A stretch of DNA of 64,000 nucleotides, taken from assembly GCA_964606085.1 (NCBI GenBank), contig CAZSFD010000007.1, positions 27,234-91,233 on the forward strand. Reading direction: 5' to 3'. Below are positions 1-64,000 of this stretch, one piece after another. Below the pieces are notes generated by a model that worked only from the letters and a program-made list of their open reading frames with translations, was not told the DNA's origin and made no database searches. The stretch comes from an uncultured Anaerolineaceae bacterium. GTDB taxonomy: Bacteria > Chloroflexota > Anaerolineae > Anaerolineales > UBA4823. How positions within the stretch are numbered: position 1 is the stretch's first letter; each line of letters starts with the position of its first letter. The translations under genes were made by a program, and so were the position numbers.

Positions 1-698
1 TGGCCGACTCGCTGCAAAGCGCCGAAGAGACCCGCCGCGCCCTCACCGCCGACATCGCCCACGAGTTGCGCACGCCCCTGGCCGTCCAGCGCGCCAACCT
101 CGAAGCCATGCAAGATGGCGTTTTCCCGCTGACCCCCGAAAACCTGCAACCGGTTCTCGACCAAAACCTGCTGCTCACCCGCCTGGTCGAAGACCTGCGC
201 ACCCTGGCCCTGGCCGACAGCGGCCAACTGCACCTCGAACGCACACCCACCGAGTTCGCCACCCTTATTCGCAACGTGGTTGAGCGTTTCACCCCATCGG
301 CGGCCTCGCGGCGGGTGCAGCTTTTCGCCGAACTGCCCGAAGCGCCGATCCGCTTTATCCAGGTTGATCCACTGCGCATCGAACAAATCCTCAACAATCT
401 GATCTCCAATGCCCTGCGCCACACCCCCAACGGCGGTTTGATCACCTGTCACCTGGCAGATGGCAACCCGCTGGTCTTTACCATCCATGATAGCGGCCCT
501 GGCATCCCGCCCGAAGCCCTGCCGCACATCTTCGACCGCTTCTACCGCGCCGATAAATCGCGCAGCCGCACCGAAGGCGGCTCTGGCCTCGGCCTGGCGA
601 TAGCCCGCCAACTGGCCGAAGCCCACGGCGGCACGCTCACCGCCGCCAACCACCCGCAAGGCGGCGCCCTGTTCACCCTCACCTTGCCCGCAGCATAA
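1..698 (+). CDS. Sensor histidine kinase, C-terminal part (5' end cut by window edge)
   Basis: Frame 3 is open from nt 3. H-box IAHELRTPL lies at the very start. N box [12 protein letters not shown]1 HDSGPGI and G2 [10 protein letters not shown] indicate HisKA + HATPase_c. Confidence 0.9.
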
Positions 699-817
699 CC
701 TGAACGGGCGACCCTTCCTTGCATGGCAGAACATCCCACGGCCCGATACCTTTGCCAGACCGTGGTTCAATCTGCTCTGGCGGGTCGTCCCTGGCTTATA
801 AAAACACTGTCCTTACC

Positions 818-1294
818 GTGAAACCCAACAACATCACCCGCCTGCTCGACTCGCGAAAAATCGCCTACACGGCCTTCGAACTGAGCGCCGAGAAGCACAG
901 CGCTCTCGAAACCGCCCAAATGCTTGGCGTGCCAGCAGAGATCGTCTTCAAGACTATCGTTGTGACGCGCGAAAGCAAGGGCAAACCCATTTTGGCGGTC
1001 ATCCCAGGCCCCTACACAGTAGATTTGAAGCTACTAGCCAAAGCCGTTGGCGAAAAGAAACTGGTTATCCCCACTGAAAAAGAAGCTGAACAACTCACCG
1101 GTTTGCAGGCGGGCGGCATCTCGCCTCTGGCCCTGCTCAACCGCGGCTTCCAAATGGTTCTCGACGAAACCGCCCAACTTTTCGACGAAATTCACATCTC
1201 CGGCGGCCAACGCGGCCTCAACCTGCGCCTGCCTGTGACCGCCCTGGTCGCTCTGATCGATCCGCTGATCGCCGAAATCAGTCGCGAAGCATAA
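818..1294 (+). CDS. ybaK: YbaK/EbsC-family aminoacyl-tRNA deacylase
   Basis: A 158-aa product from GTG 818 is typical for the family. Family-like stretches: NITRLLDSRKIAYTAFE, ILAVIPG, GGISPLAL, ISGGQRGLNLRL. The longer TTG-719 start adds an implausible N-terminus. Confidence 0.75.
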   Translation: MKPNNITRLLDSRKIAYTAFELSAEKHSALETAQMLGVPAEIVFKTIVVTRESKGKPILAVIPGPYTVDLKLLAKAVGEKKLVIPTEKEAEQLTGLQAGGISPLALLNRGFQMVLDETAQLFDEIHISGGQRGLNLRLPVTALVALIDPLIAEISREA

Positions 1295-1303
1295 CCGTTA
1301 GAA

Positions 1304-1388
1304 GTAAGTCAAAGGTCGAAAGTCACAGGTCAAAAAACTTGCTTCTGACCTTCGACCTGCTACCTGCCACCCGCCACCCGCCACGCCT
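1304..1388. repeat. Inverted heptamer-repeat arrays between ybaK and plsC
   Basis: gtaagtc aaaggtc gaaagtc acaggtc aaaaaac (1304-38) faces gaccttc gacctgc tacctgc cacccgc cacccgc (1347-81). The segments 1313-25 and 1346-58 pair at 12 of 13 positions. Confidence 0.85.
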
Positions 1389-2061
1389 CCCCATTCTCTT
1401 CCAACAACGCTTTCAGCCGCGGATGCTCGGCGTAGAAGCCGCGATACCTGGGTGGTATTTGGGCGGCGATGCGGCACATGATTTCGTCGGTGGCGGCTTT
1501 AAGCTGCGTATCGCGGTCGGCCTTCTCGTCGAGCGGGGGCAGCGTGTAGGCTTGGCCCACGTTGGCAATCGCTTTCGGGCGGCGCAGGCGTTTGAAGGCG
1601 GCCTGCACGGCGCTATCTTCCGTCCCCCACACCCCCACCGGGATCACCGGAACCCCCATCTTCAACACCAAATAACTCGCCCCCAGCTTGCCTTCGATCA
1701 GGGCTTCGGTTTTGCTGCGCGTGCCTTCGGGGGCAATGACCAGCATGTTGCCGGCCTTCAGGCGTTTGAGCAGTTCGCGCATCGTTTTGAAATCGGCGTT
1801 GTCGCGGTCAATCCACACCCCATTCAACACGGTCATCGCATAGCTCAAGCCCGGCACTTTTTTGTATTTATCGGCGGCAATGATGGTGACGTCTTCGCGG
1901 TTGAGATAGGTGAAGGGCAAAAAAGCATCCAGGCGGCCCAGGTGGTTGCCCGTGCCAACGCAAGCGCCGCTGGCGGGGAAGTTTTCCAGGCCGTAGACCT
2001 TGATGTCGGTGGTCAGGCCCATGACAAAGCGGATGATCGAACGGAGTGTTTGTGGTTTCAT
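1360..2061 (-). CDS. plsC: 1-acyl-sn-glycerol-3-phosphate acyltransferase (PlsC/LPLAT family)
   Basis: HX4D motif (GNHLGRLD) and the APEGTRS motif are present. Start chosen at MKPQTL. The last codons overlap a heptamer repeat array. Confidence 0.8.
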   Translation of the reverse strand: MKPQTLRSIIRFVMGLTTDIKVYGLENFPASGACVGTGNHLGRLDAFLPFTYLNREDVTIIAADKYKKVPGLSYAMTVLNGVWIDRDNADFKTMRELLKRLKAGNMLVIAPEGTRSKTEALIEGKLGASYLVLKMGVPVIPVGVWGTEDSAVQAAFKRLRRPKAIANVGQAYTLPPLDEKADRDTQLKAATDEIMCRIAAQIPPRYRGFYAEHPRLKALLEENGEAWRVAGGR

Positions 2062-2138
2062 GCAACCCTCGCAACAGAGATTTTCCATCTGCGTACAGGA
2101 TGTAGCGCTGTGATTTTAACCCAAAAAGGATGATCCCC

Positions 2139-3386
2139 ATGACCATATCCATCCATGAAGATACGCTCTCTGTTGATGAAATTATCGCCAACGCCATGAA
2201 CACTTTGGCGCGCCTGTGGTGGGATTGCGCCATGACCCTGCCCGGTGAGCAGCCCCTTCGCAGCCGCACCGAGCAAAGCGCGGCCGAAGCTGAGATGGAT
2301 CGCTTCTTGCAGTCCGCTCAGGCGGTGCTGAGCAATCCACCGCACAGCCAGGCCGAACAGATGGCCGTGCGAGAACGCCTGTTTCCGGTGGCCCGCCACG
2401 CCGCACAGGTGATCTTCGGTCTGCAAGCGGCTCACCTCGACGCCCTCGGCATGGACGATTTCGCCGAAATTGCCATCCAATTTTCACGCCAGGCGCGCCA
2501 GTTCGACCCGGCCATCAGCTTCGCCGATATTTACCAGGCCGCCCGCAACGTCATCACCACCAATATGCTGCAACGCCTGTGGGGGATGCCCGTGCGACTC
2601 AACCCGGCCATTTTTGCGTATAGTATGCTCTACCCCTATACCGATAATTACCTCGACGACCCGGCCCTTTCACGCGCCGAAAAGCGCGCTTTCAGCCAGC
2701 GCTTCAGCCTGCGGCTTGAAGGCGAGGCCGTGCAGCCCGCCAACGCCCACGAAGGGCGCATTTTCGATTTGGTGGGCATCATCGAAGGGGAGTACCCGCG
2801 CCCCGCTTTCCCCCAGGTTTTCGACAGCCTGCTCGCCATCCACCGGGCGCAGACGCGTTCGCTGGCGCTCTTGCAGCCTGGCGCCGCCCCCTACACGCTC
2901 GATGTGCTGGGCATCAGCCTCGAAAAAGGCGGCACGTCCACCCTGGCCGATGGCTACCTGATCAACGGCCACATCACGCCTTTACAGGCGCAATTTGCCT
3001 TTGGGCTGGGCGCGTTTTTGCAATTGGGCGATGATCTGGAAGATGTGCTGGACGACCGCCAGGCCGGCATCCAGACGTTGTTTGCCCAGGTGGCCGGCCA
3101 CTGGCCGCTGGACACGCTCACCAGCCGCACGATGCACTTTGGCCTGCATGTTTTCGACCTGCTTGACGACCTGGGCACGCCCCCCGAATTGTGCGAATTT
3201 GTGCGCCGCTGCACGTTCCAACCTTTCGTCAGCGCCATTCACCGCGGGCGCAGGCTGTACAGCCGGGAATACCTGCGCCAGGTGGAGCAGCGCTCGGCCT
3301 TCCGCTACGGCCATCTCGACCGCCAGAACCGCTGGCTGCATCGCTGGCAGAAATCCTTGGGGGCGGCGCTGGAAGGCGTTATGTAA
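2139..3386 (+). CDS. Hypothetical protein with two Asp-rich motifs (isoprenoid-synthase-like fold suspected)
   Basis: Long ORF with normal composition. AAAGGA lies 8 nt before ATG 2139. Motifs YPYTDNYLDD and FLQLGDDLEDVLDD resemble the first and second Asp-rich motifs of trans-prenyl/terpene synthases. Function unverified. Confidence 0.6.
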   Translation: MTISIHEDTLSVDEIIANAMNTLARLWWDCAMTLPGEQPLRSRTEQSAAEAEMDRFLQSAQAVLSNPPHSQAEQMAVRERLFPVARHAAQVIFGLQAAHLDALGMDDFAEIAIQFSRQARQFDPAISFADIYQAARNVITTNMLQRLWGMPVRLNPAIFAYSMLYPYTDNYLDDPALSRAEKRAFSQRFSLRLEGEAVQPANAHEGRIFDLVGIIEGEYPRPAFPQVFDSLLAIHRAQTRSLALLQPGAAPYTLDVLGISLEKGGTSTLADGYLINGHITPLQAQFAFGLGAFLQLGDDLEDVLDDRQAGIQTLFAQVAGHWPLDTLTSRTMHFGLHVFDLLDDLGTPPELCEFVRRCTFQPFVSAIHRGRRLYSREYLRQVEQRSAFRYGHLDRQNRWLHRWQKSLGAALEGVM

Positions 3387-3391
3387 GTGTT

Positions 3392-5668
3392 CTACCGATA
3401 GCCATAGCGCGCCATCGCCACCGATTGGATGGTCATTTCGGGGCTGATCTCCATTTCGAGCCAGGCCAGTTCTTGGCGCAGGGCTTCGAGCTGGGTCGAA
3501 TCGACCAGGAAAATATCGGGGTAGAGTACGCCCTTGAAGAAGGGCCTGAACCTGGCACTGCCTGAGAGGGCCTCGAAAACGAGGGTGTCGTAGCTGTGCA
3601 ACACGGTGATCTGTGACAATTCCACCTTGCGCCCACCCTCGGCCCACGAACGCAAGGCCAGCGCCAGCAAACGCGGCATTTCGGCCATCAGGCGTTCGTT
3701 CAGCAGGCGCAAAAGCTGGTCGGGCTTGCGTTTGGCGGCGATGGCGGCGCGCACGCTGTTGGCGGTCAGCCGCCAGTGGCCTTCGGGGGTGGGTTCGACC
3801 CAGGGGGTGAGTTGTGCTTCGATCAACAGGTCGCGGGTTTTGCTTTTCAATTGCAGCAGGCCATCTTCGCTGGCGGTCAGGCACTTGGGCAGCGCCATGC
3901 CATAGTTGAGGCGCGTGATGCCCTGCGGGGGGTGGCTGTATTGGGTCGGGTCGGTCAACAGCAGAAAACGCTCGCCAATCAAGGTTCCTTTGAGACCTTT
4001 TTTGCCGAAGGGCCCGTCGCGCATGGCGCGCTGGCGGGCTTTTTCGTTATCAAATTCGAGCAGGCTGGCGCGGCGGTAACAGGTCATGCGTTCGCGTAAG
4101 CCCGCCCACTCGGTCAGTTCAACGACCACGTTTTGCGGCAGGTCGGTGGCTGAACCGGCGCGCAGGCCGTCGAGCAGCCCCGCCAGCGTGGAGCCGCTTT
4201 CGAGACCGCGATAGACGGATTGGCGGGTAAGCAGGTAGTGGGCGGTATGCTGGTGGGCTTGCTGGCGTTCGGCGTGGCGTTCGATGAAGGCCAATTGCGC
4301 CGGGGTGGCCTGTTCGAGGTAGACGATCAGGTCAAAATTGGGCTGCACCACCCAGGTCGTTTGGCCTTCGGCAGATTGCAGGGAAACCGCCTCTGCCTCC
4401 GCTTTGGCCGGAGCAGAAGCAGCCAGGGTGGGATGGAATACGTCACAGCCCAGTTCGGTCAGGCGCATGGCGGCAACTCGCTCACCATCGCTGGCAAGTT
4501 CGACCACGCCGAGGAAATAAAGCCAGCTGCGCAGCGCCGCTTCGAGCCAGGCACGTTCAAGTTTGAGCCAGGCCGCCCGGCGCTGGGCGCGCCATTTGTT
4601 CTCCTGCTTGTCGTCATTCTCATAGCGCATATAGTAGGGGCGGGAGGAATTGCCATCGAGCGAAAAATATTCGCCGGCGCGGTGGTAGAGCGCCTGTTCA
4701 AAATCATCTACCGAAAAGAATGGATGGCCCTCGAGCGGCAAGGCGCTTAACCCCAGGGTCAGCATCAAACGCCCGGCCATGCGGTGTGTGCCATATTGAT
4801 CGAACCAGCGGCTGGGTTCGGGGATTTCCAACCAGTTGGCTGAACGCACCAGGCCATAGAGCAAAATGCGCACCTGCTCGTGGACGGGCCGGTCGGCAAA
4901 GGTCATCAAGGGTTCGGCCAGCACCAGGCGTTCTTCGCTGGCGCTCATCAACCCCGAACGGGCCAGGGCATGCACCCAGGCTTCGGTGGGGTCGGGCATG
5001 GCAAAGCCATCGAGCGTGATGCCCGTTTCGGGCCAGCGCAGGGTTTTGCGCAGTTTTTTGATCTCGGTGGCGCGGATCAGGCCGGTTTTGGTCAGCAGCA
5101 GGCCGCCGATCTGGTCAACCGCCTGCAACACGCCTAACAGGTCAAGGGCCACAACAGCCGGGCGGCGGAAACTGGTGTGTTCGGGCGTGCCGATGGTGGG
5201 CAGGGTCAACGGGGCAACATTGACATAGCCAGAGACCTGGAGCAGCCGCAGGTCGCTCCAGATGATGTTGGAGGAGTATTCGGTGAAATAGGCGGGGTTG
5301 TATTGGTAATTGCTCAACACCAGGCCGCGTTTGAACAGGCGGCTGACCAGTTCTTTGGCATCGAGCGGCATTTTGCGGGCGTTGGTGGGCAGGTCGCCGC
5401 CGGCGGCAATCAGCCCTAAACCGAGTATCTCGTAATTCGTGGTGCCGCCCATGTAACGCAAGATAGCCAGGGCGTTGCGTTCCCAGGTAGGCAGCGCCTC
5501 GACGGCGGCCTTGACCTTGTAGGGGTCTTTCAGGCCATCCACAACGATTTTGGCCGCCTCGCCTTTCGATATATTCGACCTGCCGCCCCACAGCCGCGCC
5601 ATTGCCTTCACTTCGGGGGCGTTGATCATATCGAGGTAGGTATCGAAATGCAGGCTCGTATCGTCCAT
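3392..5668 (-). CDS. XPB-associated large protein E with C-terminal XPB-NTD / TFIIH p52(Tfb2)-like module
   Basis: 758 aa, last gene of the XPB operon; its ATG directly abuts the stop of the 65-aa ORF. Motifs: WVVQPNFDLIVY, LTRQSVYRGLESG, LPQNVVVELTEW. Size and position recall the about 750-aa neighbour of mycobacterial XPB (from memory). Confidence 0.8.
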   Translation of the reverse strand: MDDTSLHFDTYLDMINAPEVKAMARLWGGRSNISKGEAAKIVVDGLKDPYKVKAAVEALPTWERNALAILRYMGGTTNYEILGLGLIAAGGDLPTNARKMPLDAKELVSRLFKRGLVLSNYQYNPAYFTEYSSNIIWSDLRLLQVSGYVNVAPLTLPTIGTPEHTSFRRPAVVALDLLGVLQAVDQIGGLLLTKTGLIRATEIKKLRKTLRWPETGITLDGFAMPDPTEAWVHALARSGLMSASEERLVLAEPLMTFADRPVHEQVRILLYGLVRSANWLEIPEPSRWFDQYGTHRMAGRLMLTLGLSALPLEGHPFFSVDDFEQALYHRAGEYFSLDGNSSRPYYMRYENDDKQENKWRAQRRAAWLKLERAWLEAALRSWLYFLGVVELASDGERVAAMRLTELGCDVFHPTLAASAPAKAEAEAVSLQSAEGQTTWVVQPNFDLIVYLEQATPAQLAFIERHAERQQAHQHTAHYLLTRQSVYRGLESGSTLAGLLDGLRAGSATDLPQNVVVELTEWAGLRERMTCYRRASLLEFDNEKARQRAMRDGPFGKKGLKGTLIGERFLLLTDPTQYSHPPQGITRLNYGMALPKCLTASEDGLLQLKSKTRDLLIEAQLTPWVEPTPEGHWRLTANSVRAAIAAKRKPDQLLRLLNERLMAEMPRLLALALRSWAEGGRKVELSQITVLHSYDTLVFEALSGSARFRPFFKGVLYPDIFLVDSTQLEALRQELAWLEMEISPEMTIQSVAMARYGYR

Positions 5669-5866
5669 CTACTCGATCACTTTCGGGGTGTGGCCCTGCT
5701 TGAGCAGGCGGTTGAGCAGCGTGTCGAACTGGCCGGGGGCCACGATGGCCACGCAGTCAGACAGGCGCGTGAGCAGATAGACCGCCGTGCGCGGGTCTGC
5801 GTACAGGTCGTCGAGAATGTGGGCGTCGGCTACTTCGATCAGGGGGAGGTTGTCGTGGAGGATCAT
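5669..5866 (-). CDS. 65-aa protein D, stand-alone copy of the terminal beta-alpha-beta unit of the XPB-NTD/p52 module (p8/Tfb5-sized)
   Basis: ATGA overlap with the XPB stop and TAG-ATG abutment with gene E indicate translational coupling. Its sequence LPLIEVADAHILDDL...VAIVAPGQFDTLLNRLLKQGHTP parallels XPB residues NLILVGEDAILITEI...LLVRPGMRGHIKQALLQVGYP. Confidence 0.6.
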   Translation of the reverse strand: MILHDNLPLIEVADAHILDDLYADPRTAVYLLTRLSDCVAIVAPGQFDTLLNRLLKQGHTPKVIE

Positions 5867-7557
5867 GCCTGCAAAACTTCATCTTCATACAAAATTTCGT
5901 ATTTGTAGCCCTGCTCGGTGAGGAAGCGTTGGCGGTTGGCGTTGAAGGTCTGGTCTACGGTGTCGCGGGTGACGATGGTGTAGAAGTGCGCCATCGCGCC
6001 GTCGCTTTTGGGGCGCAGGATGCGTCCGAGGCGCTGGGCTTCTTCCTGGCGGCTGCCGAACGTGCCAGAGATTTCGATGGCCACATTGGCATCGGGCAGG
6101 TCAATGCTGAAATTAGCCACCTTCGAGACGACCAGGCGCTTCACTTCACCGGTACGGAATTTGGCATAGAGCTTTTCGCGCTCGCGCACGGGCGTTTCGC
6201 CAGTGATCAGCGGGGCCTCAAGGGCGGCAGCAACCTGGTTGAGCTGGTCGAGGTAAGTGCCGATGATCAGCAGGTTTTCGTGGGCGTGACGGTTGATGAT
6301 GGCCTTCAGCATCGGCAGCTTGCGCGGGTTGTGGGCGGCAATGGGGTATTTTTCGCGCTGGTCGGCCATGGCGTAGATCATGCGCCAATCATCATCGAGC
6401 GGGATGCGTACCTCGTGGCAGGCGGCGGTGGCGATCCAGCCCTGTTTTTCCATATCTTTCCAGGGCACATCGTATTTTTTGGGGCCGATCAGCGAGAAGA
6501 CATCGCCTTCGAGGTTGTCTTCGCGCACCAGCGTGGCCGTCAGCCCCAGGCGGCGGCGGGCCTGCAACTCGGCGGTGATGCGGAATACCGGGGCGGGAAG
6601 CAGATGCACTTCGTCGTAAATCACCAGCCCCCAGTTGCGGGCGTTGAACAACTCGAAGTGGGGGTATTCGGCGTCGGCGCCTTTGGTACCACGCTTGCGA
6701 TAGGTGAGAATTTGATAGGTGCTGACCGTGACCGGACGGATGTCTTTTTGCAGGCCAGAGTATTCGCCCACCTGGTCTTCGGTGAGGGTGGTTTTATCAA
6801 TCAACTCGCTCATCCACTGGCGCACGGCCACGGTGTTGGGCGTGAGGATCAGCGTGGAGGCCTGTAACTGGTGCATGGCGGCCATGCCGACGATGGTCTT
6901 GCCGGCCCCGCAGGGCAGCACAATCGTGCCACTGCCGCCGCGCGACGAGCCTTCGGCATGGAAGACGGCCGCGGCCTCCTGCTGGTATTTGCGCAGGTTG
7001 AACGGACGCCCGCCCAGCGTAAGCGGGCGCAGTTCGATAGGCAGCGCCTCGCCCACCACATATCCGGCCAGGTCTTCGACCGGGTAGCCGACTTGCAAGA
7101 GCGCCTGCTTGATGTGGCCGCGCATCCCTGGCCTGACCAGCAAGCGCGTGGCATCGAGCTGCTGCCCGATAAAGGGCTGCACCTTTTTATGGCGCACAAT
7201 TTCGGTGATGAGGATGGCGTCTTCGCCGACCAAAATCAGGTTTTCGCCTTCTTTGATCAGCTTCACCCGGCCATAGCGCCCCATGTAATCTTCGATGTCG
7301 CGCACCACATTGCCGGGCAGGTCATACTTGGCATAGTCGCGCAGCCCGCTGACGATCTGCGCCGCCGAAAAGCCTGACGAGGCCGCATTCCACAGCGAGA
7401 GCGGCGTAACGCGGTAGGTGTGGATGTATTCGGGCGATTTTTCCAACTCGGCAAAGCGCGCCAGCACGTCGCGAGCGGGAGTGTAGTTTTCGTTATTGAC
7501 TTCGAGCAGGATGGTTTTGTCACCCTGGACGATGATGGGGTTGGATGCGTTGAACAT
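5863..7557 (-). CDS. xpb: XPB/Ssl2 (ERCC3/Rad25)-type SF2 DNA helicase
   Basis: Walker A CGAGKT, DEVH box (YDEVHLLPA) and the XPB-specific RED motif (TATLVRED) are present. The N-terminal domain has IIVQGDKTILLEV and LPGNVVRDIEDY. Length 564 aa. Confidence 0.9.
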   Translation of the reverse strand: MFNASNPIIVQGDKTILLEVNNENYTPARDVLARFAELEKSPEYIHTYRVTPLSLWNAASSGFSAAQIVSGLRDYAKYDLPGNVVRDIEDYMGRYGRVKLIKEGENLILVGEDAILITEIVRHKKVQPFIGQQLDATRLLVRPGMRGHIKQALLQVGYPVEDLAGYVVGEALPIELRPLTLGGRPFNLRKYQQEAAAVFHAEGSSRGGSGTIVLPCGAGKTIVGMAAMHQLQASTLILTPNTVAVRQWMSELIDKTTLTEDQVGEYSGLQKDIRPVTVSTYQILTYRKRGTKGADAEYPHFELFNARNWGLVIYDEVHLLPAPVFRITAELQARRRLGLTATLVREDNLEGDVFSLIGPKKYDVPWKDMEKQGWIATAACHEVRIPLDDDWRMIYAMADQREKYPIAAHNPRKLPMLKAIINRHAHENLLIIGTYLDQLNQVAAALEAPLITGETPVREREKLYAKFRTGEVKRLVVSKVANFSIDLPDANVAIEISGTFGSRQEEAQRLGRILRPKSDGAMAHFYTIVTRDTVDQTFNANRQRFLTEQGYKYEILYEDEVLQA

Positions 7558-7592
7558 GGGGGAGGGGGGTAAGTCGTTATTGGTTGTTAGTT

Positions 7593-7657
7593 ATTCGATA
7601 TTCGATATTCGATATTCGGTGTTCGAGTAACGAATATCGAATTATCGAATATCGAAT
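7593..7657. repeat. AT-rich heptamer-repeat palindrome inside the XPB operon
   Basis: attcgat x3 + attcg (7593-7618) is the near-perfect reverse complement of cgaatatcgaattatcgaatatcgaat (7631-7657), with one extra t. The loop is 12 nt. Confidence 0.9.
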
Positions 7658-7665
7658 TCGGCTGA

Positions 7666-9408
7666 TTAAGCATTCATATCCATAATTTCAGGAGTATAGG
7701 CGTCGGCGAATTGGGCGATGGCCTGCTCGAAACGCGGCCAGTGAACTTGCGAGAGGGTGATGGTGCGCAGGGTTGTATCGGGTTGGAAGGGGCAGCGCAG
7801 TTCGGCCAGCGCCAGTCGGAAGGCGTCGAACGCTTCGGCGCTGGGGAAGGTGATGGTGATGGAGGTCTGGCGTTTGAGCGGCAGCACTTGTGGGCCAACG
7901 GGCTGCGCCGGGGCCGGGGGGATTTCTTTGGGGAAGAGGCTTTGGGCGGCTTCGGGAAGCGGCAGGAAGCTGGCTGACAGGTGAGCGGCAATCAGCGGAA
8001 CGCATCCGGCGCTTTCGAGGCCGGCAGCCAGTTGCTCGGCGTGGCGCACCAGGGCCAGCCCCGGGGCGATGCGCTCGGCGATGTGGTCAGACACGCCCGG
8101 CAGGGTGAGATCGCCCTCGAACAGGCCGATATTCTCGTACAGGGTGAACTGGTCGGCGTGGCCGCTCCATTCTTCCAGTTCGGCCAGCACGTTGGGCGGC
8201 AGGTCGCGCCCGCTCATCTGGCGCAGCAGGGCAATCACGGCTAAATCGGGCTGGCGCACCAGTTCGGCGGCCACCAAGTCCTTTTTCAGGCGTAAGATCG
8301 TCACCGAGGCCCCCACCACGCCGCCAGGCTGCGAGATGGTTTCGGTCAGCGGGCGAAGCTGCTGCATCACTTTGGTGGGGTAAATTTCGGCCTCGACGAT
8401 GACATCGAAGTTGGGCTGCACGGTGACGTTGGGCTGCATCGTCTCGCCGCGCATCAGACGCAGGAAGCGCTCTTGCACACGGAAGGCTTTGAGAACGCCG
8501 CGCTCAGGGCGCGCGCCCTCGTAACGGGCGGGGGCATAGGCTACATCCACAAAACGCAGGACAAGCGGGATGTATTCGAGAAAACGCTCGACGTAGCGGC
8601 CTTCCACACGCTCGAAGGCATCGGGGTCGCTTTCGGCGATCGGTTCGCGGTTGAGGTCCCAATCGGTGCGGCCTTCATAGAAGTTATCGTAGCGTTTGGA
8701 CTTATTGCCCCAGCGGTCGGCTTTGATTTTTTCGGGAATGAGGAAAAAAGGGTGCTGCTGCTTCAAATGGGCAATCAGGGCTGCGGTGCTGTACCACACC
8801 CCTGGCTGACACTGCTGCAAGACTTCGAGCAAAAAGCGGCGTACGCGCACAAAGTCAATCGAGGGCATCACACCCACGGCTGAACCGCGCACCGCAAAAT
8901 GATCCAGGCGGCCCAAAATGGCGGGGGTATAAAATTCGTTGCGCGGCGAGGGGTAAGCGCCGCCCGTATTCACTTCGTTGATCAGGATTTCGAGCAGCCG
9001 CTTTTCTTGCTCGGCGGGGGTCAGTTCGAGAAAGGCGTGCAAAACCTTCTCACTGACAGCAATGTAATTTTCAGTGAACGATGGTTCGCTGCTGGAGTAG
9101 CCGCGGTAAGTGCCTTTGACATCGTACCCGGCCAGCCCGGCCAGCCAGGCCAGGTGGTCAATGAAGTCAATCCAGCTTAAGCGCTGGCTGGCGTAAACGG
9201 CGTTGTCGAAGCGCGGTGAGCCGAGGGCTTTGTCGAGGCGGTTGAGGTCGGCCTGGGGAATCTGGTTGGTGCGCGTCATGCGTTTGACGCTGCGCGTGCG
9301 CATGTAATCGAGGTAGATCAGCAAGTCTTCAAGCAGGTCGCGGTCGTTGCTGGCAATGCTCAGGCCGTCAACGGGCATCTCTTCGAGGGCGAGGGGCGGC
9401 TTGCTCAT
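7666..9408 (-). CDS. XPB-associated large protein B with XPB-NTD / p52-like module
   Basis: 580 aa, with ATGA overlap to upstream gene A. Motifs VTVQPNFDVIVE and LPPNVLAELEEW are followed by a beta-alpha-beta tail. No nuclease or NTPase motif was seen. Confidence 0.8.
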   Translation of the reverse strand: MSKPPLALEEMPVDGLSIASNDRDLLEDLLIYLDYMRTRSVKRMTRTNQIPQADLNRLDKALGSPRFDNAVYASQRLSWIDFIDHLAWLAGLAGYDVKGTYRGYSSSEPSFTENYIAVSEKVLHAFLELTPAEQEKRLLEILINEVNTGGAYPSPRNEFYTPAILGRLDHFAVRGSAVGVMPSIDFVRVRRFLLEVLQQCQPGVWYSTAALIAHLKQQHPFFLIPEKIKADRWGNKSKRYDNFYEGRTDWDLNREPIAESDPDAFERVEGRYVERFLEYIPLVLRFVDVAYAPARYEGARPERGVLKAFRVQERFLRLMRGETMQPNVTVQPNFDVIVEAEIYPTKVMQQLRPLTETISQPGGVVGASVTILRLKKDLVAAELVRQPDLAVIALLRQMSGRDLPPNVLAELEEWSGHADQFTLYENIGLFEGDLTLPGVSDHIAERIAPGLALVRHAEQLAAGLESAGCVPLIAAHLSASFLPLPEAAQSLFPKEIPPAPAQPVGPQVLPLKRQTSITITFPSAEAFDAFRLALAELRCPFQPDTTLRTITLSQVHWPRFEQAIAQFADAYTPEIMDMNA

Positions 9409-10790
9409 GGGCGCACCGCCTTGACCACGAAGCCGGCCTTGCGTACGCTCTTCTCCACTTCGTTGGCAAGCCCGGCGGGGAAGGCGACAAACTGATCAGA
9501 CAGGACGATCAGGTTTCCTTTCAGGTCACGTTCGAGCTGCACGCGCAGGCTCAGGTCGCGCACGCGAGCCAGGCGCAGGTTCAGGTGAACGATATTTTGG
9601 CCCCATTTTTCTTCGACCTGTACCATATTCTGCGCAAAGGCCGGGATGTGCTGACACAACCAGGCGGCCAGGGGTGACTGGCGTTCAGCGGGGGTCAGGC
9701 GGCCTAATTTGACCAGGCCAGGCACGGCGATCAGGTTATTGTGTTGCACCTGCAAGGCTGCCAGGCGGTTGATCTGCTCCAGGTCGGCCAGGGGGATGCG
9801 GCGCAAATCCACCAGCGCCGACTGGCCATCAGGGCCAGGCGTAAGGAACTGATCGGGTGTCAGAGCTTCGGCGGGTTTTGCGAATGGCAGCCGGTAATAG
9901 GTGGCGGCGCCCTCTTGCAGTCTTTCGAGCAAGCCCCAATGCCTGCCTGCTTCGCACATTTGGGCCACTGAAGGCATTTGCGCACCAAAGCACCAGGTGC
10001 GCAGCAACGGTTCGAGTTGGATAACCGTTACCCATTCATCGGGCTGCAAGGTTTTTAAGATGTGCGGTATCACTTCAGTTGGGTGTTTGACGGTGGGATC
10101 ATTGGGCAGGATCACCCGTGAAGTGACCTGCCAGGCGCTGCGCTGCCATTCGACCAGCCCTGCGCCAGTAATGGGGCGTTCTCCCAGGTACAGCGTGCCG
10201 GCGACGAGGGTGAGCGCAAAGGGTTCTTTGGGCAATTGGCTCGAAACGATTGGCCCTCCTACCACTTCGAGCAATTTCTGCCGCACAATATTGGCGTTCA
10301 CTTCGCCCTGGGCCTGGCTTTTGTGCGGGTGACGGATGAGCGGCGGCAGGTAAGCGACAAACTCGGGCGGGAAGCGGTAACGCCAGCGTTCCATTTGGAC
10401 GCTTTCACCGCGCTGCTTGACCTCCGCCATCACCAGCACGCCTTTGCGCACCAGGTTTTGCTTGACACAGTCGAAGGTGGGGCGATATTGCTGGGTAAAT
10501 GTGCCGGAATAATACTTTTGATCACTGCGTGCGCTGCCATAGAGCCGCTCGAAGAAACTGATGTCCACTTCTTGCGCTTGAAAGGCGAGCAGGTAGAGTG
10601 TGGCGATTTCTTCATCGGAAAGGGTCTGCATCACCCCATCCAGCCCGATGCTGGTGAGAAAGAAACTCTCGAAGGCGGCGCGTGAGGCGGTCTCTTTTTG
10701 TCCGAAGCCACGCGCCTTGCGAATAGCCTTGATGTCAGCCTCGGCCAACGTTTCGTGGCACATCTGGTTGAGCAAGCGAGAAAGTTCCAT
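9405..10790 (-). CDS. XPB-associated protein A, divergent paralogue with p52-like C-terminal module
   Basis: 461 aa, first gene of the operon, preceded by a near-consensus promoter and an AAGGAA SD. The C-terminal IPAFAQNMVQVEEKWG plus the tail NLIVLSDQFVAFPAGLANEVEKSVRKAGF fit the same module more loosely. Confidence 0.75.
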   Translation of the reverse strand: MELSRLLNQMCHETLAEADIKAIRKARGFGQKETASRAAFESFFLTSIGLDGVMQTLSDEEIATLYLLAFQAQEVDISFFERLYGSARSDQKYYSGTFTQQYRPTFDCVKQNLVRKGVLVMAEVKQRGESVQMERWRYRFPPEFVAYLPPLIRHPHKSQAQGEVNANIVRQKLLEVVGGPIVSSQLPKEPFALTLVAGTLYLGERPITGAGLVEWQRSAWQVTSRVILPNDPTVKHPTEVIPHILKTLQPDEWVTVIQLEPLLRTWCFGAQMPSVAQMCEAGRHWGLLERLQEGAATYYRLPFAKPAEALTPDQFLTPGPDGQSALVDLRRIPLADLEQINRLAALQVQHNNLIAVPGLVKLGRLTPAERQSPLAAWLCQHIPAFAQNMVQVEEKWGQNIVHLNLRLARVRDLSLRVQLERDLKGNLIVLSDQFVAFPAGLANEVEKSVRKAGFVVKAVRP

Positions 10791-10814
10791 AAATCACAGT
10801 TCCTTAACAGGGCG

Positions 10815-10843
10815 ATTGTAATAGATGGATGAGACGATGTCAA
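10815..10843 (-). promoter_or_regulatory. Sigma70-type promoter of the XPB operon (TTGACA-17 nt-TACAAT)
   Basis: On the minus strand, TTGACA is at 10843-10838, followed by a 17-nt spacer and TACAAT at 10820-15. This is about 25 nt upstream of ATG 10790 and immediately after the infA terminator. Confidence 0.55.
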
Positions 10844-10880
10844 ACAAAAAGAGCCAGGCGGCATGCCGCCTGGCTCTTTG
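10843..10880 (-). terminator. Rho-independent terminator after infA
   Basis: 12-bp perfect stem (10850-10861 / 10866-10877) with a CATG loop, followed on the minus strand by a T run (plus-strand A run 10845-10850). Confidence 0.8.
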
Positions 10881-10912
10881 GTTAATTTATCGGGTTGGGT
10901 GTGTATGTGGGC

Positions 10913-11164
10913 TTAAAACTCAAGACTGGGGGACTCGTTGCGTTTTTTCTGGCGGTAAACAATGCGTCCGCGTGTCAGATCGTATGGCGACATTTCTACA
11001 CGCACCTTGTCACCCAATAAAATGCGAATGTAATACTTGCGCATTTTACCCGACAGATAAGCCAACACCTCGTGCCCGCTATCGAGGCGGACACGGAATT
11101 GAGTTCCTGGCAGCGCTTCGACGACGGTGCCTTCCACTTGAATTTTATCTTCTTCCTTAGCCAC
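10913..11164 (-). CDS. infA: Translation initiation factor IF-1
   Basis: [70 protein letters not shown] is the canonical IF-1 S1-fold sequence. GTG start chosen. Confidence 0.9.
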
Positions 11165-11197
11165 ACACACCTCCAAATCTTTCTAAATTGAACAGGA

Positions 11198-11395
11198 TCA
11201 CTCCATCGCCTCACGTTGGCGGCGGCGAAGGCGGCGCATGGATTTTTTATCCGAGATGCGACGCAGTTCACTCTTTGACACGAACCAGCGTTTGCGGCGA
11301 ATGGTGCTGAGCACGCCGCTCTTGGCCACCTTCTTGCGAAAGCGCTTGAGAAGTTGATCCTGGCTCTCATTTTGACGAAGTACAACAGTAGTCAC
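11198..11395 (-). CDS. rpsU: 30S ribosomal protein S21
   Basis: VTTVVLRQNESQDQLLKRFRKKVAKSGVLSTIRRKRWFVSKSELRR. GTG 11395 is preceded by AGGAGGTGA. Confidence 0.85.
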   Translation of the reverse strand: MTTVVLRQNESQDQLLKRFRKKVAKSGVLSTIRRKRWFVSKSELRRISDKKSMRRLRRRQREAME

Positions 11396-11648
11396 GCGTA
11401 TCACCTCCTTTCCTGCTGCCCGTAGGCATAAAAAAAGCCCGACCAAATTCGCAGACCCGGTCGAGCCACTTTTTATAAACTTTTCCTGGGGGAAATTTCT
11501 AAACGATGTTTACGCTCCAATCCTAGAGAGTTAATCGTTCCATGAGCCTGCGAATATGCAAAAATTATACCCCAAGCGCCAGATGGTGTCAAAAGCGAAA
11601 TCATTGGGCAGGTAGCTATCAACTTTGCAACCTGCCTGCCCCTTTGCC

Positions 11649-11676
11649 TTGCATCTGCTTCTCGTGCAAGTATAAT
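11649..11676 (+). promoter_or_regulatory. Sigma70-type promoter (TTGCAT-16 nt-TATAAT) for the phosphoesterase gene
   Basis: TTGCAT at 11649-54 and TATAAT at 11671-76, about 44 nt upstream of ATG 11720. Confidence 0.45.
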
Positions 11677-11719
11677 TGCCGCATCTTAATCTCGCTCACT
11701 GCCTCCTCATTTCCCCATC

Positions 11720-12448
11720 ATGCGCATCATCATCATCTCTGATATTCATGCCAACCTGACCGCCCTCGATGCGGTTTTGACCGATGCCGCCAACTTCGAC
11801 GCCGCCTGGTGCCTGGGCGATCTGGTCGGTTATGGCCCAGACCCGAACGAATGCGTTGACCGGGTACGCCAGTTGCCCAATCTCAAATGTATGTTGGGCA
11901 ATCACGACGCCGCCGCCCTGCGCATGATTGACACCGAAACGTTCAACCACGAGGCCCGCCTGGCAATTTATTGGACACAGCAATCGCTCTCCACCGCCAG
12001 CATTCGCTTTTTACAATCGCTGCCTGAAAAAATGGTCAGCGACGATGTCACCCTGGCGCATGGCAGCCCGCGCCAGGCCGTGTGGGAATATCTGCTCGAC
12101 ACGCGCACTGCCACGGCCAACTTCACCCACTTCGACACGCCCTACTGTTTCGTCGGCCACACGCACCTGCCCGTGCTGTATTACCTGCCCGATGAAGCCA
12201 CCACCGCCCGCCTGATCGTGCCAGATACCCCCGTGGAACTGACCCTTGCGCCACGCACCATCATCAACCCGGGTTCGGTCGGCCAGCCGCGTGACCGTGA
12301 CCCGCGCGCCTCGTATGCCATTTTCGATTCGCAGCACCTCACCTGGGAATATCGCCGCGTGGCCTACGACATCATTGCTGTACAGGAGCGCATGCGCGAA
12401 GCCGGGTTGCCTGAACGCCACATCCAACGCCTGGCGGCAGGGTGGTAG
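11720..12448 (+). CDS. Metallophosphoesterase (calcineurin-like, YfcE/MJ0936-type)
   Basis: Motifs: IIIISDIHAN, GDLVGYGPDPNE, GNHD, GHTH. Confidence 0.8.
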   Translation: MRIIIISDIHANLTALDAVLTDAANFDAAWCLGDLVGYGPDPNECVDRVRQLPNLKCMLGNHDAAALRMIDTETFNHEARLAIYWTQQSLSTASIRFLQSLPEKMVSDDVTLAHGSPRQAVWEYLLDTRTATANFTHFDTPYCFVGHTHLPVLYYLPDEATTARLIVPDTPVELTLAPRTIINPGSVGQPRDRDPRASYAIFDSQHLTWEYRRVAYDIIAVQERMREAGLPERHIQRLAAGW

Positions 12449-13630
12449 TTAACAAACCCCCAACTTCTTCCCCACCATCGCGAATACTTCCAGCCCACGC
12501 TCAAGGTCGGCGCGGCTGTGGGCGGCAGAAATCATCACCCGGATGCGGGCCTTGCCGCGCGGCACGGTGGGGAAACCAAGCGACATGGCAAACACATCGG
12601 CCTCGAACAAAGCGCGGCTGAACTGCTGCGCCAGGGGAGCTTCCCCCAGCATGATCGGCGTGATCGGGGTGGTGCTGACGCCGATGTCGAAACCCAGGCG
12701 TTTCATCTCACCTTTGAAATAGTGTGTGTTCTCCCACAGGCGGTCTACCAGTTCGGTGGAGCTTTCCAGAATGTCCACCGCCGCCAGGCAGGCGGCCACG
12801 TCGGGAACCGTCATGGCCGAGGAGAACAGGAAGGGGCGGCCGCGCTGCCGCAGCCACTCGACGATCAGCGGGCTGCCCGCCGAAACACCCCCCACCACAC
12901 CAAACGCCTTCGACAGTGTGCCAACCTCCACATCCACCTTGCCGTGCAGCCCAAAATGATCCACGATGCCGCGCCCGCCTTTGCCCAGGACACCTTCACC
13001 GTGAGCATCGTCCACCATCAACACGGCATCGTGCTTCTGGCAGGTGGCGTAAATCTGATCGAGCGGGGCCACATCGCCATCCATGCTGAAGACGCCATCG
13101 GTGATGACCAGTTTGCGCGGATACGTGTCGGCGGCCTCGGTGAGTACCCGGTCGAGGTCAGCGGGATCGCAGTGGGCGTAACGAATGATCTTGGCCCCCG
13201 ACAGACGGCTGCCATCAATGATGCTGGCATGGTTTAACTCATCGGAGAAAATAGCATCCTCTTTGCCGACCAGGGCCGGGATGGTGCCCAGGTTGGCGGT
13301 GAAGCCTGATTGGAAGGTGATGGCGGCTTCGACGCCTTTGAAGGCAGCCAGGCGGCGTTCCAGTTCGAGGTGCAGTTCCATCGTCCCGGCAATCGAGCGC
13401 ACCGCCGCCGGCCCAACGCCATAACGGCTGACGGCCTCCTGCGCGGCGGCCACGATACGGGGGTGATTCGCCAGGCCGAGGTAGTTGTTCGAGCAGAAAT
13501 TCAGCACCTGTTTGCCATCCACCATCAGCCAGGCCCCTTGCGGCGAACCCAGCGTGCGGATGCGATTGTACAGCCCGGCATCTTGCAGGGCTTGCAGTTC
13601 GGTTTCGATCCAGGATAATTTTGTGGTCAT
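12449..13630 (-). CDS. kbl: 2-amino-3-ketobutyrate CoA ligase (glycine C-acetyltransferase)
   Basis: Near-colinear with E. coli Kbl as I recall it: [49 protein letters not shown] (PLP Lys), RPFLFSS. Confidence 0.85.
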
Positions 13631-13663
13631 AGGTTTCTCAGGAGATCTTGAATTGCTGATTGG

Positions 13664-14182
13664 CTAACTTTCATCATCGGCGGCTTGCAAGATACGAAGC
13701 AGTTCAACGATGGGCGATGACGGGTCGGGAGGGGATTGGTGGCAGCGGATGAGGGCGACAGCGCCGGGCGTGGCCCCGGCCGCGGCGGCCATCTGTGCGC
13801 CCCAGGCCGGGTGTTGTTCGGCCACCACAAAGATGCGCCGCCAACCGGTTGGCATGCCTTTCCCCCAGGTTTGGACGGCGCGCGGCAAGAGCTTTTTGGC
13901 GAGGACGATCCACGAGCGATCCCATACGGTCAGCGGGCTGCGAGTTTTGCCGGCATCGTGCAACAGGGCGGCAGTCAATAGATCGGGGTCGGTGTGGCCC
14001 TGGGTGATGATTTTGGCGAGGACATCCAGGCTGTGGGCCTGCTCGCCGGGTTGCATCTGCTCGAAGAGCGGCCAGAGCGCCGGGCCGAGCAGTTGTTGGG
14101 CCTGGGCCAATTCGTCGGCAGTGGGTGTGGCCCGCCAGGCCCGCTGGAATTGGCGCAGCCGATAGACCAGACGGGCAACCAT
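13664..14182 (-). CDS. HD-domain phosphohydrolase family protein
   Basis: HSLDV...LLHDAGK forms an HD motif. The start was set at the ATG that overlaps the upstream stop (TAATG). Confidence 0.7.
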   Translation of the reverse strand: MVARLVYRLRQFQRAWRATPTADELAQAQQLLGPALWPLFEQMQPGEQAHSLDVLAKIITQGHTDPDLLTAALLHDAGKTRSPLTVWDRSWIVLAKKLLPRAVQTWGKGMPTGWRRIFVVAEQHPAWGAQMAAAAGATPGAVALIRCHQSPPDPSSPIVELLRILQAADDES

Positions 14183-14823
14183 TACCGCCCAGTCAACAGG
14201 CGGAAGATAGCCTCGGTGGGTGTGCGAATGAGCGCACCGAGGATATTGAGGCCGGCGAAGTTGCCCATCAGGATTAAGACCAGCAAAATAAAAGGGCCAT
14301 AAGGCCGGATCGTTTCCCAAATACGCGCCCAACTGGGCGGCATGAGGTAATCGGCCACTTTATCGCCATCCAGCGGGGCCAGGGGGATCAGATTGAACAC
14401 CATCAGGGCGATGTTGATCCAGATGTATTGGGCCACAAAGAGCAAGATGTAATAGGTGATTTCGCCGCTCGCCAGTTCTGGCACGTTCCACAGCACACGA
14501 AAAGCCACGGCCCCCACGATGGCCTGCAACAGGTTCGACATCGGCCCCGCCAGCGCCACCCACATATAGGCAGCGTCCGAATGGCGGCGCAGGGCATACA
14601 GGTTTACCGGCACTGGCTTGGCCCAGCCAAAACCGACAATGATCATCATCAAAGACCCCATCACATCGAGATGGGCGAAAGGATTGAGCGTCAGGCGGCC
14701 ATAAAGCCGCGGCGTGTCATCGCCGAAGTAGTTGGCCGTCCAGGCGTGGGCAAATTCGTGGATCGGCAGGGCAATGAACAAGATCATTGCGTTAATGATG
14801 AGGGTCATTGGGTCACCAAACAT
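14182..14823 (-). CDS. Site-2 protease family (peptidase M50) membrane metalloprotease
   Basis: HEFAHAW (HExxH) lies in the first TM segment, with multiple TM helices and a PLDGD-type second motif. GGAGGTG precedes ATG 14823. Confidence 0.8.
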   Translation of the reverse strand: MFGDPMTLIINAMILFIALPIHEFAHAWTANYFGDDTPRLYGRLTLNPFAHLDVMGSLMMIIVGFGWAKPVPVNLYALRRHSDAAYMWVALAGPMSNLLQAIVGAVAFRVLWNVPELASGEITYYILLFVAQYIWINIALMVFNLIPLAPLDGDKVADYLMPPSWARIWETIRPYGPFILLVLILMGNFAGLNILGALIRTPTEAIFRLLTGR

Positions 14824-14846
14824 AGGGGCACCTCCAGTGCGCAAAA

Positions 14847-14855
14847 ATTATACCA
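14847..14855 (-). promoter_or_regulatory. Extended -10 element (TGgTATAAT) for the M50 gene
   Basis: The reverse complement of 14847-14855 reads TGGTATAAT, about 24 nt upstream of ATG 14823. Confidence 0.35.
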
Positions 14856-14889
14856 AGTAACCCTGTTCAAACAGTGTGTTTTGCCAGCA

Positions 14890-14898
14890 TGTTATAAT
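14890..14898 (+). promoter_or_regulatory. Extended -10 element (TGtTATAAT), possibly giving a leaderless DUF951 mRNA
   Basis: TGTTATAAT at 14890-14898 ends 7 nt before GTG 14906. Confidence 0.35.
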
Positions 14899-14905
14899 CC
14901 TGTCC

Positions 14906-15118
14906 GTGCTGCCCGACTTACAACGTGATGATGTCGTAAAAATGCGCAAACCCCACCCGTGCGGCGGTTACGAATGGAAAGTAACTCGCCTGGGGGCCGA
15001 TATCGGTTTGGAGTGTTTGACATGCGGGCGGCGTGTGATGCTCACCCGACGCGAGCTGGCTCGCCGGGCCAAATCTATCCAACCAGGCTCTCCCCCACAA
15101 ACCCATGAATCTTCTTGA
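14906..15118 (+). CDS. DUF951-family small protein
   Basis: DDVVKMRKPHPCGGYEWKVTRLGADIGLECLTCGRRVMLTRRE matches the recalled DUF951 pattern (KKPHPCG..W.i.R.GaDi...C..C). Start uncertain. Confidence 0.7.
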   Translation: MLPDLQRDDVVKMRKPHPCGGYEWKVTRLGADIGLECLTCGRRVMLTRRELARRAKSIQPGSPPQTHESS

Positions 15119-16256
15119 ACGCCCGGCTCGCATCCTGTTCCTGTTTTCAGATACCGGCGGGGGGCATCGCAGCGCAGCCGAAGCGATTATCGAAGCGATG
15201 CAACTCGAATTTGGGGATCAATTTATCGCCGAAAAAGTAGATTTTTTCAAAGAATATGCCCCCCTGCCGCTCAACCAACTGCCCGATTGGTACCCTTACA
15301 TGGTCAAACTGCCGCAGGCCTGGGGAGCGGGCTTCCGCCTGAGCGATGGCGACCGGCGGGCGCGCTTCATCAACGAGGCCGCCTGGCCTTACATCCGCCG
15401 CGCCGCGCAAAAATTTGCCGAACATGCCACTGAATACGACCTGATCGTTTCCGTTCACCCGCTACTGAACACCCCCATCTTGCGCGCCCTCAGCCGACCA
15501 CACATCCCTTACATCACCGTCGTCACCGATTTGGTCAGCACACATGCCCTGTGGTATTGCCCGCGGGTAGATTTGTGCATCGTCCCCACCGAGGCGGCAC
15601 GGCAGCGGGCGATCCACTTTGGCATGCCCGAAGAGAAGTTGCAGGTGGTGGGCTTGCCGGTGGCCGAACGGTTCTGTCAGCCGGTGGGCGACCGGGCGGC
15701 GCTGCGCGCCCAATTGGGCTGGCCGCAAGACCTGCCCGTGGCGCTGGTGATTGGCGGCGGCGATGGCATGGGGCCGTTGGGCCGCATTGCCCGCCGCATT
15801 GACCGCGCCGAATTGCCGCTCGCGCTGGCCGTTGTCACCGGGCGTAACGAAAAACTCAAAGAACGCCTCGAAAAATATCCCTGGTGCAACCCCACGCATG
15901 TCTACGGCTTCGTGCGCAATATGCCCGACCTGATGCGCGCGGCCGATGTGCTGGTGACCAAGGCCGGCCCCGGCACAATCAGCGAAGCCTTCAACGCCAA
16001 CCTGCCGATCATCCTGTACAGCCGCCTGCCAGGCCAGGAAGACGGCAACGTGAAATATGTGATGGATGAGGGCGCCGGCGTGTGGGCGCCCTCGAATGAA
16101 ACCGTGATTGCGGCGCTGCGTGACTGGCTGGCGCACCCTGCCAGGCGACAACAGGCCGTAGATGCGGCGCGGCGTCTGGCGCGCCCCCAGGCCGCCCGGC
16201 AAATTGCTCACATGGTGGCCGCATGGGTGGGGGCAAAAGACACCGTTCTGGCATGA
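15105..16256 (+). CDS. Diacylglycerol glycosyltransferase (MGDG-synthase-like, GT28 family)
   Basis: The N-terminal ILFLFSDTGGGHRSAAEAI signature and the C-terminal GT-B part (TKAGPGTISEA) are present. Confidence 0.8.
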   Translation: MNLLERPARILFLFSDTGGGHRSAAEAIIEAMQLEFGDQFIAEKVDFFKEYAPLPLNQLPDWYPYMVKLPQAWGAGFRLSDGDRRARFINEAAWPYIRRAAQKFAEHATEYDLIVSVHPLLNTPILRALSRPHIPYITVVTDLVSTHALWYCPRVDLCIVPTEAARQRAIHFGMPEEKLQVVGLPVAERFCQPVGDRAALRAQLGWPQDLPVALVIGGGDGMGPLGRIARRIDRAELPLALAVVTGRNEKLKERLEKYPWCNPTHVYGFVRNMPDLMRAADVLVTKAGPGTISEAFNANLPIILYSRLPGQEDGNVKYVMDEGAGVWAPSNETVIAALRDWLAHPARRQQAVDAARRLARPQAARQIAHMVAAWVGAKDTVLA

Positions 16257-17080
16257 GTACGCTCTATCTCGTCGCCACGCCGATTGGCAACCTGGAAGAT
16301 ATTTCGGCCCGCGCCCGGCGCATTTTGGGGGAGGTGCGCCTGATCGCCGCCGAAGATACCCGCCAGACGCGCAAACTGCTGACCCATTTCGACCTGCATA
16401 CCCCGCTCGCCAGCTACCACGAACACAACAAACTCACCCGCCTGGATGCTATCCTGGCGGCCCTCGCCGCCGGCGACGTGGCGCTGGTTTCGGATGCCGG
16501 CACGCCTGCGCTGAACGACCCTGGCTACGAATTGGTGCGGGCGGTGCTGGCGGCTGGTCACACGGTCAGCCCGGTGCCGGGGCCGTCCGCGCCGGTGGCG
16601 GCGCTGGTGGCCTCGGGGCTGCCAACCGATCGCTTTCTCTACCTCGGCTACCTGCCGCGCAAAGCCAGCGAGCGCCGCGCCTTCCTGACGCCGGTGGCAG
16701 ACCTGCCCTACACGCTCATTTTTCTCGAATCGCCCCATCGTGTCCTCGATGCGTTGGGCGATTTAGCCGCCATCCTGGGCGACCGTCCGATGGCCGCCGC
16801 CCGCGAGCTGACCAAGCTGCACGAGGAAATCGTACGCGGCCCGATCAGCCAGGTGTGCGCGCACTTCGAGGCCGAGCCGCCGCGCGGCGAGTTTACGCTG
16901 GTGGTGGGCGGGGCGTCTGCCAGCCGCGAGGAGGCCCGTTGGCCTGAAGAGCGCCTGCTGGCGGCCCTGCGTGAACGCCTGGCAGGGGGCGAACCCGCCT
17001 CGCAGATCGCCGTGGCGGTGGCAAAGCAGGCCGGTTGGAGTCGCAAGCAAGTTTACGAACTGATCCACCGCATGGAATGA
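16253..17080 (+). CDS. rsmI: 16S rRNA (cytidine1402-2'-O)-methyltransferase
   Basis: LYLVATPIGNLEDISARA...AAEDTR, SDAGTPALNDPG. ATGA overlap with the upstream stop. Confidence 0.9.
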   Translation: MSTLYLVATPIGNLEDISARARRILGEVRLIAAEDTRQTRKLLTHFDLHTPLASYHEHNKLTRLDAILAALAAGDVALVSDAGTPALNDPGYELVRAVLAAGHTVSPVPGPSAPVAALVASGLPTDRFLYLGYLPRKASERRAFLTPVADLPYTLIFLESPHRVLDALGDLAAILGDRPMAAARELTKLHEEIVRGPISQVCAHFEAEPPRGEFTLVVGGASASREEARWPEERLLAALRERLAGGEPASQIAVAVAKQAGWSRKQVYELIHRME

Positions 17081-17090
17081 TCGGTGCCGA

Positions 17091-17972
17091 TCAATTTTTG
17101 GAAGCAATCGCAATTCCCACCAAAATCAACGCTGCGCCACCCAATTGAATGGCCGCCGGGGCTTCGCCGAGCAAGAAGTAGGCCAGGATAATCGAACCGA
17201 CCGGCTCACCCAGCAGGGCGGTGGCCGTAAACGAAGCCGACAGGTAGCGCAGCGCCCAGTTGAACGATGAATGGCCGAGCAGTTGGGGGATGAGGGCCAG
17301 GAGCAGGAACCACAGGTAGGTTTGCGGAGGATAGCCCACCGGCGACTGCCCGGCGGCCAGCATCAACCCAATCAGCCCCAACGCCGCCATGCCATAGACC
17401 ACAAACGTGTAGCCGATCAGCGAGACCTTCGCCCGCACCCGCCGCCCGATGACGACATAACAGGCGGCCATCCAGGCACCAAAGAGGGCTAAAAAATCGC
17501 CAAGCAGCAGGTTTTTGGCTGCGCCGCCGGCATTGTCGGCGTCACTGAGGCCAATGACGATCCCGCCGGCCAGCGCCACGCCCATGCCAACCCACGCCTC
17601 GCGCGAAACGCGTTCGCGCAGCAACAGCGGCGAGGCCAGTGAAACCCACAGCGGCGTTGTTGTCACCAGCACAACCGAGCTTGCAACGGACGTGTATTCG
17701 AGCGAGGTGATCCACGCGGCGAAATGCAGCGCCAGGAACAGCCCGGCCAGCAGGGCCAGCGCCAGGTCGCGGCGGGTCAGTTGGCGCAACTCATGGCGGC
17801 GGAGCGTGAGGGCGATGGGGGTCAACACCACCCCTGCCAGCCCCAGCCGCCAGGCCGCAATCACCAGCGAAGGGGCTGCATCCTGGGCGTAGCGGATGAA
17901 GATGGATGCCGTCGAAACGGCCAGGATGCCGATGGTGAGGACAAGCCAGGGATGGATGCGGGGGGAGGCCAT
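17091..17972 (-). CDS. EamA/DMT-family transporter
   Basis: About 10 TM helices in two EamA-like halves. Start set at MASPRIHPWL. A TATAAT sits 6 nt upstream, so the mRNA may be leaderless. Confidence 0.8.
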   Translation of the reverse strand: MASPRIHPWLVLTIGILAVSTASIFIRYAQDAAPSLVIAAWRLGLAGVVLTPIALTLRRHELRQLTRRDLALALLAGLFLALHFAAWITSLEYTSVASSVVLVTTTPLWVSLASPLLLRERVSREAWVGMGVALAGGIVIGLSDADNAGGAAKNLLLGDFLALFGAWMAACYVVIGRRVRAKVSLIGYTFVVYGMAALGLIGLMLAAGQSPVGYPPQTYLWFLLLALIPQLLGHSSFNWALRYLSASFTATALLGEPVGSIILAYFLLGEAPAAIQLGGAALILVGIAIASKN

Positions 17973-18011
17973 GCGAAGATTATACCCGCGCGAAAGGGCG
18001 AAAAATGCCGA

Positions 18012-18020
18012 TGGTATAAT
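18012..18020 (+). promoter_or_regulatory. Extended -10 element (TGgTATAAT) upstream of the methyltransferase gene
   Basis: TGGTATAAT at 18012-18020, about 70 nt before ATG 18091. Confidence 0.35.
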
Positions 18021-18090
18021 GCCCGAACAAAAAAGCTGTATTTGGTTAAAGTACGGTTTCAATCCAGGTCTTTGTTAAATTTGAAAGACA

Positions 18091-19188
18091 ATGAAAAAAA
18101 TCAAAGATGAATCAGTAGTTGTATATTCCAGTGAACGCCCTGCAAATATGCCTTATTGGAATGAGATCGTTTGTGGTGACAGCGCCGAATTGCTTAAGCA
18201 AATTCCAGACGATAGCATTGATCTCATTATTACATCGCCACCCTATTTCCAACAACGCGAATATGATGGCGGCGGCATTGGCAATGAAAAAAAAACAGAT
18301 GACTATATCACTGCTTTGTTGGGAATTTTTCGTCAATGCGTACGAACAATAAAGTCTACAAGAAGCATTGTTTTTAATGTCGGGGATAAGTATGAAGATA
18401 GCAGTTTGTTACTCATGCCTTATCGTTTTGCCATTGCAGCGACAGAACAATGTGGTGTCAGTTTGGTCAACCATGTTACATGGGTCAAAACAAACCCAAC
18501 CCCTCGCCAATTCAGACGGCGTTTGGTTAGCAGCACTGAACCATTTTTCCATTTCGTTAAGTCACAAAACTACCAGTATGACATTGACGAGTTTCTCAGA
18601 CCCCTTGATGAAGTGAAACCCAATGGAAATGGGAATGGCAATGGCGCTGGTGAAAACATCGGTAAAAAATACTTTTCGTTGATTGAGCAATCTAACCTGA
18701 CCATGCCACAAAAAGAAATGGCACGCGGCGCATTGGAAAACGTCATTGAAGAAGTTCGCATAGGCGAAATTCAAGGATTCCGAATGAAAATCCGCGGTAT
18801 TCACTCGGAACCATTTGGCGGGCAAGATGGCGGCAGAAAAATCCAGCTTGATAAAAATGGCTTTACCATCATACGCATTCATGGCAATCCGTTGAAAAAA
18901 GATACCATTATCACACCGGTCGAATCACTCAAAAACTGCCCGCACCCTGCGATATACCCGGTAAAAATCGTGGAAGAATTTATTAAATTATTAACTCGGC
19001 GAGGCGATATTGTGCTTGATCCATTTGTCGGGTCAGGCTCAACGGCGGTGGCTGCATTTCAGACCGAAAGAATGTATATCGGATTTGACATCAGCGAGGA
19101 ATACTGCACATACGCCCGAAACCGCTTGCGAAATACAAAACACCAATTGTCATTGTGGGAGAAAAACAATGCCGCAGACACCGATTGA
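18091..19188 (+). CDS. Beta-class N4/N6 DNA methyltransferase (SPPY type, m4C suspected)
   Basis: Motif IV IITSPPY is N-terminal and motif I LDPFVGSGST is C-terminal, which is the beta permutation. Coding sequence is AT-rich compared with the flanks. Confidence 0.9.
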   Translation: MKKIKDESVVVYSSERPANMPYWNEIVCGDSAELLKQIPDDSIDLIITSPPYFQQREYDGGGIGNEKKTDDYITALLGIFRQCVRTIKSTRSIVFNVGDKYEDSSLLLMPYRFAIAATEQCGVSLVNHVTWVKTNPTPRQFRRRLVSSTEPFFHFVKSQNYQYDIDEFLRPLDEVKPNGNGNGNGAGENIGKKYFSLIEQSNLTMPQKEMARGALENVIEEVRIGEIQGFRMKIRGIHSEPFGGQDGGRKIQLDKNGFTIIRIHGNPLKKDTIITPVESLKNCPHPAIYPVKIVEEFIKLLTRRGDIVLDPFVGSGSTAVAAFQTERMYIGFDISEEYCTYARNRLRNTKHQLSLWEKNNAADTD

Positions 19189-20314
19189 AATTTTAGAAAC
19201 CGCTTATGGGCAAGCCCAGAAACAAGCACTAAACGATCTCGTTTTGGCCTTGCCTGACGATTGCGCCCAAAATTTGAAGCTTATTATCGAAAAAGCAGAT
19301 GCACAAAAAGCAGTGTTAGGGGTTGTACTCACCTCGCTGGTACACAAAATTTATGAACCATCACAAGATGTTCGCTATCATCAGGATGGCATGGATCAAG
19401 GATATGCTGGCAGAACCTTTGATACGAAATACATCACACCATTTTTGCAAGAGCGATTTCCACACTTTGCAATGGCTGAAAGTGCCTGGTTAACCAGATC
19501 GCTGAAGCAGCCCCACCCTTACACATTCGATTATCCGGGGAAAATTCGCAATAGACTTTTGAAATCGGCTTTCCTCAGTATATTAGATCAAGTTGAGACA
19601 AATGCTGAACTTGCTCCCCAGTTGCTGATAGCTTTATTGGGCCTGATGCGGCAGAAATCAGCAATAGATGAAAACCTGTTTGAAAAAGTGCAAGTGCCTG
19701 GCAGGTTGACAATCTCTCGAATCATTGACGCGATTGTTCAGCATATTTATTACCGTTATCAAAAAGGGGTCGTTGGAACGGCCCGACTTCCAGTTCTGGC
19801 AATTTACGCAGTTTATCAACTCATTTTGTCAGACACGAATCGCTACCATGGCAAAACCCTTGCCCCGCTCACCGCACACACCAGTTCCGATTCGCGTTCA
19901 CAATCCCTGGGAGACATCGAAATTCTTAACCCCGATGGTTCCTGTTTCGAGGCCATCGAGATCAAACACAACAAGCCGATCACGGTGGGCATGGTTGGGG
20001 TGGCCTACCGCAAAATCAAGCCCACCCAGCTTGACCGCTACTATATCCTGACGACCAACGATCCTAATTTTGATGATTACCCCGCCATCGCACAGAAAAT
20101 TGAAGCCTATAAGCGGGTACATCCGTGCCAGATTGTGGTCAATGGGGTTGTGCCATCGCTGAAATACTATTTGCGCCTATTGAGCAACCCACCCGGCTTC
20201 ATTGAAGCATACACCCAACAACTCCAAATGGAATACCAACGCGCCAGCGGCATCAAAGGGGAACATTTGCAAGCCTGGCAAAATATCTGCCGGGACGCGC
20301 TGACTCTGGCATAG
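19169..20314 (+). CDS. Type II restriction endonuclease candidate (PD-(D/E)XK)
   Basis: Overlaps the methyltransferase stop by 20 nt and shares its AT-rich composition. GDIEILNPDGSCFEAIEIKH gives D...E-x-K. The N-terminal part (HQDGMDQGYAGRTFDTKYITPFL, AESAWLTRSL) recalls BsuBI/PstI-type enzymes from memory only. Confidence 0.6.
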   Translation: MPQTPIEILETAYGQAQKQALNDLVLALPDDCAQNLKLIIEKADAQKAVLGVVLTSLVHKIYEPSQDVRYHQDGMDQGYAGRTFDTKYITPFLQERFPHFAMAESAWLTRSLKQPHPYTFDYPGKIRNRLLKSAFLSILDQVETNAELAPQLLIALLGLMRQKSAIDENLFEKVQVPGRLTISRIIDAIVQHIYYRYQKGVVGTARLPVLAIYAVYQLILSDTNRYHGKTLAPLTAHTSSDSRSQSLGDIEILNPDGSCFEAIEIKHNKPITVGMVGVAYRKIKPTQLDRYYILTTNDPNFDDYPAIAQKIEAYKRVHPCQIVVNGVVPSLKYYLRLLSNPPGFIEAYTQQLQMEYQRASGIKGEHLQAWQNICRDALTLA

Positions 20315-20318
20315 CGGC

Positions 20319-21296
20319 ATGGTGAAATTGAAGCCAGTGCGCGCCTGGTTGGTTTTGCCCCTGCTGATGGGGCTTGCGGCCTGTGCGCCAGGCTTAATCG
20401 CTACGCCAACGGTAAATTCCCCGATCACCCGGCAAGCCAACCTCACACCTACTTCGCCACCAACAACCATAACACCCACCCTCGCCTCAACTTACAGGGT
20501 CAGTGCTACGCCGGACGTGTCCCGCTCACACACCCCATCCACCACGGTCACGCCCGCTTTGCCCCCCACGCCCACCCGCGCAGCCTGCCTCGACCAGGGC
20601 GGACAGATGCAGGTGGCCCAAGTCGAAACCGACCTCCTGCCCCACCCGCTCGATTACCGCATCTACACGCCCCCCTGTTACACCCAACACACCACCACCC
20701 GTTACCCGGTGCTTTACCTCATCCACGGCCAATCCTTCGATGATTCGCAATGGGAGCGCCTCGGCATGGGCCAAGCCGCCGACCGCCTGATCGCCGCCGG
20801 CGAAATCGCCCCGCTGATCATCGTCATGCCGCGCGACCGCTTCTGGACGCAGCCCAGCCAGGATCGCTTCGGCGACGCCATGATGGAAGTGCTGATCCCG
20901 CTCGTAGACGAAACCTATCGCACCCGACCCGAACGTGAGCAGCGCGCCATTGGCGGCCTGTCGCGCGGCGGCTCGTGGGCGCTGCACCTCGGCACACGCT
21001 ATTGGCAATCTTTCTCGGCCATCGGTGCCCACAGCGCCGCCATTTTCTGGGAAGACGCCCCCACCATACGCGGCTGGCTCGAAGCCATCCCGCCCGATCA
21101 GATGCCGCGCATCTACCTCGATGTGAGCAGCAACGACCGCCCCGAAATCAGCGAGTCCGCCCTCGGCATCGAACGCACCCTCACCCGCCTGGGCATCGCC
21201 CACGAGTTTTACCTTTTCCAGGGCTACCACGAGGAAGCCTATTGGAGCGCCCATGTGGAGCAGTACCTTCGCTGGTATGCGGCAGAATGGAAGTAA
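20319..21296 (+). CDS. Lipoprotein esterase (alpha/beta hydrolase, putative-esterase family)
   Basis: Signal peptide with lipobox LAAC and a Thr/Pro-rich linker. Also YPVLYLIHG and GGLSRGG (GxSxG). Confidence 0.75.
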   Translation: MVKLKPVRAWLVLPLLMGLAACAPGLIATPTVNSPITRQANLTPTSPPTTITPTLASTYRVSATPDVSRSHTPSTTVTPALPPTPTRAACLDQGGQMQVAQVETDLLPHPLDYRIYTPPCYTQHTTTRYPVLYLIHGQSFDDSQWERLGMGQAADRLIAAGEIAPLIIVMPRDRFWTQPSQDRFGDAMMEVLIPLVDETYRTRPEREQRAIGGLSRGGSWALHLGTRYWQSFSAIGAHSAAIFWEDAPTIRGWLEAIPPDQMPRIYLDVSSNDRPEISESALGIERTLTRLGIAHEFYLFQGYHEEAYWSAHVEQYLRWYAAEWK

Positions 21297-21320
21297 ATCA
21301 AAAAAGGTATAATCGCCCCC

Positions 21321-21605
21321 ATGACCACCATCACCCCCTCCCAAGTCCAACACATTGCCCACCTGGCACGCCTCGAATTGACCGAAGATGAAGTGGCCCA
21401 GTACAGCCAGCAGCTTTCGGCCATCCTCGAACACTTTTCGCGCCTGCAAACGCTCGATGTCAGCGCCACCGCGGCCAGTGACTCTTTGCCGCCAACGCCC
21501 CTGCGCCCAGATGTCGCTCGCCCCAGCCTGCCCCGCCAGGCCATCCTGCGCAACGCCCCCGCCGTCGAAGGCGAACAGTTCCGCGTGCCACCGGTGTTTG
21601 AATGA
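21321..21605 (+). CDS. gatC: Asp/Glu-tRNA amidotransferase subunit C
   Basis: VQHIAHLARLELTEDEV...SAILEHFSRL. ATGA overlap with gatA. Confidence 0.9.
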   Translation: MTTITPSQVQHIAHLARLELTEDEVAQYSQQLSAILEHFSRLQTLDVSATAASDSLPPTPLRPDVARPSLPRQAILRNAPAVEGEQFRVPPVFE

Positions 21606-23062
21606 TGACCCTCACCGCCTCCATCACATCCCTCCGCCGCGGCGAAATTTCCAGCCGCGAATTGACCCAGGCCAGCCTGGATCAGATCGAGCGCCGCGAC
21701 CCATCGCTGCATGCCTTTCTCAACGTGGCCGCCGAAAGCGCCCTGGCCCAGGCAGATGAAGCCGACCGCCAATTGGCCGCCTGGCGCGCAGACCCCACCG
21801 GCGAACTGCCGCCCTTGCTCGGCGTGCCGCTGGCGGTCAAGGATGTCATCTGCGTCAAAGACCTGCCCTGCACTTGCGGCTCGCGCATCCTCGAGAACTT
21901 TGTGCCGCCCTATGATGCCACCGCAGTCACCAGGCTGCGCCAGGCCGGGGCCGTGTTCGTTGGCAAGACCAACACCGATGAGTTTGCGATGGGTTCTTCC
22001 ACCGAAAATTCGGCATATGGCGTAACGCACAATCCCTGGGATGTGACCCGCGTCCCCGGCGGTTCGAGCGGCGGCAGCGCGGCGGCGGTGGCCGCCCGCA
22101 TGGTGCCCGCCGCCCTCGGCAGCGATACGGGCGGCAGCGTGCGCCAGCCGGCCTCCTTCTGCGGTGTGACCGGGCTGAAGCCCACCTATGGGCGTGTCTC
22201 CCGCTATGGGTTGGTGGCCTACGGTTCATCGCTGGATTGTATCGGCCCGTTGGCGCAAACCGCTGAAGATGCGGCGCTGCTGCTCTCCGTCATCGCCGGG
22301 CGTGACCCGCTGGATATGACCACGCCCAACGTGCCAGTAACGCCGGTTAACCTGTCTAATGCTGCCTCGCTGGCCGGATTGCGTGTGGGCGTGCCAGAAG
22401 AATACTTCATCGCCGGCATTCAGCCCGATGTCGAGGCTGCCGTGCGCCAGGCCATCGGCGTGCTGGAAAGCCTGGGGGCGCAGGTGATCCCCATTCGCCT
22501 GCCACACACCGAGTATGCCGTGCCGGTTTACTACCTCATCGCCCCCGCCGAGGCTTCGGCTAACCTGGCGCGCTTCGATGGCATCCGCTATGGGCCGCGC
22601 GCCGCTGGCGATGGGCTGTGGGATGTCTTCCGCAACACGCGCGGCGAGAAGTTTGGCGCGGAAGTCAAGCGCCGCATTATGCTCGGCACGTATGCGCTTT
22701 CCGCCGGGTATTACGATGCCTACTATGGCCAGGCCCAAAAAGTGCGGGCGCTGATCCAACAAGATTTTCGCAACGCTTTCGCGCAGGTGGATGTGATCGC
22801 CTCGCCGGTGGCCCCCACCACGGCCTTCAAAATCGGCGCGCACGGCGATGACCCGCTGGCGATGTACCTCGAAGACGTGTTCACGCTGCCCGCTAACCTG
22901 GCCGGCGTGCCGGGCATTTCCTTCCCGGTTGGGTTTGATGCGCTGGGCCTGCCGATTGGGATGCAACTCATGGCTGCCCACTTCGGCGAAGATTTGCTGC
23001 TGCAAGCGGCGCACGCCTACCAGCAGGTGACCGATTGGCACACAAAAGCGCCTGCGGTCTGA
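21602..23062 (+). CDS. gatA: Asp/Glu-tRNA amidotransferase subunit A
   Basis: Amidase signature GGSSGGSAAAVAA, with KDV..V.. and TNTDEFAMGSS. Confidence 0.95.
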   Translation: MMTLTASITSLRRGEISSRELTQASLDQIERRDPSLHAFLNVAAESALAQADEADRQLAAWRADPTGELPPLLGVPLAVKDVICVKDLPCTCGSRILENFVPPYDATAVTRLRQAGAVFVGKTNTDEFAMGSSTENSAYGVTHNPWDVTRVPGGSSGGSAAAVAARMVPAALGSDTGGSVRQPASFCGVTGLKPTYGRVSRYGLVAYGSSLDCIGPLAQTAEDAALLLSVIAGRDPLDMTTPNVPVTPVNLSNAASLAGLRVGVPEEYFIAGIQPDVEAAVRQAIGVLESLGAQVIPIRLPHTEYAVPVYYLIAPAEASANLARFDGIRYGPRAAGDGLWDVFRNTRGEKFGAEVKRRIMLGTYALSAGYYDAYYGQAQKVRALIQQDFRNAFAQVDVIASPVAPTTAFKIGAHGDDPLAMYLEDVFTLPANLAGVPGISFPVGFDALGLPIGMQLMAAHFGEDLLLQAAHAYQQVTDWHTKAPAV

Positions 23063-23077
23063 TTGCTGGCCGCTACT

Positions 23078-23158
23078 GCGTCGGATGAATCCGACGCCTG
23101 CTCCTAAAAACCCGCTTAAGCGGGTTTAAATGCGCTCAAACGCCGATTTCAATCGGCG
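23078..23158. repeat. Three consecutive short perfect hairpins with 4-nt loops
   Basis: gcgtcgga-tgaa-tccgacgc (23078-97), aaacccgc-ttaa-gcgggttt (23108-27), cgccgat-ttca-atcggcg (23141-58). Confidence 0.8.
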
Positions 23159-23175
23159 GCAAAGGGGTGTTCACG

Positions 23176-24795
23176 ATGCCCTCGCACTTCTCCATTCCCG
23201 AAATTTTGCATCTGCTTGAGCGCGCCAATAACATCGCCAGCACTTCACAGCTCGAAGCGCTGCTCGAACGGATGCTCGATTTGATGCTCGAAGTGTGCGC
23301 GGCCGATAGCGGCACACTCTACCTGCTCGATGGCGACGAATTGGAGTTTCGCCTGGTACGCGGCAAAAGCCGCGAACGCCTGCAAGGGCAGCGCATCCCC
23401 AAAGAGACCGGCATCGTGGGGGCCACCTTGCGCGAAGGTCACGCCATCGAAGTGACCGACATCGTCAAAGACCCGCGTTGGGCCGGCGGCCCGGCGGGGA
23501 CCGATTCGCACAAATTACGCAAGGTCATCTCCTTCCCGCTGTTGTTACGCGGCGAGCCAGTGGGCGTGGTGCAACTCTTCAACTACGCATGGCCCGAACT
23601 GGCCATTGTCCAATTGCTCGGCAACCGCATGGCCTCCGAGCTGGAGCAGGCCCAATTGCTCGAAGCCAGCCGCGCCTACGGGCAGCGCCTCGAAGCGCTG
23701 GTCTCCATCATCCGCGAGATCAGTTCCAGCCTCGACCGCAGCAATATCTTGCAGATGATCATCGAATATGCCTGCCTGCTGCTGCGCGCCGACGTTGGCT
23801 CGCTCTTCATGCTGGATGAAGATACCGGCGAACTGGTCATTCAACAGGCGTCTAAAGATCAACAGACACTGCTTTACGGCCTGCGCGTACCGCCTGGCAG
23901 GGGCATCATCGGCCACGTCGTGCGAAACGGCAAGACGGTCATCGTCGCCGACGCCTCGCAAGACCCGCGGCATTATCCCGTCATTGATGAAATCACCGGC
24001 TACACCACCCGTTCGCTGATGGCCGTTCCGCTGCGCACGCAGCGCATCAACCTGGGCGCCGAACGCGGCGATTTCGAGCAGCGCATCATCGGCGGGCTGG
24101 AAGTGCTCAACAAAAAAACGGGAGTATTTACCCAGCAAGATGCCCGCCTGTTCGAGACGCTGGCCAACCAGGCCGCCACCGTGCTGCAAATTGTGGCGCT
24201 CTACCAGAACACCGAAGAACTCTTCCTCGACGTGATCCGCGTCATCTCGGCGGCCATAGATGCCAAAGACCCCTACACCGAAGGCCACTCGCAGCGCGTC
24301 TCCGATTTCGCCGTGGCCGTGGCCCGCGAAATGAACCTGCCCGCCGAAACGCTCCACCACATCCGCATTGCCGGGCTGCTGCACGACGTGGGCAAAATTG
24401 GCATCCCCGACAATATTTTGAACAAACCCGGCTCGCTGACCGGCGAGGAATATGGCGAAATGAAAAAACACCCCGCTATCGGCGCTCACATCATGGGCGG
24501 GGTGCGCATGTTGCAAACCGAGTTGGAAGGCATCTCGCAGCATCACGAGCGGCTCAGCGGCGCAGGCTACCCCCTGGGGCTGAAAAACGTTTCGCTGGTG
24601 GGACGCATCATCGCCGTAGCCGACATCTTCGACGCCGCCACCTCCGACCGCCCCTATCACCAGGCCGCCGATGTGCAAGATGCCTTCGCCCAGTTGATCG
24701 ATCAGGCTGGCATCCACCTGGACGAAGCCTGCGTTTACGCCCTGATGCGCGCCTACGCCAAAAATGATATTCACACCCAAAAGGAAACTCAATGA
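23176..24795 (+). CDS. GAF-GAF-HD-GYP domain protein (c-di-GMP phosphodiesterase family)
   Basis: Two GAF-like regions are followed by HSQRV...LLHDVGKIGIP...HHERLSGAGYP. ATG 23176 has AAAGGGG upstream. Confidence 0.85.
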   Translation: MPSHFSIPEILHLLERANNIASTSQLEALLERMLDLMLEVCAADSGTLYLLDGDELEFRLVRGKSRERLQGQRIPKETGIVGATLREGHAIEVTDIVKDPRWAGGPAGTDSHKLRKVISFPLLLRGEPVGVVQLFNYAWPELAIVQLLGNRMASELEQAQLLEASRAYGQRLEALVSIIREISSSLDRSNILQMIIEYACLLLRADVGSLFMLDEDTGELVIQQASKDQQTLLYGLRVPPGRGIIGHVVRNGKTVIVADASQDPRHYPVIDEITGYTTRSLMAVPLRTQRINLGAERGDFEQRIIGGLEVLNKKTGVFTQQDARLFETLANQAATVLQIVALYQNTEELFLDVIRVISAAIDAKDPYTEGHSQRVSDFAVAVAREMNLPAETLHHIRIAGLLHDVGKIGIPDNILNKPGSLTGEEYGEMKKHPAIGAHIMGGVRMLQTELEGISQHHERLSGAGYPLGLKNVSLVGRIIAVADIFDAATSDRPYHQAADVQDAFAQLIDQAGIHLDEACVYALMRAYAKNDIHTQKETQ

Positions 24796-26480
24796 CCCTC
24801 CCCGCTCTCGCCACCGATTTTATGGACTGGCCCTGGTCGCAGATCGAACCACACGTGGCCGCGCTGCTCGCCCGCCCGCTTTCCGCCGCCACCGTCAACG
24901 ATTGGCTGGCCGATTGGTCACACCTGGCAGCCCTGATCTACGAACGCTACCAACGCCTCTACGTCGCCAGCACCGTCAACACCGCCGACCCCGCCACCGA
25001 CCGCGCCTACCAGCAATTCCTCGACGAAATCTACCCCCAGGCCCAGGAAGCCGACCAACGCCTGAAACAAAAACTGCTCGCCAGCGGCCTGCAACCGGCT
25101 GGCTTCGCCATCCCCCTGCGCAACTTGAAAACCGAAGCCGACCTGTTCCGCCAGGCCAATCTGCCCCTGCTCAGCCAGGAATTACAACTCGCCAACGAAT
25201 ACGACAAAATCAGCGGGGCGCAAACGGTGGATTGGCACGGGGCTGAGTTGACGATCTCACAGCTTGGCCCCTTCGCCCGCGACCCCCACCGCCCCACACG
25301 CGAGACGGCCTGGCGTCGCGCCGCAGAACGCCAGTTGGCCGACCGCCAGGCGTTCAACGACCTGTGGCAGCGCTTCATGGACGTGCGCTGCCAACTGGCT
25401 GCCAACGCCGAACGCCCCGATTACCGCGCCTACCGCTGGCAGCAAATGCTGCGCTTCGATTACACCCCCGCCGATTGCACCACCTTCCACAACGCCATCG
25501 AAAAAGTCGTCGTCCCGGCGGTGCGCAGGTTACACGAAAAGCGCCGCCAGCAGCTTGGCGTGGAGGCCCTGCGCCCGTGGGATTTGCTCGTAGACCCGCT
25601 GTCGCGCCCCGCCCTGCGGCCCTACCAGCACATCGCAGAACTTGAAAACGGCGCCGAGGCCATCTTCCGCCAGGTAGACCCCGCCCTGGCCGAATACTTC
25701 GCCATCATGCGCGGCGAAAACCTGCTCGACCTCGACAATCGCAAGAACAAAGCCCCCGGCGGCTACTGCACCGATTACCCCGTAGCCAAGCGCGCCTTCA
25801 TCTTCGCCAACTCGGTTGGCCTGCACGAAGATGTCCAAACCCTGCTGCACGAGGGCGGCCACGCCTTCCACGCCTTCGAGAGCGCCCCCCTGCCCTATTT
25901 CCAGCAGAAACAGGTGCCGCTCGAATTTGCCGAGGTGGCCTCGATGGGCATGGAACTGCTCTCCGCCCCCTACCTGGCCGGCACCTTCTACACCCCCGAA
26001 GATGCCAACCGCGCCCTGGCCGAACACCTGGAAGAGATGCTGTCCTTCTGGCCCTACATGGCCGTGGTAGATGCCTTCCAGCACTGGGCCTACCAAAACC
26101 CCGCCGCCGCCCGCCTCCCCGCCGAATGCGACGCCTGCTGGACATCTCTATGGCAGCGCTTCATGGTCGGCGTAGATTACAGCGGCTTCGAAGATTGGGT
26201 GGCCACCGGCTGGCAGCGCAAACTGCACATTTCGCAGGTGCCGTTTTACTACATCGAATACGGCCTGGCACAACTGGGCGCGCTGCAAATCTACCGCAAC
26301 GCCCAGGGCGGCAATGCCGCAGACCAGGCCGGCGCGGTGGCCGCCTACCGCCGGGCGCTCTCCCTCGGCGGCACGGTCACGCTGCCGGAGATGTACGCCG
26401 CGGCGGGGGCGAAGTTTGCTTTTGATGAGCAGACGTTGGGGGAGGTTGTGGGGGTGATCGAGGCGAAGCTAAACGGGTAG
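24792..26480 (+). CDS. M3-family oligoendopeptidase (PepF-like)
   Basis: HEGGHAFH zinc motif, about 560 aa. ATGA overlap with the upstream gene. Confidence 0.85.
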   Translation: MTLPALATDFMDWPWSQIEPHVAALLARPLSAATVNDWLADWSHLAALIYERYQRLYVASTVNTADPATDRAYQQFLDEIYPQAQEADQRLKQKLLASGLQPAGFAIPLRNLKTEADLFRQANLPLLSQELQLANEYDKISGAQTVDWHGAELTISQLGPFARDPHRPTRETAWRRAAERQLADRQAFNDLWQRFMDVRCQLAANAERPDYRAYRWQQMLRFDYTPADCTTFHNAIEKVVVPAVRRLHEKRRQQLGVEALRPWDLLVDPLSRPALRPYQHIAELENGAEAIFRQVDPALAEYFAIMRGENLLDLDNRKNKAPGGYCTDYPVAKRAFIFANSVGLHEDVQTLLHEGGHAFHAFESAPLPYFQQKQVPLEFAEVASMGMELLSAPYLAGTFYTPEDANRALAEHLEEMLSFWPYMAVVDAFQHWAYQNPAAARLPAECDACWTSLWQRFMVGVDYSGFEDWVATGWQRKLHISQVPFYYIEYGLAQLGALQIYRNAQGGNAADQAGAVAAYRRALSLGGTVTLPEMYAAAGAKFAFDEQTLGEVVGVIEAKLNG

Positions 26481-26490
26481 CAGGGCGCCT

Positions 26491-26529
26491 GAGCGTGTTC
26501 TGCCTGGATATTCCAGGCAGAACACGCTC
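26491..26529 (+). terminator. 18-bp perfect hairpin after the pepF-like gene
   Basis: gagcgtgttctgcctgga / tccaggcagaacacgctc with a 3-nt loop. There is no clear T tract afterwards. Confidence 0.5.
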
Positions 26530-26558
26530 ATAACACGGCTGAGGGGGTTTTCTTCAGC

Positions 26559-26576
26559 TTGTGATTAATTTCACTA
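26559..26576. promoter_or_regulatory. Rex/CRP-type palindrome TTGTGA-N6-TCACTA upstream of ndh
   Basis: TTGTGATTAATTTCACTA. Compare the recalled Rex box TTGTGAA-N4-TTCACAA and CRP core TGTGA-N6-TCACA. A second half-site TTCACAA lies at 26611-17. Confidence 0.35.
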
Positions 26577-26600
26577 ATCCTATCCAAATTGTCGCTTATT

Positions 26601-26609
26601 TGTTATAAT
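26601..26609 (+). promoter_or_regulatory. Extended -10 element (TGtTATAAT) for ndh
   Basis: TGTTATAAT at 26601-09, about 140 nt before ATG 26749. Confidence 0.4.
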
Positions 26610-26748
26610 TTTCACAATCGAGTTTGGCCGGGTGACATCCGCTCCGCGCGGTGTCACCCGCATCGGGCGCCCCGTGTCCAATCTGACGCGGAGCGTCAAC
26701 CAGCCTTGACACCGTGGAACGGTGTCAAGAGAAGGAATGAGGTATCCC

Positions 26749-27990
26749 ATGTCCACAATCCCACACATCGTCATCATTGGCGCTGGTTTTGGCGGGCTGC
26801 GCGCCGCCCAGAAGTTGGCCGGGAAGCCCGTGAAGGTCACGCTGATTGACCGGCGCAATTACCACCTCTTCCAACCCCTGCTCTACCAGGTCGCCACGGC
26901 GGGCATCTCACCGCACGAGATCGCCTACCCGGTGCGGGCGGTCTTCCAGAAGGACAAAAATATCGAGTTTTTGCTGGCCGATGTGGCTGGCGTGGATTTT
27001 ACCGCCCAAATGGTGCAGACCAGCCGCGGCCCACTGGCTTACGACGCCCTGATCATCGCCGCTGGAGCCGCCGTCAACTTCTTCGGCAACGACTCGCTGG
27101 CGGAGAATGCCTTCACGCTCAAAGATTTGGGCGACGCCATCACCCTGCGTAACCATGTGCTAAACCAGTTCGAGCAGGCCGCCGGTGAAGATGCCGCCGA
27201 ACGCTGCCGGGCGCTGCTGAGCTTCGTCATCGTTGGCGGCGGGCCAACCGGCGTTGAGAGCGCCGGAGCCTTCGCCGAGTTGATCCGCCTGGTGCTGCGC
27301 CGCGATTATCCCTGGCTGGATGTGGACGATGTGCGCGTGATCCTGCTCGAAGCAGCCGGCACCATCCTGCCCGGCTTCCCGGCCAATTTGCAGCAAACGG
27401 CGGTGCAAGCGCTGGCCGCCAAGCATGTGGAAGTGCGCCTGAACGCCAAAGTGAGCGCGTATGACGGGCAAACCGTCACGCTCGAAAACGGCGAGACCAT
27501 CCCCGCCAACACGCTGCTATGGTCCGCCGGGGTGCGCGCCGCGGCGTTGATCGATCAATTGGGCGTGGAACAGGCCCGCCTGGGCCGGGTGAAAGTGACC
27601 CCCGAACTGAACATCCCCGGCCAGCTCGATGTGTATGTGGTGGGTGATGCCGCCTACCTGGAAAAAGATGGCGTTCCCCTGCCGATGATGGTGCCCGTGG
27701 CCGTGCAGCAGGCCGAAACCGCCGCCGCCAATATCCTGGCGAGGCTGAACAACCGCCCGGCGAAGGCGTTCATCTACCGCGACCCCGGCTCACTGGCGAC
27801 GATTGGCCGCAATTCAGCCGTGGCCCGCCTGGGCAAGATGACCTTCCGCGGTTTTGCCGCCTGGCTGGTGTGGCTGTTCGTCCACCTGATCAACCTGGTG
27901 GGCTTCCGCAATCGGCTGATCGTGCTGATTGATTGGGCGTGGGATTATTTCTTTTACGACCGTGCGGTGCGCCTGATTACGCGCGAGTGA
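26749..27990 (+). CDS. ndh: Type II NADH dehydrogenase (NDH-2)
   Basis: IVIIGAGFGGL...RRNYHLFQPLLYQVATA, with a second GGGPTGVE dinucleotide fold. Confidence 0.9.
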   Translation: MSTIPHIVIIGAGFGGLRAAQKLAGKPVKVTLIDRRNYHLFQPLLYQVATAGISPHEIAYPVRAVFQKDKNIEFLLADVAGVDFTAQMVQTSRGPLAYDALIIAAGAAVNFFGNDSLAENAFTLKDLGDAITLRNHVLNQFEQAAGEDAAERCRALLSFVIVGGGPTGVESAGAFAELIRLVLRRDYPWLDVDDVRVILLEAAGTILPGFPANLQQTAVQALAAKHVEVRLNAKVSAYDGQTVTLENGETIPANTLLWSAGVRAAALIDQLGVEQARLGRVKVTPELNIPGQLDVYVVGDAAYLEKDGVPLPMMVPVAVQQAETAAANILARLNNRPAKAFIYRDPGSLATIGRNSAVARLGKMTFRGFAAWLVWLFVHLINLVGFRNRLIVLIDWAWDYFFYDRAVRLITRE

Positions 27991-28001
27991 CCGATGATGG
28001 T

Positions 28002-29801
28002 TCAGGGATAAACCTCGATGGAGAAAACCTGCGCCGGGTCGCCCTCGCCGCCGTTGCCGGGGCAATCGTTTGTGCCGATGTAGAGATAACGATAAGTCCC
28101 GTTGACCGGGATGACAATGCCGGCGTAGCCGACAACGGGGTAGTTGTCGGGTTCAGGCGCAATGTCGCCTAACGAACCGTTATTGCCCGCCTCGGTATCC
28201 CCCCAGTTGAAGACGCTGTTCCAACGCGCCCCGCCAGAATGTTCCAAATCGAGGAACACCCAGTCCATACAAAAACCGGAATCGCCCGAGTTGCCGCCGC
28301 AAGCGCTGAGATCGGGGACCGCCAGAAATTCATAGTAGATGATGTAACGAATGAAGGTATCGAAACCGAGGTCAATCTGGTGTGATTCGCCACAGGCCAC
28401 CTCGCCTCCGCTGGGCAAGGGAAAGGTGAGTGGGGTGGCCGTGCCGGTGGGGGTTGGCGTCGGTGTCGCGGTCGCCGTCGGCGTGGCGGTGGGCGGGTTG
28501 CACCAGCCAGCCGTAGACGTGCGGCCGTCGAGGCTCCACACCAGGTTGCCGCCGCCCGACCAGGTGGTAGCGAACACGGCAACCTGCCTGCCGGGGGAAA
28601 AATCGGATGGCTGACCCAAATCGCCGCCGGGGATGAATTGGTTGTCTGAGGTGCCAGCCGCCAGCGTGACGGGGTAGGCGTTGGGGTTATTGTAGCCCCA
28701 GTAGGCGGTGCAAGTATCAACGCCAGGCTCCACCGTCCCTTCGAGGATGGGGGAAATGGTCACGCGAGTGGCGGTGGGCGTGGGGGTGAAGGTTTCGGTG
28801 GGGGTGGGGGTGATGGTGGGTGTATCGGTGGGCGTGGGCGTAAACGACGCGGTCGGGGTCGCAGTGGGGGTGAAGGTGGGCGTGTGCGTCCCGGTGGCTG
28901 TGGCTGTGAAGGTGGCCGTTGGTGTCGCCGTTGCGGTGGGCGTGGGCGTGTGCGATGGGGTGTGGGTGATCGTGGGGGTTGCGGTTGGGGTGGGGGTAGA
29001 CGTGCGGGTGGTTGTGCCGGTGGCCGTCCATGTGGCGGTGCGCGAGGCCGTTGCCGTGGATGTGTTGGTGCGGGTGCGCGTGGCCGTGGCAGTGATGGTG
29101 CGCGTGGCGGTGGGCGTGTGGGTACGGGTGCGCGTGGCCGTGGCAGTGATGGTGCGCGTGGCGGTGGGCGTGTGGGTGCGGGTGCGCGTGGCGGGGGCGA
29201 GGCTGGTGTGAGTGGCCGATGGCAGTTGCGGCGGGCGAGTAGTCGTGGCAGTGTGTGTGGCGGTCGGCGAATGGGTTGCGCTGCGCGTGGTGGTCGGTGG
29301 AGGCGGCGTTTGCGTGGGCGTGGGTGAAGGGCTGGCCGTGGGCGTGTCGGTTGGCAAGGCCGCAACCGTGTCGGTTGGCAAGGCCGCAGCCGCGGTGGCG
29401 GTCGGGGTGAAGGCGGGGGCGGGTTGGCTGGTGGCGGTGTGCGCCAGTGGCGAAGGAAGCGTGGCGGTGGGCCAATAGGGGGTGCCGATGATGACCCATT
29501 CAGCGGGGAAAGGCGGCATTCGATCATCTTCACGAGAATCGCGGATAATTTCTGCGATCACCCGCGTCGAGACGGGTTGAAACCCGCTGCCTTCCCAGGG
29601 ACGATAGCTGACCTCGATCTGCGAGTGAATCGGCCCGGCGCTGGCTGGCACAAGCCCAAGCAAGGCGATTTGCCCACAACAAAACAGGGTTGGCAAAATG
29701 ATGAAAATGAGCAGAAACCAGCGCGCCAGGTCGCCGATGGCCGTGCGGCGGTCATCGGCAGCAGCCGTGTTTTCCCCCGGCGATGTGCGCTGGCGTTTCA
29801 T
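28002..29801 (-). CDS. Membrane-anchored Thr/Pro-rich repeat protein, unknown function
   Basis: N-terminal TM helix, a TPTAT low-complexity tract of about 250 aa and two Cys-containing globular C-terminal regions. The chosen frame is the only one with a non-degenerate N- and C-terminus. Confidence 0.7.
29072..29192. repeat. 54-bp tandem repeat, 2.2 copies, inside the Thr-rich gene
   Basis: Copies 29072-29125 and 29126-29179 differ at 1 nt, and 13 nt of a third copy follow. Each unit encodes 18 aa of the [18 protein letters not shown] type. Confidence 0.9.
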
Positions 29802-29807
29802 GGGTGA

Positions 29808-31262
29808 TCAAACCTTCAACGAGTCGGTGCGCGAAGCGGTGGGCAGGCAGATGGTGACGGTGCTGCCAATCGGGCCTTCGCCGCCGATCCACACTTGCCC
29901 GCCGATGCGGTCGAGGATGGCCTTGACCAGAGGCAACTCTAGGCCGGCGTTGTCTGGGCTTGCATCCAGGCGAACGATGGACTTCTCGAAGATGTGGGGC
30001 AGGTCTTTTTCGCTGACCGCCGGGCCGTCATCGCTGACATCCAGCCAGACCTGGTTGCGGTGGGTACGCGCCCGCACGCGGATTTCGCCGCTGCGCTGGC
30101 TGCGCATCATCGCCCGATGGATCAGGCCATTGAGCATCTGGCGCAACAGCGCCGCATCGGCGCGTACCGCTGGCAGGCGTGGCTCAAGTTCCATGGAGAG
30201 TTTCAAACCGCGGTCGGCCAGTTTGCCCGTGTCCCATTCAGGCTTCAATTCGTTGAGCATCGCCAACAGGTTGACCCGGGTAATTTTGACCTGCAAACCG
30301 GCATCCAGGTGGAGCAAGGTGGGCAGGTCGTCCACCCATTCCTGAATGCGCCCCCACACTTTGGTCAGGCGATAGACAATGCCCGCCACGCGCTCATCCT
30401 GGCTGGACAGCAAATCAAGTTCGGCCAGGGCATTGACCGCCTGAACGAGCGGGTAGCGAATTTTATCGGCGGCTTCGGTCAGCATTTGCGCCTTGAGGTC
30501 ATCCAGTTTTTTCAAGTGGGTAATGTCGCGCAGCACCATTACCCACCCGGCCCAGGCGCCATCGTGCAATAAGGGGGTCAGGTTGACCATTTGCACCGAA
30601 TTATCGGCCCAGGGAACTTCCAACGTGATCGGCGAATGGCTGGAGAGTACCTGCCAGTTCTCAATGATCGCCGAGAGCGAAGCCGGCAGGCAGGCGCGTG
30701 CGGGCTGGCCGATCAATTCTGGGGCTTCGCGCCCCAGCAGGCAGGCCGCGGCCGGGTTGGCGATGGTGAGAACGCCCTTTTCGTCTGCCGATAAGATCGC
30801 ATCCCCCGTGTTGGCGATCAGCGCCCGCAGCCGCTCGGCATCGGCCTGCACCTGAAGGTAGAGGTGCTGGCGTTCGAGGTTCAGCCGGCGCACGTTGAGC
30901 GCCCGTTGGATGGTGGAGGTCAGACGATCCATCGACTCGAGCGGCTTGAGCAGGTAATCGTACGCGCCTTCGGCGCGCAGCGAAGCGATGGCCGTGTCCA
31001 ACGAACCGGCCGCGGTAATCATGATCACCTGCATATAAACGTCCATGGCCCGCGCCTGGCGCATCAGGTCAATCCCGTTGATGTCGGGCATCATAATATC
31101 GGTTACCATCACAGCAAAAGGGCCTTGCTCGCGCAGCAAGCGGAGCGCTTCGGCGGCACAGTTGGCCCCGCTCACTTCATATCTGCTGCGCCGGACAGCC
31201 AGCATCATCATGTGCAGCAGGGCTTCGTCATCGTCAACGACCAAAACTTTGCGGTTATCCAT
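29808..31262 (-). CDS. Response regulator receiver + PAS + degenerate (His-less) histidine-kinase-like domain
   Basis: The REC domain is intact (DD, VTDIMMPD, T, K). The H-box position reads AADKIRYPL instead of SHELRTPL. G1 is DDGPAV and G2 is AGLELPL. Confidence 0.8.
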   Translation of the reverse strand: MDNRKVLVVDDDEALLHMMMLAVRRSRYEVSGANCAAEALRLLREQGPFAVMVTDIMMPDINGIDLMRQARAMDVYMQVIMITAAGSLDTAIASLRAEGAYDYLLKPLESMDRLTSTIQRALNVRRLNLERQHLYLQVQADAERLRALIANTGDAILSADEKGVLTIANPAAACLLGREAPELIGQPARACLPASLSAIIENWQVLSSHSPITLEVPWADNSVQMVNLTPLLHDGAWAGWVMVLRDITHLKKLDDLKAQMLTEAADKIRYPLVQAVNALAELDLLSSQDERVAGIVYRLTKVWGRIQEWVDDLPTLLHLDAGLQVKITRVNLLAMLNELKPEWDTGKLADRGLKLSMELEPRLPAVRADAALLRQMLNGLIHRAMMRSQRSGEIRVRARTHRNQVWLDVSDDGPAVSEKDLPHIFEKSIVRLDASPDNAGLELPLVKAILDRIGGQVWIGGEGPIGSTVTICLPTASRTDSLKV

Positions 31263-33216
31263 GCAATGACTCCGTTTCAGGCAGATTCTTGCTGATGCCT
31301 GGCAAGATGATCGTGAACGTTGTCCCCTGCCCCAATTCGCTTGCTACCTCGATGCGCCCGTGGTGATTGGCGATGATGCCGTAGCTCATCGAAAGCCCCA
31401 GGCCAGTTCCCTGGCCTTCGGGCTTGGTGGTAAAGAAGGGGTCGAAAATGCGCTGGAGGTTTTCTGGCGCAATGCCACTGCCGCTGTCCTGAATGGACAG
31501 AGCTACCTGCCCGTCGGCCTGGTTCAGGCCCACCAACAGGCTGCCGCGTTCGGGCATGGCTTGAATGGCGTTGTGAATCATGTTGATCAACACCTGTTCA
31601 ATTTGCTGCGAGTCATAATTGACCATCACCGGGCTGTCGGGCAGTTCTTTCGTCACGCGGATATAGGCTTTGCGCAGCAGGTAATCGGTCAGGCGCAGTG
31701 AGGCTTCGATGGTCTCGCGTAAATCGTGCGGCTGCATCTCGGAGGCAGATTGGCGGGCAAATTTGAGCAGGTCGCCGACGATGCGGCTGGCCTTTTCGGC
31801 GCTCTCGCGGATCACGCGCAGTTCTTTGCGCGTTTCTTCGGGGTCGCTCAGGTCTTCTTCGAGCAGTTCGGCCAGGCCCTTGATCACCGCCAGCGGGTTT
31901 TTGACATCGTGAACGATGCCGGCGGTCAGTTGCCCCACGGCAGCCAGCTTTTCAGATTGGACAAGCTGTAACTGGGTGGCTTGCAGCCGGGCATTGGCCT
32001 CGGCCAGTTGGCGGTTGCGCTGCACGGCTTCCTGATACAGGCGTTCGGCTTCGGCGGTGCGCAGGCGCAAATGCTCGGTCATCACGTCGAAAGCATCAGC
32101 CAGGTCGCCGATCTCATCGGAACGTTGGATGCCCATGCGCTGGTCGAGATCGCCCGCGGCGACCGCCTGCGACATGGAGCGCAGCCGCAAAATAGGCCGG
32201 GCGATATGCTGTGAAATGCCAAAGCCCACCAAAATCACCCCCAGGGTAGCGGCGGTGAAAATAAGCGTGAACAGCAGGCGGTTGGTGGTGTCGCTGGAAA
32301 CGAGAAAATTGCTCGAAAAAATCACACCCAACCACCCCATCTGCTCGCCGCGCAGCATCCAGGGGACGTACATCACCTGGTAGGGGCGGCCATACAGGCT
32401 GACATCCATGGCGGTGGCGTTTTGCGCATCGGCCTGGGCCGCCAGGCTGCTCAAAGCCGGGGCGATTTCCGCCGGCTGCGGCAGGGTGGTTGCCAGCAGG
32501 GTCGCGCCGGGCAGGTCGAACAGGCCAATCGCCGCGTGCGATTGTTCTTCCAGTTCAAGCGCCAGGGTCTCCAGCAGTGTGCCGATCATCATCGCGCCGA
32601 CCCGTTCTTCATCTGGCCCAATGACAGCCACCGAGGTGACAAAGGCCGGGCCATAGGCGGTATCGAGTAACCCGGTAAATTTATCGCCCGTGGCGTCTGG
32701 CGGCTGCGACAAGGCTTGCTGAATGACCGCCACGGCAGAAAAATCATATCCTTGCGCCAGCAGATATTGTTCGGTTTGCGGGTCGCGCCCCCAGGTGACG
32801 ATCTCTCGCCCCTGGCGGTCTACCACGGTCACCAGGTCGGGGCGGGCATTGAGGACGAGGGGTTTGAGCAGGGTATCCAGTTGGGCGAAATCCGCCGCCT
32901 GTACGGCTTCGGCAACACCCAGGGTGTTGGCTAAGGCACGCAAATTTTCGAGGTGCGCGCGCTCACGCCGCCGCACACCATCGGTCGCCACTTCACTGGC
33001 TTGTTTCACCTGGTTTTCGAAGCGTTCGCGAATGCTCCCGGCCACCAGGCGCGTTACCACAAACGTACCGAGGGCGGCAATGAACAGGGTCAACAGCACG
33101 TAAGGCACGATCAGCTTGCTTTGCAAACGCCAAAAACGCTGCCAGCGAGAAGAAGCTTCGACCGCCGGCGCTGTTGAAGTGGATGCGGTGCGGGTTTGAT
33201 TCATGGTATGTGGCAC
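31255..33216 (-). CDS. Membrane sensor histidine kinase (periplasmic sensor + HAMP + HisKA + HATPase)
   Basis: Two TM helices, a HAMP domain, H-box VHDVKNPL, NMIHNAIQA, QDSGSGI, GTGLGL. Overlaps the downstream gene by 8 nt. Confidence 0.85.
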   Translation of the reverse strand: MPHTMNQTRTASTSTAPAVEASSRWQRFWRLQSKLIVPYVLLTLFIAALGTFVVTRLVAGSIRERFENQVKQASEVATDGVRRRERAHLENLRALANTLGVAEAVQAADFAQLDTLLKPLVLNARPDLVTVVDRQGREIVTWGRDPQTEQYLLAQGYDFSAVAVIQQALSQPPDATGDKFTGLLDTAYGPAFVTSVAVIGPDEERVGAMMIGTLLETLALELEEQSHAAIGLFDLPGATLLATTLPQPAEIAPALSSLAAQADAQNATAMDVSLYGRPYQVMYVPWMLRGEQMGWLGVIFSSNFLVSSDTTNRLLFTLIFTAATLGVILVGFGISQHIARPILRLRSMSQAVAAGDLDQRMGIQRSDEIGDLADAFDVMTEHLRLRTAEAERLYQEAVQRNRQLAEANARLQATQLQLVQSEKLAAVGQLTAGIVHDVKNPLAVIKGLAELLEEDLSDPEETRKELRVIRESAEKASRIVGDLLKFARQSASEMQPHDLRETIEASLRLTDYLLRKAYIRVTKELPDSPVMVNYDSQQIEQVLINMIHNAIQAMPERGSLLVGLNQADGQVALSIQDSGSGIAPENLQRIFDPFFTTKPEGQGTGLGLSMSYGIIANHHGRIEVASELGQGTTFTIILPGISKNLPETESLHG

Positions 33217-33392
33217 GACAACAATAAAAAGGGATGTTTCATCCCAAATCCCGGTTCAACACATATCCTCCCCATGATCAGGAGTGCATTTGTATTATAC
33301 TTCACTTGTTTTTGCCAATTCCGTATGTTTTTGAAAGGACATTGCAAAAACGTTGTACTTCGCATCATTCCTTGCCAGGATGGAGTTTCACG

Positions 33393-34031
33393 ATGAGCAA
33401 ACATCTGGTGTTGGTTGCCGGGAACATCGGCGCTGGAAAAACTTCGCTGACCGAACGCATTGGCGCTCGCCTGGGCTGGCAATCGGCTTACGAATCAGTG
33501 GCCGATAATCCCTACCTGGGTGATTTTTACACCGATATGCGCGCCTGGTCGTTTCATCTGCAGGTCTTCTTCTTGGGCCATCGCGCCCGGCAATATCTCG
33601 AATTGGTAGATGCGGCGCGCTCGGCCATCCTCGACCGCTCTATTTATGAAGATGCCCACATCTTCGCCCGCGCCCTGCATCACCTGGGCAACCTGAGCGA
33701 ACGCGATTACCACGCCTACCGCCGGGTGTTCGACCTGGTAGTGGAAAAGCTGCCCCCGCCCGACCTGCTCATTTACCTCAAGGCCCCCGTGCCGGTGCTG
33801 CTGCAACGCATTCAGCAACGCGGGCGCAGCATCGAGAGTGGCATCGGTGCCGATTATCTGACACTGCTCGACAGTTTTTATGAAGAATGGCTGGCCGGGT
33901 TCGATAGCTGCCCCGTGCTGACCATTCGCTCAGATGACCTCGATTTCGTCAACCAGGCCAGGCATCTCGATGTTGTGGTCGAACGCATCCACGACCGCCT
34001 GGCTGGACGTGAAGACCTGGTATTTCAATAA
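33393..34031 (+). CDS. Deoxynucleoside kinase
   Basis: P-loop GNIGAGKTSL, with ERSIYED-like DRSIYEDAHIF and the family pattern NPYLGDFY. Confidence 0.8.
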   Translation: MSKHLVLVAGNIGAGKTSLTERIGARLGWQSAYESVADNPYLGDFYTDMRAWSFHLQVFFLGHRARQYLELVDAARSAILDRSIYEDAHIFARALHHLGNLSERDYHAYRRVFDLVVEKLPPPDLLIYLKAPVPVLLQRIQQRGRSIESGIGADYLTLLDSFYEEWLAGFDSCPVLTIRSDDLDFVNQARHLDVVVERIHDRLAGREDLVFQ

Positions 34032-34052
34032 TCAAGTAGACAAGGAGACATC

Positions 34053-35210
34053 ATGCAATACAAACCATACGGACAAACCGGCTTTCTGGCTTCGAACCTG
34101 GGCTTTGGCGCGATGCGGCTGCCCGGCAACGAGGGGCAAACCGACCCCGAACTGGCTGCTCCCATTTTGCAGCGCGGCCTCGATTTGGGCATCAACTACA
34201 TTGATACGGCCCATGTCTATGGCAAAGGCTTCAACGAAGTGGCCGTGGGCCGTGCTATCCAGGGTTACGAACGCAGCAAGCTCTTCATCGTCACCAAAAT
34301 CCCCGCCGGTTCTGAAGAAGAGGCCCAGGCCGACACCTGGCGTAAAAAGCTCGACCTGAGCCTGGAACGCCTCGGCACACACATTGACCTGATCCTGTTC
34401 CACGGGCTGCGCTGGAATGTCTTCGAGAGCTTGTTTGCCCGCAAAGATATGGCCCTGGCTGCCGCCCGCCAGGCGCAGGCCGAAGGGCTGGTGAAGCACA
34501 TCGGCTTTTCGTCCCACGATACCGAAGATAACATCATTCAATTGATAGATAGCGGTGAATTTGCTGGCGTACTGATGCAATACAACTACCTCGACCGCCA
34601 CAACGAACCAGCTATCGCCCGCGCCGCCGAAAAGGGCCTGGGCGTGACGATTATGGGGCCGGTCGCGGGTGGCCGCCTGGCGCTGCCCGATGGCCTGCTG
34701 GTGGATAGCGATGGGATGCTCGAAATGAAGACCCCCGAAGTGGCTCTGCGCTTCGTCTGGAGCAACCCGGCCGTCAACATTGCCCTTTCGGGCATGAACA
34801 CGCTCGAAATGGTGGAAGAAAATGTGGCCTCGGCCAACCGCGTGGGCGGTCTGGATGATCAAGAGACCGCCGCCGTGCTGTCGCTGATGGAACGCAATCA
34901 AAAGCTGGCCGACCTGTATTGCACCGGCTGCGAGTATTGTATGCCCTGCCCCAACGAGGTCAATATCGCCGAAAACTTCCGCTATATGAACTGGTATAAA
35001 GTATGGGGCATGGAGCAGCAGGCCCGCGAAGCCTACGAACGACTTGGCAGCGATAAAGCCTGGGGGCCCTGGTACCCCGGCGGCAAGATCAGCGGTCTGA
35101 AAGCCGATGCCTGCACCGAATGCGGCGAATGCCTGTCGAAATGCCCGCAAGACATTCCCATTCCAGACCAATTGCGCGAGGTTGTTGAAACCCTCGGCGC
35201 GGCACAGTAA
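34053..35210 (+). CDS. Aldo/keto reductase with C-terminal 4Fe-4S ferredoxin-type motifs
   Basis: AKR N-terminus (GFGAMRL, INYIDTAHVYG) plus CTGCEYCMPCP and CTECGECLSKCP. Confidence 0.85.
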   Translation: MQYKPYGQTGFLASNLGFGAMRLPGNEGQTDPELAAPILQRGLDLGINYIDTAHVYGKGFNEVAVGRAIQGYERSKLFIVTKIPAGSEEEAQADTWRKKLDLSLERLGTHIDLILFHGLRWNVFESLFARKDMALAAARQAQAEGLVKHIGFSSHDTEDNIIQLIDSGEFAGVLMQYNYLDRHNEPAIARAAEKGLGVTIMGPVAGGRLALPDGLLVDSDGMLEMKTPEVALRFVWSNPAVNIALSGMNTLEMVEENVASANRVGGLDDQETAAVLSLMERNQKLADLYCTGCEYCMPCPNEVNIAENFRYMNWYKVWGMEQQAREAYERLGSDKAWGPWYPGGKISGLKADACTECGECLSKCPQDIPIPDQLREVVETLGAAQ

Positions 35211-35269
35211 TGGATGAAAATTGGGTGATGGTATACTCGCCCCACCCGAAACCCTTTGGAGAAGAATTC

Positions 35270-35962
35270 ATGAAGACAATCACCATCCGCACCCTATCAA
35301 TCCTGCTGGGGCTGATCGTCCTGGCGCAACTGGCCGCCTGCGGCGGGCAGCCTGCGGCAGGCGCTATCGAAACAGCCGTAGCGGGCACCATCGCCGCCAT
35401 GCCCGCTGGCGACGCCACGCAGATCATCGAGGTCACCAAAGTCAAAGAAGTGACGCGCATCAGCGTCATCCAATTGACAGCTACACCCCGCCCGACGGCC
35501 ACGCCCACCCAGCCGCCCACCGCCACCCCACCGGCAACCGCCACCCTCACCGCCACGCCGCGCCCGTCCCTGCCCGGCGAGCCGACCGCCATCGTCACCG
35601 TTTCACCCAGCGGCGACTTGAACCTGACCCTGAATCAACTGCTCAGCCAATACAAAGCCATGACCGACCTGCAAAAGCAGGACTACATCACCACTTTGCC
35701 GGGCAAGCTGGTCTCCTGGACCGCCGAGGTGGATAACGTAACCACCGACGGCCTGGTGGAACTGAAAAACCTGTTCTCGGGCGGCAGCGTCATCTTGATC
35801 GGCGTGCCTGCCGAAACCGCTCTCGAACTCGACCGCAAGATGCTGGTAGATTTCAAGGGCATGATCCAGGGCATGTCGGGCAAGATCAGCCCCGAAATTA
35901 TCGTGGTAGATGTGACCATTTTGCGTGCCTACAACCTGCCAACGGCCACACCCACACCCTGA
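35270..35962 (+). CDS. Lipoprotein, unknown function
   Basis: Signal peptide with lipobox LAAC, a TP-rich linker and a small C-terminal domain. Confidence 0.65.
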   Translation: MKTITIRTLSILLGLIVLAQLAACGGQPAAGAIETAVAGTIAAMPAGDATQIIEVTKVKEVTRISVIQLTATPRPTATPTQPPTATPPATATLTATPRPSLPGEPTAIVTVSPSGDLNLTLNQLLSQYKAMTDLQKQDYITTLPGKLVSWTAEVDNVTTDGLVELKNLFSGGSVILIGVPAETALELDRKMLVDFKGMIQGMSGKISPEIIVVDVTILRAYNLPTATPTP

Positions 35963-36141
35963 TCAATGCGCTTTCTATCACGCGCGATTCACCGAAACAA
36001 CAAGACTGTAAGCAAGCGCATCCACATCTCCCAATCAGGAAAAATTATGGTAGACTTGGTGCGGCATAAGAGATAAACTCGGATAATTTCATCGTTAATC
36101 CCCCCTGCACACTTCCAAAACAACTTTACACAGGCAAACCT

Positions 36142-36516
36142 ATGGCTAAATCACGCACTGAAATCATGGTAGAACGCTTGCGCGCAATGCAGGCCGCATC
36201 ACCCGATATTGAAGCATCCGCCGTCGTCTCGGTAGATGGCCTGATTATGGCCTCAGCCTTGCCCGCCGAGGTTGAAGAAGATCGCGTATCGGCCATGTCG
36301 GCGGCCATGTTGAGCCTCGGTGAACGCATCTCGATGGAACTGGGACGGGGTGCGCTGGAACAGGTGTACATTCGCGGCAACAATGGCTTTGTCATTCTCT
36401 CAGCCGTTGGGCAAGAAGCCGTGCTGACGGTGCTGGCGCGTGAACAGGCCAAATTGGGGTTGATCTTCCTGGAGATGCGCCGGGCCGCCGAAGACCTGGC
36501 ACGCGTGGTGGGATAA
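36142..36516 (+). CDS. Roadblock/LC7 (MglB-like) domain protein
   Basis: 124 aa. VVSVDGLIMAS...AMSAAMLSLGER...GFVILSAVG is typical of the Robl_LC7 pattern. Confidence 0.8.
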   Translation: MAKSRTEIMVERLRAMQAASPDIEASAVVSVDGLIMASALPAEVEEDRVSAMSAAMLSLGERISMELGRGALEQVYIRGNNGFVILSAVGQEAVLTVLAREQAKLGLIFLEMRRAAEDLARVVG

Positions 36517-36533
36517 AACGACACCCAATTTGA

Positions 36534-38231
<1,698 letters not shown>

Positions 38232-38333
38232 CAGGTGGCAAGTAGCAAGGGACAGCGGTTTGCCGCCTGCTCAGGGTGAACGCATCTAAATTGAGAGTTG
38301 TGGTAGGCCGGAAAGCACCTTGAGCAGGTAATT

Positions 38334-38609
38334 TTATAGAATCTTATCGAGCCGACAAAAGTAGCGTTGTTCGGCAATAAGAGAGCGGGCAAACTTGATG
38401 GAAAAGAGGGAAATGGAGGGGCTATCCCTCAATGATATTCGAAGGGGAGGGCAGCCTGGCAAACCCTGGCTCTGGTATTTTTCGTTGGTATGCGCGTTGC
38501 CCCGGCAAATGGCGTCGGGCAACACCTCTGGTTTGATTCCTGCCAGCAGGGGTTGAACGCTGGTAAATTCGGTTGGGGCGAGTTCAAACAAATCGGTAAA
38601 ATCAGACAA
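38334..38609 (-). pseudogene. Possible remnant of a GNAT-type acetyltransferase N-terminus
   Basis: Only the first about 40 aa (FELAPTEFTSVQPLLAGIKPEVLPDAICRGN) look protein-like; the rest looks like junk. It lies in a lower-GC 425-bp spacer. Confidence 0.25.
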
Positions 38610-38656
38610 AAATAGGTAAAATAAAAGTACAATTTAGAACCAGGAGCGCGCACAGC

Positions 38657-40711
38657 ATGAAAAATGCCTATTCAGTCACCAACCCAGACCTCACACTCAG
38701 CCCCTACACTGGCATGACCAAAGCGCATTACATCGAGTGCGCCCGGCACCTGCTGGAGCGTGCCTTCCAACACGTCCAATCCATCCATACCCCCTTTGCC
38801 TTCCCTGTTGTGCCAGGCAAAGCCTACCCCCAGCCCGACGACCCACCCTGGCGTTGGCGTTCGTTCGAGTTTGAAGCCCTTGAGCGCACCTTGACTTTGG
38901 CCGGGCCGCTGATGCACCTGAACCCCGAAACGGAGATGCGCGGGATCAAGCTGCGCGAATACTATTGCCAACAGATCTACACCGCCCTGACTCCCGGTCA
39001 TCCCAACTCACTGCCCATCCCCGGGGATCTGCCCGACGCGACCTATCAATTTACCTGCGAATTTGGCGGCCTGTTCAAGACTCTGCTGCTGCTGCCGGAT
39101 ATCATCTGGCCCTACTATACCCAGGAGCAGCAAGACGCCATCGCCGTGACCGTCTCCAAGTGGGCGCATCACCGCACCACCCAAAACAACTGGCGCATCT
39201 TCAATATCATGGCGCTCTCATTCCTCAAGAAAAACGGCTATGCCATTGACGACGAACTGCTCAAAAACCACCTGCTGTGGGTGGTTTCGTATCACTCCGG
39301 CAGCGGCTGGTATCTGGAGCAAACCTACAATTACTACACCATCAGCCTGTTTGTGGTCTATGGCACAATCTGGGCGCGCACATTCGGCGACCAATACTAC
39401 CCTGAGATCGCCGCAGCGATTGAGGCCTCGGCCCACCAATTGATGAAGACCTACGCCAATTTCTTCGGGCGCGATGGGTATATCAACATGTGGGCACGTA
39501 GCATCTGCTACCGCACCTGGATCTCAGGCGGATTCCCGATCTCCTTCATGCTCAAGGGCGAGACCCCGCTGGACCCCGGCCTGGCGCGGCGACTGTGCTC
39601 TGGTTCGATCCTTCAGTTTGTGACCCGCGAAGATTTCTATGAAAACGGCATCCCCAGCCTGGGATTCTACGGTCACCGCGAGTTCATCATCCAGAACTAT
39701 AGTTGCCCGGCCAGCCCGTTCCTGATGTTCCTGCCCTTCCTGTGCCTGGCCCTCCCTGACGATTCGCCATTCTGGACGGCGGTGGAAAACGAAGGCTTTT
39801 GGGAGACCCTGGACGGGCGCGCCCATGTCAATATCCTGGAAGAACCGGGGCTGGCCCTGGTCAACTATGGATCGAGCGGTACATCCGAGATCATCCCCGG
39901 TAAGGTCTATTACGAAGACCACAACTACTCCAAGCTGGCCTTCAACACCCATTTCCCGTGGGAAGACCACAACCCGCAGGGCGGCACATCAATGGAGTAC
40001 AGCTTCCGCAGCCTCGACCCGCGCGACCTGCGCGGCGACGACATCAATTTCTACCTGACCGGCCTGGCGCTCAAGAACGACTCGCAGAAAAACGCCAGCT
40101 ACACCACTTCGCAATCTATGCTCTACAACGGCACGCGCGGCGGCGTGATCTACCGCCAGGCGATCATGCGCAAGCCCCCCAACAACGGTGTGGGCTATAT
40201 CATTGACCTGGCTGACATCATCCTGCCCAACGGCATCCTCCGCGTTGACCGCTCGCGCATGGCCTTTGAACATGAGCTGACCCTGGGCCATTACGGCCTG
40301 CCGCACGAGAACGGCGTGGCAGCCGCGGTGCGCCGCTTCGACGGGCCAAACTGCATGGGCATCACTGCCGCCGTCCCAGGCCGCCAAACCGCCCTGATCG
40401 CCTACGGCGGCTGGGACAGGCTGGAGGCGCTGGTACACCGCGGTTACAATGTGGAGGCGGAGGAAAGCACGGTGATCTACGCCCATAAACGGCGCATGGA
40501 TAAAAACCCGCCGATGGAGTTGATGATCACCGCGCTGCTGCACAAAACCAACGACAGCCCGTGGAGCGAAGCAGAGCTTTCCCCCATTCAATCGGTGGAA
40601 ATCAGCGCGATCAATGCGTCGTTCTCGCCGCTCAGCGCACGCATCACCCTGCGCAGCGGTGAAACCTACGAGGTAGATTTTGCCGGCATAGACGGCAAGA
40701 AGGCCAGCTAA
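38657..40711 (+). CDS. Large cytoplasmic protein, DUF2264-like (carbohydrate-related?)
   Basis: 684 aa with no signal peptide. The N-terminal pattern recalls DUF2264 (memory only). It is followed by two Gfo/Idh/MocA genes. Confidence 0.6.
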   Translation: MKNAYSVTNPDLTLSPYTGMTKAHYIECARHLLERAFQHVQSIHTPFAFPVVPGKAYPQPDDPPWRWRSFEFEALERTLTLAGPLMHLNPETEMRGIKLREYYCQQIYTALTPGHPNSLPIPGDLPDATYQFTCEFGGLFKTLLLLPDIIWPYYTQEQQDAIAVTVSKWAHHRTTQNNWRIFNIMALSFLKKNGYAIDDELLKNHLLWVVSYHSGSGWYLEQTYNYYTISLFVVYGTIWARTFGDQYYPEIAAAIEASAHQLMKTYANFFGRDGYINMWARSICYRTWISGGFPISFMLKGETPLDPGLARRLCSGSILQFVTREDFYENGIPSLGFYGHREFIIQNYSCPASPFLMFLPFLCLALPDDSPFWTAVENEGFWETLDGRAHVNILEEPGLALVNYGSSGTSEIIPGKVYYEDHNYSKLAFNTHFPWEDHNPQGGTSMEYSFRSLDPRDLRGDDINFYLTGLALKNDSQKNASYTTSQSMLYNGTRGGVIYRQAIMRKPPNNGVGYIIDLADIILPNGILRVDRSRMAFEHELTLGHYGLPHENGVAAAVRRFDGPNCMGITAAVPGRQTALIAYGGWDRLEALVHRGYNVEAEESTVIYAHKRRMDKNPPMELMITALLHKTNDSPWSEAELSPIQSVEISAINASFSPLSARITLRSGETYEVDFAGIDGKKAS

Positions 40712-40740
40712 ATAGATTAGATGAGCGGGATGGAGGCAAA

Positions 40741-41895
40741 ATGAACGAACGACTGCGTGTGGGCTTGGTTGGCTGCGGGGCGATTAGCGGCGGGCATCTG
40801 GATGCCTACCGCCACCTGGCGGATCAGTTTGAGGTGCTGGCAATATGCGATGTGGTCGAGGAGAAGGCCAGACGGCGCGCCGATGAATTCGGCGTGCCGC
40901 GCGTGGTGACTGATGTACAGGCGCTTTACGCCATGCCCGATTTGGACATCATTGACATCACCACCCCACCCTACTTGCATACGCCCATGGCCATCGGCGC
41001 AATGGAAGCAGGCAAGCTGGCCTTCTCGGAGAAACCCGTGGCCGGATCGCTGGGTGATATTGACCGGCTGGCTGAGGCTGAGCAGCGCACCGGGCGGCGG
41101 GTGATGCCGATTTTCAACTACCGTTTTGGCGCAGGCTTGCAACGTCTCAAACACCTGATGGCGCTGGGGATCACCGGCAAGCTGTTCCTCAGCACGGTGG
41201 AAACGCACTGGCAGCGCCCGGCGGGCTATTTCTCGGTGCGCTGGCGTGCCAGTTGGCGCGCCGCCCTGGGCGGGGCTTTCATCGGCCATGCCATTCACGC
41301 CCACGACGCACTGTATGAGATCGCCGGGCCAGCCAGGAGCGTGTTCGCCCGCGGCAAAGCCCTGGTCAATCCCACCGAGATTGAAGACACCCTGGCGGTC
41401 TCCCTCGAGATGGCCAACGGCTCCCTGGCCGCGTTGAGCGTCACCTTCGGCTCGGCAGTCGAAATCTCACGCCACCGCTACTGCTTCGCCAACCTGGTGG
41501 CCGAAAGCAACCCGGCCGGCCCCTACGCCACCCACACCAGCGACCCGTGGACATTCAAGGGCGTTTCACCAGAGATAGATGAGCAAATCTCAAAGGCAAT
41601 GGCCGAGTTTACCCCCGAGCCGCCCGAGGGCTTTGTGGGCCAGTTCCAGCGCCTGCACACCGCCCTGGCCAGTGGCCGCGAGCTGCCCATCACCCTGGCC
41701 GACGGCCGCCGCGCGATTGACCTTGTCACCGGAGTGTACTATTCCATGCACACCGGCCTGGCGGTGGAACTGCCTATTCAACCCGGCCACCCCTACTACA
41801 ACGGCTGCATCCCGCCCGAATCGGCCGCGTTGGAGGAATTCACCGACTACGCCGGACACCGCGAAAAATCTGGCTGGAAGCCCAGCAATGTATAA
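40741..41895 (+). CDS. Gfo/Idh/MocA-family oxidoreductase
   Basis: LRVGLVGCGAISGGH Rossmann N-terminus and an EKP motif (SEKPVA). Confidence 0.85.
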   Translation: MNERLRVGLVGCGAISGGHLDAYRHLADQFEVLAICDVVEEKARRRADEFGVPRVVTDVQALYAMPDLDIIDITTPPYLHTPMAIGAMEAGKLAFSEKPVAGSLGDIDRLAEAEQRTGRRVMPIFNYRFGAGLQRLKHLMALGITGKLFLSTVETHWQRPAGYFSVRWRASWRAALGGAFIGHAIHAHDALYEIAGPARSVFARGKALVNPTEIEDTLAVSLEMANGSLAALSVTFGSAVEISRHRYCFANLVAESNPAGPYATHTSDPWTFKGVSPEIDEQISKAMAEFTPEPPEGFVGQFQRLHTALASGRELPITLADGRRAIDLVTGVYYSMHTGLAVELPIQPGHPYYNGCIPPESAALEEFTDYAGHREKSGWKPSNV

Positions 41896-41924
41896 GGGAT
41901 CTCCCGTTCTTAACGGGATGGAGA

Positions 41925-41979
41925 CCCAGATTTGGGGTATGAGTGGGTGCTTCGCATCCACTCATACCCCAAATCTGGG
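41925..41979. repeat. 22-bp perfect inverted repeat (hairpin, 11-nt loop) between convergent genes
   Basis: cccagatttggggtatgagtgg (41925-46) pairs with ccactcataccccaaatctggg (41958-79). Confidence 0.9.
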
Positions 41980-42013
41980 ACATTTCCCGCCAAAGGCGGA
42001 AGAGCCAAAATAA

Positions 42014-42058
42014 GTATGGGGGTTGAAAACCATCGAAGCGGGTTTTCAACCCCCATAC
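42014..42058. repeat. 17-bp perfect inverted repeat (hairpin, 11-nt loop)
   Basis: gtatgggggttgaaaac (42014-30) pairs with gttttcaacccccatac (42042-58). Confidence 0.9.
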
Positions 42059-42124
42059 GCTTTGACGCCCCGGCCTCGTTTCGGGGCCAAGCCGGGGGTG
42101 GGGTAAGTTATTCCGAATTGTTTT

Positions 42125-43171
42125 TTAGAGCGGTTTGAGATTGCCCAGGCGGGTGGCTTGCGCCTCGGCGCGCAGGGCCAACTCAGAGGCCAGGAAACAG
42201 TGCGCCTGCGGCATGGCCGTTTCAGTGCGGTTGAGAATATCTGTAACCAACTGTTTGCCGTACGGCAGCTCCACCTGGTTGCAGTCCTCGTAGTGCATCC
42301 CGTGGCGGTCAACCCAGAACAGGTGGTTGCCGCCCTGCCCGCCCGAAGCCACGTTGGTGTACTTGCGCAGCTCGATGTAGCCCTCGGTGCCCAGAATGAA
42401 CAGGCGGCCATCGCCCCAGGTGTCCAGCCCATCGGGCGTGAACCAGTCGACACGTACGTATCCGGTTGCTGTGGCGCTGCGCAGGGTCATATCGCCGAAA
42501 TCTTCCAGGCCGGGGTGCTGTGGGTGGGTGTAGTTGGCCACCTGCGAGGACACCACTTCGGCTGCGGTCGAGCCGGTGAAGTAGAGGAATTGATCGACCT
42601 GGTGCGAACCGATGTCGGCGAGGATGCCGCCATACTTTTCACGCTCGAAGAACCAGGGCGGACGGTTGTGCAGGCCGATGCGGTGCGGCCCCATGCCGAT
42701 GGTCTGGATGACCTGGCCGATAGCGCCGGATTGCACCAGTTGCCCGGCCCGCACGGTGGCGGGGTTTTCCAGGCGCTCGCTGTAGCAGATCGAGTAGATG
42801 CGCCCGGTTTCAGCCTGCACACGGCGAGCTTCTTCCAACTGTGCCAGGGTGGTAAAGCCAGGCTTATCGCTCATGTAGTCCTTGTGGTGGCGCATCACCG
42901 CTACGCCTAGCGGCCCACGGTCACAAGGGATACCGGCGGAAAGCACGATTTGGATGCTTTCGTCTTCGAGGATTTCAGCGGCGCTGGCGGCCCGATGCGC
43001 CTGCGGGTAATGCTGGCCAAAGCCAGCCGCCAACTCCGGCTCGGAGGCGTAAAACGAAACAAACGCTGCGCCAGCGCGCAGCATCAGGTTCGTCTGACCG
43101 TAGATGTGGGCGTGGTTGACGCCAATCACGGCGAAGCGGATCGTGGGTTGAGCGTTCATCTGTATCTCCAT
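42125..43171 (-). CDS. Gfo/Idh/MocA-family oxidoreductase
   Basis: IRFAVIGVNHAHIY N-terminus and an SDKP motif. An alternative start exists at MNAQ (43159). Confidence 0.85.
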   Translation of the reverse strand: MEIQMNAQPTIRFAVIGVNHAHIYGQTNLMLRAGAAFVSFYASEPELAAGFGQHYPQAHRAASAAEILEDESIQIVLSAGIPCDRGPLGVAVMRHHKDYMSDKPGFTTLAQLEEARRVQAETGRIYSICYSERLENPATVRAGQLVQSGAIGQVIQTIGMGPHRIGLHNRPPWFFEREKYGGILADIGSHQVDQFLYFTGSTAAEVVSSQVANYTHPQHPGLEDFGDMTLRSATATGYVRVDWFTPDGLDTWGDGRLFILGTEGYIELRKYTNVASGGQGGNHLFWVDRHGMHYEDCNQVELPYGKQLVTDILNRTETAMPQAHCFLASELALRAEAQATRLGNLKPL

Positions 43172-43359
43172 ATTCTTAAGGTATTTTTATCGGCACGCCG
43201 AAAACGATGGGGCGCTACCATGTAGTTATAACAGGCAATCGGCCGTTTCGACAAATAACTTGTGTCCTTCGCGCACTCAAAGCAAGCCGCAGGATCGACG
43301 AATTCATGCAGGCCACAACTGCCTCACCGGCGAACAATAACCCGTCCCGCTGACAACAC

Positions 43360-43391
43360 AAAGCCGGGTCAGAGATTTCTGGCCCGGCTTT
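43360..43391 (-). terminator. Hairpin downstream of ygiQ
   Basis: aaagccggg / cccggcttt stem, 29 nt after the ygiQ stop. T tract is weak. Confidence 0.4.
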
Positions 43392-43419
43392 GCAGTTGAC
43401 GCCGGCGCTGGCGGGGCGT

Positions 43420-45108
43420 TTATCTCGCCTGTGTCACAATTTCTTTCTGCCGCGCCTTCTTCGCCAAATTCTTCTCCACAAACAAGGGCTGCAACGTGAA
43501 GGGGTCTAACTCGGTGTAATACATCAGGGTCGAGTATGTGGATGGCGTGGGGGTGAACACCTGCACCTGTTCGGGGTGGATGTGCAGCTTTTGGGCGGCG
43601 AAGCGCTGCACCTGCTGCATTTCGGCTTCGCTGCAACCGGGGTGCGCGGCGATCAGATAATAGGTGAGGAACTGCGGTTTGCCAGCTTCGCGGGTGAGCT
43701 TTTCAAAGCGGCGCTTGAACTCAAGCAGCGAGGCCGTGCCAGGCTTGCCCATCAGCCCCAGTACGCCGTCATCCACGTGTTCGGGGGCCACCTTCATCTG
43801 ACCGGAGATGTGGTGGGCTACCAGTTCCTTGAGATAGGCTTCGCCGCCGGCTTCATCTTCGAGCAGCAGGTCGTAGCGGATGCCGCTGGCGACGAAGGCT
43901 TTGCGTACGCCGGGGATACGCCGGATTTTGCGCAGCAGCGCCGTCTGCGGCTGGTGATCGGGCTTGACCAGCGGACACACGCCAGGGAAGGTGCAGCGTT
44001 TTTGCTCGCACACGCCGCGCCGTAGTTTCTTGTCGCATTCGTAGCCATACATATTGGCCGTCGGGCCGCCCACATCCTGAATGATGCCCTTAAATCCTGG
44101 CGTGTGCGTGAAAGCCTCGGCCTCGGCCAGGATGGCCTCCTCGCTGCGCCAGCGGATGGTGCGCCCCTCGTGGACGGCAATGGCGCAGAAATTACATTCG
44201 CCATAACAGCCGCGATGGGTGGGGATAGAAAATTGGATCGTCTCGAGGGCGCGTACCTTGCCCTGGGCCTCGTAAAAGGGGTGCTGGGCGCGTTCGTAAC
44301 CGAGAGCGTAAACGGCATCTAGCTCGGCCTGCGTTTCCCAGGCGGCGGGCGGGTTTTGCACCAGGCAGCGGTCGCCATGCGGCTGGCACAGCCCCTTGGC
44401 TGTCAGCGGATCGGTGTTGTGGTAGAAGGTGTGGAACATCTCGATGAAGGCGTGCTTGTCGGCACGCACGGCCTCCAGCGAGGGGAGTTGCACATAGCCT
44501 GCGGGGGCTTCTTTGGCGATGTAGCACAGGCCGCGCACAGCCTGCGCTGGCGTATTGTGACGCAACGCCGCGGCCAGTTCCAGCACCGTCTTTTCCCCCA
44601 TGCCATACACCAGGTAGTCGGCTTTGGCATCGAACAGGATCGAACCGCGCAGCTTGTCATCCCAATAATCGTAATGGGCTACGCGGCGCAGGCTGGCTTC
44701 GATGCCGCCCAGCACGATGGGGGCGGTGTTCTTGAAGTGGCGGCGGATCAGGTTGGCGTAAGCGATCCCCGCCCGGTCGGGACGCCGGTTGTTCACACCG
44801 CCGGGGGTGTAGTCATCTTGCTTGCGTTTTTTGCGCGTGGCGGTGTAGTTGGCCACCATGCTATCCACGCTGCCGCCGGTAACGCCCCAAAACAGGCGCG
44901 GCTCGCCCAGGCGGGTAATATCCGTGGGCGTGGAAATATCCGGCTGAGCGATGATGCCGACGCGATAGCCGGCCGCGTGCAGCACCTTGCCGATCACCGC
45001 CGCGCCGATGTAGGGGCTATCTATGTAGCTGTCGCCGGTGACGAGGATGACATCGAGGGCATCCCAGCCGAGGGTTTTTAATTCGTGAAGGGTTGTCGGG
45101 AGAAACAC
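43420..45108 (-). CDS. ygiQ: YgiQ-family (UPF0313) radical SAM protein
   Basis: N-terminal LDVILVTGDSYIDSPYIG.AVIG..L...GYRVGIIAQPD and a CxxxCxxC cluster (CYGECNFC). Confidence 0.9.
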   Translation of the reverse strand: MFLPTTLHELKTLGWDALDVILVTGDSYIDSPYIGAAVIGKVLHAAGYRVGIIAQPDISTPTDITRLGEPRLFWGVTGGSVDSMVANYTATRKKRKQDDYTPGGVNNRRPDRAGIAYANLIRRHFKNTAPIVLGGIEASLRRVAHYDYWDDKLRGSILFDAKADYLVYGMGEKTVLELAAALRHNTPAQAVRGLCYIAKEAPAGYVQLPSLEAVRADKHAFIEMFHTFYHNTDPLTAKGLCQPHGDRCLVQNPPAAWETQAELDAVYALGYERAQHPFYEAQGKVRALETIQFSIPTHRGCYGECNFCAIAVHEGRTIRWRSEEAILAEAEAFTHTPGFKGIIQDVGGPTANMYGYECDKKLRRGVCEQKRCTFPGVCPLVKPDHQPQTALLRKIRRIPGVRKAFVASGIRYDLLLEDEAGGEAYLKELVAHHISGQMKVAPEHVDDGVLGLMGKPGTASLLEFKRRFEKLTREAGKPQFLTYYLIAAHPGCSEAEMQQVQRFAAQKLHIHPEQVQVFTPTPSTYSTLMYYTELDPFTLQPLFVEKNLAKKARQKEIVTQAR

Positions 45109-45115
45109 AAGATAC

Positions 45116-45976
45116 CTATACCGGACGAGTTCGCTGCGCCCGTTCTTCGGCCACCACCTGCCAGCAACCCATGGCGAGGATCACATAGGCCAGGCTGTAT
45201 GGCACGTCTACCCGAATGGCGCTGGCAACATCACTGCCCTGGATTTGGAAAAATTCGAGCAGCCAGTACCACAGGTCGGTATAGGCAAATAAAGTCAGCG
45301 CGCCGCCGATGTAAAACCAGGGCCGCTGCCAGGGCTTGCTGCCAGAGGACATCAGGCACAGCAGGCCACCGGTGGCGATCAAAATATCCAGGGCCGGATA
45401 GAGCGCCGCAACAACCAGGCTGCCCGGCACCTGGATCAGTTCTGGGTTGCGGAACGGGTGGACAAAACGGATGAACAAGAGCAAGGGGATCAGTCCGCCG
45501 CCGATCACGGCGATCACTTCTTTCAGGGGGGTCAACTCAAAGCGGTTAGCCTGTAGAAATGCCACAATAGATAAGCCCAACGGAATATACCCCCCCAACC
45601 AGGTGGCATCGGCCAGCACCTCCAGTAGGGTACTTTCTAGCAAGATGCTCAGCGCATAGAGCCATTCGGCGCCCGCCCACATGCCCACGCCCACCATCAT
45701 CAGCAGCCAGGCGCGGCGGTGGCCGAAATAACCAGCCCGCCAGGCCCGCCAGGCCAACCCAAAGGCCAGGCTGCCAACCCCAATGGGCATCACACCCACC
45801 ACGAAGCTGATGGCCGCCTCGCCGCTCCGCCCGGCCAGGATAAGCAAAAGCACATACGCGCTGACAAACAGCGCGCTCACACGCAAGACCAGAGACCAAA
45901 TGGGCAGGGGTTTCTGCTGGCGAAACAGTTTCATGCTTTGATTGTAAGCCTGCGCTATCGGCTGAGTCAAGCGCAA
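45116..45976 (-). CDS. Polytopic membrane protein, unknown function
   Basis: About 8 hydrophobic helices, same strand as and tightly packed between the GH gene and ygiQ. Start uncertain (45976 or 45934). Confidence 0.6.
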   Translation of the reverse strand: MRLTQPIAQAYNQSMKLFRQQKPLPIWSLVLRVSALFVSAYVLLLILAGRSGEAAISFVVGVMPIGVGSLAFGLAWRAWRAGYFGHRRAWLLMMVGVGMWAGAEWLYALSILLESTLLEVLADATWLGGYIPLGLSIVAFLQANRFELTPLKEVIAVIGGGLIPLLLFIRFVHPFRNPELIQVPGSLVVAALYPALDILIATGGLLCLMSSGSKPWQRPWFYIGGALTLFAYTDLWYWLLEFFQIQGSDVASAIRVDVPYSLAYVILAMGCWQVVAEERAQRTRPV

Positions 45977-45980
45977 CGGT

Positions 45981-48449
45981 TTAGGGGGCTGGCCAGATGC
46001 GCAGCGCCAGGTCGAACTCGAAGGTTGGCACGTCCAGCGTCAGGCTGCCGTCGGCCACGCGCACGGCCAGCGGCGGCTGCCACGCGCCGGTTTGCGGGTC
46101 GTACCATTCCACGGTGTAGTCGCCATCGGGCAGGGCGGTGGTGGTCAGGGTCAGGCCGGCCAGCGGGTCGAGGTGATATTGCCACGTCGCCGGGTCCACT
46201 TTCTCGTAGCGGATTTTGTTGTCGCGCTCGGTGGCGGCCATCATGGCTTCGTATTTGCTCTGGCGCACCCAGGCCAGAATGCTGCTGTCGGTGTGCAGGG
46301 CGAGCAACTTGACATTGACTTTGTCGTTCAGGCTGATCTGGCCGGGGCCAAGCGGTGCGTAGGCTGCCAGGTCAACCCCTGCGATGAACGTGTGCAGGCT
46401 GCCAAAGCGGTACCACAAATCGAGCGGTTCGATGTACAACTCCCACCACCAATACATGGCCGGGCTGGCAAACTGGTTGAAGGTGGCCGACCACAGCCCA
46501 TTGTGCAGGTGAATGCCGGTCTGATCGAACGAATCTTTGTCTTCCACCCCGGCGTTGTAGCCAAACTCGCCAAAGACCACCGGCTTGAGCGGCTGGATCG
46601 CCGTCTGGTAGAACTTGTAGGTCGAAGCGTAGTCGCCGATAGGATCGAGCGAGGTATAGGCGTGGTGCTGCAAAAAGTCTATTTCGGGCAGGTTGAAGAC
46701 CTGCGGGTGCATGCCGCCGGCGCTGCTGGTGCTGACCAGGTGGTCGTAGGGGTCGAACTGCTGCAAATAGCGCGTCATCTCCTGCGTCCAGGCGGCCATA
46801 TCGCCATCCTGGATCGGCGTCCAGTTGTATTCATTCCACCACTCCCAGGCCAGCAGGTTCGGCGCGTAGCCCCAGCGGGCGGCGATGTAACGCACCCGGC
46901 GCTGGAACATTTCTTTCGCCGCGGGGTCGGTAGCAAAACAGACCGGCGTTTTGCACATGCCGCCGTTGGTTGCGTTGTAGGGGTTCCATTCCCATTCGGG
47001 GTTGGTGGTATCGCTGAAGGCCCCGTGGTTGAGGATCACCAGGTCAATGTACACGCCGCGCTCGGCGGCGATCTCGAACAGTTGATCGAGCAGCCAGGCG
47101 CGCTGTTGGCGGTTATCGTAATTGCCCAGGCCGGTGTCATTCCACTCGATACCGAACGACCACGAGGCCATCCACACCCGGATCAGGTTACCGCCGTTGG
47201 GGGCGAAGGCATCGAGCCAGCGGGTGTAATCGGGGCGGGCGGCGGTTTGCCACCAGCCGATGTTGAGGCCAATGGGGAAGAAGGTCTGGCCGTCAGCGGT
47301 GGCGAGGTAGCGCGGGTCGGTGGGGTGCAGGTCGATCAGCGGCAGGGGCGGCGCGGCGGGTTCGGCCACCGCGAAGGTGATGGGTTCGCTGATGATGTTC
47401 TGGTTGACGATCTCGGCCTGCGCCGTCCACGCGCCGCTTTGCATCGGGTTCAGGCGCGCCCGCCAGCCGGCCTGGCCGCAGGGTTTCTCGCTGGCCGGGT
47501 CGAAGGGCTGCATCCAGAAGGCAGGGATGGAAAATTTTGCGCCATCGGGGGCAGTGTAATGTACCATCAGGTCAATTTCATTGGGATCGTAGGGATTGGC
47601 GGGCCGGGCGCTGGTTTGCAGCACAAACTCCACCAGGCTGCCCCGCGTTGCCGCGGCCTCGGCGGGCAAGGCAATAGACAGCGGCGCGTCACTGGCGGGC
47701 AGCGCCGCCACACCGGGGCAGGGGCCGGGCGTGGGCGTCGGCTGGCTGGCGGCCTGAACCGTGGGCGGCAGGCTGACCAACGACCCGCCCGGCAGCAGGC
47801 GCACGTTGTCGAGGTACACTGTGCCAGCCTGGTGGAGCGTCAGCAGGATGGCGATGCGCTTCACATCGCCGGCATCGGCCAGGGCTGCGCTGGGCTGCCA
47901 ATCGGTATCGGCCACGGCGAAGGTGTTGGCGGTAATGTCGAAGGTGATTTGCGTCGCGTCGGTAGGCGGCGTGACCGAGGGGGTGACATGCCAATACCAT
48001 TTGCTGCCGGTGGAGAGCGAGAGCGCCACGGCGCTGACGGCGCGGTCGGGGTCAACCAGGTCGAAGGCCAGGTATTGATCCTGGCTCAGGTCGAACTGGC
48101 CTTCGAGAATGAAGGTGGCGTTGGCGGTGGAAGTCTTGTCGAAGGTGAGCGCCAGCGCTTGTTTGCCCTGCAGGGCGAATTGTTCGCTGAGGGCCACGCT
48201 GACGGCGCTGCTATCAGGATAATTGGGCGGCAGGCCGGGCTGCCATTGGGTGGTGGCCGCCTCGAAATCGTCTAACGTTTTGGCAGCCGGGGCGCTGGTG
48301 GCGGTGGCTGGGGGCGGGGTGACGCTCGGCGCGGGGGAGGCGGTGTTTTCGGCGGGTGCACCGGGCAGGGGGGCGGCGGTGGGTGTGGCGGCGTTGTTAC
48401 AGGCGGCGAGCAGGAGCAGCAGGGAGGCGAGGAGAATGATCTTTTTCAT
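45981..48449 (-). CDS. Lipoprotein glycoside hydrolase, clan GH-A (GH5-like) with N-terminal accessory domains
   Basis: Lipobox LAAC. GGNLIRVW, WWNEYNW (acid/base NE) and FGEFGY (nucleophile) are present. The segment before the barrel recalls DUF5060 (memory only). Confidence 0.7.
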   Translation of the reverse strand: MKKIILLASLLLLLAACNNAATPTAAPLPGAPAENTASPAPSVTPPPATATSAPAAKTLDDFEAATTQWQPGLPPNYPDSSAVSVALSEQFALQGKQALALTFDKTSTANATFILEGQFDLSQDQYLAFDLVDPDRAVSAVALSLSTGSKWYWHVTPSVTPPTDATQITFDITANTFAVADTDWQPSAALADAGDVKRIAILLTLHQAGTVYLDNVRLLPGGSLVSLPPTVQAASQPTPTPGPCPGVAALPASDAPLSIALPAEAAATRGSLVEFVLQTSARPANPYDPNEIDLMVHYTAPDGAKFSIPAFWMQPFDPASEKPCGQAGWRARLNPMQSGAWTAQAEIVNQNIISEPITFAVAEPAAPPLPLIDLHPTDPRYLATADGQTFFPIGLNIGWWQTAARPDYTRWLDAFAPNGGNLIRVWMASWSFGIEWNDTGLGNYDNRQQRAWLLDQLFEIAAERGVYIDLVILNHGAFSDTTNPEWEWNPYNATNGGMCKTPVCFATDPAAKEMFQRRVRYIAARWGYAPNLLAWEWWNEYNWTPIQDGDMAAWTQEMTRYLQQFDPYDHLVSTSSAGGMHPQVFNLPEIDFLQHHAYTSLDPIGDYASTYKFYQTAIQPLKPVVFGEFGYNAGVEDKDSFDQTGIHLHNGLWSATFNQFASPAMYWWWELYIEPLDLWYRFGSLHTFIAGVDLAAYAPLGPGQISLNDKVNVKLLALHTDSSILAWVRQSKYEAMMAATERDNKIRYEKVDPATWQYHLDPLAGLTLTTTALPDGDYTVEWYDPQTGAWQPPLAVRVADGSLTLDVPTFEFDLALRIWPAP

Positions 48450-48467
48450 GGGAAGCAGGGGGGAAAG

Positions 48468-48545
48468 GGTAGGTTGCAGGTTGGCAAGTTTGATGTATGA
48501 TCTTACCACCTTCAACTTTCAACTTGCAACCTTCCAACACTCGAA
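48468..48545. repeat. Heptamer-repeat arrays in the divergent GH / dehydrogenase spacer
   Basis: ggtaggt tgcaggt tggcaag (48468-88) and taccacc ttcaact ttcaact tgcaacc ttccaac (48504-38) are partly complementary. Confidence 0.8.
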
Positions 48546-48556
48546 AGGACAATCTC

Positions 48557-49444
48557 ATGCAACGAGTTGGATATATCGGTCTTGGGCTGATGGGCAAATC
48601 TATCGCCCGCAACCTGCTCAAAGCTGGCTTCCCTGTCACCGTTCACAACCGCAGTCGCGCCGCGGTGGATGAACTGGTCGCCGAGGGGGCCGTGGCGGCT
48701 TTCTCGCCCGCCGAAGTGGCGGCCCAATCAGATGTGGTCTTCACCAACCTGCCCGATTCCCCCGATGTTGAGTTGGTGGCCCTGGGCACAGGCGGAATCA
48801 TCGAAAGCGCCCGCCCCGGGCTGATCTTCGTGGACAATTCAACGATCAAACCCGCGACGGCCCGCCTCATTGCCGAGAAATTAGGCGAAAAGGGCGTGCT
48901 TTGCCTGGATGCGCCCGTCAGCGGCGGCGACATCGGCGCGCGCAACGGCACGCTGGCGATTATGGTCGGCGGGCCAGGCGCGGCCGTCGCAGCGGTGATG
49001 CCGGTCTTTCAGGCCATGGGTAAGACGATCACACATGTCGGCGAGGCCGGCGCCGGGCAGATCACCAAAGCCTGCAACCAGATCATGGTGGCGGCGCAAA
49101 TGGTGGCCCTGGGCGAGCTGCTGATCTTCGCCCGCAAAGCCGGCGCTGACCCGCAGAAGGTGGTCGAGGCGATCAAAGGCGGCGCAGCGCAATGCTGGAC
49201 GCTGGACATGAAGCCGCCGCGCCTGTTTGCGGGCAACCGCGCCCCTGGCTTCAAGGCGCACATGCAGGCCAAAGACCTCAACATCGTTCTCGAAACCGCC
49301 CGGCAATACGGCATCCCGCTGCCCTCTGCCGCCACCGATGCCCAGTTGTTCAACGCCATGCTGCAAATGGGTATGGCCGAGTTGGATAATTCGGCGGTGA
49401 TTGGCGTGATTGAGGCCTTGGCGGGGGTGAATCTACTCGAATAA
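48557..49444 (+). CDS. NAD(P)-dependent 3-hydroxyisobutyrate / 2-hydroxy-3-oxopropionate dehydrogenase family
   Basis: VGYIGLGLMGKSIARNL Rossmann motif, DAPVSGG, and the lysine motif GAGQITKACNQ. Confidence 0.85.
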   Translation: MQRVGYIGLGLMGKSIARNLLKAGFPVTVHNRSRAAVDELVAEGAVAAFSPAEVAAQSDVVFTNLPDSPDVELVALGTGGIIESARPGLIFVDNSTIKPATARLIAEKLGEKGVLCLDAPVSGGDIGARNGTLAIMVGGPGAAVAAVMPVFQAMGKTITHVGEAGAGQITKACNQIMVAAQMVALGELLIFARKAGADPQKVVEAIKGGAAQCWTLDMKPPRLFAGNRAPGFKAHMQAKDLNIVLETARQYGIPLPSAATDAQLFNAMLQMGMAELDNSAVIGVIEALAGVNLLE

Positions 49445-49549
49445 TTCTGCAACCTTTTTGCAATTGTCTGCGTAAATGTTCTCAGATAGCACCCGCACCG
49501 CCTGTTCACCCCACCCTAACCGGGACAGGCACTCGATAGGAGCAAAACC

Positions 49550-50191
49550 GTGAATCACACTTCGCCAGAATGGCTGCCTCAGGCGCTCAAAGGCGATCCC
49601 GATGCGTTTGGCCTGGTTGTTGAAGAATTTCAACGACCCGTCTTCAACCTGTGTTATCGCATGTTAGGCGACCCCGATGAAGCCGAGGACGCCGCCCAGG
49701 AGACCTTCCTGCGAGCATACAACGGTCTGCGCAGTTATGATAGCAACCGTTCCTTTTCTACGTGGCTACTTTCGATTGCCGCCCACTATTGCATTGACCA
49801 GATTCGCCGCCGCCGGCTGGTGCTGCTTTCGATGGATCAAATTCCCACGCTCGATCCGCCTGACCCGCAGCTTGGCCCCGAAGCCGCCACCAGCCGCGCC
49901 GAGGAACAGCGCCGCATCCAGGCCTTGCTTAACACCCTCGGCCCGCAAGATAGAGCCGCCGTGATCATGCTCTACTGGTACGACATGTCTTACGAAGAGA
50001 TCGCCGATGCCACGGGCCTGACCGTCAGCGCCATCAAAAGCCGCTTGCACCGCGCCCGGCGTGATCTGGCCAGCCAATGGCAGAATCACGCCCCGGCCAA
50101 TATCGAAACAAATCAACTGGAACTGGCCGCCAATCCCCCCTCGCCAGTTGAAAGGAGACGCCATGCAGAACTCCGCACATCTGCCTTTTGA
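49550..50191 (+). CDS. ECF-type RNA polymerase sigma factor
   Basis: Region 2 (DAAQETFLRAY, FSTWLLSIA) and region 4 (SYEEIADATGLTVSAIKSRLHRAR). Confidence 0.85.
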   Translation: MNHTSPEWLPQALKGDPDAFGLVVEEFQRPVFNLCYRMLGDPDEAEDAAQETFLRAYNGLRSYDSNRSFSTWLLSIAAHYCIDQIRRRRLVLLSMDQIPTLDPPDPQLGPEAATSRAEEQRRIQALLNTLGPQDRAAVIMLYWYDMSYEEIADATGLTVSAIKSRLHRARRDLASQWQNHAPANIETNQLELAANPPSPVERRRHAELRTSAF

Positions 50192-50711
50192 AGAATGGCT
50201 GCTCGCTGACCGGCCGCTTTCGACCTATCAGGAGCAGGCCCTCAACGAACACCTTGCAACCTGCGACGCTTGCCGCAACCTGAAGCAATCGTGGGGCAGT
50301 GTCAGCACGCTCTTTCGCACCGCCCCGTTGGTCACGCCGAAAACGGGTTTCACCGCCCGTTGGGCTGAACGCCAGGCTGCCGAGCGTTTGCGCAAGCAGC
50401 GCCGGCAGGCCTGGATTATCTTTGGTATTGTGATGGTCAATGCCCTGGTTTTCCTGGGATTGTTGACATCCCAAATCGTGGCGATGGTGACTTCGCCGTC
50501 GCAGTGGTTACTGGTCAAAATGTATTTTGTCACGCGTTACCTGGCCGCAGCCGGTGCGGTGGATGCCCTCTTCGATGCCATGCGGCAGTCGGCGATTGCA
50601 TTTCCACTGCTTGGTCTGTTCTTTTTGGTTGGGTTGGCCTCGTTCTTCAGCGTGCTTTGGGTGGTGGCTTACCGCCAACTAACTTCACAAACCCGGAAGG
50701 TTAAGAAATGA
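50163..50711 (+). CDS. Anti-sigma factor (zf-HC2) with one TM helix
   Basis: HLATCDACRNL is followed by a TM segment. It overlaps the sigma gene end by 29 nt. Confidence 0.7.
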   Translation: MQNSAHLPFEEWLLADRPLSTYQEQALNEHLATCDACRNLKQSWGSVSTLFRTAPLVTPKTGFTARWAERQAAERLRKQRRQAWIIFGIVMVNALVFLGLLTSQIVAMVTSPSQWLLVKMYFVTRYLAAAGAVDALFDAMRQSAIAFPLLGLFFLVGLASFFSVLWVVAYRQLTSQTRKVKK

Positions 50712-51802
50712 AAATTCTGCATAAGTTGACCGTGTTGTTGTTGCTATCCGTGCTGGTGCTGGCCTTTCCGGCCAGCGCATTCGCCGCCGAACTGCCAGGC
50801 GACAATCTTCCCGATGAATTTGTTTTCGGCGGCGATTACACCCTCGAAAGCGGCGATACCCTGCGTGAGGGCCTGGTGGTCTTCGGTGGTTCGGCAGAGA
50901 TCGAACAAGGCGCTACCGTGCGCGGCGATGTGGTGATCATGGGCGGCTCGCTCATCTGTGATGGCCTGGTTGAAGGCAGTGTGATGATTATGGGCGGCCA
51001 GGCCAGCCTCGGCGATACGGCTGTGGTCGAAGGCGACCTGGCTACTTTTGGCGGTTCGTTGGAGCGCGCCCCCGGTGCAACGGTCGAAGGCGATGTGATC
51101 GGCGAAATCCCTGGCGCTTTCCCCTTTGTTACGCGCATAGACCCGATCGTCACAGAACCCTTTGACTCCGACTTTTATCATGGCATGAACTACATGCCTC
51201 CGATGTGGGGCGGTCTGTGGTTCTTGTGGGTGCCATTTGCCATGCTGACCATGGCGGCCCTGGCGATGATCATCGTCATGTTTTGGCCCAAGCAGGTCGA
51301 ACGCGTGGCAAAAACGGCCATTTCACAGCCGCTTGCTGCGGGTGGGTTGGGCCTGCTAACCTTGATCGTGCTGCCTTTTGCCCTGGTGGTGATGGTGCTG
51401 ACCTGTGTGCTGATCCTTGCCATCCCCGTCGTGGCTGTCGCTTTGGGGCTGGCAACGCTGCTCGGTTGGGTGGCGCTGGGCCTGGAAGTTGGCAAGCGCA
51501 TCGCCATTGCCCTGAAACAAGATTGGCATCCGGCCCTGGCGGCGGGTGTGGGCGTGTTATTGCTCACCCTTGTAGCGGCGGGCGTGGATCAGGCTTTGCA
51601 GGTGGTGTGGCTGGGCTGCATCGCCTGGGTAATCCCGACGATGATCGGTGTGGTTGCCCTGGGCGCGGCCTTGCTGACGGTCTTTGGCAGCCGCGACTAT
51701 CCCAGCCTGGCGGCTGTACCGGCCCCGGCGACCGTGTCACCGGCTGCTGAATTGCCTGTGGTTGATGAAGCGCCCGCTGAACAACCCCCGGCTACTGAAT
51801 AA
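50708..51802 (+). CDS. Membrane protein with bactofilin/polymer-forming-like beta-helical repeats
   Basis: Signal peptide, then repeats GDVVIMGGSLICDGLVEGSVMIMGG...VVEGDLATFGG...VEGDVIG, then about 5 TM helices. ATGA overlap with the anti-sigma gene. Confidence 0.6.
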   Translation: MKILHKLTVLLLLSVLVLAFPASAFAAELPGDNLPDEFVFGGDYTLESGDTLREGLVVFGGSAEIEQGATVRGDVVIMGGSLICDGLVEGSVMIMGGQASLGDTAVVEGDLATFGGSLERAPGATVEGDVIGEIPGAFPFVTRIDPIVTEPFDSDFYHGMNYMPPMWGGLWFLWVPFAMLTMAALAMIIVMFWPKQVERVAKTAISQPLAAGGLGLLTLIVLPFALVVMVLTCVLILAIPVVAVALGLATLLGWVALGLEVGKRIAIALKQDWHPALAAGVGVLLLTLVAAGVDQALQVVWLGCIAWVIPTMIGVVALGAALLTVFGSRDYPSLAAVPAPATVSPAAELPVVDEAPAEQPPATE

Positions 51803-51825
51803 ACAATTCCCCTTCCCCTCACCCC

Positions 51826-51863
51826 GCCCCTCTCACGTGTAAACGTGGGAGGGGCTTTTTTTT
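51826..51863 (+). terminator. Rho-independent terminator of the sigma/anti-sigma operon
   Basis: gcccctctcacg / cgtgggaggggc stem (one G-T pair) followed by T8 (51856-63). Confidence 0.8.
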
Positions 51864-51922
51864 AACCAGGAATAACACTAATCTGCACGAATTTGTGGCT
51901 GTTCATTCGTGGCGATTGCTAG

Positions 51923-52816
51923 TTAAGTTTCTCGAATGAATCCAAAGCGCTGCAACGCCGCATCGTCATCGCGCCAATCCTTTTCCACCTTTACGCGTAG
52001 TTCAAGGAATACCTTTCGCTCTGTAAGGGCCTCGATCTCCTTTCGGGCTGTGGCTCCCAGCAGCTTGATCATGCTGCCTTTCTGCCCAATGACAATGCCT
52101 TTATGGCTATCCCGTTCAACGAAAAGCGTAGCCGCGATGTAAGCCGTGTCATCGCCGCGGTCTTTGTAGTCATCTATGCGGATGGCGATGCCGTGGGGGA
52201 CTTCATCGTGCAGGTGCAGCAGGCAGGCCTCGCGGATCAGGTCGGCGGCGATTTCGCGCTCGAACAGGTCGGTGATCTGGTCTTCGGGGTAGAAGGGTTC
52301 GCCTTCGGGCAGGCGGGCCAGCAGTGTTTCGAGCAGGGCATGGCAGCCCTGGCCGCCCGCCGCCGAAATGGGCAGCAGCACCGCTTCGGGCAGCAACGCC
52401 TGGCATTCGGCAGTGCGTCTGGACAGGGTATCAGGGGTGAGTAAATCTATTTTGTTCAGGATCAGCAGCGTGGCGCGCACGCGGTTCTTGGCGACGATCC
52501 ATTCGGCCAGCAGGCGATCTTCCTCATCGGGCGGCTGCGAGGCATCTACCAGCCAGAGGATGACATCGGCATCGGTGAGCGTCTGTTGGGCGGTCTGGTT
52601 CATGAACTGGCCGAGCTTGTGCTTGGGATTGTGGACGCCGGGCGTGTCTATGAAAATGACCTGTGCAGCGGGCGTGGTGAGAATGCCCAACTGACGCCGC
52701 TGCGTGGTCTGCGGGCGCGGCGAAACAGCGGCGATCTTCTGCTGGAGCAGGGCGTTTACCAGGGTAGATTTGCCCACGTTGGGCTTGCCTAAGACGGCGA
52801 CAAATCCGACCTTCAT
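51923..52816 (-). CDS. era: GTPase Era
   Basis: GFVAVLGKPNVGKSTL, DTPG, NKID and a C-terminal KH domain. Confidence 0.95.
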   Translation of the reverse strand: MKVGFVAVLGKPNVGKSTLVNALLQQKIAAVSPRPQTTQRRQLGILTTPAAQVIFIDTPGVHNPKHKLGQFMNQTAQQTLTDADVILWLVDASQPPDEEDRLLAEWIVAKNRVRATLLILNKIDLLTPDTLSRRTAECQALLPEAVLLPISAAGGQGCHALLETLLARLPEGEPFYPEDQITDLFEREIAADLIREACLLHLHDEVPHGIAIRIDDYKDRGDDTAYIAATLFVERDSHKGIVIGQKGSMIKLLGATARKEIEALTERKVFLELRVKVEKDWRDDDAALQRFGFIRET

Positions 52817-53535
52817 TTCAGGTAGCCTTTCTGTTGCAGGCGCTCGATCAGTTGGCGGGCATAAGCTTCGCCGCTGATTTCGAGCAGGGCATCATCGGGC
52901 GCGGGGAGCGGGTTTTGCCACAGCCACGCCAGGCGCAGCCAAAAGCCAGGCAGTTGGCGGGAGTGGTAACGGCCATCTTCGCCAGGCAAGACGAGGGTGT
53001 ATTGGCCGTTTTCACCAAGCTGGTAAAATTCGGCGCGCTGCGCCAGGGGGTCTATCAGCCAGTATTCGGGGATGCGGGCGCGTTCGTATTCGTAGTATTT
53101 CGCGCCGCGATCGCGGTGCATGCTTTCGGGCGAAGTGATCTCGACGACGAGGTCAGCCGGGCCGTCGAGGTAGGTGGGGGTCAGGCGGCTCAGGTTGGCC
53201 TGGGCAACAAAGAGCAGATCGGGTTCGCGCCCGGATGTTTCGAGTTTCATCTGGAAGGGCGGTAAAAATACGATGCCAAGTTGGTGTTTTTCGACAAAAC
53301 CGCATACTAATCGGTAAATGAAACCGCCGAGAAGTTGATGAATGCTGGATGCTGGACTGGTCATAATAATCTCTCCGTTTTCCCACTCGGCCAGGGTATC
53401 TTCGTCGGCCCATTGCAAAAATTCTTCATACGCAACCCGCTGGCGCGGCGTGGCCAGTGTGTGCAACATGAACTGACGGATAGCTTCTTCGAGCGCGCCG
53501 GGGGTGGAAAGCAATTTTTCAGGGGTTTCGAGCAT
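52813..53535 (-). CDS. Uma2-family (DUF820) PD-(D/E)XK endonuclease-like protein
   Basis: EWENGEIIMTSPAS..H, EPDLLFV, PDLVVEITSP, IPEYWLIDP. Confidence 0.8.
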   Translation of the reverse strand: MLETPEKLLSTPGALEEAIRQFMLHTLATPRQRVAYEEFLQWADEDTLAEWENGEIIMTSPASSIHQLLGGFIYRLVCGFVEKHQLGIVFLPPFQMKLETSGREPDLLFVAQANLSRLTPTYLDGPADLVVEITSPESMHRDRGAKYYEYERARIPEYWLIDPLAQRAEFYQLGENGQYTLVLPGEDGRYHSRQLPGFWLRLAWLWQNPLPAPDDALLEISGEAYARQLIERLQQKGYLK

Positions 53536-53566
53536 GGCTGCCTCCTTCCTGATTCGATTATAGCAC

Positions 53567-56068
53567 CTAGCCAGCGTGCAATTTTGCCACGGTCACACCC
53601 TCGCCGCCTTCCTTGTCGCCGCCGGTTTCAGAGGATTTGACATGCGGGTGTTGCTGCAACGCCTGGCGCACGGCCTGGCGCAGCTTGCCCGTGCCTTTGC
53701 CGTGGATGATGCGCACCCACGGCAGGCCAGCGAGGTAGGCGTTCTCGAGGTAGCGGTCGAGCTTGTCGAGGGCTTCTTCGGCGGTCTGGCCGCGCAGGTC
53801 GAGTTCGAGGCCGGGGGATTCGACCCGAGGGGATTGGGCGACGGGGTGATCAACAGCAACGCTGGGGGCTGGCTCTGGTTCGCCGCCAGCGGGCTGCAGG
53901 TCTGCCAGGCGGGCGCGGATGCGCAACATGCCCACCTGCACTTCGGCTTCGTCGGCGTTCAACGAAGTGATCACGCCTTTGGTGTTGAGCGTACGCAGGT
54001 GGACTTTGACGCCTGGGGCGAGAGGGGCAGGTTTCAGGTTGAACATTGCCGGTTTGACCGGTTTGGAAGCCGGGGTTTCGATGGCGATGGCGGCTTCTTC
54101 GGCGACTTCTTGCGATTTTTCTTCAACCTGCTTGATCACGTCCAGGGGTTGGCGGGCGCGGGTTAGCTCACGACGCAATTCGGCGATTTCGGCTTGCAGC
54201 GTTTCCATCTGCTTTTCGGCCTCGCTGCGGGCTTTGTCGAGGATGGCGCGGCGTTCGTCTTCGATTTTATCGAGGCGGGCGGCCAATTCGGCGCGCAGCT
54301 TGTCGGCCTGGTGACGTTCGCGGTCGGCGCTGCCGCGGGCTTTGCGGGCGGCATCGCGCTGGCGGTGGATTTCGTCGAGCATACTTTCGGCGCGCAGGTC
54401 GTCGGGGTTGAGTTCGCTGCGGGCGTCTTCGATGATTTCGTCGGGCAGGCCGAGGCGTTTGGCAATCGCCAGGGCGTTGGAGCGGCCTGGCAGGCCGATG
54501 GTGAGGTGATAGGTGGGGCGCAGCGTTTTCAGGTCGAACTCGACGCTGGCGTTGACGGCCCCCGGCGCTCCGTGGGCGTAGGCTTTCAATTCGGGGTGGT
54601 GGGTGGTGACCAGGGTGGTGACGCCCTCGCGCAGCAGGTGTGAGAGCAATGCCCGCGCCAGGGCGGCGCCTTCTTGCGGGTCGGTGCCGGCGCCCAGCTC
54701 GTCGAGGATCACCAGCGAGTGGCGGTCGGCGCGCTTGAGGATGCGGATGATGTTCTTGACGTGGCCGGAAAAGGTCGAAAGCGACTGCTCGATAGACTGC
54801 TCGTCGCCGATGTCGGCATACACTTCCTTGAATACGGATAATTCCGAACCCGAATGGGCGGGGATGTGCAGCCCGCTCTGCGCCATCAGCACCAGCAGAC
54901 CGATGGTTTTGAGCGAGACGGTCTTGCCACCGGTGTTCGGCCCGGTGACGACCATCACGAAGGTGTGCGGGTCGAGTTCGACATCAATCGCCACCACCGT
55001 ATCGCGGCTGAGCAGCGGGTGGCGCGCCTCGATCAGGTTGATCGTCGTTCCGGGGTGGCGGATGATGATCAATTTTTGATTTTCGATTTCTGATGGCTGA
55101 TTGGCCGTTTCGCCCCCTTGCTCCCCTGCTCCTTTGCTCCCCGGCTCCCCGGCAACCTTCCCAATCTCGCGCGGCTTGCCAATGGCTTTGAGTACCGGTT
55201 CGCTGGCGCGCAGGTCTTCGGCATATTTGGCGCGGGCCAGGATGAAATCTATCTCGACGATGACTTTGAGGATGTGCAGCAGCAGTTCAGCGTTATCGGC
55301 CACGTAGGCGGAGAGTTCGGCCAGAATGCGGCGTTCTTCATCGCGCTCGGCCAGTTGCAGTTCGCGGTATTCGTTGTTCAATTCCACCACTGCCAGCGGC
55401 TCGACGAAGAGCGTGGCCCCCGAGGAGGATTGGTCGTGGACGATGGCCTTGATGCGGCCCTTGTTTTCGGCGCGCAGCGGGATAACGTAACGCCCGTCAC
55501 GCTGGGTGATGATGGCATCTTGCAGCAGCGACGAACTGTTGGCATCGGTCAGCATCCGCTGCAGTTTGGTCATCAGACGGTCATAGGCAATGCGCATGTC
55601 GCGGCGGATTTGCGCCAACTTGGGCGAGGCGCTGTCGAGGATTTGGCCGCGTTCGTCGAGCGCTTTGGTGATAGCATCCACCAGGCCAACCGGCGGTTTG
55701 AGCTGCGCGGCCCAGCCGTAGAGCCGTGGGAACTGATGCTGCAAATGCTCGAAGGTGCGCGCCAACTGCCGGGCAGAGATGATCGTGGATTTGATGTCCA
55801 TCAGTTCGGTGGGTTGCAGCACGCCACTGCGCACGGCCAGTTCTACCGATGGGCGGATGTCGCGGGCGCCGCCGATGGTCATATCGGGGCGGGTGACGAG
55901 GAATTGCACGGCTTCGCGGGTTTCGGTTTGCCAATCCAGGGCCTGTTCCAGGTGTGTGGTAGGGCGCAGTTCGAGGGCGCGGGCATGTGAAGCGCTGAAA
56001 GCGGTGTAGGCCGCCAGGCGTTCGAGGATTTTGAAGTATTCGAGGGTTTGAAGGGTTTTGTCGTCCAT
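53567..56068 (-). CDS. mutS2: Endonuclease MutS2 (with C-terminal Smr domain)
   Basis: MutS ATPase core (GPNTGGKT, DELGAGTDP), a coiled coil and an Smr domain (LDLRGQTAEEAL...IIHGKGTG.LR). It contains an in-frame repeat-encoded insertion. Confidence 0.9.
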   Translation of the reverse strand: MDDKTLQTLEYFKILERLAAYTAFSASHARALELRPTTHLEQALDWQTETREAVQFLVTRPDMTIGGARDIRPSVELAVRSGVLQPTELMDIKSTIISARQLARTFEHLQHQFPRLYGWAAQLKPPVGLVDAITKALDERGQILDSASPKLAQIRRDMRIAYDRLMTKLQRMLTDANSSSLLQDAIITQRDGRYVIPLRAENKGRIKAIVHDQSSSGATLFVEPLAVVELNNEYRELQLAERDEERRILAELSAYVADNAELLLHILKVIVEIDFILARAKYAEDLRASEPVLKAIGKPREIGKVAGEPGSKGAGEQGGETANQPSEIENQKLIIIRHPGTTINLIEARHPLLSRDTVVAIDVELDPHTFVMVVTGPNTGGKTVSLKTIGLLVLMAQSGLHIPAHSGSELSVFKEVYADIGDEQSIEQSLSTFSGHVKNIIRILKRADRHSLVILDELGAGTDPQEGAALARALLSHLLREGVTTLVTTHHPELKAYAHGAPGAVNASVEFDLKTLRPTYHLTIGLPGRSNALAIAKRLGLPDEIIEDARSELNPDDLRAESMLDEIHRQRDAARKARGSADRERHQADKLRAELAARLDKIEDERRAILDKARSEAEKQMETLQAEIAELRRELTRARQPLDVIKQVEEKSQEVAEEAAIAIETPASKPVKPAMFNLKPAPLAPGVKVHLRTLNTKGVITSLNADEAEVQVGMLRIRARLADLQPAGGEPEPAPSVAVDHPVAQSPRVESPGLELDLRGQTAEEALDKLDRYLENAYLAGLPWVRIIHGKGTGKLRQAVRQALQQHPHVKSSETGGDKEGGEGVTVAKLHAG
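55073..55156. repeat. Heptamer then octamer short tandem repeats inside the mutS2 ORF
   Basis: The plus strand reads tttttga ttttcga tttctga tggctga ttggccg tttcgcc (55073-55114). It then reads ttgctcc cctgctcc tttgctcc ccggctcc ccggcaac (55118-55156). Confidence 0.85.
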
Positions 56069-56185
56069 AGAAATCGGGTGTTTTCACAGAAACGCCCCGC
56101 AGGGCCGAGGCCAGCGGGGCGCGGCGATCAAAGAATGCATCCAATTATAACGCTGGTTAAACTGCAATACTGTTTAGATAACGGC

Positions 56186-56283
56186 CAGGTGCAACGCACT
56201 TCTTGGGCTTAGAAATGCCTGCGCCAAGTTGATACATCAGGGAGAAAATGAGATTCTACTGGCAATAAAGTGCGTTGCACCTG
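56186..56283. repeat. About 100-nt element bounded by a perfect 15-bp inverted repeat
   Basis: caggtgcaacgcact (56186-200) pairs with agtgcgttgcacctg (56269-83). The interior is lower in GC and contains a 5-bp cttgg/ccaag stem. Confidence 0.8.
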
Positions 56284-56379
56284 ACTTTAAGGAAAGCCGG
56301 GCTACCTGCCCCTTCCTACCTGCCACTTTTCCCCCTTCGCGGTACAATAGCGCCGGTTTTCACCCAATCACGGGCCTGA

Positions 56380-57714
<1,335 letters not shown>

Positions 57715-57763
57715 AACGTCATTCCAGGATAGCACCTGGTTCAAAGGGTGTCTATCCTCAATC

Positions 57764-57844
57764 AACGCAAAGGCGCAAAGACGCAAGGCCGCAAAGGCAA
57801 GAAACGAAACCCTTTGCACCTTTGCGACTTTGCGCCTTTACGTT
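57764..57844 (+). terminator. Long imperfect hairpin built from CGCAAAGG-type octamer repeats, downstream of eno
   Basis: The arms 57764-97 and 57811-44 pair at 29 of 34 positions. The left arm reads cgcaaagg cgcaaaga cgcaaggc cgcaaagg. Confidence 0.5.
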
Positions 57845-57955
57845 AAGCCTTATTTTCGACCAGGATTCGCTTTCTCGCAGGATTGCCCACCATTTGTGCG
57901 AATGGTGGTGCAAATCTCAGATTTGCGCTACGCCTTTGCGGCTGGAAACCGCGTT

Positions 57956-59695
57956 ATGAATTTGTTTACTGAATATCTCTCTTTACTGCGCCGGGAATTT
58001 GCGGGGTACAACCTGGCAACCTTCCAAAAAGATTTATTGGCCGGGCTGACCGTGGCCGCCGTGGCCCTGCCGCTGGCGCTGGCCTTTGGCGTGGCCTCGG
58101 GGGCCGATGCCGCCGCCGGGCTGGTGACGGCGATCATCGCTGGCGTGGTAATTGGCCTGTTGGGCGGCGCACCCTACCAAATCTCCGGGCCAACGGGGGC
58201 CATGTCGGCGGTGTTGATTGTGCTGGCGGCGCGTTATGGCCTGCAAGCCGTGTGGCTGACGGGCGTGCTGGCGGGGCTGATGCTGATCTTCCTCGGCATC
58301 TTTCGGTTGGGACGGGTGGTGGCGTTCATCCCGGCCCCGGTCATTTCAGGGTTCACCAGCGGCATTGCCATCATCATTGCCCTGGGACAGGTAGATAACG
58401 CGCTGGGAATCAAAACCCCGGCTGCCGAAAATGTGATCGAGAAATTTTCCATTTACGCCGAGGGCGGGTTTACACCCAATATCAGCGCCGTTTTAGTCAC
58501 GCTGCTGGTGATGGGCGTGATGCTGATCTGGCCGCGGCTCAAGGCGGTGCAGCGTATCCCCGGCTCGCTGGCGGGGATCGTGGTGGCGACGCTGGCGGTG
58601 GTGCTGCTCGGTTGGGATACACCGGCCATCGGCAGCATCCCGCGTAACATTTTGCTCGATAATCGTTTGCGCTTCGGCGAGATTGACTGGGCCAACCTGG
58701 GCATGCTGGTCGTTCCGGCGCTCTCAGTGGCGGCGTTGGGTGCTATCGAAAGTTTGCTGTGCGGGGCGGTAGCTGGTAACATGACCGGCATCCGTCTGCA
58801 CAGCGGCATCGAATTGATCGCCCAGGGGATTGGCAACGTGCTGGTGCCCTTCTTTGGCGGGGTGCCGGCCACGGCCGCCATCGCCCGCACCAGTGTCAAC
58901 ATCAAAAGCGGCGGTGTGACGCGGCTGACCTCGATTTTGCACGGCGTGGCGTTGCTGCTGGCGGCGCTGCTCTTTGCCCCGGTGATTGGCCGCGTACCCC
59001 TGGCCGCGCTGGCAGGCGTGTTGCTGATCACCGCCTGGCGCATGAACGAGTGGCACGCCATCCGCTTTTATTTTGGCAAGCGGCTCAAACACGCCATCGC
59101 CGCCTTCCTGATCACCCTGGTTTGCACGGTGCTGCTCGACCTGACACAGGCCATCATCGTCGGCTTTGGTATCAGCGTGTTGATCTTCATCACGCAGATG
59201 AGCGACCTGCAAGTCATCCGTCAGCCGGTGGATGTGGAGAAATTGCGCACCGCCGGGCACGATTTTGTCCACCCAAGCCACCCGATCCAGGTTTATTACG
59301 TCAGCGGACCGCTGTTTTTTGCGGCGGCGCGTAAGTTGAGCGAGGAAGTGGAAGCGCACGACCAACCCGATGCCCGCCTGATCTTTTCGCTGCGCGGCGT
59401 GCCGCTGATTGACGCCACCGGCGTAGACGTGCTGCGTGAAATCTGGCAGCGCCAGAAGAAGGGCGGCGGCGAATTTTTGCTGGCGGGCATGCAGCCACGC
59501 GTCGAGGCGCTGCTCAACCGCATCGGCTTTTTAGATGAAATCGGCTGCGAACGCATCTTCTGGAGCGCCGACCGGGCGATCCTGTCGCTTGGCGCGGCCC
59601 TGCCTGTCGAAGCACAGCCGCGCCCCGATGCCGATGGCATGGATGCCACCCTGGTGATGACCCCGCACGAAGACCAGGCCCAACGGAAGGTGTAA
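57956..59695 (+). CDS. SulP-family anion transporter with C-terminal STAS domain
   Basis: LLAGLTVAAVALPLALAFGVASG, many TM helices and a STAS tail (YYVSGPLFFAAA...LRGVPLIDATG). Confidence 0.9.
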   Translation: MNLFTEYLSLLRREFAGYNLATFQKDLLAGLTVAAVALPLALAFGVASGADAAAGLVTAIIAGVVIGLLGGAPYQISGPTGAMSAVLIVLAARYGLQAVWLTGVLAGLMLIFLGIFRLGRVVAFIPAPVISGFTSGIAIIIALGQVDNALGIKTPAAENVIEKFSIYAEGGFTPNISAVLVTLLVMGVMLIWPRLKAVQRIPGSLAGIVVATLAVVLLGWDTPAIGSIPRNILLDNRLRFGEIDWANLGMLVVPALSVAALGAIESLLCGAVAGNMTGIRLHSGIELIAQGIGNVLVPFFGGVPATAAIARTSVNIKSGGVTRLTSILHGVALLLAALLFAPVIGRVPLAALAGVLLITAWRMNEWHAIRFYFGKRLKHAIAAFLITLVCTVLLDLTQAIIVGFGISVLIFITQMSDLQVIRQPVDVEKLRTAGHDFVHPSHPIQVYYVSGPLFFAAARKLSEEVEAHDQPDARLIFSLRGVPLIDATGVDVLREIWQRQKKGGGEFLLAGMQPRVEALLNRIGFLDEIGCERIFWSADRAILSLGAALPVEAQPRPDADGMDATLVMTPHEDQAQRKV

Positions 59696-59737
59696 GACCC
59701 GCCATTGACAGCCCTCCTCGATTGGGGTATCCTTAGC

Positions 59738-59858
59738 GCCCGAACCGCCGAATGGGTCCGGCGCGGCAGAAACCTGCGAACCTCGCCAGGGCCGAGAGGC
59801 AGCAACGATAAGTGGGCCATTCTGGGTGCCGCCGGGTCGCCTGTCCGGCGGTTCGTTG
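59738..59858 (+). ncRNA. ffs: Small (4.5S-type) signal recognition particle RNA candidate
   Basis: GCCAGGGCCGAGAGGCAGCAACGAUAAG (59785-59812) parallels E. coli GUCAGGUCCGGAAGGAAGCAGCC. It has a GNRA loop (GAGA) and a compensatory G-C replacing the U-A pair. The ends cgaaccgccg (59741-50) and cggcggttcg (59846-55) pair perfectly to close a long hairpin. The region is ORF-free. Confidence 0.65.
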
Positions 59859-59869
59859 TTTAAAAGCAA

Positions 59870-59911
59870 CTTCCCCCCTCGCTACCAATCTGTTTTTTGC
59901 GAGGGGGGAAG
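59870..59911. terminator. 13-bp perfect hairpin between ffs/sulP and the convergent Tad-like gene
   Basis: cttcccccctcgc (59870-82) pairs with gcgaggggggaag (59899-911). The T6 run sits in the loop rather than after the stem. Confidence 0.4.
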
Positions 59912-59940
59912 GCCGGCCCAAAATACCAATAAAAGCGGGG

Positions 59941-61218
59941 TTACTTGAACAATTCGAGCGAGGCGGGTTTGCTATAAGCCTTTTCTTCGTTGAAGACCAC
60001 GTTGGTATCTGCTGTACCGCCGATTTCCACATTCCAGCCGATCACCTGCGCCCGGAAGGCGTCAGTGGCGCCATTGCCCAGCATGTTGATGTTGGCGCCG
60101 GGGGCCAGGATGGTGCCTTCAAAGAAAGAGGCGGAGTTGCCGGTGATCTGAATTTCGTTGTGATTGGAGGGCGGGGCGTAAATGACGATGCCGGGGATGG
60201 CCGGGGAGGGATCGGGATTGCGTTCGGGGGCATCCAGTTGCACGGTGGCATTGCCGTTGATGCGCAATTCGCCATTGAGCAGGACAATCGTGACATCCTG
60301 TCCAATCAGGGTGTCATTGGCGTTGATGCGTAGATTGCCGGTGACGCAATAGAGGCCCGGCGCCAGCGTGCCGCTCAGGCTGGTGACATTGTGGGCGGCG
60401 GGGTGATTGCAATTGGGGGCGGGGATTTCATAGGCAGTGGGTGGCATTTGTGTGCCATTCGAGCTTTGCGCATCGGGGTTGAATTTGCTGCCATTTTGAA
60501 TATCGTTGCCAGTAACGCCGCCATCTACAACGGTAATGTCGGTATTGCCATCGGCCTGTAAACAACCGTTCGAGAAGATGCCGCCACCGGTCACAAAGAC
60601 ATCGGGGTTACCGTGGAAGCCAGCGCCATTTTGCTGCCCCTGGCAGTTGGCCGGGTTGAGGGCAACCACCGCATTGCCAAAGACCAGCGGCGACCGGGGA
60701 CGGACACGTGTGATGGCCTCGACCTTGTTGATCAATTGCCCCCCCGAAAAGAGTTCCATGAAGTTGGTATCGGTGGTGACTGAAATCTGCGTGGTGATGT
60801 CCAGGTATTTGTCCATGAACCCGTTACGCATTTCCTGCTCACAGGAAAAGGTCACACCATTGTGGTCGCTGACGTTATTATCAATCACGAATTGGTTGTC
60901 ATCGGCCCGGCCAATGGCGGCGTTAATGGCGGCGGTCTGGGCTGCGCCCATGCGAGCATCAGCGCAATTCCAATTGCCATACAGCACGCCGGCGTTTTCC
61001 AGGCTCAAAGCGGCAGCCCCACCACCGGCCAGCGAGGCCGCGTCAGCGCCATTTTGCGAATTCCGCCGGTCTGAATAGGCCATGCCGCCATCCAGGGCCA
61101 GGGCCACAAAACCCAACAGCACGACAAAGCCCAACGCCAGCAAAACCAATACCTGTCCACTTTCAGAAGATTTTTCTCTATACATCGTAACACCTCCAAA
61201 AAAACTGCTTTCTTTCAA
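59941..61218 (-). CDS. TadG-like (Flp pilus assembly, Tad N-terminal domain) protein with beta-helix-like C-terminus
   Basis: N-terminal GQVLVLLALGFVVLLGFVALALDGGMAYSDRRNSQNGADAASLAG fits the pattern recalled for Tad/TadG N-terminal domains. An alternative start is at 61185. Confidence 0.65.
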   Translation of the reverse strand: MKESSFFGGVTMYREKSSESGQVLVLLALGFVVLLGFVALALDGGMAYSDRRNSQNGADAASLAGGGAAALSLENAGVLYGNWNCADARMGAAQTAAINAAIGRADDNQFVIDNNVSDHNGVTFSCEQEMRNGFMDKYLDITTQISVTTDTNFMELFSGGQLINKVEAITRVRPRSPLVFGNAVVALNPANCQGQQNGAGFHGNPDVFVTGGGIFSNGCLQADGNTDITVVDGGVTGNDIQNGSKFNPDAQSSNGTQMPPTAYEIPAPNCNHPAAHNVTSLSGTLAPGLYCVTGNLRINANDTLIGQDVTIVLLNGELRINGNATVQLDAPERNPDPSPAIPGIVIYAPPSNHNEIQITGNSASFFEGTILAPGANINMLGNGATDAFRAQVIGWNVEIGGTADTNVVFNEEKAYSKPASLELFK

Positions 61219-61227
61219 ATTAGCCCA

Positions 61228-61662
61228 TCACTGGCAAGGCGGCGTCAGGATGGTATCGGTGACGCTGGCCCGCAAGGGGATGCTTTGTGAACCTAAAATG
61301 GTGCCCAACAAGGGCGTGGTGATTGCAAAGGCGGGCATTTCCACCACCACTTCGATGGCATTGCCCGCGCATAATGACCCCAGGGGGTTGACCGAAACAT
61401 TGACCTGGGTGGCATCGGTTAAATCTACCGGCATGTCAGATGCGTAGCGCACGCGGTCAACAATCCCGCTGCTATCGCCGGGTTTGATGGAAGCGTAGGT
61501 GGCGCCTTCCTGGGCGGCATCTTGCAAGGCCATAAAGGTGAAAAAGGCACGTCCCAGGTCGAGCAGGCCGAGCAGCAAGACCATCAAAATCACGATGATG
61601 GCGGCAAATTCAACCAGGGCCTGGCCGTGTTCGTTTTTGGTTTGTTGCAGATGGGGTTTCAT
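61228..61662 (-). CDS. TadE-like pseudopilin/assembly protein
   Basis: GQALVEFAAIIVILMVLLLGLLDLGRAF is the TadE N-terminal motif. Start set at MKPHL. Confidence 0.7.
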   Translation of the reverse strand: MKPHLQQTKNEHGQALVEFAAIIVILMVLLLGLLDLGRAFFTFMALQDAAQEGATYASIKPGDSSGIVDRVRYASDMPVDLTDATQVNVSVNPLGSLCAGNAIEVVVEMPAFAITTPLLGTILGSQSIPLRASVTDTILTPPCQ

Positions 61663-62003
61663 GGCTTTACTCCTCAAAATCAGAAGTTGATGTGCGATTT
61701 CAATGAGTAAAACGAAAGGCGATTGCAAAAGTTACACTTTGCGCAAATGAATTTGCGGAATGCGCTTAACGATTTTGTTAGCCCCCAACCAGACCCCGAC
61801 CAGGGCGCACGGCGTGCGCCCCTCCCCGGGGCTGTTTTCATGCCAGCTGGCTATATGCCGGGCACTCGCCGGCGCATTCAATGGATGAAAATGGGCTGGT
61901 TACCGTGGCGCAAACCTTTGGTTTACGAGCGTGCGCAACGCAACGCTCGCAAGTCAGAGACTTGCGCCACGAGGCTGTTTTCAAGACAGCAGGTTGGACC
62001 CGA

Positions 62004-64000
62004 TCACCGATGGATGACCGGCAAAAAGATGGATGAATAACTGCGCGGGGCATTGCCATAGCCAGTGAAGCTGGTTTGCACCAGCACGTTGGCATCAGCG
62101 CCAGTGATGAAGATCATCGGCTCGACGACCAAATTCCCTTGTGGGTCTACCTGAGCGTAATACAGGTGGCGGCTCCAGCGACGATCCATCCAGGTGAGAA
62201 TGCCATCGCCGCCTGCGCCTGGGGTAACGGACACAAAATCAGCCGGGTGGGGGATGGGATCGGGGTTGGTCAGCGATTGCGGTGCGGCCATGACGCTGAA
62301 ATCGGCGTCATCGAGCATGGCGTAGGCAATTTGCGCGGTGCGGGTATCCGTCCAGGCCAGCAAGACATGTCCATCCCCAATTTGGCTCACATCGGCGCGC
62401 GTGCCAGCCGAACCCGCCAGCGGCGTTTCCGTTTTCTCGAATTGGCCGTTGCTGTTTATAACGGCGTAGGCAATGCCCTGCGTATTGGCGGCATTATCGA
62501 AGACCGTATAGACCATGAAGATGAAATTGGTATCAAGCAAGGTGATGGCTGGATAGGAAAATAAAACATTGTTGGCCGTGCTGTTGGTGAGTTGGGTGGG
62601 CGGCAAGACCAAAAGGCCATCGTTATCGAAGATCGCCATCCAGATATTGCTGATGGTGCTGCCCAGGCTGGGCGACTGTTCATCGAACCAGGTCAGTACA
62701 AAGCGGTTGTCATGGGTGGACAGCAGGCGTGGCGAGAAAAATACCGGCACATTCAGCGTACCTTCGCCGCGCCATTGCGTGTTGTTGGTGACGTTGGTGG
62801 GGGCAGAGTCGAGCAGGGTGCCATCGGCTTGCAAACGGCGAAAATAAATGTTGGCATTGATGCCTTTGGCGGGGTCGAATACCTGGTGAATCCAGATCGC
62901 GCCGAGGGTGTCGTGGGTGGCGACCACCATAGGCGAGAGGTCGAACGTACTCAAGGTGACATCCCGGTTATCGGTCAGCAAGGTCGTCGGCCTGACGACG
63001 CGCCCCAGAGCGTCGAGCAAGGCAAACTCAGCATCGGAATACAAAATGGGGCGGTTGCCGACAATTTTGTCGTGGTTGCGCTCCCAGGAAAAGGCATAGC
63101 GATGATTGCGCAGCGGCGAAAGCGACATATTGCTGCCGCCAAACCACGAGTCAACGGCGGTTGTGGTGGCATTTTCTGTGCCATAGTTTTCGGCATGCAG
63201 GCCCAGGTTATCTGAAAAAGCCTGGATGAAGGGAGAAGTCGGGGCGCTTTGCAGGTGCGCCTGGACGGTATGCTGCGGGTTGTTCTTCGATTGCGCTACG
63301 ACGGCAAATGGCGCCGCCAGTGGGGTGGCTTCATCCCGCTCAGCCGCGATTTTGACCAAAAACGTAAAATCGGCACCCTGGGCCAATGGGCCGCTATCGG
63401 GGCGGCCATCGCTGTCGCTGTCCGTCAGCGGTGCGCTGCCATCGGCCACCCACAGGCTGGCCGACCACCCCGCGACGCTGGTGTTGACGCTCAAATTGAA
63501 CGTGTCGGCAGGCAGCGCCGGGGCATCACCGGTGTTGCGCACGGTCAGCAGGAAGGCGGCCTGGTGGTTCTGCGTGAAGCCACCCTGGAGACGGGGCAGT
63601 AATTTGCCGCGCGACGCCGGGTTGGGGCGGTCGAAGAAGATGGTTTTGGGGCCAGTCAGCCCGGCCAGGTTGTGCAGGTAGGTCAGCCCATCTTGCCCGT
63701 CGCCATCTTCGATGCCGATGGTCAATTCAGCCGGCGGGTTGGTGATGCTGTGGTAGAGGAATTGGATATCACCGTTTTGGCGCAGAATCACCGCGAAGGT
63801 TAGTTGCCCGGCCGTATAGCGCCCGGTCACGCCATGCCATTCCACGGCAAAATAAGCGCCCTGGGCATCGCTGCCGGCTTTGTAATACACCGCGCCGCCA
63901 GGGTTGCCATAGTCTGTTCCCATCGCCAGGTCGCTCCATAACGGGGCGATAAAATCGTTGGGCAGTGGTTCCTGCGGAATGGCGACATTATCGCGATCTG
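62004..64000 (-). CDS. Large secreted/surface protein, N-terminus beyond window edge
   Basis: The frame stays open from 63923 to nt 64000 (upstream residues ...FIAPLWSDLAMGTDYG). The rest is beta-rich repetitive sequence of unknown family. Confidence 0.6.
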   Translation of the reverse strand, partial: DRDNVAIPQEPLPNDFIAPLWSDLAMGTDYGNPGGAVYYKAGSDAQGAYFAVEWHGVTGRYTAGQLTFAVILRQNGDIQFLYHSITNPPAELTIGIEDGDGQDGLTYLHNLAGLTGPKTIFFDRPNPASRGKLLPRLQGGFTQNHQAAFLLTVRNTGDAPALPADTFNLSVNTSVAGWSASLWVADGSAPLTDSDSDGRPDSGPLAQGADFTFLVKIAAERDEATPLAAPFAVVAQSKNNPQHTVQAHLQSAPTSPFIQAFSDNLGLHAENYGTENATTTAVDSWFGGSNMSLSPLRNHRYAFSWERNHDKIVGNRPILYSDAEFALLDALGRVVRPTTLLTDNRDVTLSTFDLSPMVVATHDTLGAIWIHQVFDPAKGINANIYFRRLQADGTLLDSAPTNVTNNTQWRGEGTLNVPVFFSPRLLSTHDNRFVLTWFDEQSPSLGSTISNIWMAIFDNDGLLVLPPTQLTNSTANNVLFSYPAITLLDTNFIFMVYTVFDNAANTQGIAYAVINSNGQFEKTETPLAGSAGTRADVSQIGDGHVLLAWTDTRTAQIAYAMLDDADFSVMAAPQSLTNPDPIPHPADFVSVTPGAGGDGILTWMDRRWSRHLYYAQVDPQGNLVVEPMIFITGADANVLVQTSFTGYGNAPRSYSSIFLPVIHR

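Follow-up and report, generated by a model that had tools for sequence, protein, structure and literature searches.

A bacterial operon that joins an XPB helicase gene to three genes for large proteins and one for a 65-aa protein raises the question of what these partners are and how they relate to the eukaryotic factor TFIIH. The five genes (A, B, XPB, D, E, in this order) lie on the minus strand of a 64,000-nucleotide stretch of DNA, the window, from an Anaerolineae (Chloroflexota) bacterium. The original prediction raised the possibility of an expanded TFIIH-core-like assembly. They do not encode a TFIIH core, because none of the five is a counterpart of XPD, p44, p34 or p62. The combination of XPB, three p52 relatives and a p8-like D nevertheless suggests that an XPB-p52-p8 module does occur in bacteria. 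We assign a probability of roughly 0.6 to the reading that the five genes specify a bacterial equivalent of this sub-module of TFIIH, in which A, B and E would be the p52-like and D the p8-like components. Homologues of p52 have been stated to be absent from bacteria (PMC3353954), and no paper describing bacterial p52 or p8 homologues was found.

Layout and boundaries of the operon

All five open reading frames were found on the minus strand where the original prediction had placed them (Table 1). The ATGA overlaps at the A/B and XPB/D junctions are present in the sequence, the TAG of D is followed directly and in-frame by the ATG of E, and the B-XPB spacer is 108 nt long. The couplings to XPB are translational, and the tight junctions are kept together with the five-gene order. 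The spacer is not just AT-rich, as described, but is built from two inverted arrays of a 7-nt repeat. The resulting hairpin (stem of about 27 bp, RNA MFE -33.4 kcal/mol, z -7.6) occurs once in the window and matched no Rfam family. Strong hairpins of unrelated sequence occupy the same B-XPB position in loci L021, L022, L026-L028, L031 and L084. They are missing from loci where B and XPB abut, and in many relatives the two genes lie end to end or share a few nucleotides (gap -4 to +3).

The near-consensus promoter predicted right behind the infA terminator was confirmed, and it is the sole 11/12 consensus match within 3000-11300. Its -35 and -10 elements and the downstream CGCCCTGTTAA leader are kept in the two closest relatives, L084 and L086, where each promoter sits behind a different terminator hairpin. 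Judged by its sequence, the promoter is probably strong and of a constitutive type. At the other end the operon runs, as foreseen, against a convergent gene, a 418-aa ORF (2130-3386) that lies 5 nt from the end of E. Housekeeping genes whose synteny is conserved flank the operon. A to E are probably transcribed as a single unit, although the strong hairpin lies between B and XPB.

Table 1. Features of the XPB operon and its borders in the window.
Feature	Coordinates	Strand	Basis or remark
infA	10913-11176		upstream neighbour of the operon; Pfam eIF-1a
infA terminator	10848-10879	minus	14-bp stem with 9 GC pairs and a T-run; upstream limit of the operon
Operon promoter	10815-10843	minus	TTGACA-17-TACAAT; 11/12 consensus match
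A, predicted p52/Tfb2-like, 461 aa	9405-10790	minus	AF2 model and Foldseek
A C-terminal ~65 aa (aa 396-461)	9408-9605	minus	possible D-like/p52-CTD-like module
B, probable p52-like paralogue of E, 580 aa	7666-9408	minus	hhalign to E family
B XPB-NTD-like (clutch) module, aa ~325-480	7969-8436	minus	includes D-like sub-domain
Intercistronic hairpin, B-XPB spacer	7587-7657	minus	two inverted arrays, ~5 x 7-nt TATTCGA
XPB SF2 DNA translocase/helicase, 564 aa	5863-7557	minus	NCBIfam NF045503, Pfam, motifs
XPB N-terminal module, aa ~8-165	7063-7536	minus	NTD and D-like sub-domain; Pfam Helicase_C_3
D, putative p8-like protein, 65 aa	5669-5866	minus	conservation, hhalign, profile search
E, predicted p52/Tfb2-like, 758 aa	3392-5668	minus	two tandem XPB-NTD-like modules
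E module 1, aa ~436-560	3989-4363	minus	clutch/XPB-NTD-like domain, LT481 motif
E module 2, aa ~600-740	3449-3871	minus	last ~75 aa a D-like C-terminal domain

Relationship of the partner proteins to p52 and p8

XPB had been called unambiguous, and its score against the NCBIfam equivalog NF045503 (862 bits, cut-off 610) agrees with this. The GAGKT, DEVH and RED motifs are present in the translation, and Pfam places Helicase_C_3 (8-134), ResIII and ERCC3_RAD25_C on the protein. Domain searches found no nuclease, methylase or second NTPase in A, B, D or E, in line with the original prediction, and the structure and profile searches matched none of the four to well-characterised unrelated families.

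E gave the clearest match to p52. The top 18 Foldseek matches of its AF2 model (pLDDT 84.7) against the PDB were all TFIIH p52/Tfb2, with E values down to 3.4e-10 and an alignment of about 590 columns that covers the full length of p52. The E family profile, compared with 177,635 PDB sequences, ranked the p52 clutch first (E 2e-4), before the XPB NTD. Pfam Tfb2 was matched by 11 of 30 E homologues (best 2.4e-6), while E of the window itself reached no Tfb2 score. Both E modules were recognized by the XPB N-terminal profile (97.7% each, E 1.5e-12 for module 1 and 2.1e-12 for module 2). Module 1 also carries Pfam Helicase_C_3 (440-551) and aligns with 'rLTReS' of Tfb2; T481 is invariant in the family alignment, as is in E the T119-equivalent threonine that is highlighted for the NTD of XPB and for the clutch of p52. 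For A, the top seven Foldseek matches of the model (pLDDT 88.1, pTM 0.76) were again all p52/Tfb2 (E 1.6e-5, probability 1.00, about 510 columns). The A family has at least 155 homologues, none of them named; 36 members gave no Pfam match, the family has neither a Pfam nor an NCBIfam model, and sequence comparison of A with p52 or E detected no significant link. On these models, which were built on shallow alignments (30-36 sequences), A and E are each predicted to have a p52-like fold across the whole length of p52.

The TM-scores of A and E against p52 are low (0.2-0.3, rmsd about 16 Å) because the domain arrangement differs between multi-domain chains, and the p52 match is therefore carried by local 3Di and sequence scores. 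It is very improbable that A, B and E are ordinary DNA-binding regulators beside XPB whose succession of winged-helix domains and small alpha/beta domains converges on p52 in 3Di space: the low TM-scores, the ArsR-type winged-helix repressors among the secondary matches of A and the lack of Pfam Tfb2 scores for E and A of the window are outweighed by the facts that every significant Foldseek match of both models is full-length p52/Tfb2, that only the XPB NTD besides p52/Tfb2 reaches E < 1e-3, and that the E profile ranking, the Tfb2 scores of the E homologues, the invariant threonine and the coupling of the partner genes to XPB all point the other way.

B would be p52-like through its homology to E. 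The two families align over B 17-449 and E 153-534 (hhalign 99.5%, E 1e-22; BLAST of B against E 1.7e-6), and B has no counterpart of the N-terminal ~150 aa of E. The XPB N-terminal profile matched B with E 1e-4, and 10 of 36 members of the B family, which has at least 525 homologues, weakly touch Pfam Helicase_C_3. The expectation of three large paralogous partners was thus upheld in a broad sense, as all three are p52/Tfb2-like, A and E by predicted structure and B by sequence.

D is a real gene, because it was called independently in two related contigs, is kept in 16 other loci, and differs between close relatives mostly by synonymous codon changes (24-33 versus 3-8 non-synonymous). It is under purifying selection, and its family comprises 123 representative clusters. 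D was aligned to E 665-740 (hhalign 94%, E 1.5e-7), a region modelled at 688-736 as beta-alpha-beta-beta-alpha, and is homologous to the C-terminal module of E. D-like segments were also found in B (403-475; 89.5%, E 2e-6), in the N-terminal module of XPB (columns 100-180 of its profile; 87%, E 4e-6) and, weakly, at the C-terminus of A (hhalign of the families, E 5.6e-4, 30% probability), which is modelled as beta-alpha-beta-alpha. A diverse D profile retrieved yeast Tfb5 (p8) as all of its top five PDB matches, with marginal E values (0.005-0.008); human p8 gave no score, and a profile of the E CTD alone found neither Tfb2 nor Tfb5. The protein that had been noted as p8-sized stands to the E CTD in the same relation as p8 to the CTD of p52, and its equivalence to p8, seen with yeast Tfb5 only, is proposed with moderate confidence.

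Partner modules and their possible action on XPB

Among the 55 XPB loci with adequate flanks that were surveyed, 52 had at least one p52-like neighbour, and XPB-adjacent p52-like partners recur in several phyla. The expected co-occurrence of the partners with XPB in relatives was thus observed. At least 13 further loci share the five-gene order (11 from the XPB survey plus L084 and L086), a recurrence far beyond chance. Partners that fell into unrelated families or failed to co-occur with XPB had been named beforehand as findings that would speak against the prediction; neither was seen.

The five genes do not have to occur together as a single unit. A-B-XPB was found alone in 16 loci and XPB-D-E alone in three; Desulfobacterales and Bacteroidales have A-B-XPB as well, and Deinococcus has XPB-D-E. 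A-B is absent in L001 and L023, and within the clade of the window D-E has repeatedly been lost, with remnants in L012 and L029; in the surveyed loci D was nowhere seen without E, save as a decayed remnant. Because each module stands alone elsewhere and D-E has been lost, the five-gene form combines two separable partner modules, A-B and D-E, both of which are present in the window's clade.

The action of p52 and p8 on XPB has been described for TFIIH, where the N-terminal half of p52 binds p34 and p62 (PMC7708078; Greber et al., bioRxiv 10.1101/507723). By analogy, the clutch module of a p52-like subunit would pair sheet-to-sheet with the N-terminal domain of XPB, the presumed docking site. 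D would pair with the C-terminal domain of E by strand addition, like p8 with the p52 CTD, and this pair would then contact the second RecA lobe and the thumb of XPB. Together these contacts would keep the two motor lobes in a productive arrangement, which would raise basal ATPase and set the rate under DNA stimulation. The N-terminal halves of A, B and E, which are helical and winged-helix, could tether the complex to DNA or a partner, so that the translocating XPB would open duplex DNA or reel it, and not merely slide along it. Since p34 and p62, the N-terminal partners of p52, are absent, the anchoring role is speculation. We infer that the partners may both tune the XPB ATPase and anchor XPB.

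XPB has a single NTD, and the clutch-type modules available to it number four. It is possible, though we consider it on the whole unlikely, that A-B and D-E are partly redundant sets that compete for this NTD, so that one operon would yield two XPB complexes with different targets and the spacer hairpin would set the relative dosage of the two sets. The excess of clutch modules, the stand-alone and lost modules described above, and the hairpin that parts A-B from XPB-D-E in the window and several relatives would fit this arrangement. However, the five-gene order is stable and tightly coupled, the overlapping or abutting B and XPB genes of many relatives suggest one translational unit, and the two E modules could bridge XPB and A/B within a single assembly.

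Cellular output and comparison with known systems

The output of the proposed XPB-p52-p8 sub-module is most likely to relieve stress on DNA or transcription, by processing damage or by clearing and restarting stalled complexes, and not defence; the operon is placed in conserved housekeeping DNA. A narrower reading, which we regard as rather doubtful, is that the complex acts beside RNA polymerase as a bacterial analogue of the initiation role of TFIIH, in promoter opening or escape or in the clearing of stalled polymerase. SNF2-family helicase genes recur close to related A-B-XPB loci, but this proximity may be inherited synteny only, and the genes that adjoin XPB at L043 encode the AddAB repair enzyme. 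No RNA-polymerase-binding domain was found in the operon proteins, and bacterial transcription initiation is not known to require ATP-driven opening. In Mycobacterium tuberculosis, XPB is adjacent to Rv0862c, which is presumed from synteny to be E-like/p52-like. Tn-seq showed both genes to be hypersusceptible to rifampin, an RNA-polymerase inhibitor (LFC -1.45 for XPB and -1.68 for Rv0862c), and not to isoniazid, while the immediate flanks, Rv0860 and Rv0863, were not significant in the rifampin arm (PMC10534295 and its supplement). The ercc3 phenotype was validated by targeted deletion, but it is modest (2.6-fold), and a CRISPRi screen that the paper cites did not reproduce it (PMC10534295). 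The phenotype shared with Rv0862c may be a polar effect. In TFIIH, XPB opens promoters as an anchored translocase (PMC7708078).

An anti-phage or anti-plasmid defence role, in which an XPB-type helicase and its accessory proteins would sense or translocate on foreign DNA, is very improbable. In its helicase core XPB is similar to PbeA and to restriction helicases of the DndB type (PADLOC PbeA 91 bits, TIGR04095 60 bits), the occurrence across taxa is patchy and includes gene loss, and the Deinococcus and Acaryochloris megaplasmid copies sit between transposases. Against this, XPB is an equivalog-level orthologue of the DNA repair helicase XPB and not of PbeA; PADLOC matched none of A, B, D and E; nuclease, toxin and methylase domains were absent in domain searches; the flanks are syntenic housekeeping genes; and searches matched neither B in plasmids nor E in phages.

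Archaeal XPB is encoded beside a dedicated partner, Bax1, that modulates its ATPase (review PMC13024598), and the operon shares this adjacency. Bax1 itself, a nuclease related to XPG, binds the thumb and HD2, whereas domain, profile and Foldseek searches found neither a nuclease domain nor Bax1 similarity in the operon partners. Other comparable loci are the XPB-E'-E'' loci of other Anaerolineae/Caldilineales and the XPB-E loci of Planctomycetota, where one or two p52-like genes matched by the E profile follow XPB. These loci have no A-B pair and no free-standing D, the D-like segments lying inside the ~790-aa E'', and their XPB is only 54-63% identical to that of the operon. Actinobacterial XPB (Rv0861c/Ercc3 in M. 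tuberculosis), whose biochemistry was done with XPB alone (PMC3353954), belongs to the same orthologue group (54-57% identity). The large neighbour noted for mycobacterial XPB falls in the same superfamily, since the ~725-800-aa 'helicase-associated domain-containing protein' matches the E profile (L060, Tsukamurella). In Actinobacteria a single E-like gene of this type lies upstream of XPB or at a distance of some kilobases; A, B and D were not seen at their loci.

Eukaryotic TFIIH (XPB/p52/p8; Ssl2/Tfb2/Tfb5 in yeast) differs from the operon in having XPD, p44, p34, p62 and CAK, N- and C-terminal extensions of XPB, and one p52 instead of three p52-like paralogues, of which E carries two clutch-type modules in tandem and B is without the N-terminal domain. 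Sequence identity to p52 reaches only 11-15%, and the bacterial genes form an operon whose products are predicted to interact. In both systems the XPB motor carries an N-terminal domain, the partners have the same domain order (helical NTD, MD1, a clutch homologous to the XPB NTD, a small CTD) and there is a ~65-70-aa protein homologous to a p52-type CTD, and p52 itself is the best structural and sequence match of E. An XPB-p52-p8 module that papers have described as missing from bacteria thus appears to be present here in an expanded form.

Operon layout and expression signals

The five minus-strand open reading frames were found at the coordinates that the original prediction had assigned to them, with ATGA overlaps at the A/B and XPB/D junctions and with the ATG of E placed directly after the TAG of D, in frame. 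The promoter proposed for the operon, TTGACA-17-TACAAT, was the sole 11/12 match within positions 3000-11300, and it is located right behind the infA terminator, which consists of a 14-bp GC hairpin followed by a T-run. The two nearest relatives keep the -35 and -10 hexamers and the downstream CGCCCTGTTAA, with another terminator hairpin in front of them in each locus, which argues that the promoter is functional. At the other end, a convergent ORF of 418 amino acids lies 5 nt from the end of E. The operon is flanked by infA, rpsU and genes for an aminotransferase, a YbaK-type editing protein and sensor kinases. The positions of all features are collected in the table below.

Features of the window and of related XPB loci (L-numbers are XPB loci of other genomes, each with its own coordinates)
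Locus	Position	Strand	Feature
Window	9405-10790	-	A, 461 aa
Window	7666-9408	-	B, 580 aa
Window	5863-7557	-	XPB, 564 aa
Window	5669-5866	-	D, 65 aa
Window	3392-5668	-	E, 758 aa
Window	10815-10843	-	operon promoter
Window	7558-7665	-	B-XPB spacer
Window	7558-7580	-	C-rich tract before XPB
Window	2130-3386	+	convergent gene abutting E
Window	1339-2133	+	264-aa gene before the convergent gene
Window	~10611-10745	-	A aa 16-60, resembling E aa 11-51
Window	~5516-5638	-	E aa 11-51
L084	3879-4021		repeat-rich B-XPB spacer
L084	~3995-4021		C-rich tract before XPB
L084	8320-9597		425-aa gene after E
L086	~8790-8815		C-rich tract before XPB
L012	5727-5888		truncated, diverged D after XPB
L029	5835-6209		125-aa fragment matching E
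L072	11622-13430		602-aa protein overlapping the XPB end
L043	11678-18110		XPB, then AddB- and AddA-type genes
L006	11767-15054		SNF2-family helicase
L014	11667-13724, 15073-18363		SWIM zinc-finger protein and ORF of SNF2-helicase size
L082	7753-8082		109-aa D homologue

Neither the convergent gene nor the 264-aa gene before it belongs to a Pfam family. At the same place after E, L084, one of the two closest relatives with the five-gene order, has a 425-aa gene; an acyltransferase gene and a tRNA_edit gene come next, just as they do in the window, and synteny is therefore kept on this side.

The spacer between B and XPB has the predicted length of 108 nt, but its description as AT-rich was incomplete, the region being more structured than that. 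The TATTCGA heptad is repeated about five times in each of two inverted arrays, which fold into a hairpin of approximately 27 bp (-33 kcal/mol, z = -7.6), which occurs a single time in the window. No Rfam family matched this hairpin or the operon leader. The spacer is hypervariable among relatives. At the same position, L021, L022, L026-L028 and L031 carry a near-perfect hairpin of 18-20 bp (AACGGAACACGCAACACG...) unrelated to that of the window. L084 shows a further structure rich in repeats, the L086 spacer lacks any, and numerous loci leave no gap between B and XPB, which abut or even overlap. A T-run does not follow any of these hairpins. The element could be an RNA structure that sets dosage or a recurrent insertion of a small repeat. 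A C-rich, purine-poor tract (CCCCCCTCCCCC) precedes the XPB start codon, and tracts of this kind are found in L084 and L086 (CCAACCTACCCCAC and CCAACTTTCCTC), in all cases with no Shine-Dalgarno sequence. The start of A differs from that of XPB in having an AAGGA 10 nt upstream of its ATG.

p52-like and p8-like partners of XPB

The helicase scored 862 bits, with a cut-off of 610, against the NCBIfam equivalog model NF045503, DNA repair helicase XPB (residues 7-555 on model positions 1-547). Its translation includes the GAGKT, DEVH and RED motifs, and Pfam identified Helicase_C_3, which is the XPB N-terminal domain (NTD; amino acids 8-134), ResIII and ERCC3_RAD25_C. Searches of Pfam, NCBIfam and PADLOC recognized a single Helicase_C_3 domain in E (440-551) and nothing in A, B or D. 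Public homologues of A, B and D are named hypothetical proteins and those of E helicase-associated domain-containing proteins.

Searched one by one as single sequences, E, B and D retrieved only noise from the PDB, and so did the family profiles of B and A. A profile of E built from 30 homologues was compared with 177,635 PDB sequences, and the best match was the clutch of TFIIH p52/Tfb2 (the MD2 domain, an XPB NTD-like module; E-value ~2e-4), with the XPB NTD just behind (E-value 1e-3). The Pfam Tfb2 family (PF03849) was touched by 11 of the 30 E homologues at an E-value of 0.1 or less, the best being 2.4e-6; at the same threshold there was no match for A, B or E of the window, and no member of the A family matched. 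The AlphaFold2 model of E (pLDDT 84.7) was then compared with known structures by Foldseek. The top 18 matches were all p52/Tfb2 chains, with E-values down to 3.4e-10, a probability of 1.00 and alignments of about 590 columns that span the whole length of p52; among them are 6trs, a crystal structure of p52/p8, and 6tru, a structure of the N-terminal half. The TM-scores of the p52-like models were low (0.2-0.3 for E), as rigid superposition of flexible multi-domain chains would produce. Greber et al. singled out a threonine common to the XPB NTD (T119) and the p52 clutch. Its equivalent in E, T481, is invariant across the E family and aligns to the Tfb2 sequence LTReS.

The other two large proteins were connected to p52 by different routes. 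At the sequence level B is a straightforward paralogue of E (hhalign 99.5%, E-value 1e-22, B 17-449 with E 153-534). Profile searches with A gave no convincing link to anything, and its model (pLDDT 88.1, pTM 0.76) had p52/Tfb2 as its top seven Foldseek matches (E-value 1.6e-5, about 510 columns). With 461 amino acids, A has the size of human p52. In p52 the domains are arranged as NTD-MD1-MD2(clutch)-CTD (PMC7708078), and the predicted structures of E and A show this architecture. All three large partners are p52-like, E and A by predicted fold and B by sequence homology to E. As a side observation, E and A resemble each other near their N-termini (amino acids 11-51 and 16-60, respectively; hhalign E-value 7e-4). 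The N-terminus of E also weakly resembles the SAP DNA-binding motif of Ku70 (PDB 1jjr, E-value 0.072), which is a lead for DNA anchoring; no member of the E family matched Pfam SAP.

A profile of the XPB N-terminal module (amino acids 1-180, 72 sequences) was used to map related segments. E includes two tandem whole copies (97.7% each, E-value ~1e-12) and B a weaker single copy (E-value 1e-4), and D is the counterpart of the module's second half (87%, E-value 4e-6). In A, a clutch-like domain is visible in the predicted structure only.

Several observations show that D, despite its 65 amino acids, is a genuine gene. Sixteen other loci conserve it, a second gene finder predicted it independently in two relatives, and between close relatives its codon differences are 24-33 synonymous versus 3-8 non-synonymous, a sign of purifying selection. 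Among 1.84 billion proteins its family accounts for 123 representative clusters, whose members are nearly all small, most of them 55-125 amino acids, and carry the domain at the C-terminus. The D family aligned with the C-terminal module of E (665-740; hhalign 94%, E-value 1.5e-7), a part that is modeled as beta-alpha-beta-beta-alpha. D is also homologous to B 403-475 and, weakly, to the last 65 residues of A. D thus stands to the C-terminal module of E as p8 stands to the p52 CTD, with which it shares a common fold (PMC7708078).

The direct connection to p8 is marginal. A diverse D profile (92 sequences) had yeast Tfb5 as all of its top five PDB matches (E-values 0.005-0.008, Tfb5 residues 8-55), and a narrow profile (17 sequences) found nothing in PDB or Pfam apart from faint WCX (0.021) and Helicase_C_3 (0.19) matches. 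D did not match Pfam Tfb5 (PF06331), the profile of the E CTD alone found neither the Tfb2 CTD nor Tfb5 in the PDB, and human p8, taken as an approximate sequence, gave no score against the D profile. Therefore, we call D p8-like with moderate confidence.

Many members of the D family have variable N-terminal extensions. In the homologue encoded on Deinococcus taeanensis plasmid p_TS293_3 (L082), the extension includes the AT-hook-looking KKRGRPPKSGK followed by a Pro/Ala-rich linker, a hint that some p8-like subunits may touch DNA. Compared with L001, the locus with the closest XPB, identity was 94% for D, 87% for XPB and 59% for E; D and XPB appear to be under far stronger constraint than the p52-like proteins.

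Partner genes at bacterial XPB loci

We scanned 80 XPB loci, one genome per species, with our own profiles, and 55 of them had enough flanking sequence. Since similarity to the XPB of the window decided which 80 loci were included, the proportions are no census of all bacteria. A p52-like neighbor was present in 52 of the 55. The most common arrangements were A-B-XPB (16 loci), XPB followed by two E-like genes (15), the complete A-B-XPB-D-E (10) and XPB with one E-like gene (6). XPB-D-E was found in three loci, A-B-XPB with a decayed D in one, and an E-like gene upstream of XPB in one locus from Actinomycetes; three loci had XPB alone. A-B-XPB is also present in Desulfobacterales and Bacteroidales, XPB-D-E on the Deinococcus taeanensis megaplasmid (D profile 1e-17, E profile 4e-91), and a single E-like partner in Planctomycetota, Sumerlaeota, Spirochaetota, Acaryochloris and Tsukamurella.

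In the XPB tree, three-gene and five-gene loci are interleaved inside the clade of the window. L012 and L029 retain apparent, decaying remnants of D and E, which support a recent loss of D-E in A-B-XPB loci, and L001 and L023 have no A-B. In the A-B-XPB loci, the genes downstream of XPB are unrelated and variable. The interleaved architectures, the remnants of D-E and the absences of A-B indicate that the five-gene operon is a composite of two separable partner modules, A-B and D-E, one or the other of which has been lost repeatedly.

When the partner-less loci were re-examined by hhalign, no p52-like match was found except a faint one in L072, from a Spirochaetales metagenome-assembled genome (MAG). 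Its 602-aa protein belongs to no Pfam family and matched the E clutch (26%, E-value 7e-4), and it might represent a p52-like partner that has diverged strongly. In L043, from a Hydrogenedentes MAG, XPB has no p52-like neighbor and is directly followed by AddB- and AddA-type helicase-nuclease genes, a DNA-repair context.

Three MAGs have two XPB loci each on separate contigs (L007/L028, L019/L025 and L009/L013), and two of these pairs combine an A-B-XPB locus with an A-B-XPB-D-E locus. L009, in the remaining pair, is a 3.7-kb contig in which only B-XPB is visible. The duplicates are either true paralogous loci or the product of mixed bins.

An SNF2-family helicase of about 1095 amino acids (Pfam SNF2-rel_dom and SNF2_assoc) is encoded less than 10 kb from XPB in L006. 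ORFs of similar size (about 1095-1170 amino acids) lie near L004, L005, L014, L019, L024 and L072; the Pfam scan covered the L006 copy. L014 also has a SWIM zinc-finger protein directly after XPB. None of the largest ORFs of the window is an SNF2 gene. The proximity may reflect inherited synteny or a functional link.

Possible activity and comparison with known systems

In TFIIH, the p52 clutch and the XPB NTD form a pseudo-symmetric dimer, and a second dimer, of the p52 CTD and p8, makes contact with RecA2 and the thumb. The two together stimulate the basal ATPase but set an upper limit to its DNA-stimulated rate, and translocation by the anchored XPB opens the DNA (PMC7708078; Greber et al.). 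By analogy, one of the clutch modules in A, B or E would dock on the XPB NTD, D would pair with the CTD of E, the N-terminal halves of the partners would provide the anchoring, and the p52-like proteins could stimulate or limit the XPB ATPase. D occurs only together with E. One XPB NTD is available for four clutch-type modules, and two alternative holoenzymes, one with A-B and one with D-E, are a plausible alternative to a single complex.

A further, independent hint is genetic and comes from transposon sequencing (Tn-seq) of Mycobacterium tuberculosis. In the supplement of PMC10534295, the XPB gene Rv0861c (LFC -1.45, adjusted p 1e-9) and the adjacent Rv0862c (LFC -1.68, adjusted p 1e-11) are both classed as hypersusceptible to rifampin, while Rv0860 and Rv0863 are not significant in the rifampin arm. 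Neither Rv0861c nor Rv0862c responds to isoniazid, both show a starvation trend in the same direction, and the ercc3 deletion was validated (PMC10534295). Rv0863, a small hypothetical gene beside Rv0862c, is listed as rifampin-hypertolerant under starvation, with a sign opposite to that of XPB and Rv0862c (PMC10534295, supplementary file 6). In Tsukamurella the gene order is moaC, a small hypothetical gene and the helicase-associated protein. From this synteny and from the size of Rv0862c, which we take to be consistent with an E-like gene, we infer that Rv0862c is E-like. Its Tn-seq phenotype could possibly be due to polarity on XPB. The specificity for rifampin keeps a transcription-linked role alive beside the conventional reading of XPB as a repair helicase.

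The boldest interpretation is that XPB-p52-p8, the lower lobe of TFIIH, was an ancient, pre-assembled bacterial machine and no invention of eukaryotes, widespread beside bacterial XPB and diversified (p52 paralogue classes A, B, E and E', and a free p8), that acts as a transcription-coupled anchored translocase on duplex DNA. We give this reading roughly one chance in five. If true, it would account for rifampin tolerance depending on both XPB and Rv0862c, p52-like by synteny, in M. tuberculosis, and the origin of the promoter-opening motor of TFIIH would become experimentally tractable in bacteria.

A role in defense looks unlikely because the partners A, B, D and E had no match in PADLOC-DB 2.0, where XPB itself gave partial helicase-core matches only (PbeA, 91 bits), no match was found for B in 72,556 plasmids or for E in 50,697 phage records, and the flanking genes are housekeeping ones. 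An archaeal-type pair of XPB and Bax1 was ruled out, since that system has an adjacent XPG-like nuclease partner and searches of Pfam, NCBIfam, PDB sequences and folds found no nuclease in A, B, D or E.

The likeness to TFIIH has its own limits. The operon had been described as TFIIH-core-like, which overstated the case: none of its five proteins is XPD-, p44-, p34- or p62-like, and XPD, the p44/p34 vWA-zinc-finger proteins and p62 were absent from the operon, the flanking ORFs and the ten largest other ORFs of the window. Only the XPB-p52-p8 sub-module of TFIIH is represented. In previous work p52 and other TFIIH subunits were considered to have no bacterial homologues, with bacterial XPB said to act independently of a TFIIH-like complex (PMC3353954), and a 2026 review still finds the function of bacterial XPB elusive (PMC13024598). 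Published biochemistry of bacterial XPB concerns XPB alone throughout. Hints already existed in the databases as Helicase_C_3 on E-like proteins and sporadic Tfb2 matches. A search of the full-text literature, a scope that leaves out most subscription journals, returned no description of bacterial p52/p8 homologues or of XPB operons. What appears to be new here is the XPB-p52-p8 module of TFIIH in bacteria, as an operon and with expanded p52 paralogues.

With these findings, a structural identity can be assigned to A (155+ clusters) and B (525+ clusters), both of them large families annotated as hypothetical proteins. A-B and D-E become available as clonable partner sets for reconstitution, and two Tn-seq hits of M. 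tuberculosis that had lacked an explanation now have a possible one. In eukaryotes, the p52 and p8 regulators decide the activity and speed of XPB. If bacterial XPB normally works with neighboring p52- and p8-like subunits, earlier experiments with XPB alone were carried out without its regulators. The operon also represents a prokaryotic out-group for tracing the origin of the TFIIH XPB-p52-p8 module, in which human disease mutations (XP, TTD and CS) are found.

Follow-up and report, generated by a model that had tools for sequence, protein, structure and literature searches.

The five-gene operon A-B-XPB-D-E of this Anaerolineae-type bacterium probably codes for a prokaryotic XPB translocase and for dedicated regulatory and adaptor subunits, made of the two domains by which TFIIH holds XPB. 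We know of no report that the XPB–p52 partnership extends beyond eukaryotes, to which it has been thought specific; on this reading it would have a prokaryotic counterpart. Our literature search found no description of such a prokaryotic XPB operon with p52-like proteins. All five genes lie on the - strand of the window (the whole stretch of 64,000 nucleotides that was analysed) and encode, besides XPB, three large proteins (A, B and E) and a tiny one (D), as listed in Table 1. The stop codon of A overlaps the start of B (ATGA), the start of D overlaps the stop of XPB (ATGA), and the stop of D abuts the ATG of E. XPB itself belongs to the NF045503 equivalog: it scores 862 bits (E=1.6e-259), where 610 are required, over residues 7-555 of 564.

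Table 1. Coordinates of the operon, its domains and its upstream border in the window.
Feature	Position (nt)	Strand	Description
Promoter-like site	10815..10843	-	TTGACA-17-TACAAT, 11/12; ATG of A 25 nt downstream
Terminator hairpin	10848-10879		closes infA; promoter-like site of A lies just after it
Gene A, 461 aa	9405..10790	-	predicted structure matches full-length TFIIH p52/Tfb2
A clutch-like region, residues ~310-400	9591..9863	-	beta-beta-alpha-beta-beta-alpha-alpha-alpha, order as in B module
A C-terminal tail, residues ~403-455	9426..9584	-	beta-alpha-beta-alpha; weak kinship to XPB tail
Gene B, 580 aa	7666..9408	-	paralogue of E (B13-447 / E150-538); predicted structure that of full-length p52/Tfb2
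B module, residues ~325-420	8149..8436	-	divergent PF13625 / clutch; VTVQPNFDVIVE ... LPPNVLAELEEW
B tail domain, residues ~422-475	7984..8145	-	homologous to D (91.8%, E=4e-7)
B second small C-terminal domain, residues ~514-568	7705..7869	-	beta-alpha-beta-beta-alpha, preceded by disordered linker
XPB helicase/translocase, 564 aa	5863..7557	-	NF045503; end-to-end alignment with human XPB (E=5e-80)
XPB N-terminal domain, residues ~5-104	7246..7545	-	PF13625; IIVQGDKTILLE ... LPGNVVRDIEDY
XPB tail domain, residues 107-162	7072..7239	-	aligns with DRD-like region of human XPB
Gene D, 65 aa	5669..5866	-	free-standing tail domain
Gene E, 758 aa	3392..5668	-	NCBI name 'helicase-associated domain-containing protein'
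E module, residues ~436-540	4049..4363	-	PF13625 / clutch
E C-terminal tail domain, residues ~690-745	3434..3601	-	homologous to D and XPB tail

The initial annotation had proposed one module shared by E, B, the XPB N-terminus and, more loosely, A. For the first three this proposal was borne out, and a module of about 100 residues is common to E 436-540, B 325-420 and XPB 5-104. In BLASTP searches among the window proteins, B325-433 and E436-540 were 28% identical (E=2e-6), E452-589 and XPB23-158 were 27% identical (E=7e-7), and B391-436 and XPB68-116 were 31% identical (E=0.03). Profiles were compared with hhalign, with 40 column-shuffles as controls, and gave 98.6% (E=6e-16) for the E and B modules, 96.9% (E=1e-10) for the E module and the XPB NTD, and 88.8% (E=2.5e-6) for the B module and the XPB NTD; all three scores lie about 10 sd above the shuffles. 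Moreover, profile comparison found E and B homologous across 355 columns. Against PF13625 (Helicase_C_3; gathering threshold 34.2 bits), XPB 8-134 scored 113.6 bits (7.7e-33) and E 440-551 scored 58.8 bits (6.8e-16). PF13625 is also the top family for the B family, with matches in 15 of 43 members, all sub-threshold (best 4.2e-4), while the window's own B gave nothing at E<=1. We identify the shared module with the XPB-NTD / p52-clutch domain of PF13625; by its hhalign matches to the E module and the XPB NTD, B is homologous to the members of that family, yet it lies outside the curated model.

The motifs in E (QPNFD at nt 4331-4345, LPQNVVVELTEW at 4106-4141) and one of those in B (LPPNVLAELEEW at 8167-8202) lie exactly where they had been placed, while VTVQPNFDVIVE of B occupies 8392-8427 and not 8395-8418. 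In XPB, LPGNVVRDIEDY is found at 7285-7320. The segment between the motifs, taken for a helical stretch of ~50 aa, is instead about 70 residues long with the order alpha-beta-alpha-alpha. Orthologues conserve the motifs: V441, Q442, P443, F445, T481, N513 and W521 are invariant in 22 E sequences, P332, N333, F334, L403, P404, N406 and W414 in 43 B orthologues, and Q11, D13, E19 and P81 are present in 100% of 54 XPB sequences, with N83 and T51 at 98%.

The same module connects the operon to p52, as had been suggested from a quoted human p52 sequence that proved correct to the letter; the evidence for this is stronger than what the initial annotation put forward. When the E-family profile was run against all PDB sequences, it retrieved 13 chains only, all of them p52/Tfb2 or XPB/Rad25 NTDs, the best being human p52 301-407 (E=0.005), and yeast and Chaetomium Tfb2 were also among them. 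With hhalign, the E module matched human p52 301-462 at 88.9% (E=2.4e-6; score 42.7, shuffles 11.8±2.0) and the merged module reached 91.1%. The direct match to the human p52 clutch is made, among the segments of the window, by the E module; B is connected through E, and A by fold only. Pfam Tfb2 (PF03849) had no match in the window proteins, A, B and E included, and faint precomputed matches to it exist in two of 31 E homologues.

A and B match no Pfam or NCBIfam family, and their resemblance to p52 as a whole comes from predicted structures. The AlphaFold2 model of A (pLDDT 84) was searched against the PDB with Foldseek, and the top 15 matches were all TFIIH p52/Tfb2 (best 2.2e-5); for the B model (pLDDT 83) p52/Tfb2 filled the first 18 places (best 7e-7), and XPB chains came next, aligned over ~165 columns. 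The alignments to human, yeast and Chaetomium chains (probability 1.00; E-values 2e-5 for A and 7e-7 for B) run over about 480-590 columns, which is full length. TM-scores of only 0.2-0.3 reflect the different arrangement of domains in these multi-domain chains. p52 consists of four domains, namely NTD, winged-helix middle domain, clutch and CTD (PMC7708078). The models of A and B have this architecture, so both are predicted to resemble p52 along its full length, with a helical N-terminus, a winged-helix middle, a clutch and a small C-terminal domain. E resembles A at its N-terminus (12-123) and B in its middle (150-435), and then continues with the PF13625 module and a C-terminal tail.

The motif that had been cited for A did not hold. 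The IPAFAQNMVQVEEKW helix (residues 383-395; nt 9603-9647) lies in the clutch-like region, and the A-family consensus is PAFxxALxxVNxxWG, in which only F385, W396 and G397 are invariant and N388 is not conserved. BLASTP of A against B, E or XPB in the window gave E>1. By motif and profile A falls outside PF13625, since none of its 45 orthologues matches that family and A 310-402 has a probability of 0.5% against the merged module. Over a longer stretch, the profiles of A 314-458 and of XPB 6-162 (NTD plus tail) match weakly and collinearly (38%, E=3e-4; score 29.6, maximum of 40 shuffles 21.0). A is therefore p52-like on the grounds of its predicted fold, which suggests a clutch at ~310-400, and of this weak match, and not of the cited motif.

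A second repeated domain was found downstream of the module. It has about 55 residues with the order beta-alpha-beta-beta-alpha and occurs in XPB (107-162), B (422-475), E (690-745), weakly in A (403-455) and as the whole of D. The beta-alpha-beta tail noted initially at the end of each module corresponds to this domain in XPB, B and, weakly, A; in E, no tail is present at 540-600 and the domain stands at the C-terminus. By hhalign, D matched the XPB tail and the E C-terminus equally (96.4%, E=1.4e-9 in both cases), and the XPB and E tails matched each other at 95% (E=2e-8). Profile comparison of the A tail gave 60% with the XPB tail (E=9e-5, exceeding all 40 shuffles) and 51% with D, and Foldseek also paired the A tail with Tfb5 and the Tfb2 CTD (TM 0.52-0.55). 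The second small C-terminal domain of B shows no sequence similarity to the other tails and is placed like the p52 CTD. Over the whole operon, clutch-type domains number four and tail-type domains five or six. Gene D, absent from the initial annotation, is the tail domain by itself. D did not match p8 plus Tfb5 significantly (hhalign 18%; score 20.7, within a shuffle range reaching 25.4), nor did any of its 15 orthologues match Pfam Tfb5 (PF06331). We liken D to p8 on account of its size, its gene position and its homology to the E C-terminal domain, and by this analogy it may be a p8-like cap that regulates XPB.

In TFIIH, the p52 clutch pairs sheet-to-sheet with the XPB NTD as a pseudo-symmetric dimer (PMC6422496), and p8 pairs with the p52 C-terminal domain. 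These contacts serve to recruit XPB and to activate its ATPase, which p52 and p8 stimulate sequentially (PMC7708078). The best reading of the operon is that A, B and E are p52-like adaptors regulating XPB. We infer the pseudo-symmetric pairings from the eukaryotic structure (PMC6422496) and from the conservation of gene neighbourhoods. By analogy with TFIIH, a clutch-clutch dimer would join at least one of A, B and E to the XPB NTD, and the corresponding tail of E (or of XPB) would be capped by D. The four proteins would then jointly tune the ATPase/translocase activity of XPB, with the winged-helix arrays linking XPB to DNA or to other factors, and the likely role would be in DNA repair or DNA opening.

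The conservation of gene order was analyzed in 80 loci obtained by a species-genome scan. In 76 of them A immediately precedes B, in 59 XPB comes immediately after A-B, and in 15 D and E follow. In 13 loci A-B has no XPB next to it, although the contig leaves room for one. A-B(-XPB), which spans bacteria and archaea, and XPB-D-E are each a conserved gene set. Elsewhere, XPB, a D homologue of 66-74 residues and an E-like protein stand together with neither A nor B nearby, once permuted, and the E homologues in these loci are only 26-34% identical; conservation of D extends over the 15 operons and over such distant XPB-D-E loci.

The 13 loci without an adjacent XPB would suit an XPB-independent role, in which A, B and E are paralogous winged-helix DNA-binding proteins (regulators or nucleoid factors) and the domain that they share with XPB by ancestry binds nucleic acid or a ligand and is not a dimerisation device. 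Several winged-helix-like units of A and B do weakly match ArsR/MarR-type regulators (Foldseek ranks 17-50 for A), and earlier work had predicted an HTH within the XPB NTD (PMC3353954). We regard this as unlikely, as Foldseek favours p52 by 4-6 orders of magnitude in E-value, with generic regulators at E~1; the loci with XPB directly after A-B extend over several phyla and archaea; XPB-D-E is separately conserved, even permuted; the genes overlap or abut; and where the role of the domain is known, in TFIIH only, it is the XPB-p52 docking interface (PMC6422496).

It also seems quite unlikely that the operon is a conflict system moving horizontally, for example one of anti-phage defence or a restriction-like translocase, with XPB as motor and A, B, D and E as sensors or effectors. 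Its spread would be in keeping with mobile or defence systems: A-B-XPB is scattered over phyla and domains at 39-44% identity (Chloroflexota, Desulfobacterota, Planctomycetota, Beggiatoa-type Gammaproteobacteria, and ANME / Methanosarcinales / Halobacteriota archaea), one MAG contains two copies of the set, and the XPB helicase core resembles PbeA and Dnd-type restriction helicases. Against it, PADLOC (PADLOC-DB 2.0) returned nothing for A, B, D and E and generic helicase-core matches only (PbeA and similar) for XPB, which matches repair XPB at the equivalog level; a Pfam search of the operon proteins found no nuclease, methylase or toxin domain; and the operon lies beside genes of housekeeping function (infA in this genome; V-ATPase, CdhD and AspRS in the archaeal loci) and not in defence islands. 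Chance or compositional resemblance of unrelated neighbouring proteins is hardly credible, being favoured in part by A alone (no significant pairwise or profile match of 310-402, variable N388) and rejected for E, B and XPB by BLASTP (E-values to 2e-6 and 7e-7), profile-profile matches of 89-99%, shuffles, motif residues invariant in orthologues, and PF13625 above threshold in XPB and E.

Taking the operon, then, as XPB with p52-like adaptors, the closest known system is XPB-p52-p8 of TFIIH (human XPB/ERCC3, p52/GTF2H4 and p8/GTF2H5; yeast Ssl2, Tfb2 and Tfb5). As in TFIIH, XPB carries this N-terminal domain, and its alignment with human XPB runs from end to end; its putative partners carry a homologue of the NTD, which in p52 is the clutch (human 306-399). 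The whole architecture of A and B is predicted to be that of p52 (A has 461 aa, p52 462), tiny D (p8 has 71 aa) mirrors p8 and the p52 CTD in its homology to the E C-terminal domain, and the Thr that is mutated in human disease (T119P) is retained (E T481, XPB T51). Unlike TFIIH with its single p52, the operon has three p52-like proteins, E is longer than p52 by 300 residues, homologues of XPD, p62, p44 or p34 and a CAK are absent from the operon, and the window proteins remain below Pfam Tfb2 / Tfb5; the kinship that can be demonstrated for D is with the DRD-like segment of XPB itself, not with p8. The host, a bacterium, has no RNA polymerase II, which excludes the opening of promoters within a pre-initiation complex as the function.

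The second comparison is with the PF13625 'helicase-associated domain-containing proteins' beside bacterial XPB. E belongs with them by the Pfam threshold and the NCBI names of its homologues, and the order XPB - small ORF - E-like recurs in distant loci, but A and B fall outside every Pfam or NCBIfam family. The literature search found no description of a link between the PF13625 family and p52, or of the small D subunit. The third is archaeal XPB-Bax1, in which a prokaryotic XPB is encoded beside, and regulated by, a dedicated partner (PMC13024598). The XPB gene here likewise adjoins putative dedicated partner genes. However, Bax1 is an XPG-related nuclease that binds ThM/HD2 of XPBs lacking the eukaryote-type NTD, whereas the partners here match no nuclease family and share the NTD fold, and their XPB is of the bacterial/eukaryotic type with an NTD.

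All the peptides quoted in the initial annotation are present where it placed them or within a few bases, and the similarity of the module (the ~100-residue XPB-NTD/p52-clutch domain) among E, B and XPB is above chance in BLASTP, in hhalign and against column-shuffled alignments (shuffles). Among the window's own proteins, BLASTP aligned B325-433 with E436-540 (E=2e-6, 28% identity), E452-589 with XPB23-158 (7e-7, 27% identity) and B391-436 with XPB68-116 (E=0.03, 31% identity). We then used family alignments of 22 (E), 43 (B), 45 (A) and 54 (XPB) sequences. The hhalign probabilities were 98.6% for the modules of E and B (6e-16), 96.9% for the E module and the XPB NTD (1e-10) and 88.8% for the B module and the XPB NTD (2.5e-6). 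Shuffles scored 12-14 ± 2-3 against an observed 43, both for the B module with the XPB NTD and for the E module with p52, and for E, B and XPB a chance resemblance is ruled out. The initial annotation had named a lack of conservation in orthologues as an argument against the module; this argument falls away because VQP.F, LT, N513 and W521 do not vary among E orthologues, nor do PNF, LP.N and W414 among those of B, and XPB keeps Q11, D13, E19 and P81 (100%) and N83 (98%). Moreover, E150-538 and B13-447 are homologous over 355 columns (98.3%, 1.4e-14), which makes E and B paralogues far beyond the module. PF13625 (Helicase_C_3; gathering threshold 34.2 bits) matches XPB 8-134 at 113.6 bits and E 440-551 at 58.8 bits, and E's homologues are named "helicase-associated domain-containing protein" at NCBI. 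The window's B has no PF13625 match; the family appears below threshold in 15 of the 43 B orthologues, where it is the commonest one, which suggests that B carries a divergent copy.

The relation to TFIIH p52 proposed in the initial annotation was borne out for the module. Searched against all PDB sequences, the E-family HMM found 13 chains only, all of them p52/Tfb2 or XPB/Rad25 NTDs (human p52 301-407, E=0.005), and the p52 stretches quoted in the initial annotation, including LPPTITDQIRLWE, are identical in this alignment. By hhalign the E module matches human p52 301-462 at 88.9% (2.4e-6), and the merged E+B+XPB module matches human p52 at 91.1%. With profiles of A, B and D instead, the same PDB search yielded nothing beyond noise (YopH, eIF5B, dihydrolipoamide dehydrogenase). 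In human TFIIH, p52 residues 306-399 adopt the fold of the XPB NTD and dimerise with it pseudo-symmetrically, and both domains keep the Thr affected by the T119P disease mutation (Greber et al. 2019, PMC6422496). This Thr corresponds to E T481 (invariant) and XPB T51 (98%).

Protein A had been assigned a looser version of the motif, and this assignment did not hold: PF13625 matches 0 of 45 A orthologues, A 310-402 aligns with the merged module at noise level, and N388, the asparagine placed in the motif, is unconserved in the family. Full-length A compared with E and B by hhalign shows nothing at the module and only an N-terminal similarity to E, which rises from 26% to 55% once the A alignment is widened to 109 sequences taken from an exhaustive A-family profile search. 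This similarity is a helical domain common to E 12-123 and A 12-125 (55%, E=1e-4), and E therefore looks like a mosaic of an A-like N-terminus, a B-like middle, clutch and tail. The profile search returned 444 representatives, and the 150 listed are all plain A members with no bridge to p52; by this search the A family does show itself to be small (444 representative clusters). A separate search for B gave 525 matches.

The p52-like nature claimed for A is nevertheless recovered in its predicted fold. The first 15 PDB matches of its AlphaFold2 model (pLDDT 84, pTM 0.72) in Foldseek are p52/Tfb2 chains of yeast, human and Chaetomium (best 2.2e-5; probability 1.00 for the best six and 0.25-1.00 across the 15; alignments of ~290-530 columns), and generic winged-helix regulators come below them, only at E~1. 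With the 109-sequence alignment, A 314-458 is collinear with XPB 6-162 (38%, 3e-4; score 29.6, with 21.0 as the highest of the shuffles). A, at 461 aa, is also very close in length to human p52 (462 aa). In the predicted structures, A 316-395 (beta-beta-alpha-beta-beta-alpha-alpha-alpha-alpha) parallels the B module at 327-416, and the peptide cited for A is the last helix in both. The Foldseek and XPB profile matches together thus make A p52-like by predicted fold and a faint sequence echo, without the cited motif. For the B model (pLDDT 83), p52/Tfb2 chains occupy the top 18 places (best 7e-7), and XPB chains, aligned over ~165 columns, come next.

Protein D is a real, conserved gene with 15 orthologues at 46-75% identity. 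In hhalign it matches XPB 107-162 and the E C-terminus at 690-745 (each 96.4%, 1.4e-9) and B 422-475 (91.8%), and the C-terminus of A matches the XPB tail weakly (60%), above all shuffles. These profile matches show the tail, of ~55 residues, to be a second repeated domain, with D as its free-standing copy. The beta-alpha-beta tail of the initial annotation accordingly stands for XPB, B and the C-terminus of E, but E 540-600, directly after the module, is not such a domain. XPB 107-162 aligns to a DRD-like segment of human XPB, and in the predicted structure of B a further beta-alpha-beta-beta-alpha domain (514-568) follows a disordered linker. The eukaryotic p8 has 71 aa and shares its fold with the p52 CTD, its pairing partner; in Foldseek the last domain of A pairs with Tfb5 and Tfb2C (TM 0.52-0.55). 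We also considered D as a p8/Tfb5 homologue, using p8, Tfb5 and p52-CTD sequences checked against PDB. A gapless alignment of D and Tfb5 by eye looked attractive but was overruled by Pfam and by hhalign with shuffle control, which gave no significant match. The parallel of D and p8 is attractive as a functional analogy only.

Features of the operon and of related loci (window coordinates unless a locus is named)
Feature	Position	Strand	Remark
A	9405-10790	minus	461 aa
B	7666-9408	minus	580 aa
XPB	5863-7557	minus	564 aa
D	5669-5866	minus	65 aa; between XPB and E; absent from the initial annotation
E	3392-5668	minus	758 aa
Shared N-terminal helical domain	5300-5635 (E), 10421-10757 (A)	minus	hhalign
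infA (IF-1)	10913-11176	minus	upstream of operon, same strand
Terminator, 14-bp stem	10879-10848	minus	closes infA
Promoter-like site TTGACA-17-TACAAT	10843-10815	minus	25 nt before A, after infA terminator
Sigma-70-like promoter	11592-11564	minus	perfect 12/12; upstream of infA
Terminator-like hairpin	11467-11436	minus	~100 nt after the 11592-11564 promoter
XPB/D-like/E-like trio, locus L081	3762-8277
XPB/D-like/E-like trio, locus L082	2758-6913
XPB/D-like/E-like trio, locus L087	2961-7235
XPB/D-like/E-like trio, locus L085	1795-6259		order D-E-XPB

The operon's genes form translationally coupled sets, with ATGA overlaps at A/B and XPB/D and the ATG of E abutting the D stop, and a convergent gene lies downstream of E. 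XPB itself is an equivalog-grade match (862 bits), and the nearest homologues of the operon proteins are in metagenome bins of Anaerolineae/Chloroflexota. The hairpin before infA could belong to a leader or act as an attenuator; in this upstream region Rfam has no match. The genes flanking the operon in the window are housekeeping ones. Elsewhere in the window, a low-GC patch at 18001-20314 (0.44 vs ~0.61) carries an N6/N4 DNA methylase (18091-19188, plus strand) overlapped by a 434-aa ORF without Pfam family (19010-20314, plus strand), and looks like an acquired restriction-modification island. A bacterial small SRP RNA (RF00169, 64 bits) lies at 59750-59849 (plus strand).

A species-level scan, with one genome for each species, turned up 148 loci with a B relative, of which 80 were fetched and counted. 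In 76 of these 80, A immediately precedes B, and in 59 XPB comes directly after B; 13 loci have room on the contig for XPB but lack it, and in 7 the contig ends too soon to judge. Behind XPB, 15/80 loci have D and E, and 25/80 lack them although the contig is long enough. E homologues 26-34% identical occur in trios of XPB, a D homologue (66-74 aa) and an E-like gene without A and B, with a permuted order in one of them (Table). The A-B-XPB and XPB-D-E loci thus represent two conserved sets, which are fused in this window. Carriers include Anaerolineae, Caldilineae, Desulfobacterota, Planctomycetota, Beggiatoa-type Gammaproteobacteria and Bipolaricaulota in bacteria, and ANME-1, Methanoperedens, Methanosarcinales and Halobacteriota in archaea. 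This span of both domains at 39-54% identity points to transfer of the A-B(-XPB) set between them. The archaeal loci with A-B(-XPB) (L034, L040, L041, L045, L049-L052, L055, L060, L066, L068, L070-L072 and L074), including ANME-1/Methanophagales, show ~39-43% identity to bacterial B, and V-ATPase and CdhD genes flank the ANME loci. One MAG (Day6-6_bin-243) has two A-B-XPB loci, L021 and L031, with D-E in one only; either a duplication that left paralogues or a bin of mixed origin may account for this. In another locus (L084, 1-4060), two PF13625 proteins are adjacent. The upstream one (partial, 565+ aa, 31 bits) had been considered as XPB and is instead another PF13625 protein; the downstream one, the E homologue P0271, has a faint Tfb2 match. 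Tandem p52-like pairs thus recur outside the A and B families.

Taken together, p52-like partners (A, B and E) and a p8-like D probably regulate XPB. By analogy with TFIIH, the clutch of A, B or E would dock on the XPB NTD as a pseudo-symmetric dimer, and D would cap the tail of E or XPB as p8 does the p52 CTD. The partners together would activate or limit the XPB translocase, their winged-helix arrays would connect it to DNA, and the process would probably be DNA repair. That A, B and E are winged-helix regulators acting without XPB is possible but disfavoured, as the synteny speaks against it. We also downgraded a mobile defence system, which would fit the patchy phylogeny, because PADLOC matches none of A, B, D and E and the carrier loci, like the operon here, lie among housekeeping genes; moreover, the set has neither nuclease nor toxin.

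Within TFIIH, XPB relies on p52 and p8, and XP/CS and TTD arise from mutations at the XPB-p52/p8 interface. Work on bacterial XPB has treated it as an enzyme acting by itself, and its main biochemical paper states that bacteria lack p52 homologues (PMC3353954); the "TFIIH-like" clusters of Asgard and Theionarchaea refer to RAD25-like genes only (PMC9258230). Our literature search, of incomplete coverage and leaving an earlier description elsewhere possible, found no description of these XPB partners. The domain family, the eukaryotic dimer and the Pfam/NCBI labels on E-type proteins are already known. Three things appear to be undescribed. First, the A and B families, which are unannotated and, by their models, p52-like over full length. 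Second, the mini-subunit D. Third, the conserved operons tying A, B and D to XPB in bacteria and archaea. Up to four proteins with p52-clutch and tail domains are encoded alongside XPB in many bacteria and in some archaea, and in vitro studies of bacterial XPB alone have probably missed its regulators. The operon is a compact system, suited to co-expression, in which clutch-type dimer control of an SF2 translocase could be dissected. It is also a concrete candidate for a prokaryotic ancestor of part of the TFIIH core, and a predicted fold and likely role can be assigned to hundreds of A and B members without annotation.

A more far-reaching reading, which we put forward tentatively and regard as somewhat doubtful, takes the whole operon as the full equivalent, in a prokaryote, of the TFIIH XPB-p52-p8 assembly. 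E (or A) would be a true p52 homologue, D a p8/Tfb5 homologue capping its CTD, and A and B an extra p52-like heterodimeric scaffold. If so, the operon would be a small model system, free of disorder, for mutations of the XP, CS and TTD type. Prokaryotes would have put together the recruitment/activation module of TFIIH and passed it between bacteria and archaea, and eukaryotes would have inherited rather than invented it.

Follow-up and report, generated by a model that had tools for sequence, protein, structure and literature searches.

The 64,000-nt window, by which we mean the whole stretch of DNA that was analysed, contains a cluster of five genes on the minus strand that are denoted here as A, B, XPB, D, and E. 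The positions of these genes, and of the segments within them that are discussed below, are collected in Table 1. From its sequence the helicase is identified unambiguously as XPB, with a score of 862 bits against NCBIfam NF045503 (cut-off 610) and with matches to the Pfam families ERCC3_RAD25_C, Helicase_C_3 (residues 8–134), and ResIII. The initial annotation had drawn attention to a reading frame of 65 amino acids wedged between XPB and E and had described it as coupled to both neighbors, and both statements were found to be correct. The ATG of D (5866–5864) shares bases with the TGA of XPB (5865–5863) to give the sequence ATGA, and the TAG of D (5671–5669) is followed immediately by the ATG of E at position 5668. 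A longer reading frame for D, or the use of a different start codon, is excluded because there is an in-frame TGA five codons 5' of the ATG. The coupling is retained in most of the related loci that were collected with D as the anchor, where the stop codon of XPB and the start codon of D overlap by 4 nt and the gap between the stop of D and the start of E is approximately 3 nt. A reading of the cluster as an anti-phage defence system was considered and rejected, since none of the proteins of the operon qualifies as a system component under PADLOC; there are no matches of the PADLOC defence models to A, B, D, or E, and the helicase core of XPB alone touches models for PbeA-type helicases.

Table 1. 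Positions of the genes of the cluster and of the segments discussed in the text (numbering of the window)
Feature	Position	Strand	Description
Gene A	9405-10790	-	461 aa; Pfam: no family
Gene B	7666-9408	-	580 aa; paralogue; D-like module in its interior (residues 422-475)
XPB helicase	5863-7557	-	564 aa; NCBIfam NF045503 and Pfam
Gene D	5669-5866	-	65 aa; predicted free-standing β-α-β-β-α module, p8/Tfb5-like
Gene E	3392-5668	-	758 aa; p52/Tfb2-like protein by its model; start abuts the stop of D
ATGA overlap of the D start codon and the XPB stop codon	5863-5866	-	read from the sequence
XPB residues 104-164, D-like module immediately ahead of the first RecA domain	7066-7248	-	hhalign, D HMM
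B residues 422-475, internal D-like module	7984-8145	-	hhalign, E 3.8e-4
A tail, residues 399-460, weakly D-like	9411-9596	-	hhalign, E 0.047
E residues 431-529, "clutch" like the XPB N-terminal domain	4082-4378	-	VIA, Z 16.1; Helicase_C_3
E residues 521-591, predicted docking site for D, equivalent of the p52 C-terminal domain	3896-4108	-	complex prediction
E residues 681-742, in-cis D/Tfb5-like second module (tail)	3443-3628	-	hhalign, VIA

A word-indexed search returned 58 homologues of D that are 65–84 aa in length and 64–94% identical to it, and the few of these for which a source is named originate from Chloroflexota or Chloroflexi. In an alignment of 31 sequences, residues H4, E11, V12, L18, D19, A23, D24, and P44 are invariant, as is a G-H-T-P motif at the C-terminal end. 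The comparison of D with its counterpart at the closest locus (L001) gave a dN of 0.034 and a dS of 0.89 (dN/dS of 0.04), and the median dN/dS for the family was determined to be 0.23 from 1431 pairs with a finite dS among 64 unique sequences. By these sequence-based measures D is a real gene that is under purifying selection at the level of the protein, and the possibility that it is a decaying fragment was rejected on the basis of the dN/dS values and the conservation. Among the sequencing runs that were listed for positions 5000–6600 of the window there is no RNA run, and the one run that covers them is a DNA run that may be the source sample. When the profile of D was used in an exhaustive search of 1.84 billion representatives, 366 proteins were obtained at E ≤ 0.001. 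Among the 150 matches listed of these 366, two are repeat-protein artefacts, and the other 148 comprise 113 proteins of 55–125 aa, four that are shorter, and 31 that are longer. Free-standing D-like proteins constitute a sizeable family, because 113 of the 148 listed relatives fall within the range of 55–125 aa. A separate look-alike search of the Atlas returned unnamed clusters of small proteins from Chloroflexota, Planctomycetota, and Myxococcota, with a single exception (score 0.82), a cluster in which Helicase_C_3 is found in 14% of the members.

No match to D was obtained from Pfam (E ≤ 10), NCBIfam, or PADLOC, and this includes the Pfam family for Tfb5 (PF06331). For D and 114 members of its family there is no match to PF06331 above the gathering score of 23.5 bits; the model touches 2 of the 114 members, with a best E-value of 0.068. 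Because the curated Pfam model is unmatched, D is not counted as a member of the Tfb5 family, and it is kept apart here as what appears to be a bacterial form of the p52–p8 kind. Weak matches to Helicase_C_3 (PF13625) were found in 7 of the 114 relatives. D is not a full Helicase_C_3 domain, which has about 125 residues; its 65 residues correspond to the end of that domain and the stretch that follows.

The AF2 model of D, calculated with the family alignment, has a pLDDT of 82 and is composed of β1 (residues 9–11), α1 (15–28), β2 (31–34), β3 (39–42), α2 (47–56), and β4 (62–64). This is the small α/β split fold (β-α-β-β-α) of Tfb5 and p8. A Foldseek search of the PDB with the model gave nothing at E ≤ 0.001, and chains of Tfb5 and p8 are frequent among the weak rows. 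The top row for D in VIA is Tfb5 from the Tfb2C–Tfb5 crystal structure (3dom_B), which superimposes over 54 of 58 residues with a Z of 6.8 and an rmsd of 2.1 Å. In a search of 48,161 chains that is independent of Foldseek, Tfb5 (7o4i_5) ranked second with a Z of 6.4 and p8 (6trs_D) ranked tenth with a Z of 5.6; the C-terminal domain of Tfb2 (3dgp_A, residues 451–508) and human p8 were each found at a Z of 4.7. Residues 170–293 of human XPB were matched at a Z of 4.8–5.6 in two structure searches. The Z values of 6.4–6.8 for D and Tfb5 are below 8 and are tied with those for procarboxypeptidase prodomains, polyketide-synthase subdomains, and generic ferredoxin-like folds, and the fold of D is for this reason not diagnostic by itself.

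The likeness to Tfb5 is also found with sequence profiles. With a profile of 114 members, built from the free-standing relatives of D, the five best matches among 177,635 PDB sequences are all yeast Tfb5, at E-values of 0.0037–0.0058 and about 20 bits, a borderline score from five versions of one protein. Positions 22–69 of the profile are aligned to residues 8–55 of Tfb5. The next matches are de novo TIM barrels (E 0.013), and human p8 is absent from the PDB sequence matches of this profile. The narrow profile of 31 sequences missed Tfb5 in the same database and gave a single irrelevant match at an E-value of 1.1. The sequence searches appear to lend weight to the likeness that is independent of structure, with a signal that is borderline.

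Another reading, which in our estimation is very improbable, is that D belongs among the generic small proteins of ferredoxin-like fold and has an unrelated role, for instance as a regulator or as a "spacer" ORF for coupling, and that its resemblance to Tfb5 arose by convergence or chance. In favor of this reading, D matches no curated family, its structural Z values lie below 8 and are shared with unrelated folds, and the sequence match to Tfb5 has an E-value of only 0.004. However, Tfb5 is first in the sequence search and either first or second in the structure searches, and a chance match at the top is unlikely because there are few entries for Tfb5 or p8 among the 177,635 sequences. The strong conservation of the amino acid sequence speaks against a spacer, and D is related at the profile level to modules found inside XPB and p52-like proteins, as described below.

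The gene product of E is, in its predicted structure, a match to p52/Tfb2 over its whole length. The AF2 model (pLDDT 83) was compared with the PDB using Foldseek, and the best 18 matches are all chains of p52 or Tfb2 at E-values of 7e-10 to 3e-5, including the p52–p8 crystal structure 6trs; chains of XPB come next. In VIA, the segment of E from residue 69 or 85 to 585 runs along human p52 from residue 23 or 34 to 459, with a Z of 14–15 and 290–300 aligned residues. The rmsd of this alignment is high because the domains flex relative to one another. Residues 431–529 of E superimpose on residues 71–163 of the N-terminal domain of human XPB with a Z of 16.1 and an rmsd of 1.4 Å over 92 residues, and in other rows for this segment the matched residues of human XPB are 68/69–165. 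Pfam Helicase_C_3 matches residues 440–551 of E with an E-value of 6.8e-16 and is the sole Pfam family found in the protein; there is no match to Pfam Tfb2 (PF03849). Two distant relatives of E (P0174 and P0192) touch the Tfb2 model at E-values of 1.4e-4 and 2.5e-4, below the cut-off. The profile of E has only five matches to PDB sequences at E ≤ 1, and these are to Tfb2, p52, and Rad25 at E-values of 0.17–0.46, each insignificant alone. Near the C-terminal end of the model, residues 682–738 superimpose on Tfb5 (3dom_B) with a Z of 5.8 and an rmsd of 2.2 Å over 56 residues. The architecture of E as modeled is that of p52, with winged helices, a clutch, and a C-terminal module, to which is added a C-terminal extension with a second Tfb5-like module at its end.

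The gene order around D was determined from 35 D-anchored loci, with one genome for each species. Most of the loci are from Chloroflexota, chiefly Anaerolineae, and the labels from outside this phylum are one Armatimonadota, one Planctomycetota, and one "uncultured bacterium". In 30 of the 35 loci the gene directly downstream of D is a homologue of E, XPB is directly upstream in 22, and 13 of the loci contain A and B. In a metagenome scan that was anchored on E, and is independent of D, 49 loci were collected, of which 40 could be evaluated because they hold the N-terminus of E and enough upstream DNA. In 38 of these 40 loci the gene directly upstream of E is D, and XPB is directly upstream in 14. 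On these counts the tightest partner of D in gene order is E, and XPB is second. The two loci where E lacks D are L073, where a gene on the opposite strand abuts E, and L079, where the first ~20 residues of E are missing. Full-length XPB genes (827–871 bits) were found elsewhere in the genome in all four of the genomes with an XPB-unlinked D–E pair that were checked.

Other arrangements were also encountered in the D-anchored set. At L007, D is followed by an ORF of 93 aa that corresponds to the tail of E only; at L017, D has a DNA methylase as its neighbor, and both XPB and E are absent; and at L034, the locus from Planctomycetota, the genes that come after XPB and D are those for MarR and RND efflux, again with no E. 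In one metagenome-assembled genome (L024 and L035) D is truncated and E is split, which was treated as a problem of assembly or decay. A sample of 201 genomes from the phylum of L034 contained a match to the D module in 23 genomes. Ten of these Planctomycetota loci were fetched, and the order XPB, D-like small frame, p52-like gene was found in six. One locus has a D-like frame and then a p52-like gene, one has XPB and D only, and in two the module is found inside larger p52-like proteins.

The initial annotation had aligned D by eye with the end of the N-terminal domain of XPB and with the tails of A, B, and E. Pairwise BLASTP of D with XPB, E, and A gave nothing significant, and a short match to the N-terminal part of B (residues 50–78, E 0.017) was dropped for want of profile support. 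When family profiles were compared using hhalign, residues 4–65 of D were aligned with residues 104–164 of XPB (E 2e-4), residues 1–62 of D with the tail of E at residues 681–742 (E 2.8e-4), and residues 2–65 of D with residues 422–475 in the interior of B (E 3.8e-4); the match to the tail of A at residues 399–460 is marginal (E 0.047). An HMM from 206 D sequences gave 19.4 bits for residues 110–158 of XPB (E 2.6e-7, with five targets), 9.6 bits for residues 686–735 of E, 9.1 bits for residues 437–471 of B, and 4.6 bits for residues 400–454 of A. The Pfam model for Tfb5 also touches residues 123–153 of XPB, weakly (E 0.065). The alignment with XPB is upheld by both profile methods, and the segment aligned by hhalign is the very one that the initial annotation had named. 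For the tails, the alignment holds for E and is marginal for A, and it does not hold for B, where the match is internal.

In sister lineages, XPB is succeeded by the gene for a p52-like protein of 650–900 aa, and this in turn by the gene for an E-like protein. Among the fused relatives, the one closest to D is the extreme C-terminus of the middle p52-like protein, which matches D at 50–54 bits and, by BLASTP, with 30–42% identity at E-values of 1e-6 to 2e-8. The fused relatives of D directly follow the Helicase_C_3/clutch domain of p52-like bacterial proteins, and the E-like proteins of the sister lineages likewise have a D-like module directly after the clutch (35–59 bits). Because of the fused C-termini in the sister lineages, D can be regarded as a free-standing version of the module with which a p52-like chain normally terminates, and the relation between D and the end of this chain is the relation between p8 and the C-terminal domain of p52. 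A 301-genome phylum sample contained matches to the D module in 37 genomes. Small free-standing frames for D were found in five of the 37 (G000, G255, G299, G194, and G227), a tally that rests in part on G227, which is flagged as unpublished, and the remaining matches lie inside frames of 425–956 aa. Some of the middle p52-like proteins of the sister lineages contain a SWIM zinc finger.

D could also be the split-off C-terminal domain of an X-type p52 paralogue and act in trans to complete the tail of either A or B rather than associating with E. The location of its closest fused relative, at the C-terminus of the 650–900 aa middle protein, would be consistent with this proposal, as would the BLASTP alignment of the same middle proteins to residues 183–476 of B and the motif "ilHenL", which is common to the consensus sequences of D and the tail of A. 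We consider it improbable, with a likelihood not much above that of a generic protein, since A and B accompany D in far fewer of the 35 loci than E does (13 versus 30), the tail of B has no match to the D profile, and the structural model of full-length E with D places D on E with high confidence.

That model was obtained by predicting the complex of D with full-length E, using the alignment of each of the two proteins and three controls. The ipSAE for D and E was 0.79 (0.82, 0.79, and 0.79 in the individual runs), relative to 0.03 for the best of the controls. Of 157 solved complexes, 116 attain the mark reached by this score, as do 2 of 215 mismatched pairs, a calibration that is only rough when custom alignments are supplied, as here, and the pass may stem from the likeness of the pair to p52–p8 complexes that have been solved. 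At least 99% of the contacts are shared among the runs, and the pLDDT of the partner is at least 88. The predicted interface is formed by residues 482–490, 521–540, 544, 548, 562–591, 611–619, and 646 of E and by residues 1–14, 17, 25, 32–36, 39–44, 47–55, and 58–65 of D. The initial annotation had suggested co-folding D with the C-termini of A, B, and E, and with full-length E a confident interface is predicted. Of the extreme C-terminal tails that it had put forward, that of E is not used in the model of the complex, which has D on residues 521–591 of E and leaves the tail at residues 681–742 unoccupied.

The docking module on E follows the clutch, and its counterpart in the alignment is the terminal part of p52 (up to residue 459). 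In the model of E as a monomer, residues 530–600 have a low pLDDT of 53–75. Paralogues from the sister lineages match the D profile at the position of the docking module, in the range of 35–59 bits given above. Conserved columns account for 14 of the 50 interface positions of E, relative to 113 of 758 positions overall (hypergeometric p = 0.01), and the interface of D holds 20 of its 30 conserved residues. The heterodimer with the C-terminal module of p52/Tfb2 that is formed by Tfb5 and p8 is reproduced in the prediction for D and E. Residues L18, D19, L21, Y22, A23, and D24, which are conserved in helix 1 of D, are outside the predicted interface with E. In the model, this conserved face of helix 1 would stay free for a third partner, of which XPB is one candidate.

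This last observation bears on whether D could be mainly an accessory of XPB that binds the helicase directly, for example at the module of residues 104–164 or at the second RecA lobe, with the adjacency to E being of secondary importance. The conserved ATGA overlap with XPB and the location of the invariant helix of D (L18, D19, Y22, A23, and D24), mostly outside the predicted interface with E, would fit such a role. Across the same loci, D has 55–92% identity, which is similar to the 56–87% for XPB and far above the 34–59% for E, and at L034, in Planctomycetota, no p52-like gene lies downstream of XPB and D. In TFIIH, p8 is described as contacting XPB as well in the available text of two reports (PMC7708078, PMC13024598). 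However, there are at least 10 genome loci without XPB nearby where D still adjoins E, and the pair also stays together in many metagenome loci, and the prediction for D with E passes its controls. We regard a primary role at XPB as unlikely, although it is less remote than the completion of A or B. It is compatible with a p8-like role for D, because p8 contacts both proteins.

In our preferred reading, D serves as a p8/Tfb5-like subunit in a bacterial assembly of XPB with a p52-like protein, and we consider this to be probable, with appreciable room for doubt. The earlier suggestion that D is a free-standing module that acts in the manner of p8/Tfb5 is supported by the fold of E, the fold of D, the profile match to Tfb5, the genomic linkage, and the predicted complex. 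In the mechanism that we propose, D would be translated by coupling from an XPB–D–E message and would fold as a β-α-β-β-α module. It would then dock on the like-folded module of E (residues ~521–591) that follows the XPB-binding clutch, and the docking would complete and stabilize this part of E, as p8 does for the C-terminal domain of p52. By extension from TFIIH, the D–E pair would presumably cradle XPB, holding it through the clutch of E and XPB's N-terminal domain, and tune its ATPase/translocase activity. The physical binding of D to E, the contact with XPB, and the effect on the activity of XPB are what we infer from the models and from the analogy to TFIIH, and by the same analogy D may stimulate the ATPase activity of XPB.

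A stronger version of this proposal is that D is a true homologue of p8/Tfb5 and E of p52/Tfb2, and that the "bottom lobe" of TFIIH (XPB, p52, and p8) exists in its entirety in bacteria, as a machine encoded by an operon. We hold this to be possible, and on the doubtful side. If it were correct, this lobe of TFIIH would not be a eukaryotic invention and would instead have come from bacteria or be held in common with them, and the bacterial lobe would have been elaborated here by the additional p52 paralogues A and B.

To our knowledge, the subunits of TFIIH other than XPB have been thought to be missing from bacteria. Defects in the regulation of XPB by p52 and p8 underlie trichothiodystrophy. 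A triad of XPB with a p8-like and a p52-like protein would supply bacterial XPB with defined partners, would serve as a simple operon-encoded model for the regulation of XPB by p52 and p8, and would bear on the origin of the translocase lobe of TFIIH. No description of bacterial counterparts of p52 or p8 was found in the literature that was covered, from which subscription journals are mostly absent. The available text of a 2026 review (PMC13024598) describes the roles of bacterial and archaeal XPB as elusive and names Bax1 as the sole prokaryotic partner.

The archaeal XPB–Bax1 pair resembles the system described here in that a prokaryotic XPB has a dedicated partner encoded by a neighboring gene, according to the accessible portions of two reports (PMC7672443, PMC13024598). 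However, Bax1 is a nuclease and has its binding site on the thumb motif and on the second helicase domain, whereas the candidate partners here are p52-like and p8-like scaffold proteins in which no nuclease domain was found with Pfam or NCBIfam. The N-terminal region of XPB (Helicase_C_3, PF13625) is matched by the D profile at residues 104–164, and D differs from it in that it represents the last ~60 residues only, without the core of the clutch and without a helicase.

In the accessible text of Greber et al. 2019 (PMC6422496), p52 is composed of winged-helix domains, a clutch that is homologous to the N-terminal domain of XPB, and a dimerization module to which p8 binds. The C-terminal domain of p52/Tfb2 is like D in that the closest fused relatives of D end p52-like bacterial proteins and in that residues 451–508 of 3dgp_A align to D with a Z of 4.7. 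It is unlike D in that D is a separate gene product and not the end of a p52-like chain. As described in the available text of PMC7708078, XPB's ATPase activity is stimulated by p52 and p8 in sequence, and in TFIIH p8 raises XPB's ATPase activity and stabilizes the complex. D differs from p8/Tfb5 in that it is bacterial, fails the Pfam model for Tfb5, and carries invariant motifs of its own at the N-terminus (HxNLPxxEV) and at the C-terminus (GHTPKV). Its putative partner E, at 758 aa, has an additional Tfb5-like tail in cis, and none of the other core subunits of TFIIH are seen in the operon. In common with p8/TTDA/Tfb5 (PF06331; 3DOM, 3DGP, and 6TRS), D appears to be a single β-α-β-β-α module of ~65–70 residues and is encoded beside XPB. 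Tfb5 is the best or second-best structural match to D and the top PDB sequence match to the profile of its family, and D is predicted to sit, as p8 does, on the module that comes after the clutch in a p52-like partner.

In the sister lineages, XPB and the E-like gene are separated by the gene for a p52-like protein of 650-900 amino acids. A D-like module, resembling the 65-residue Tfb5-like protein D, is found at the end of that protein. The p52-like protein of locus L039 also carries a SWIM zinc finger at its N-terminus (Pfam, E = 4e-5).

E is the p52-like protein encoded after D. In one Anaerolineales MAG (L007), the gene order is A, B, XPB, and D, followed by an ORF of 93 amino acids. This ORF matches positions 668-733 of the E model (88.5 bits), which make up the Tfb5-like tail, and the rest of E has been lost from the locus. 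At one Chloroflexota locus (L023), three full-length paralogues of E, each of 750-760 amino acids, are found in tandem after D. At L028 and L074, XPB does not precede D; its gene is located beyond E, on the other strand and in convergent orientation. The D homologue at L017 (107.8 bits) is found without XPB or E and adjoins a 699-residue N6/N4 DNA methylase and a GH38 mannosidase.

At its C-terminus, the paralogue B extends approximately 105 residues beyond its D-like module. The initial annotation had taken this extension for a further copy of the module, but no profile matched it. The gene for D is GC-rich, and an ATG-initiated ORF of 86 amino acids that spans all of it in the antisense direction is probably its shadow frame.

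Immediately upstream of A, there are two ORFs (10913-11446) whose translations resemble IF-1 and S21. If these assignments, which were made by eye, are true, then the XPB cluster is located in a housekeeping neighborhood and not in a mobile island.

Coordinates of features in the window and at related loci
Feature	Position	Strand
p52-like protein between XPB and E-like gene	L039:5405-7774	
p52-like protein between XPB and E-like gene	L042:6240-8201	
p52-like protein between XPB and E-like gene	L045, L041, L040, L046, L044	
E tail ORF	L007:8239-8517	
Region of D and the tandem E paralogues	L023:436-7528	
Region of the D homologue without XPB or E	L017:7953-10400	
B residues 476-580	window 7666-7991	-
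ORF antisense to D	window 5648-5908	+
Translation initiation factor IF-1-like ORF	window 10913-11176	-
Ribosomal protein S21-like ORF	window 11198-11446	-
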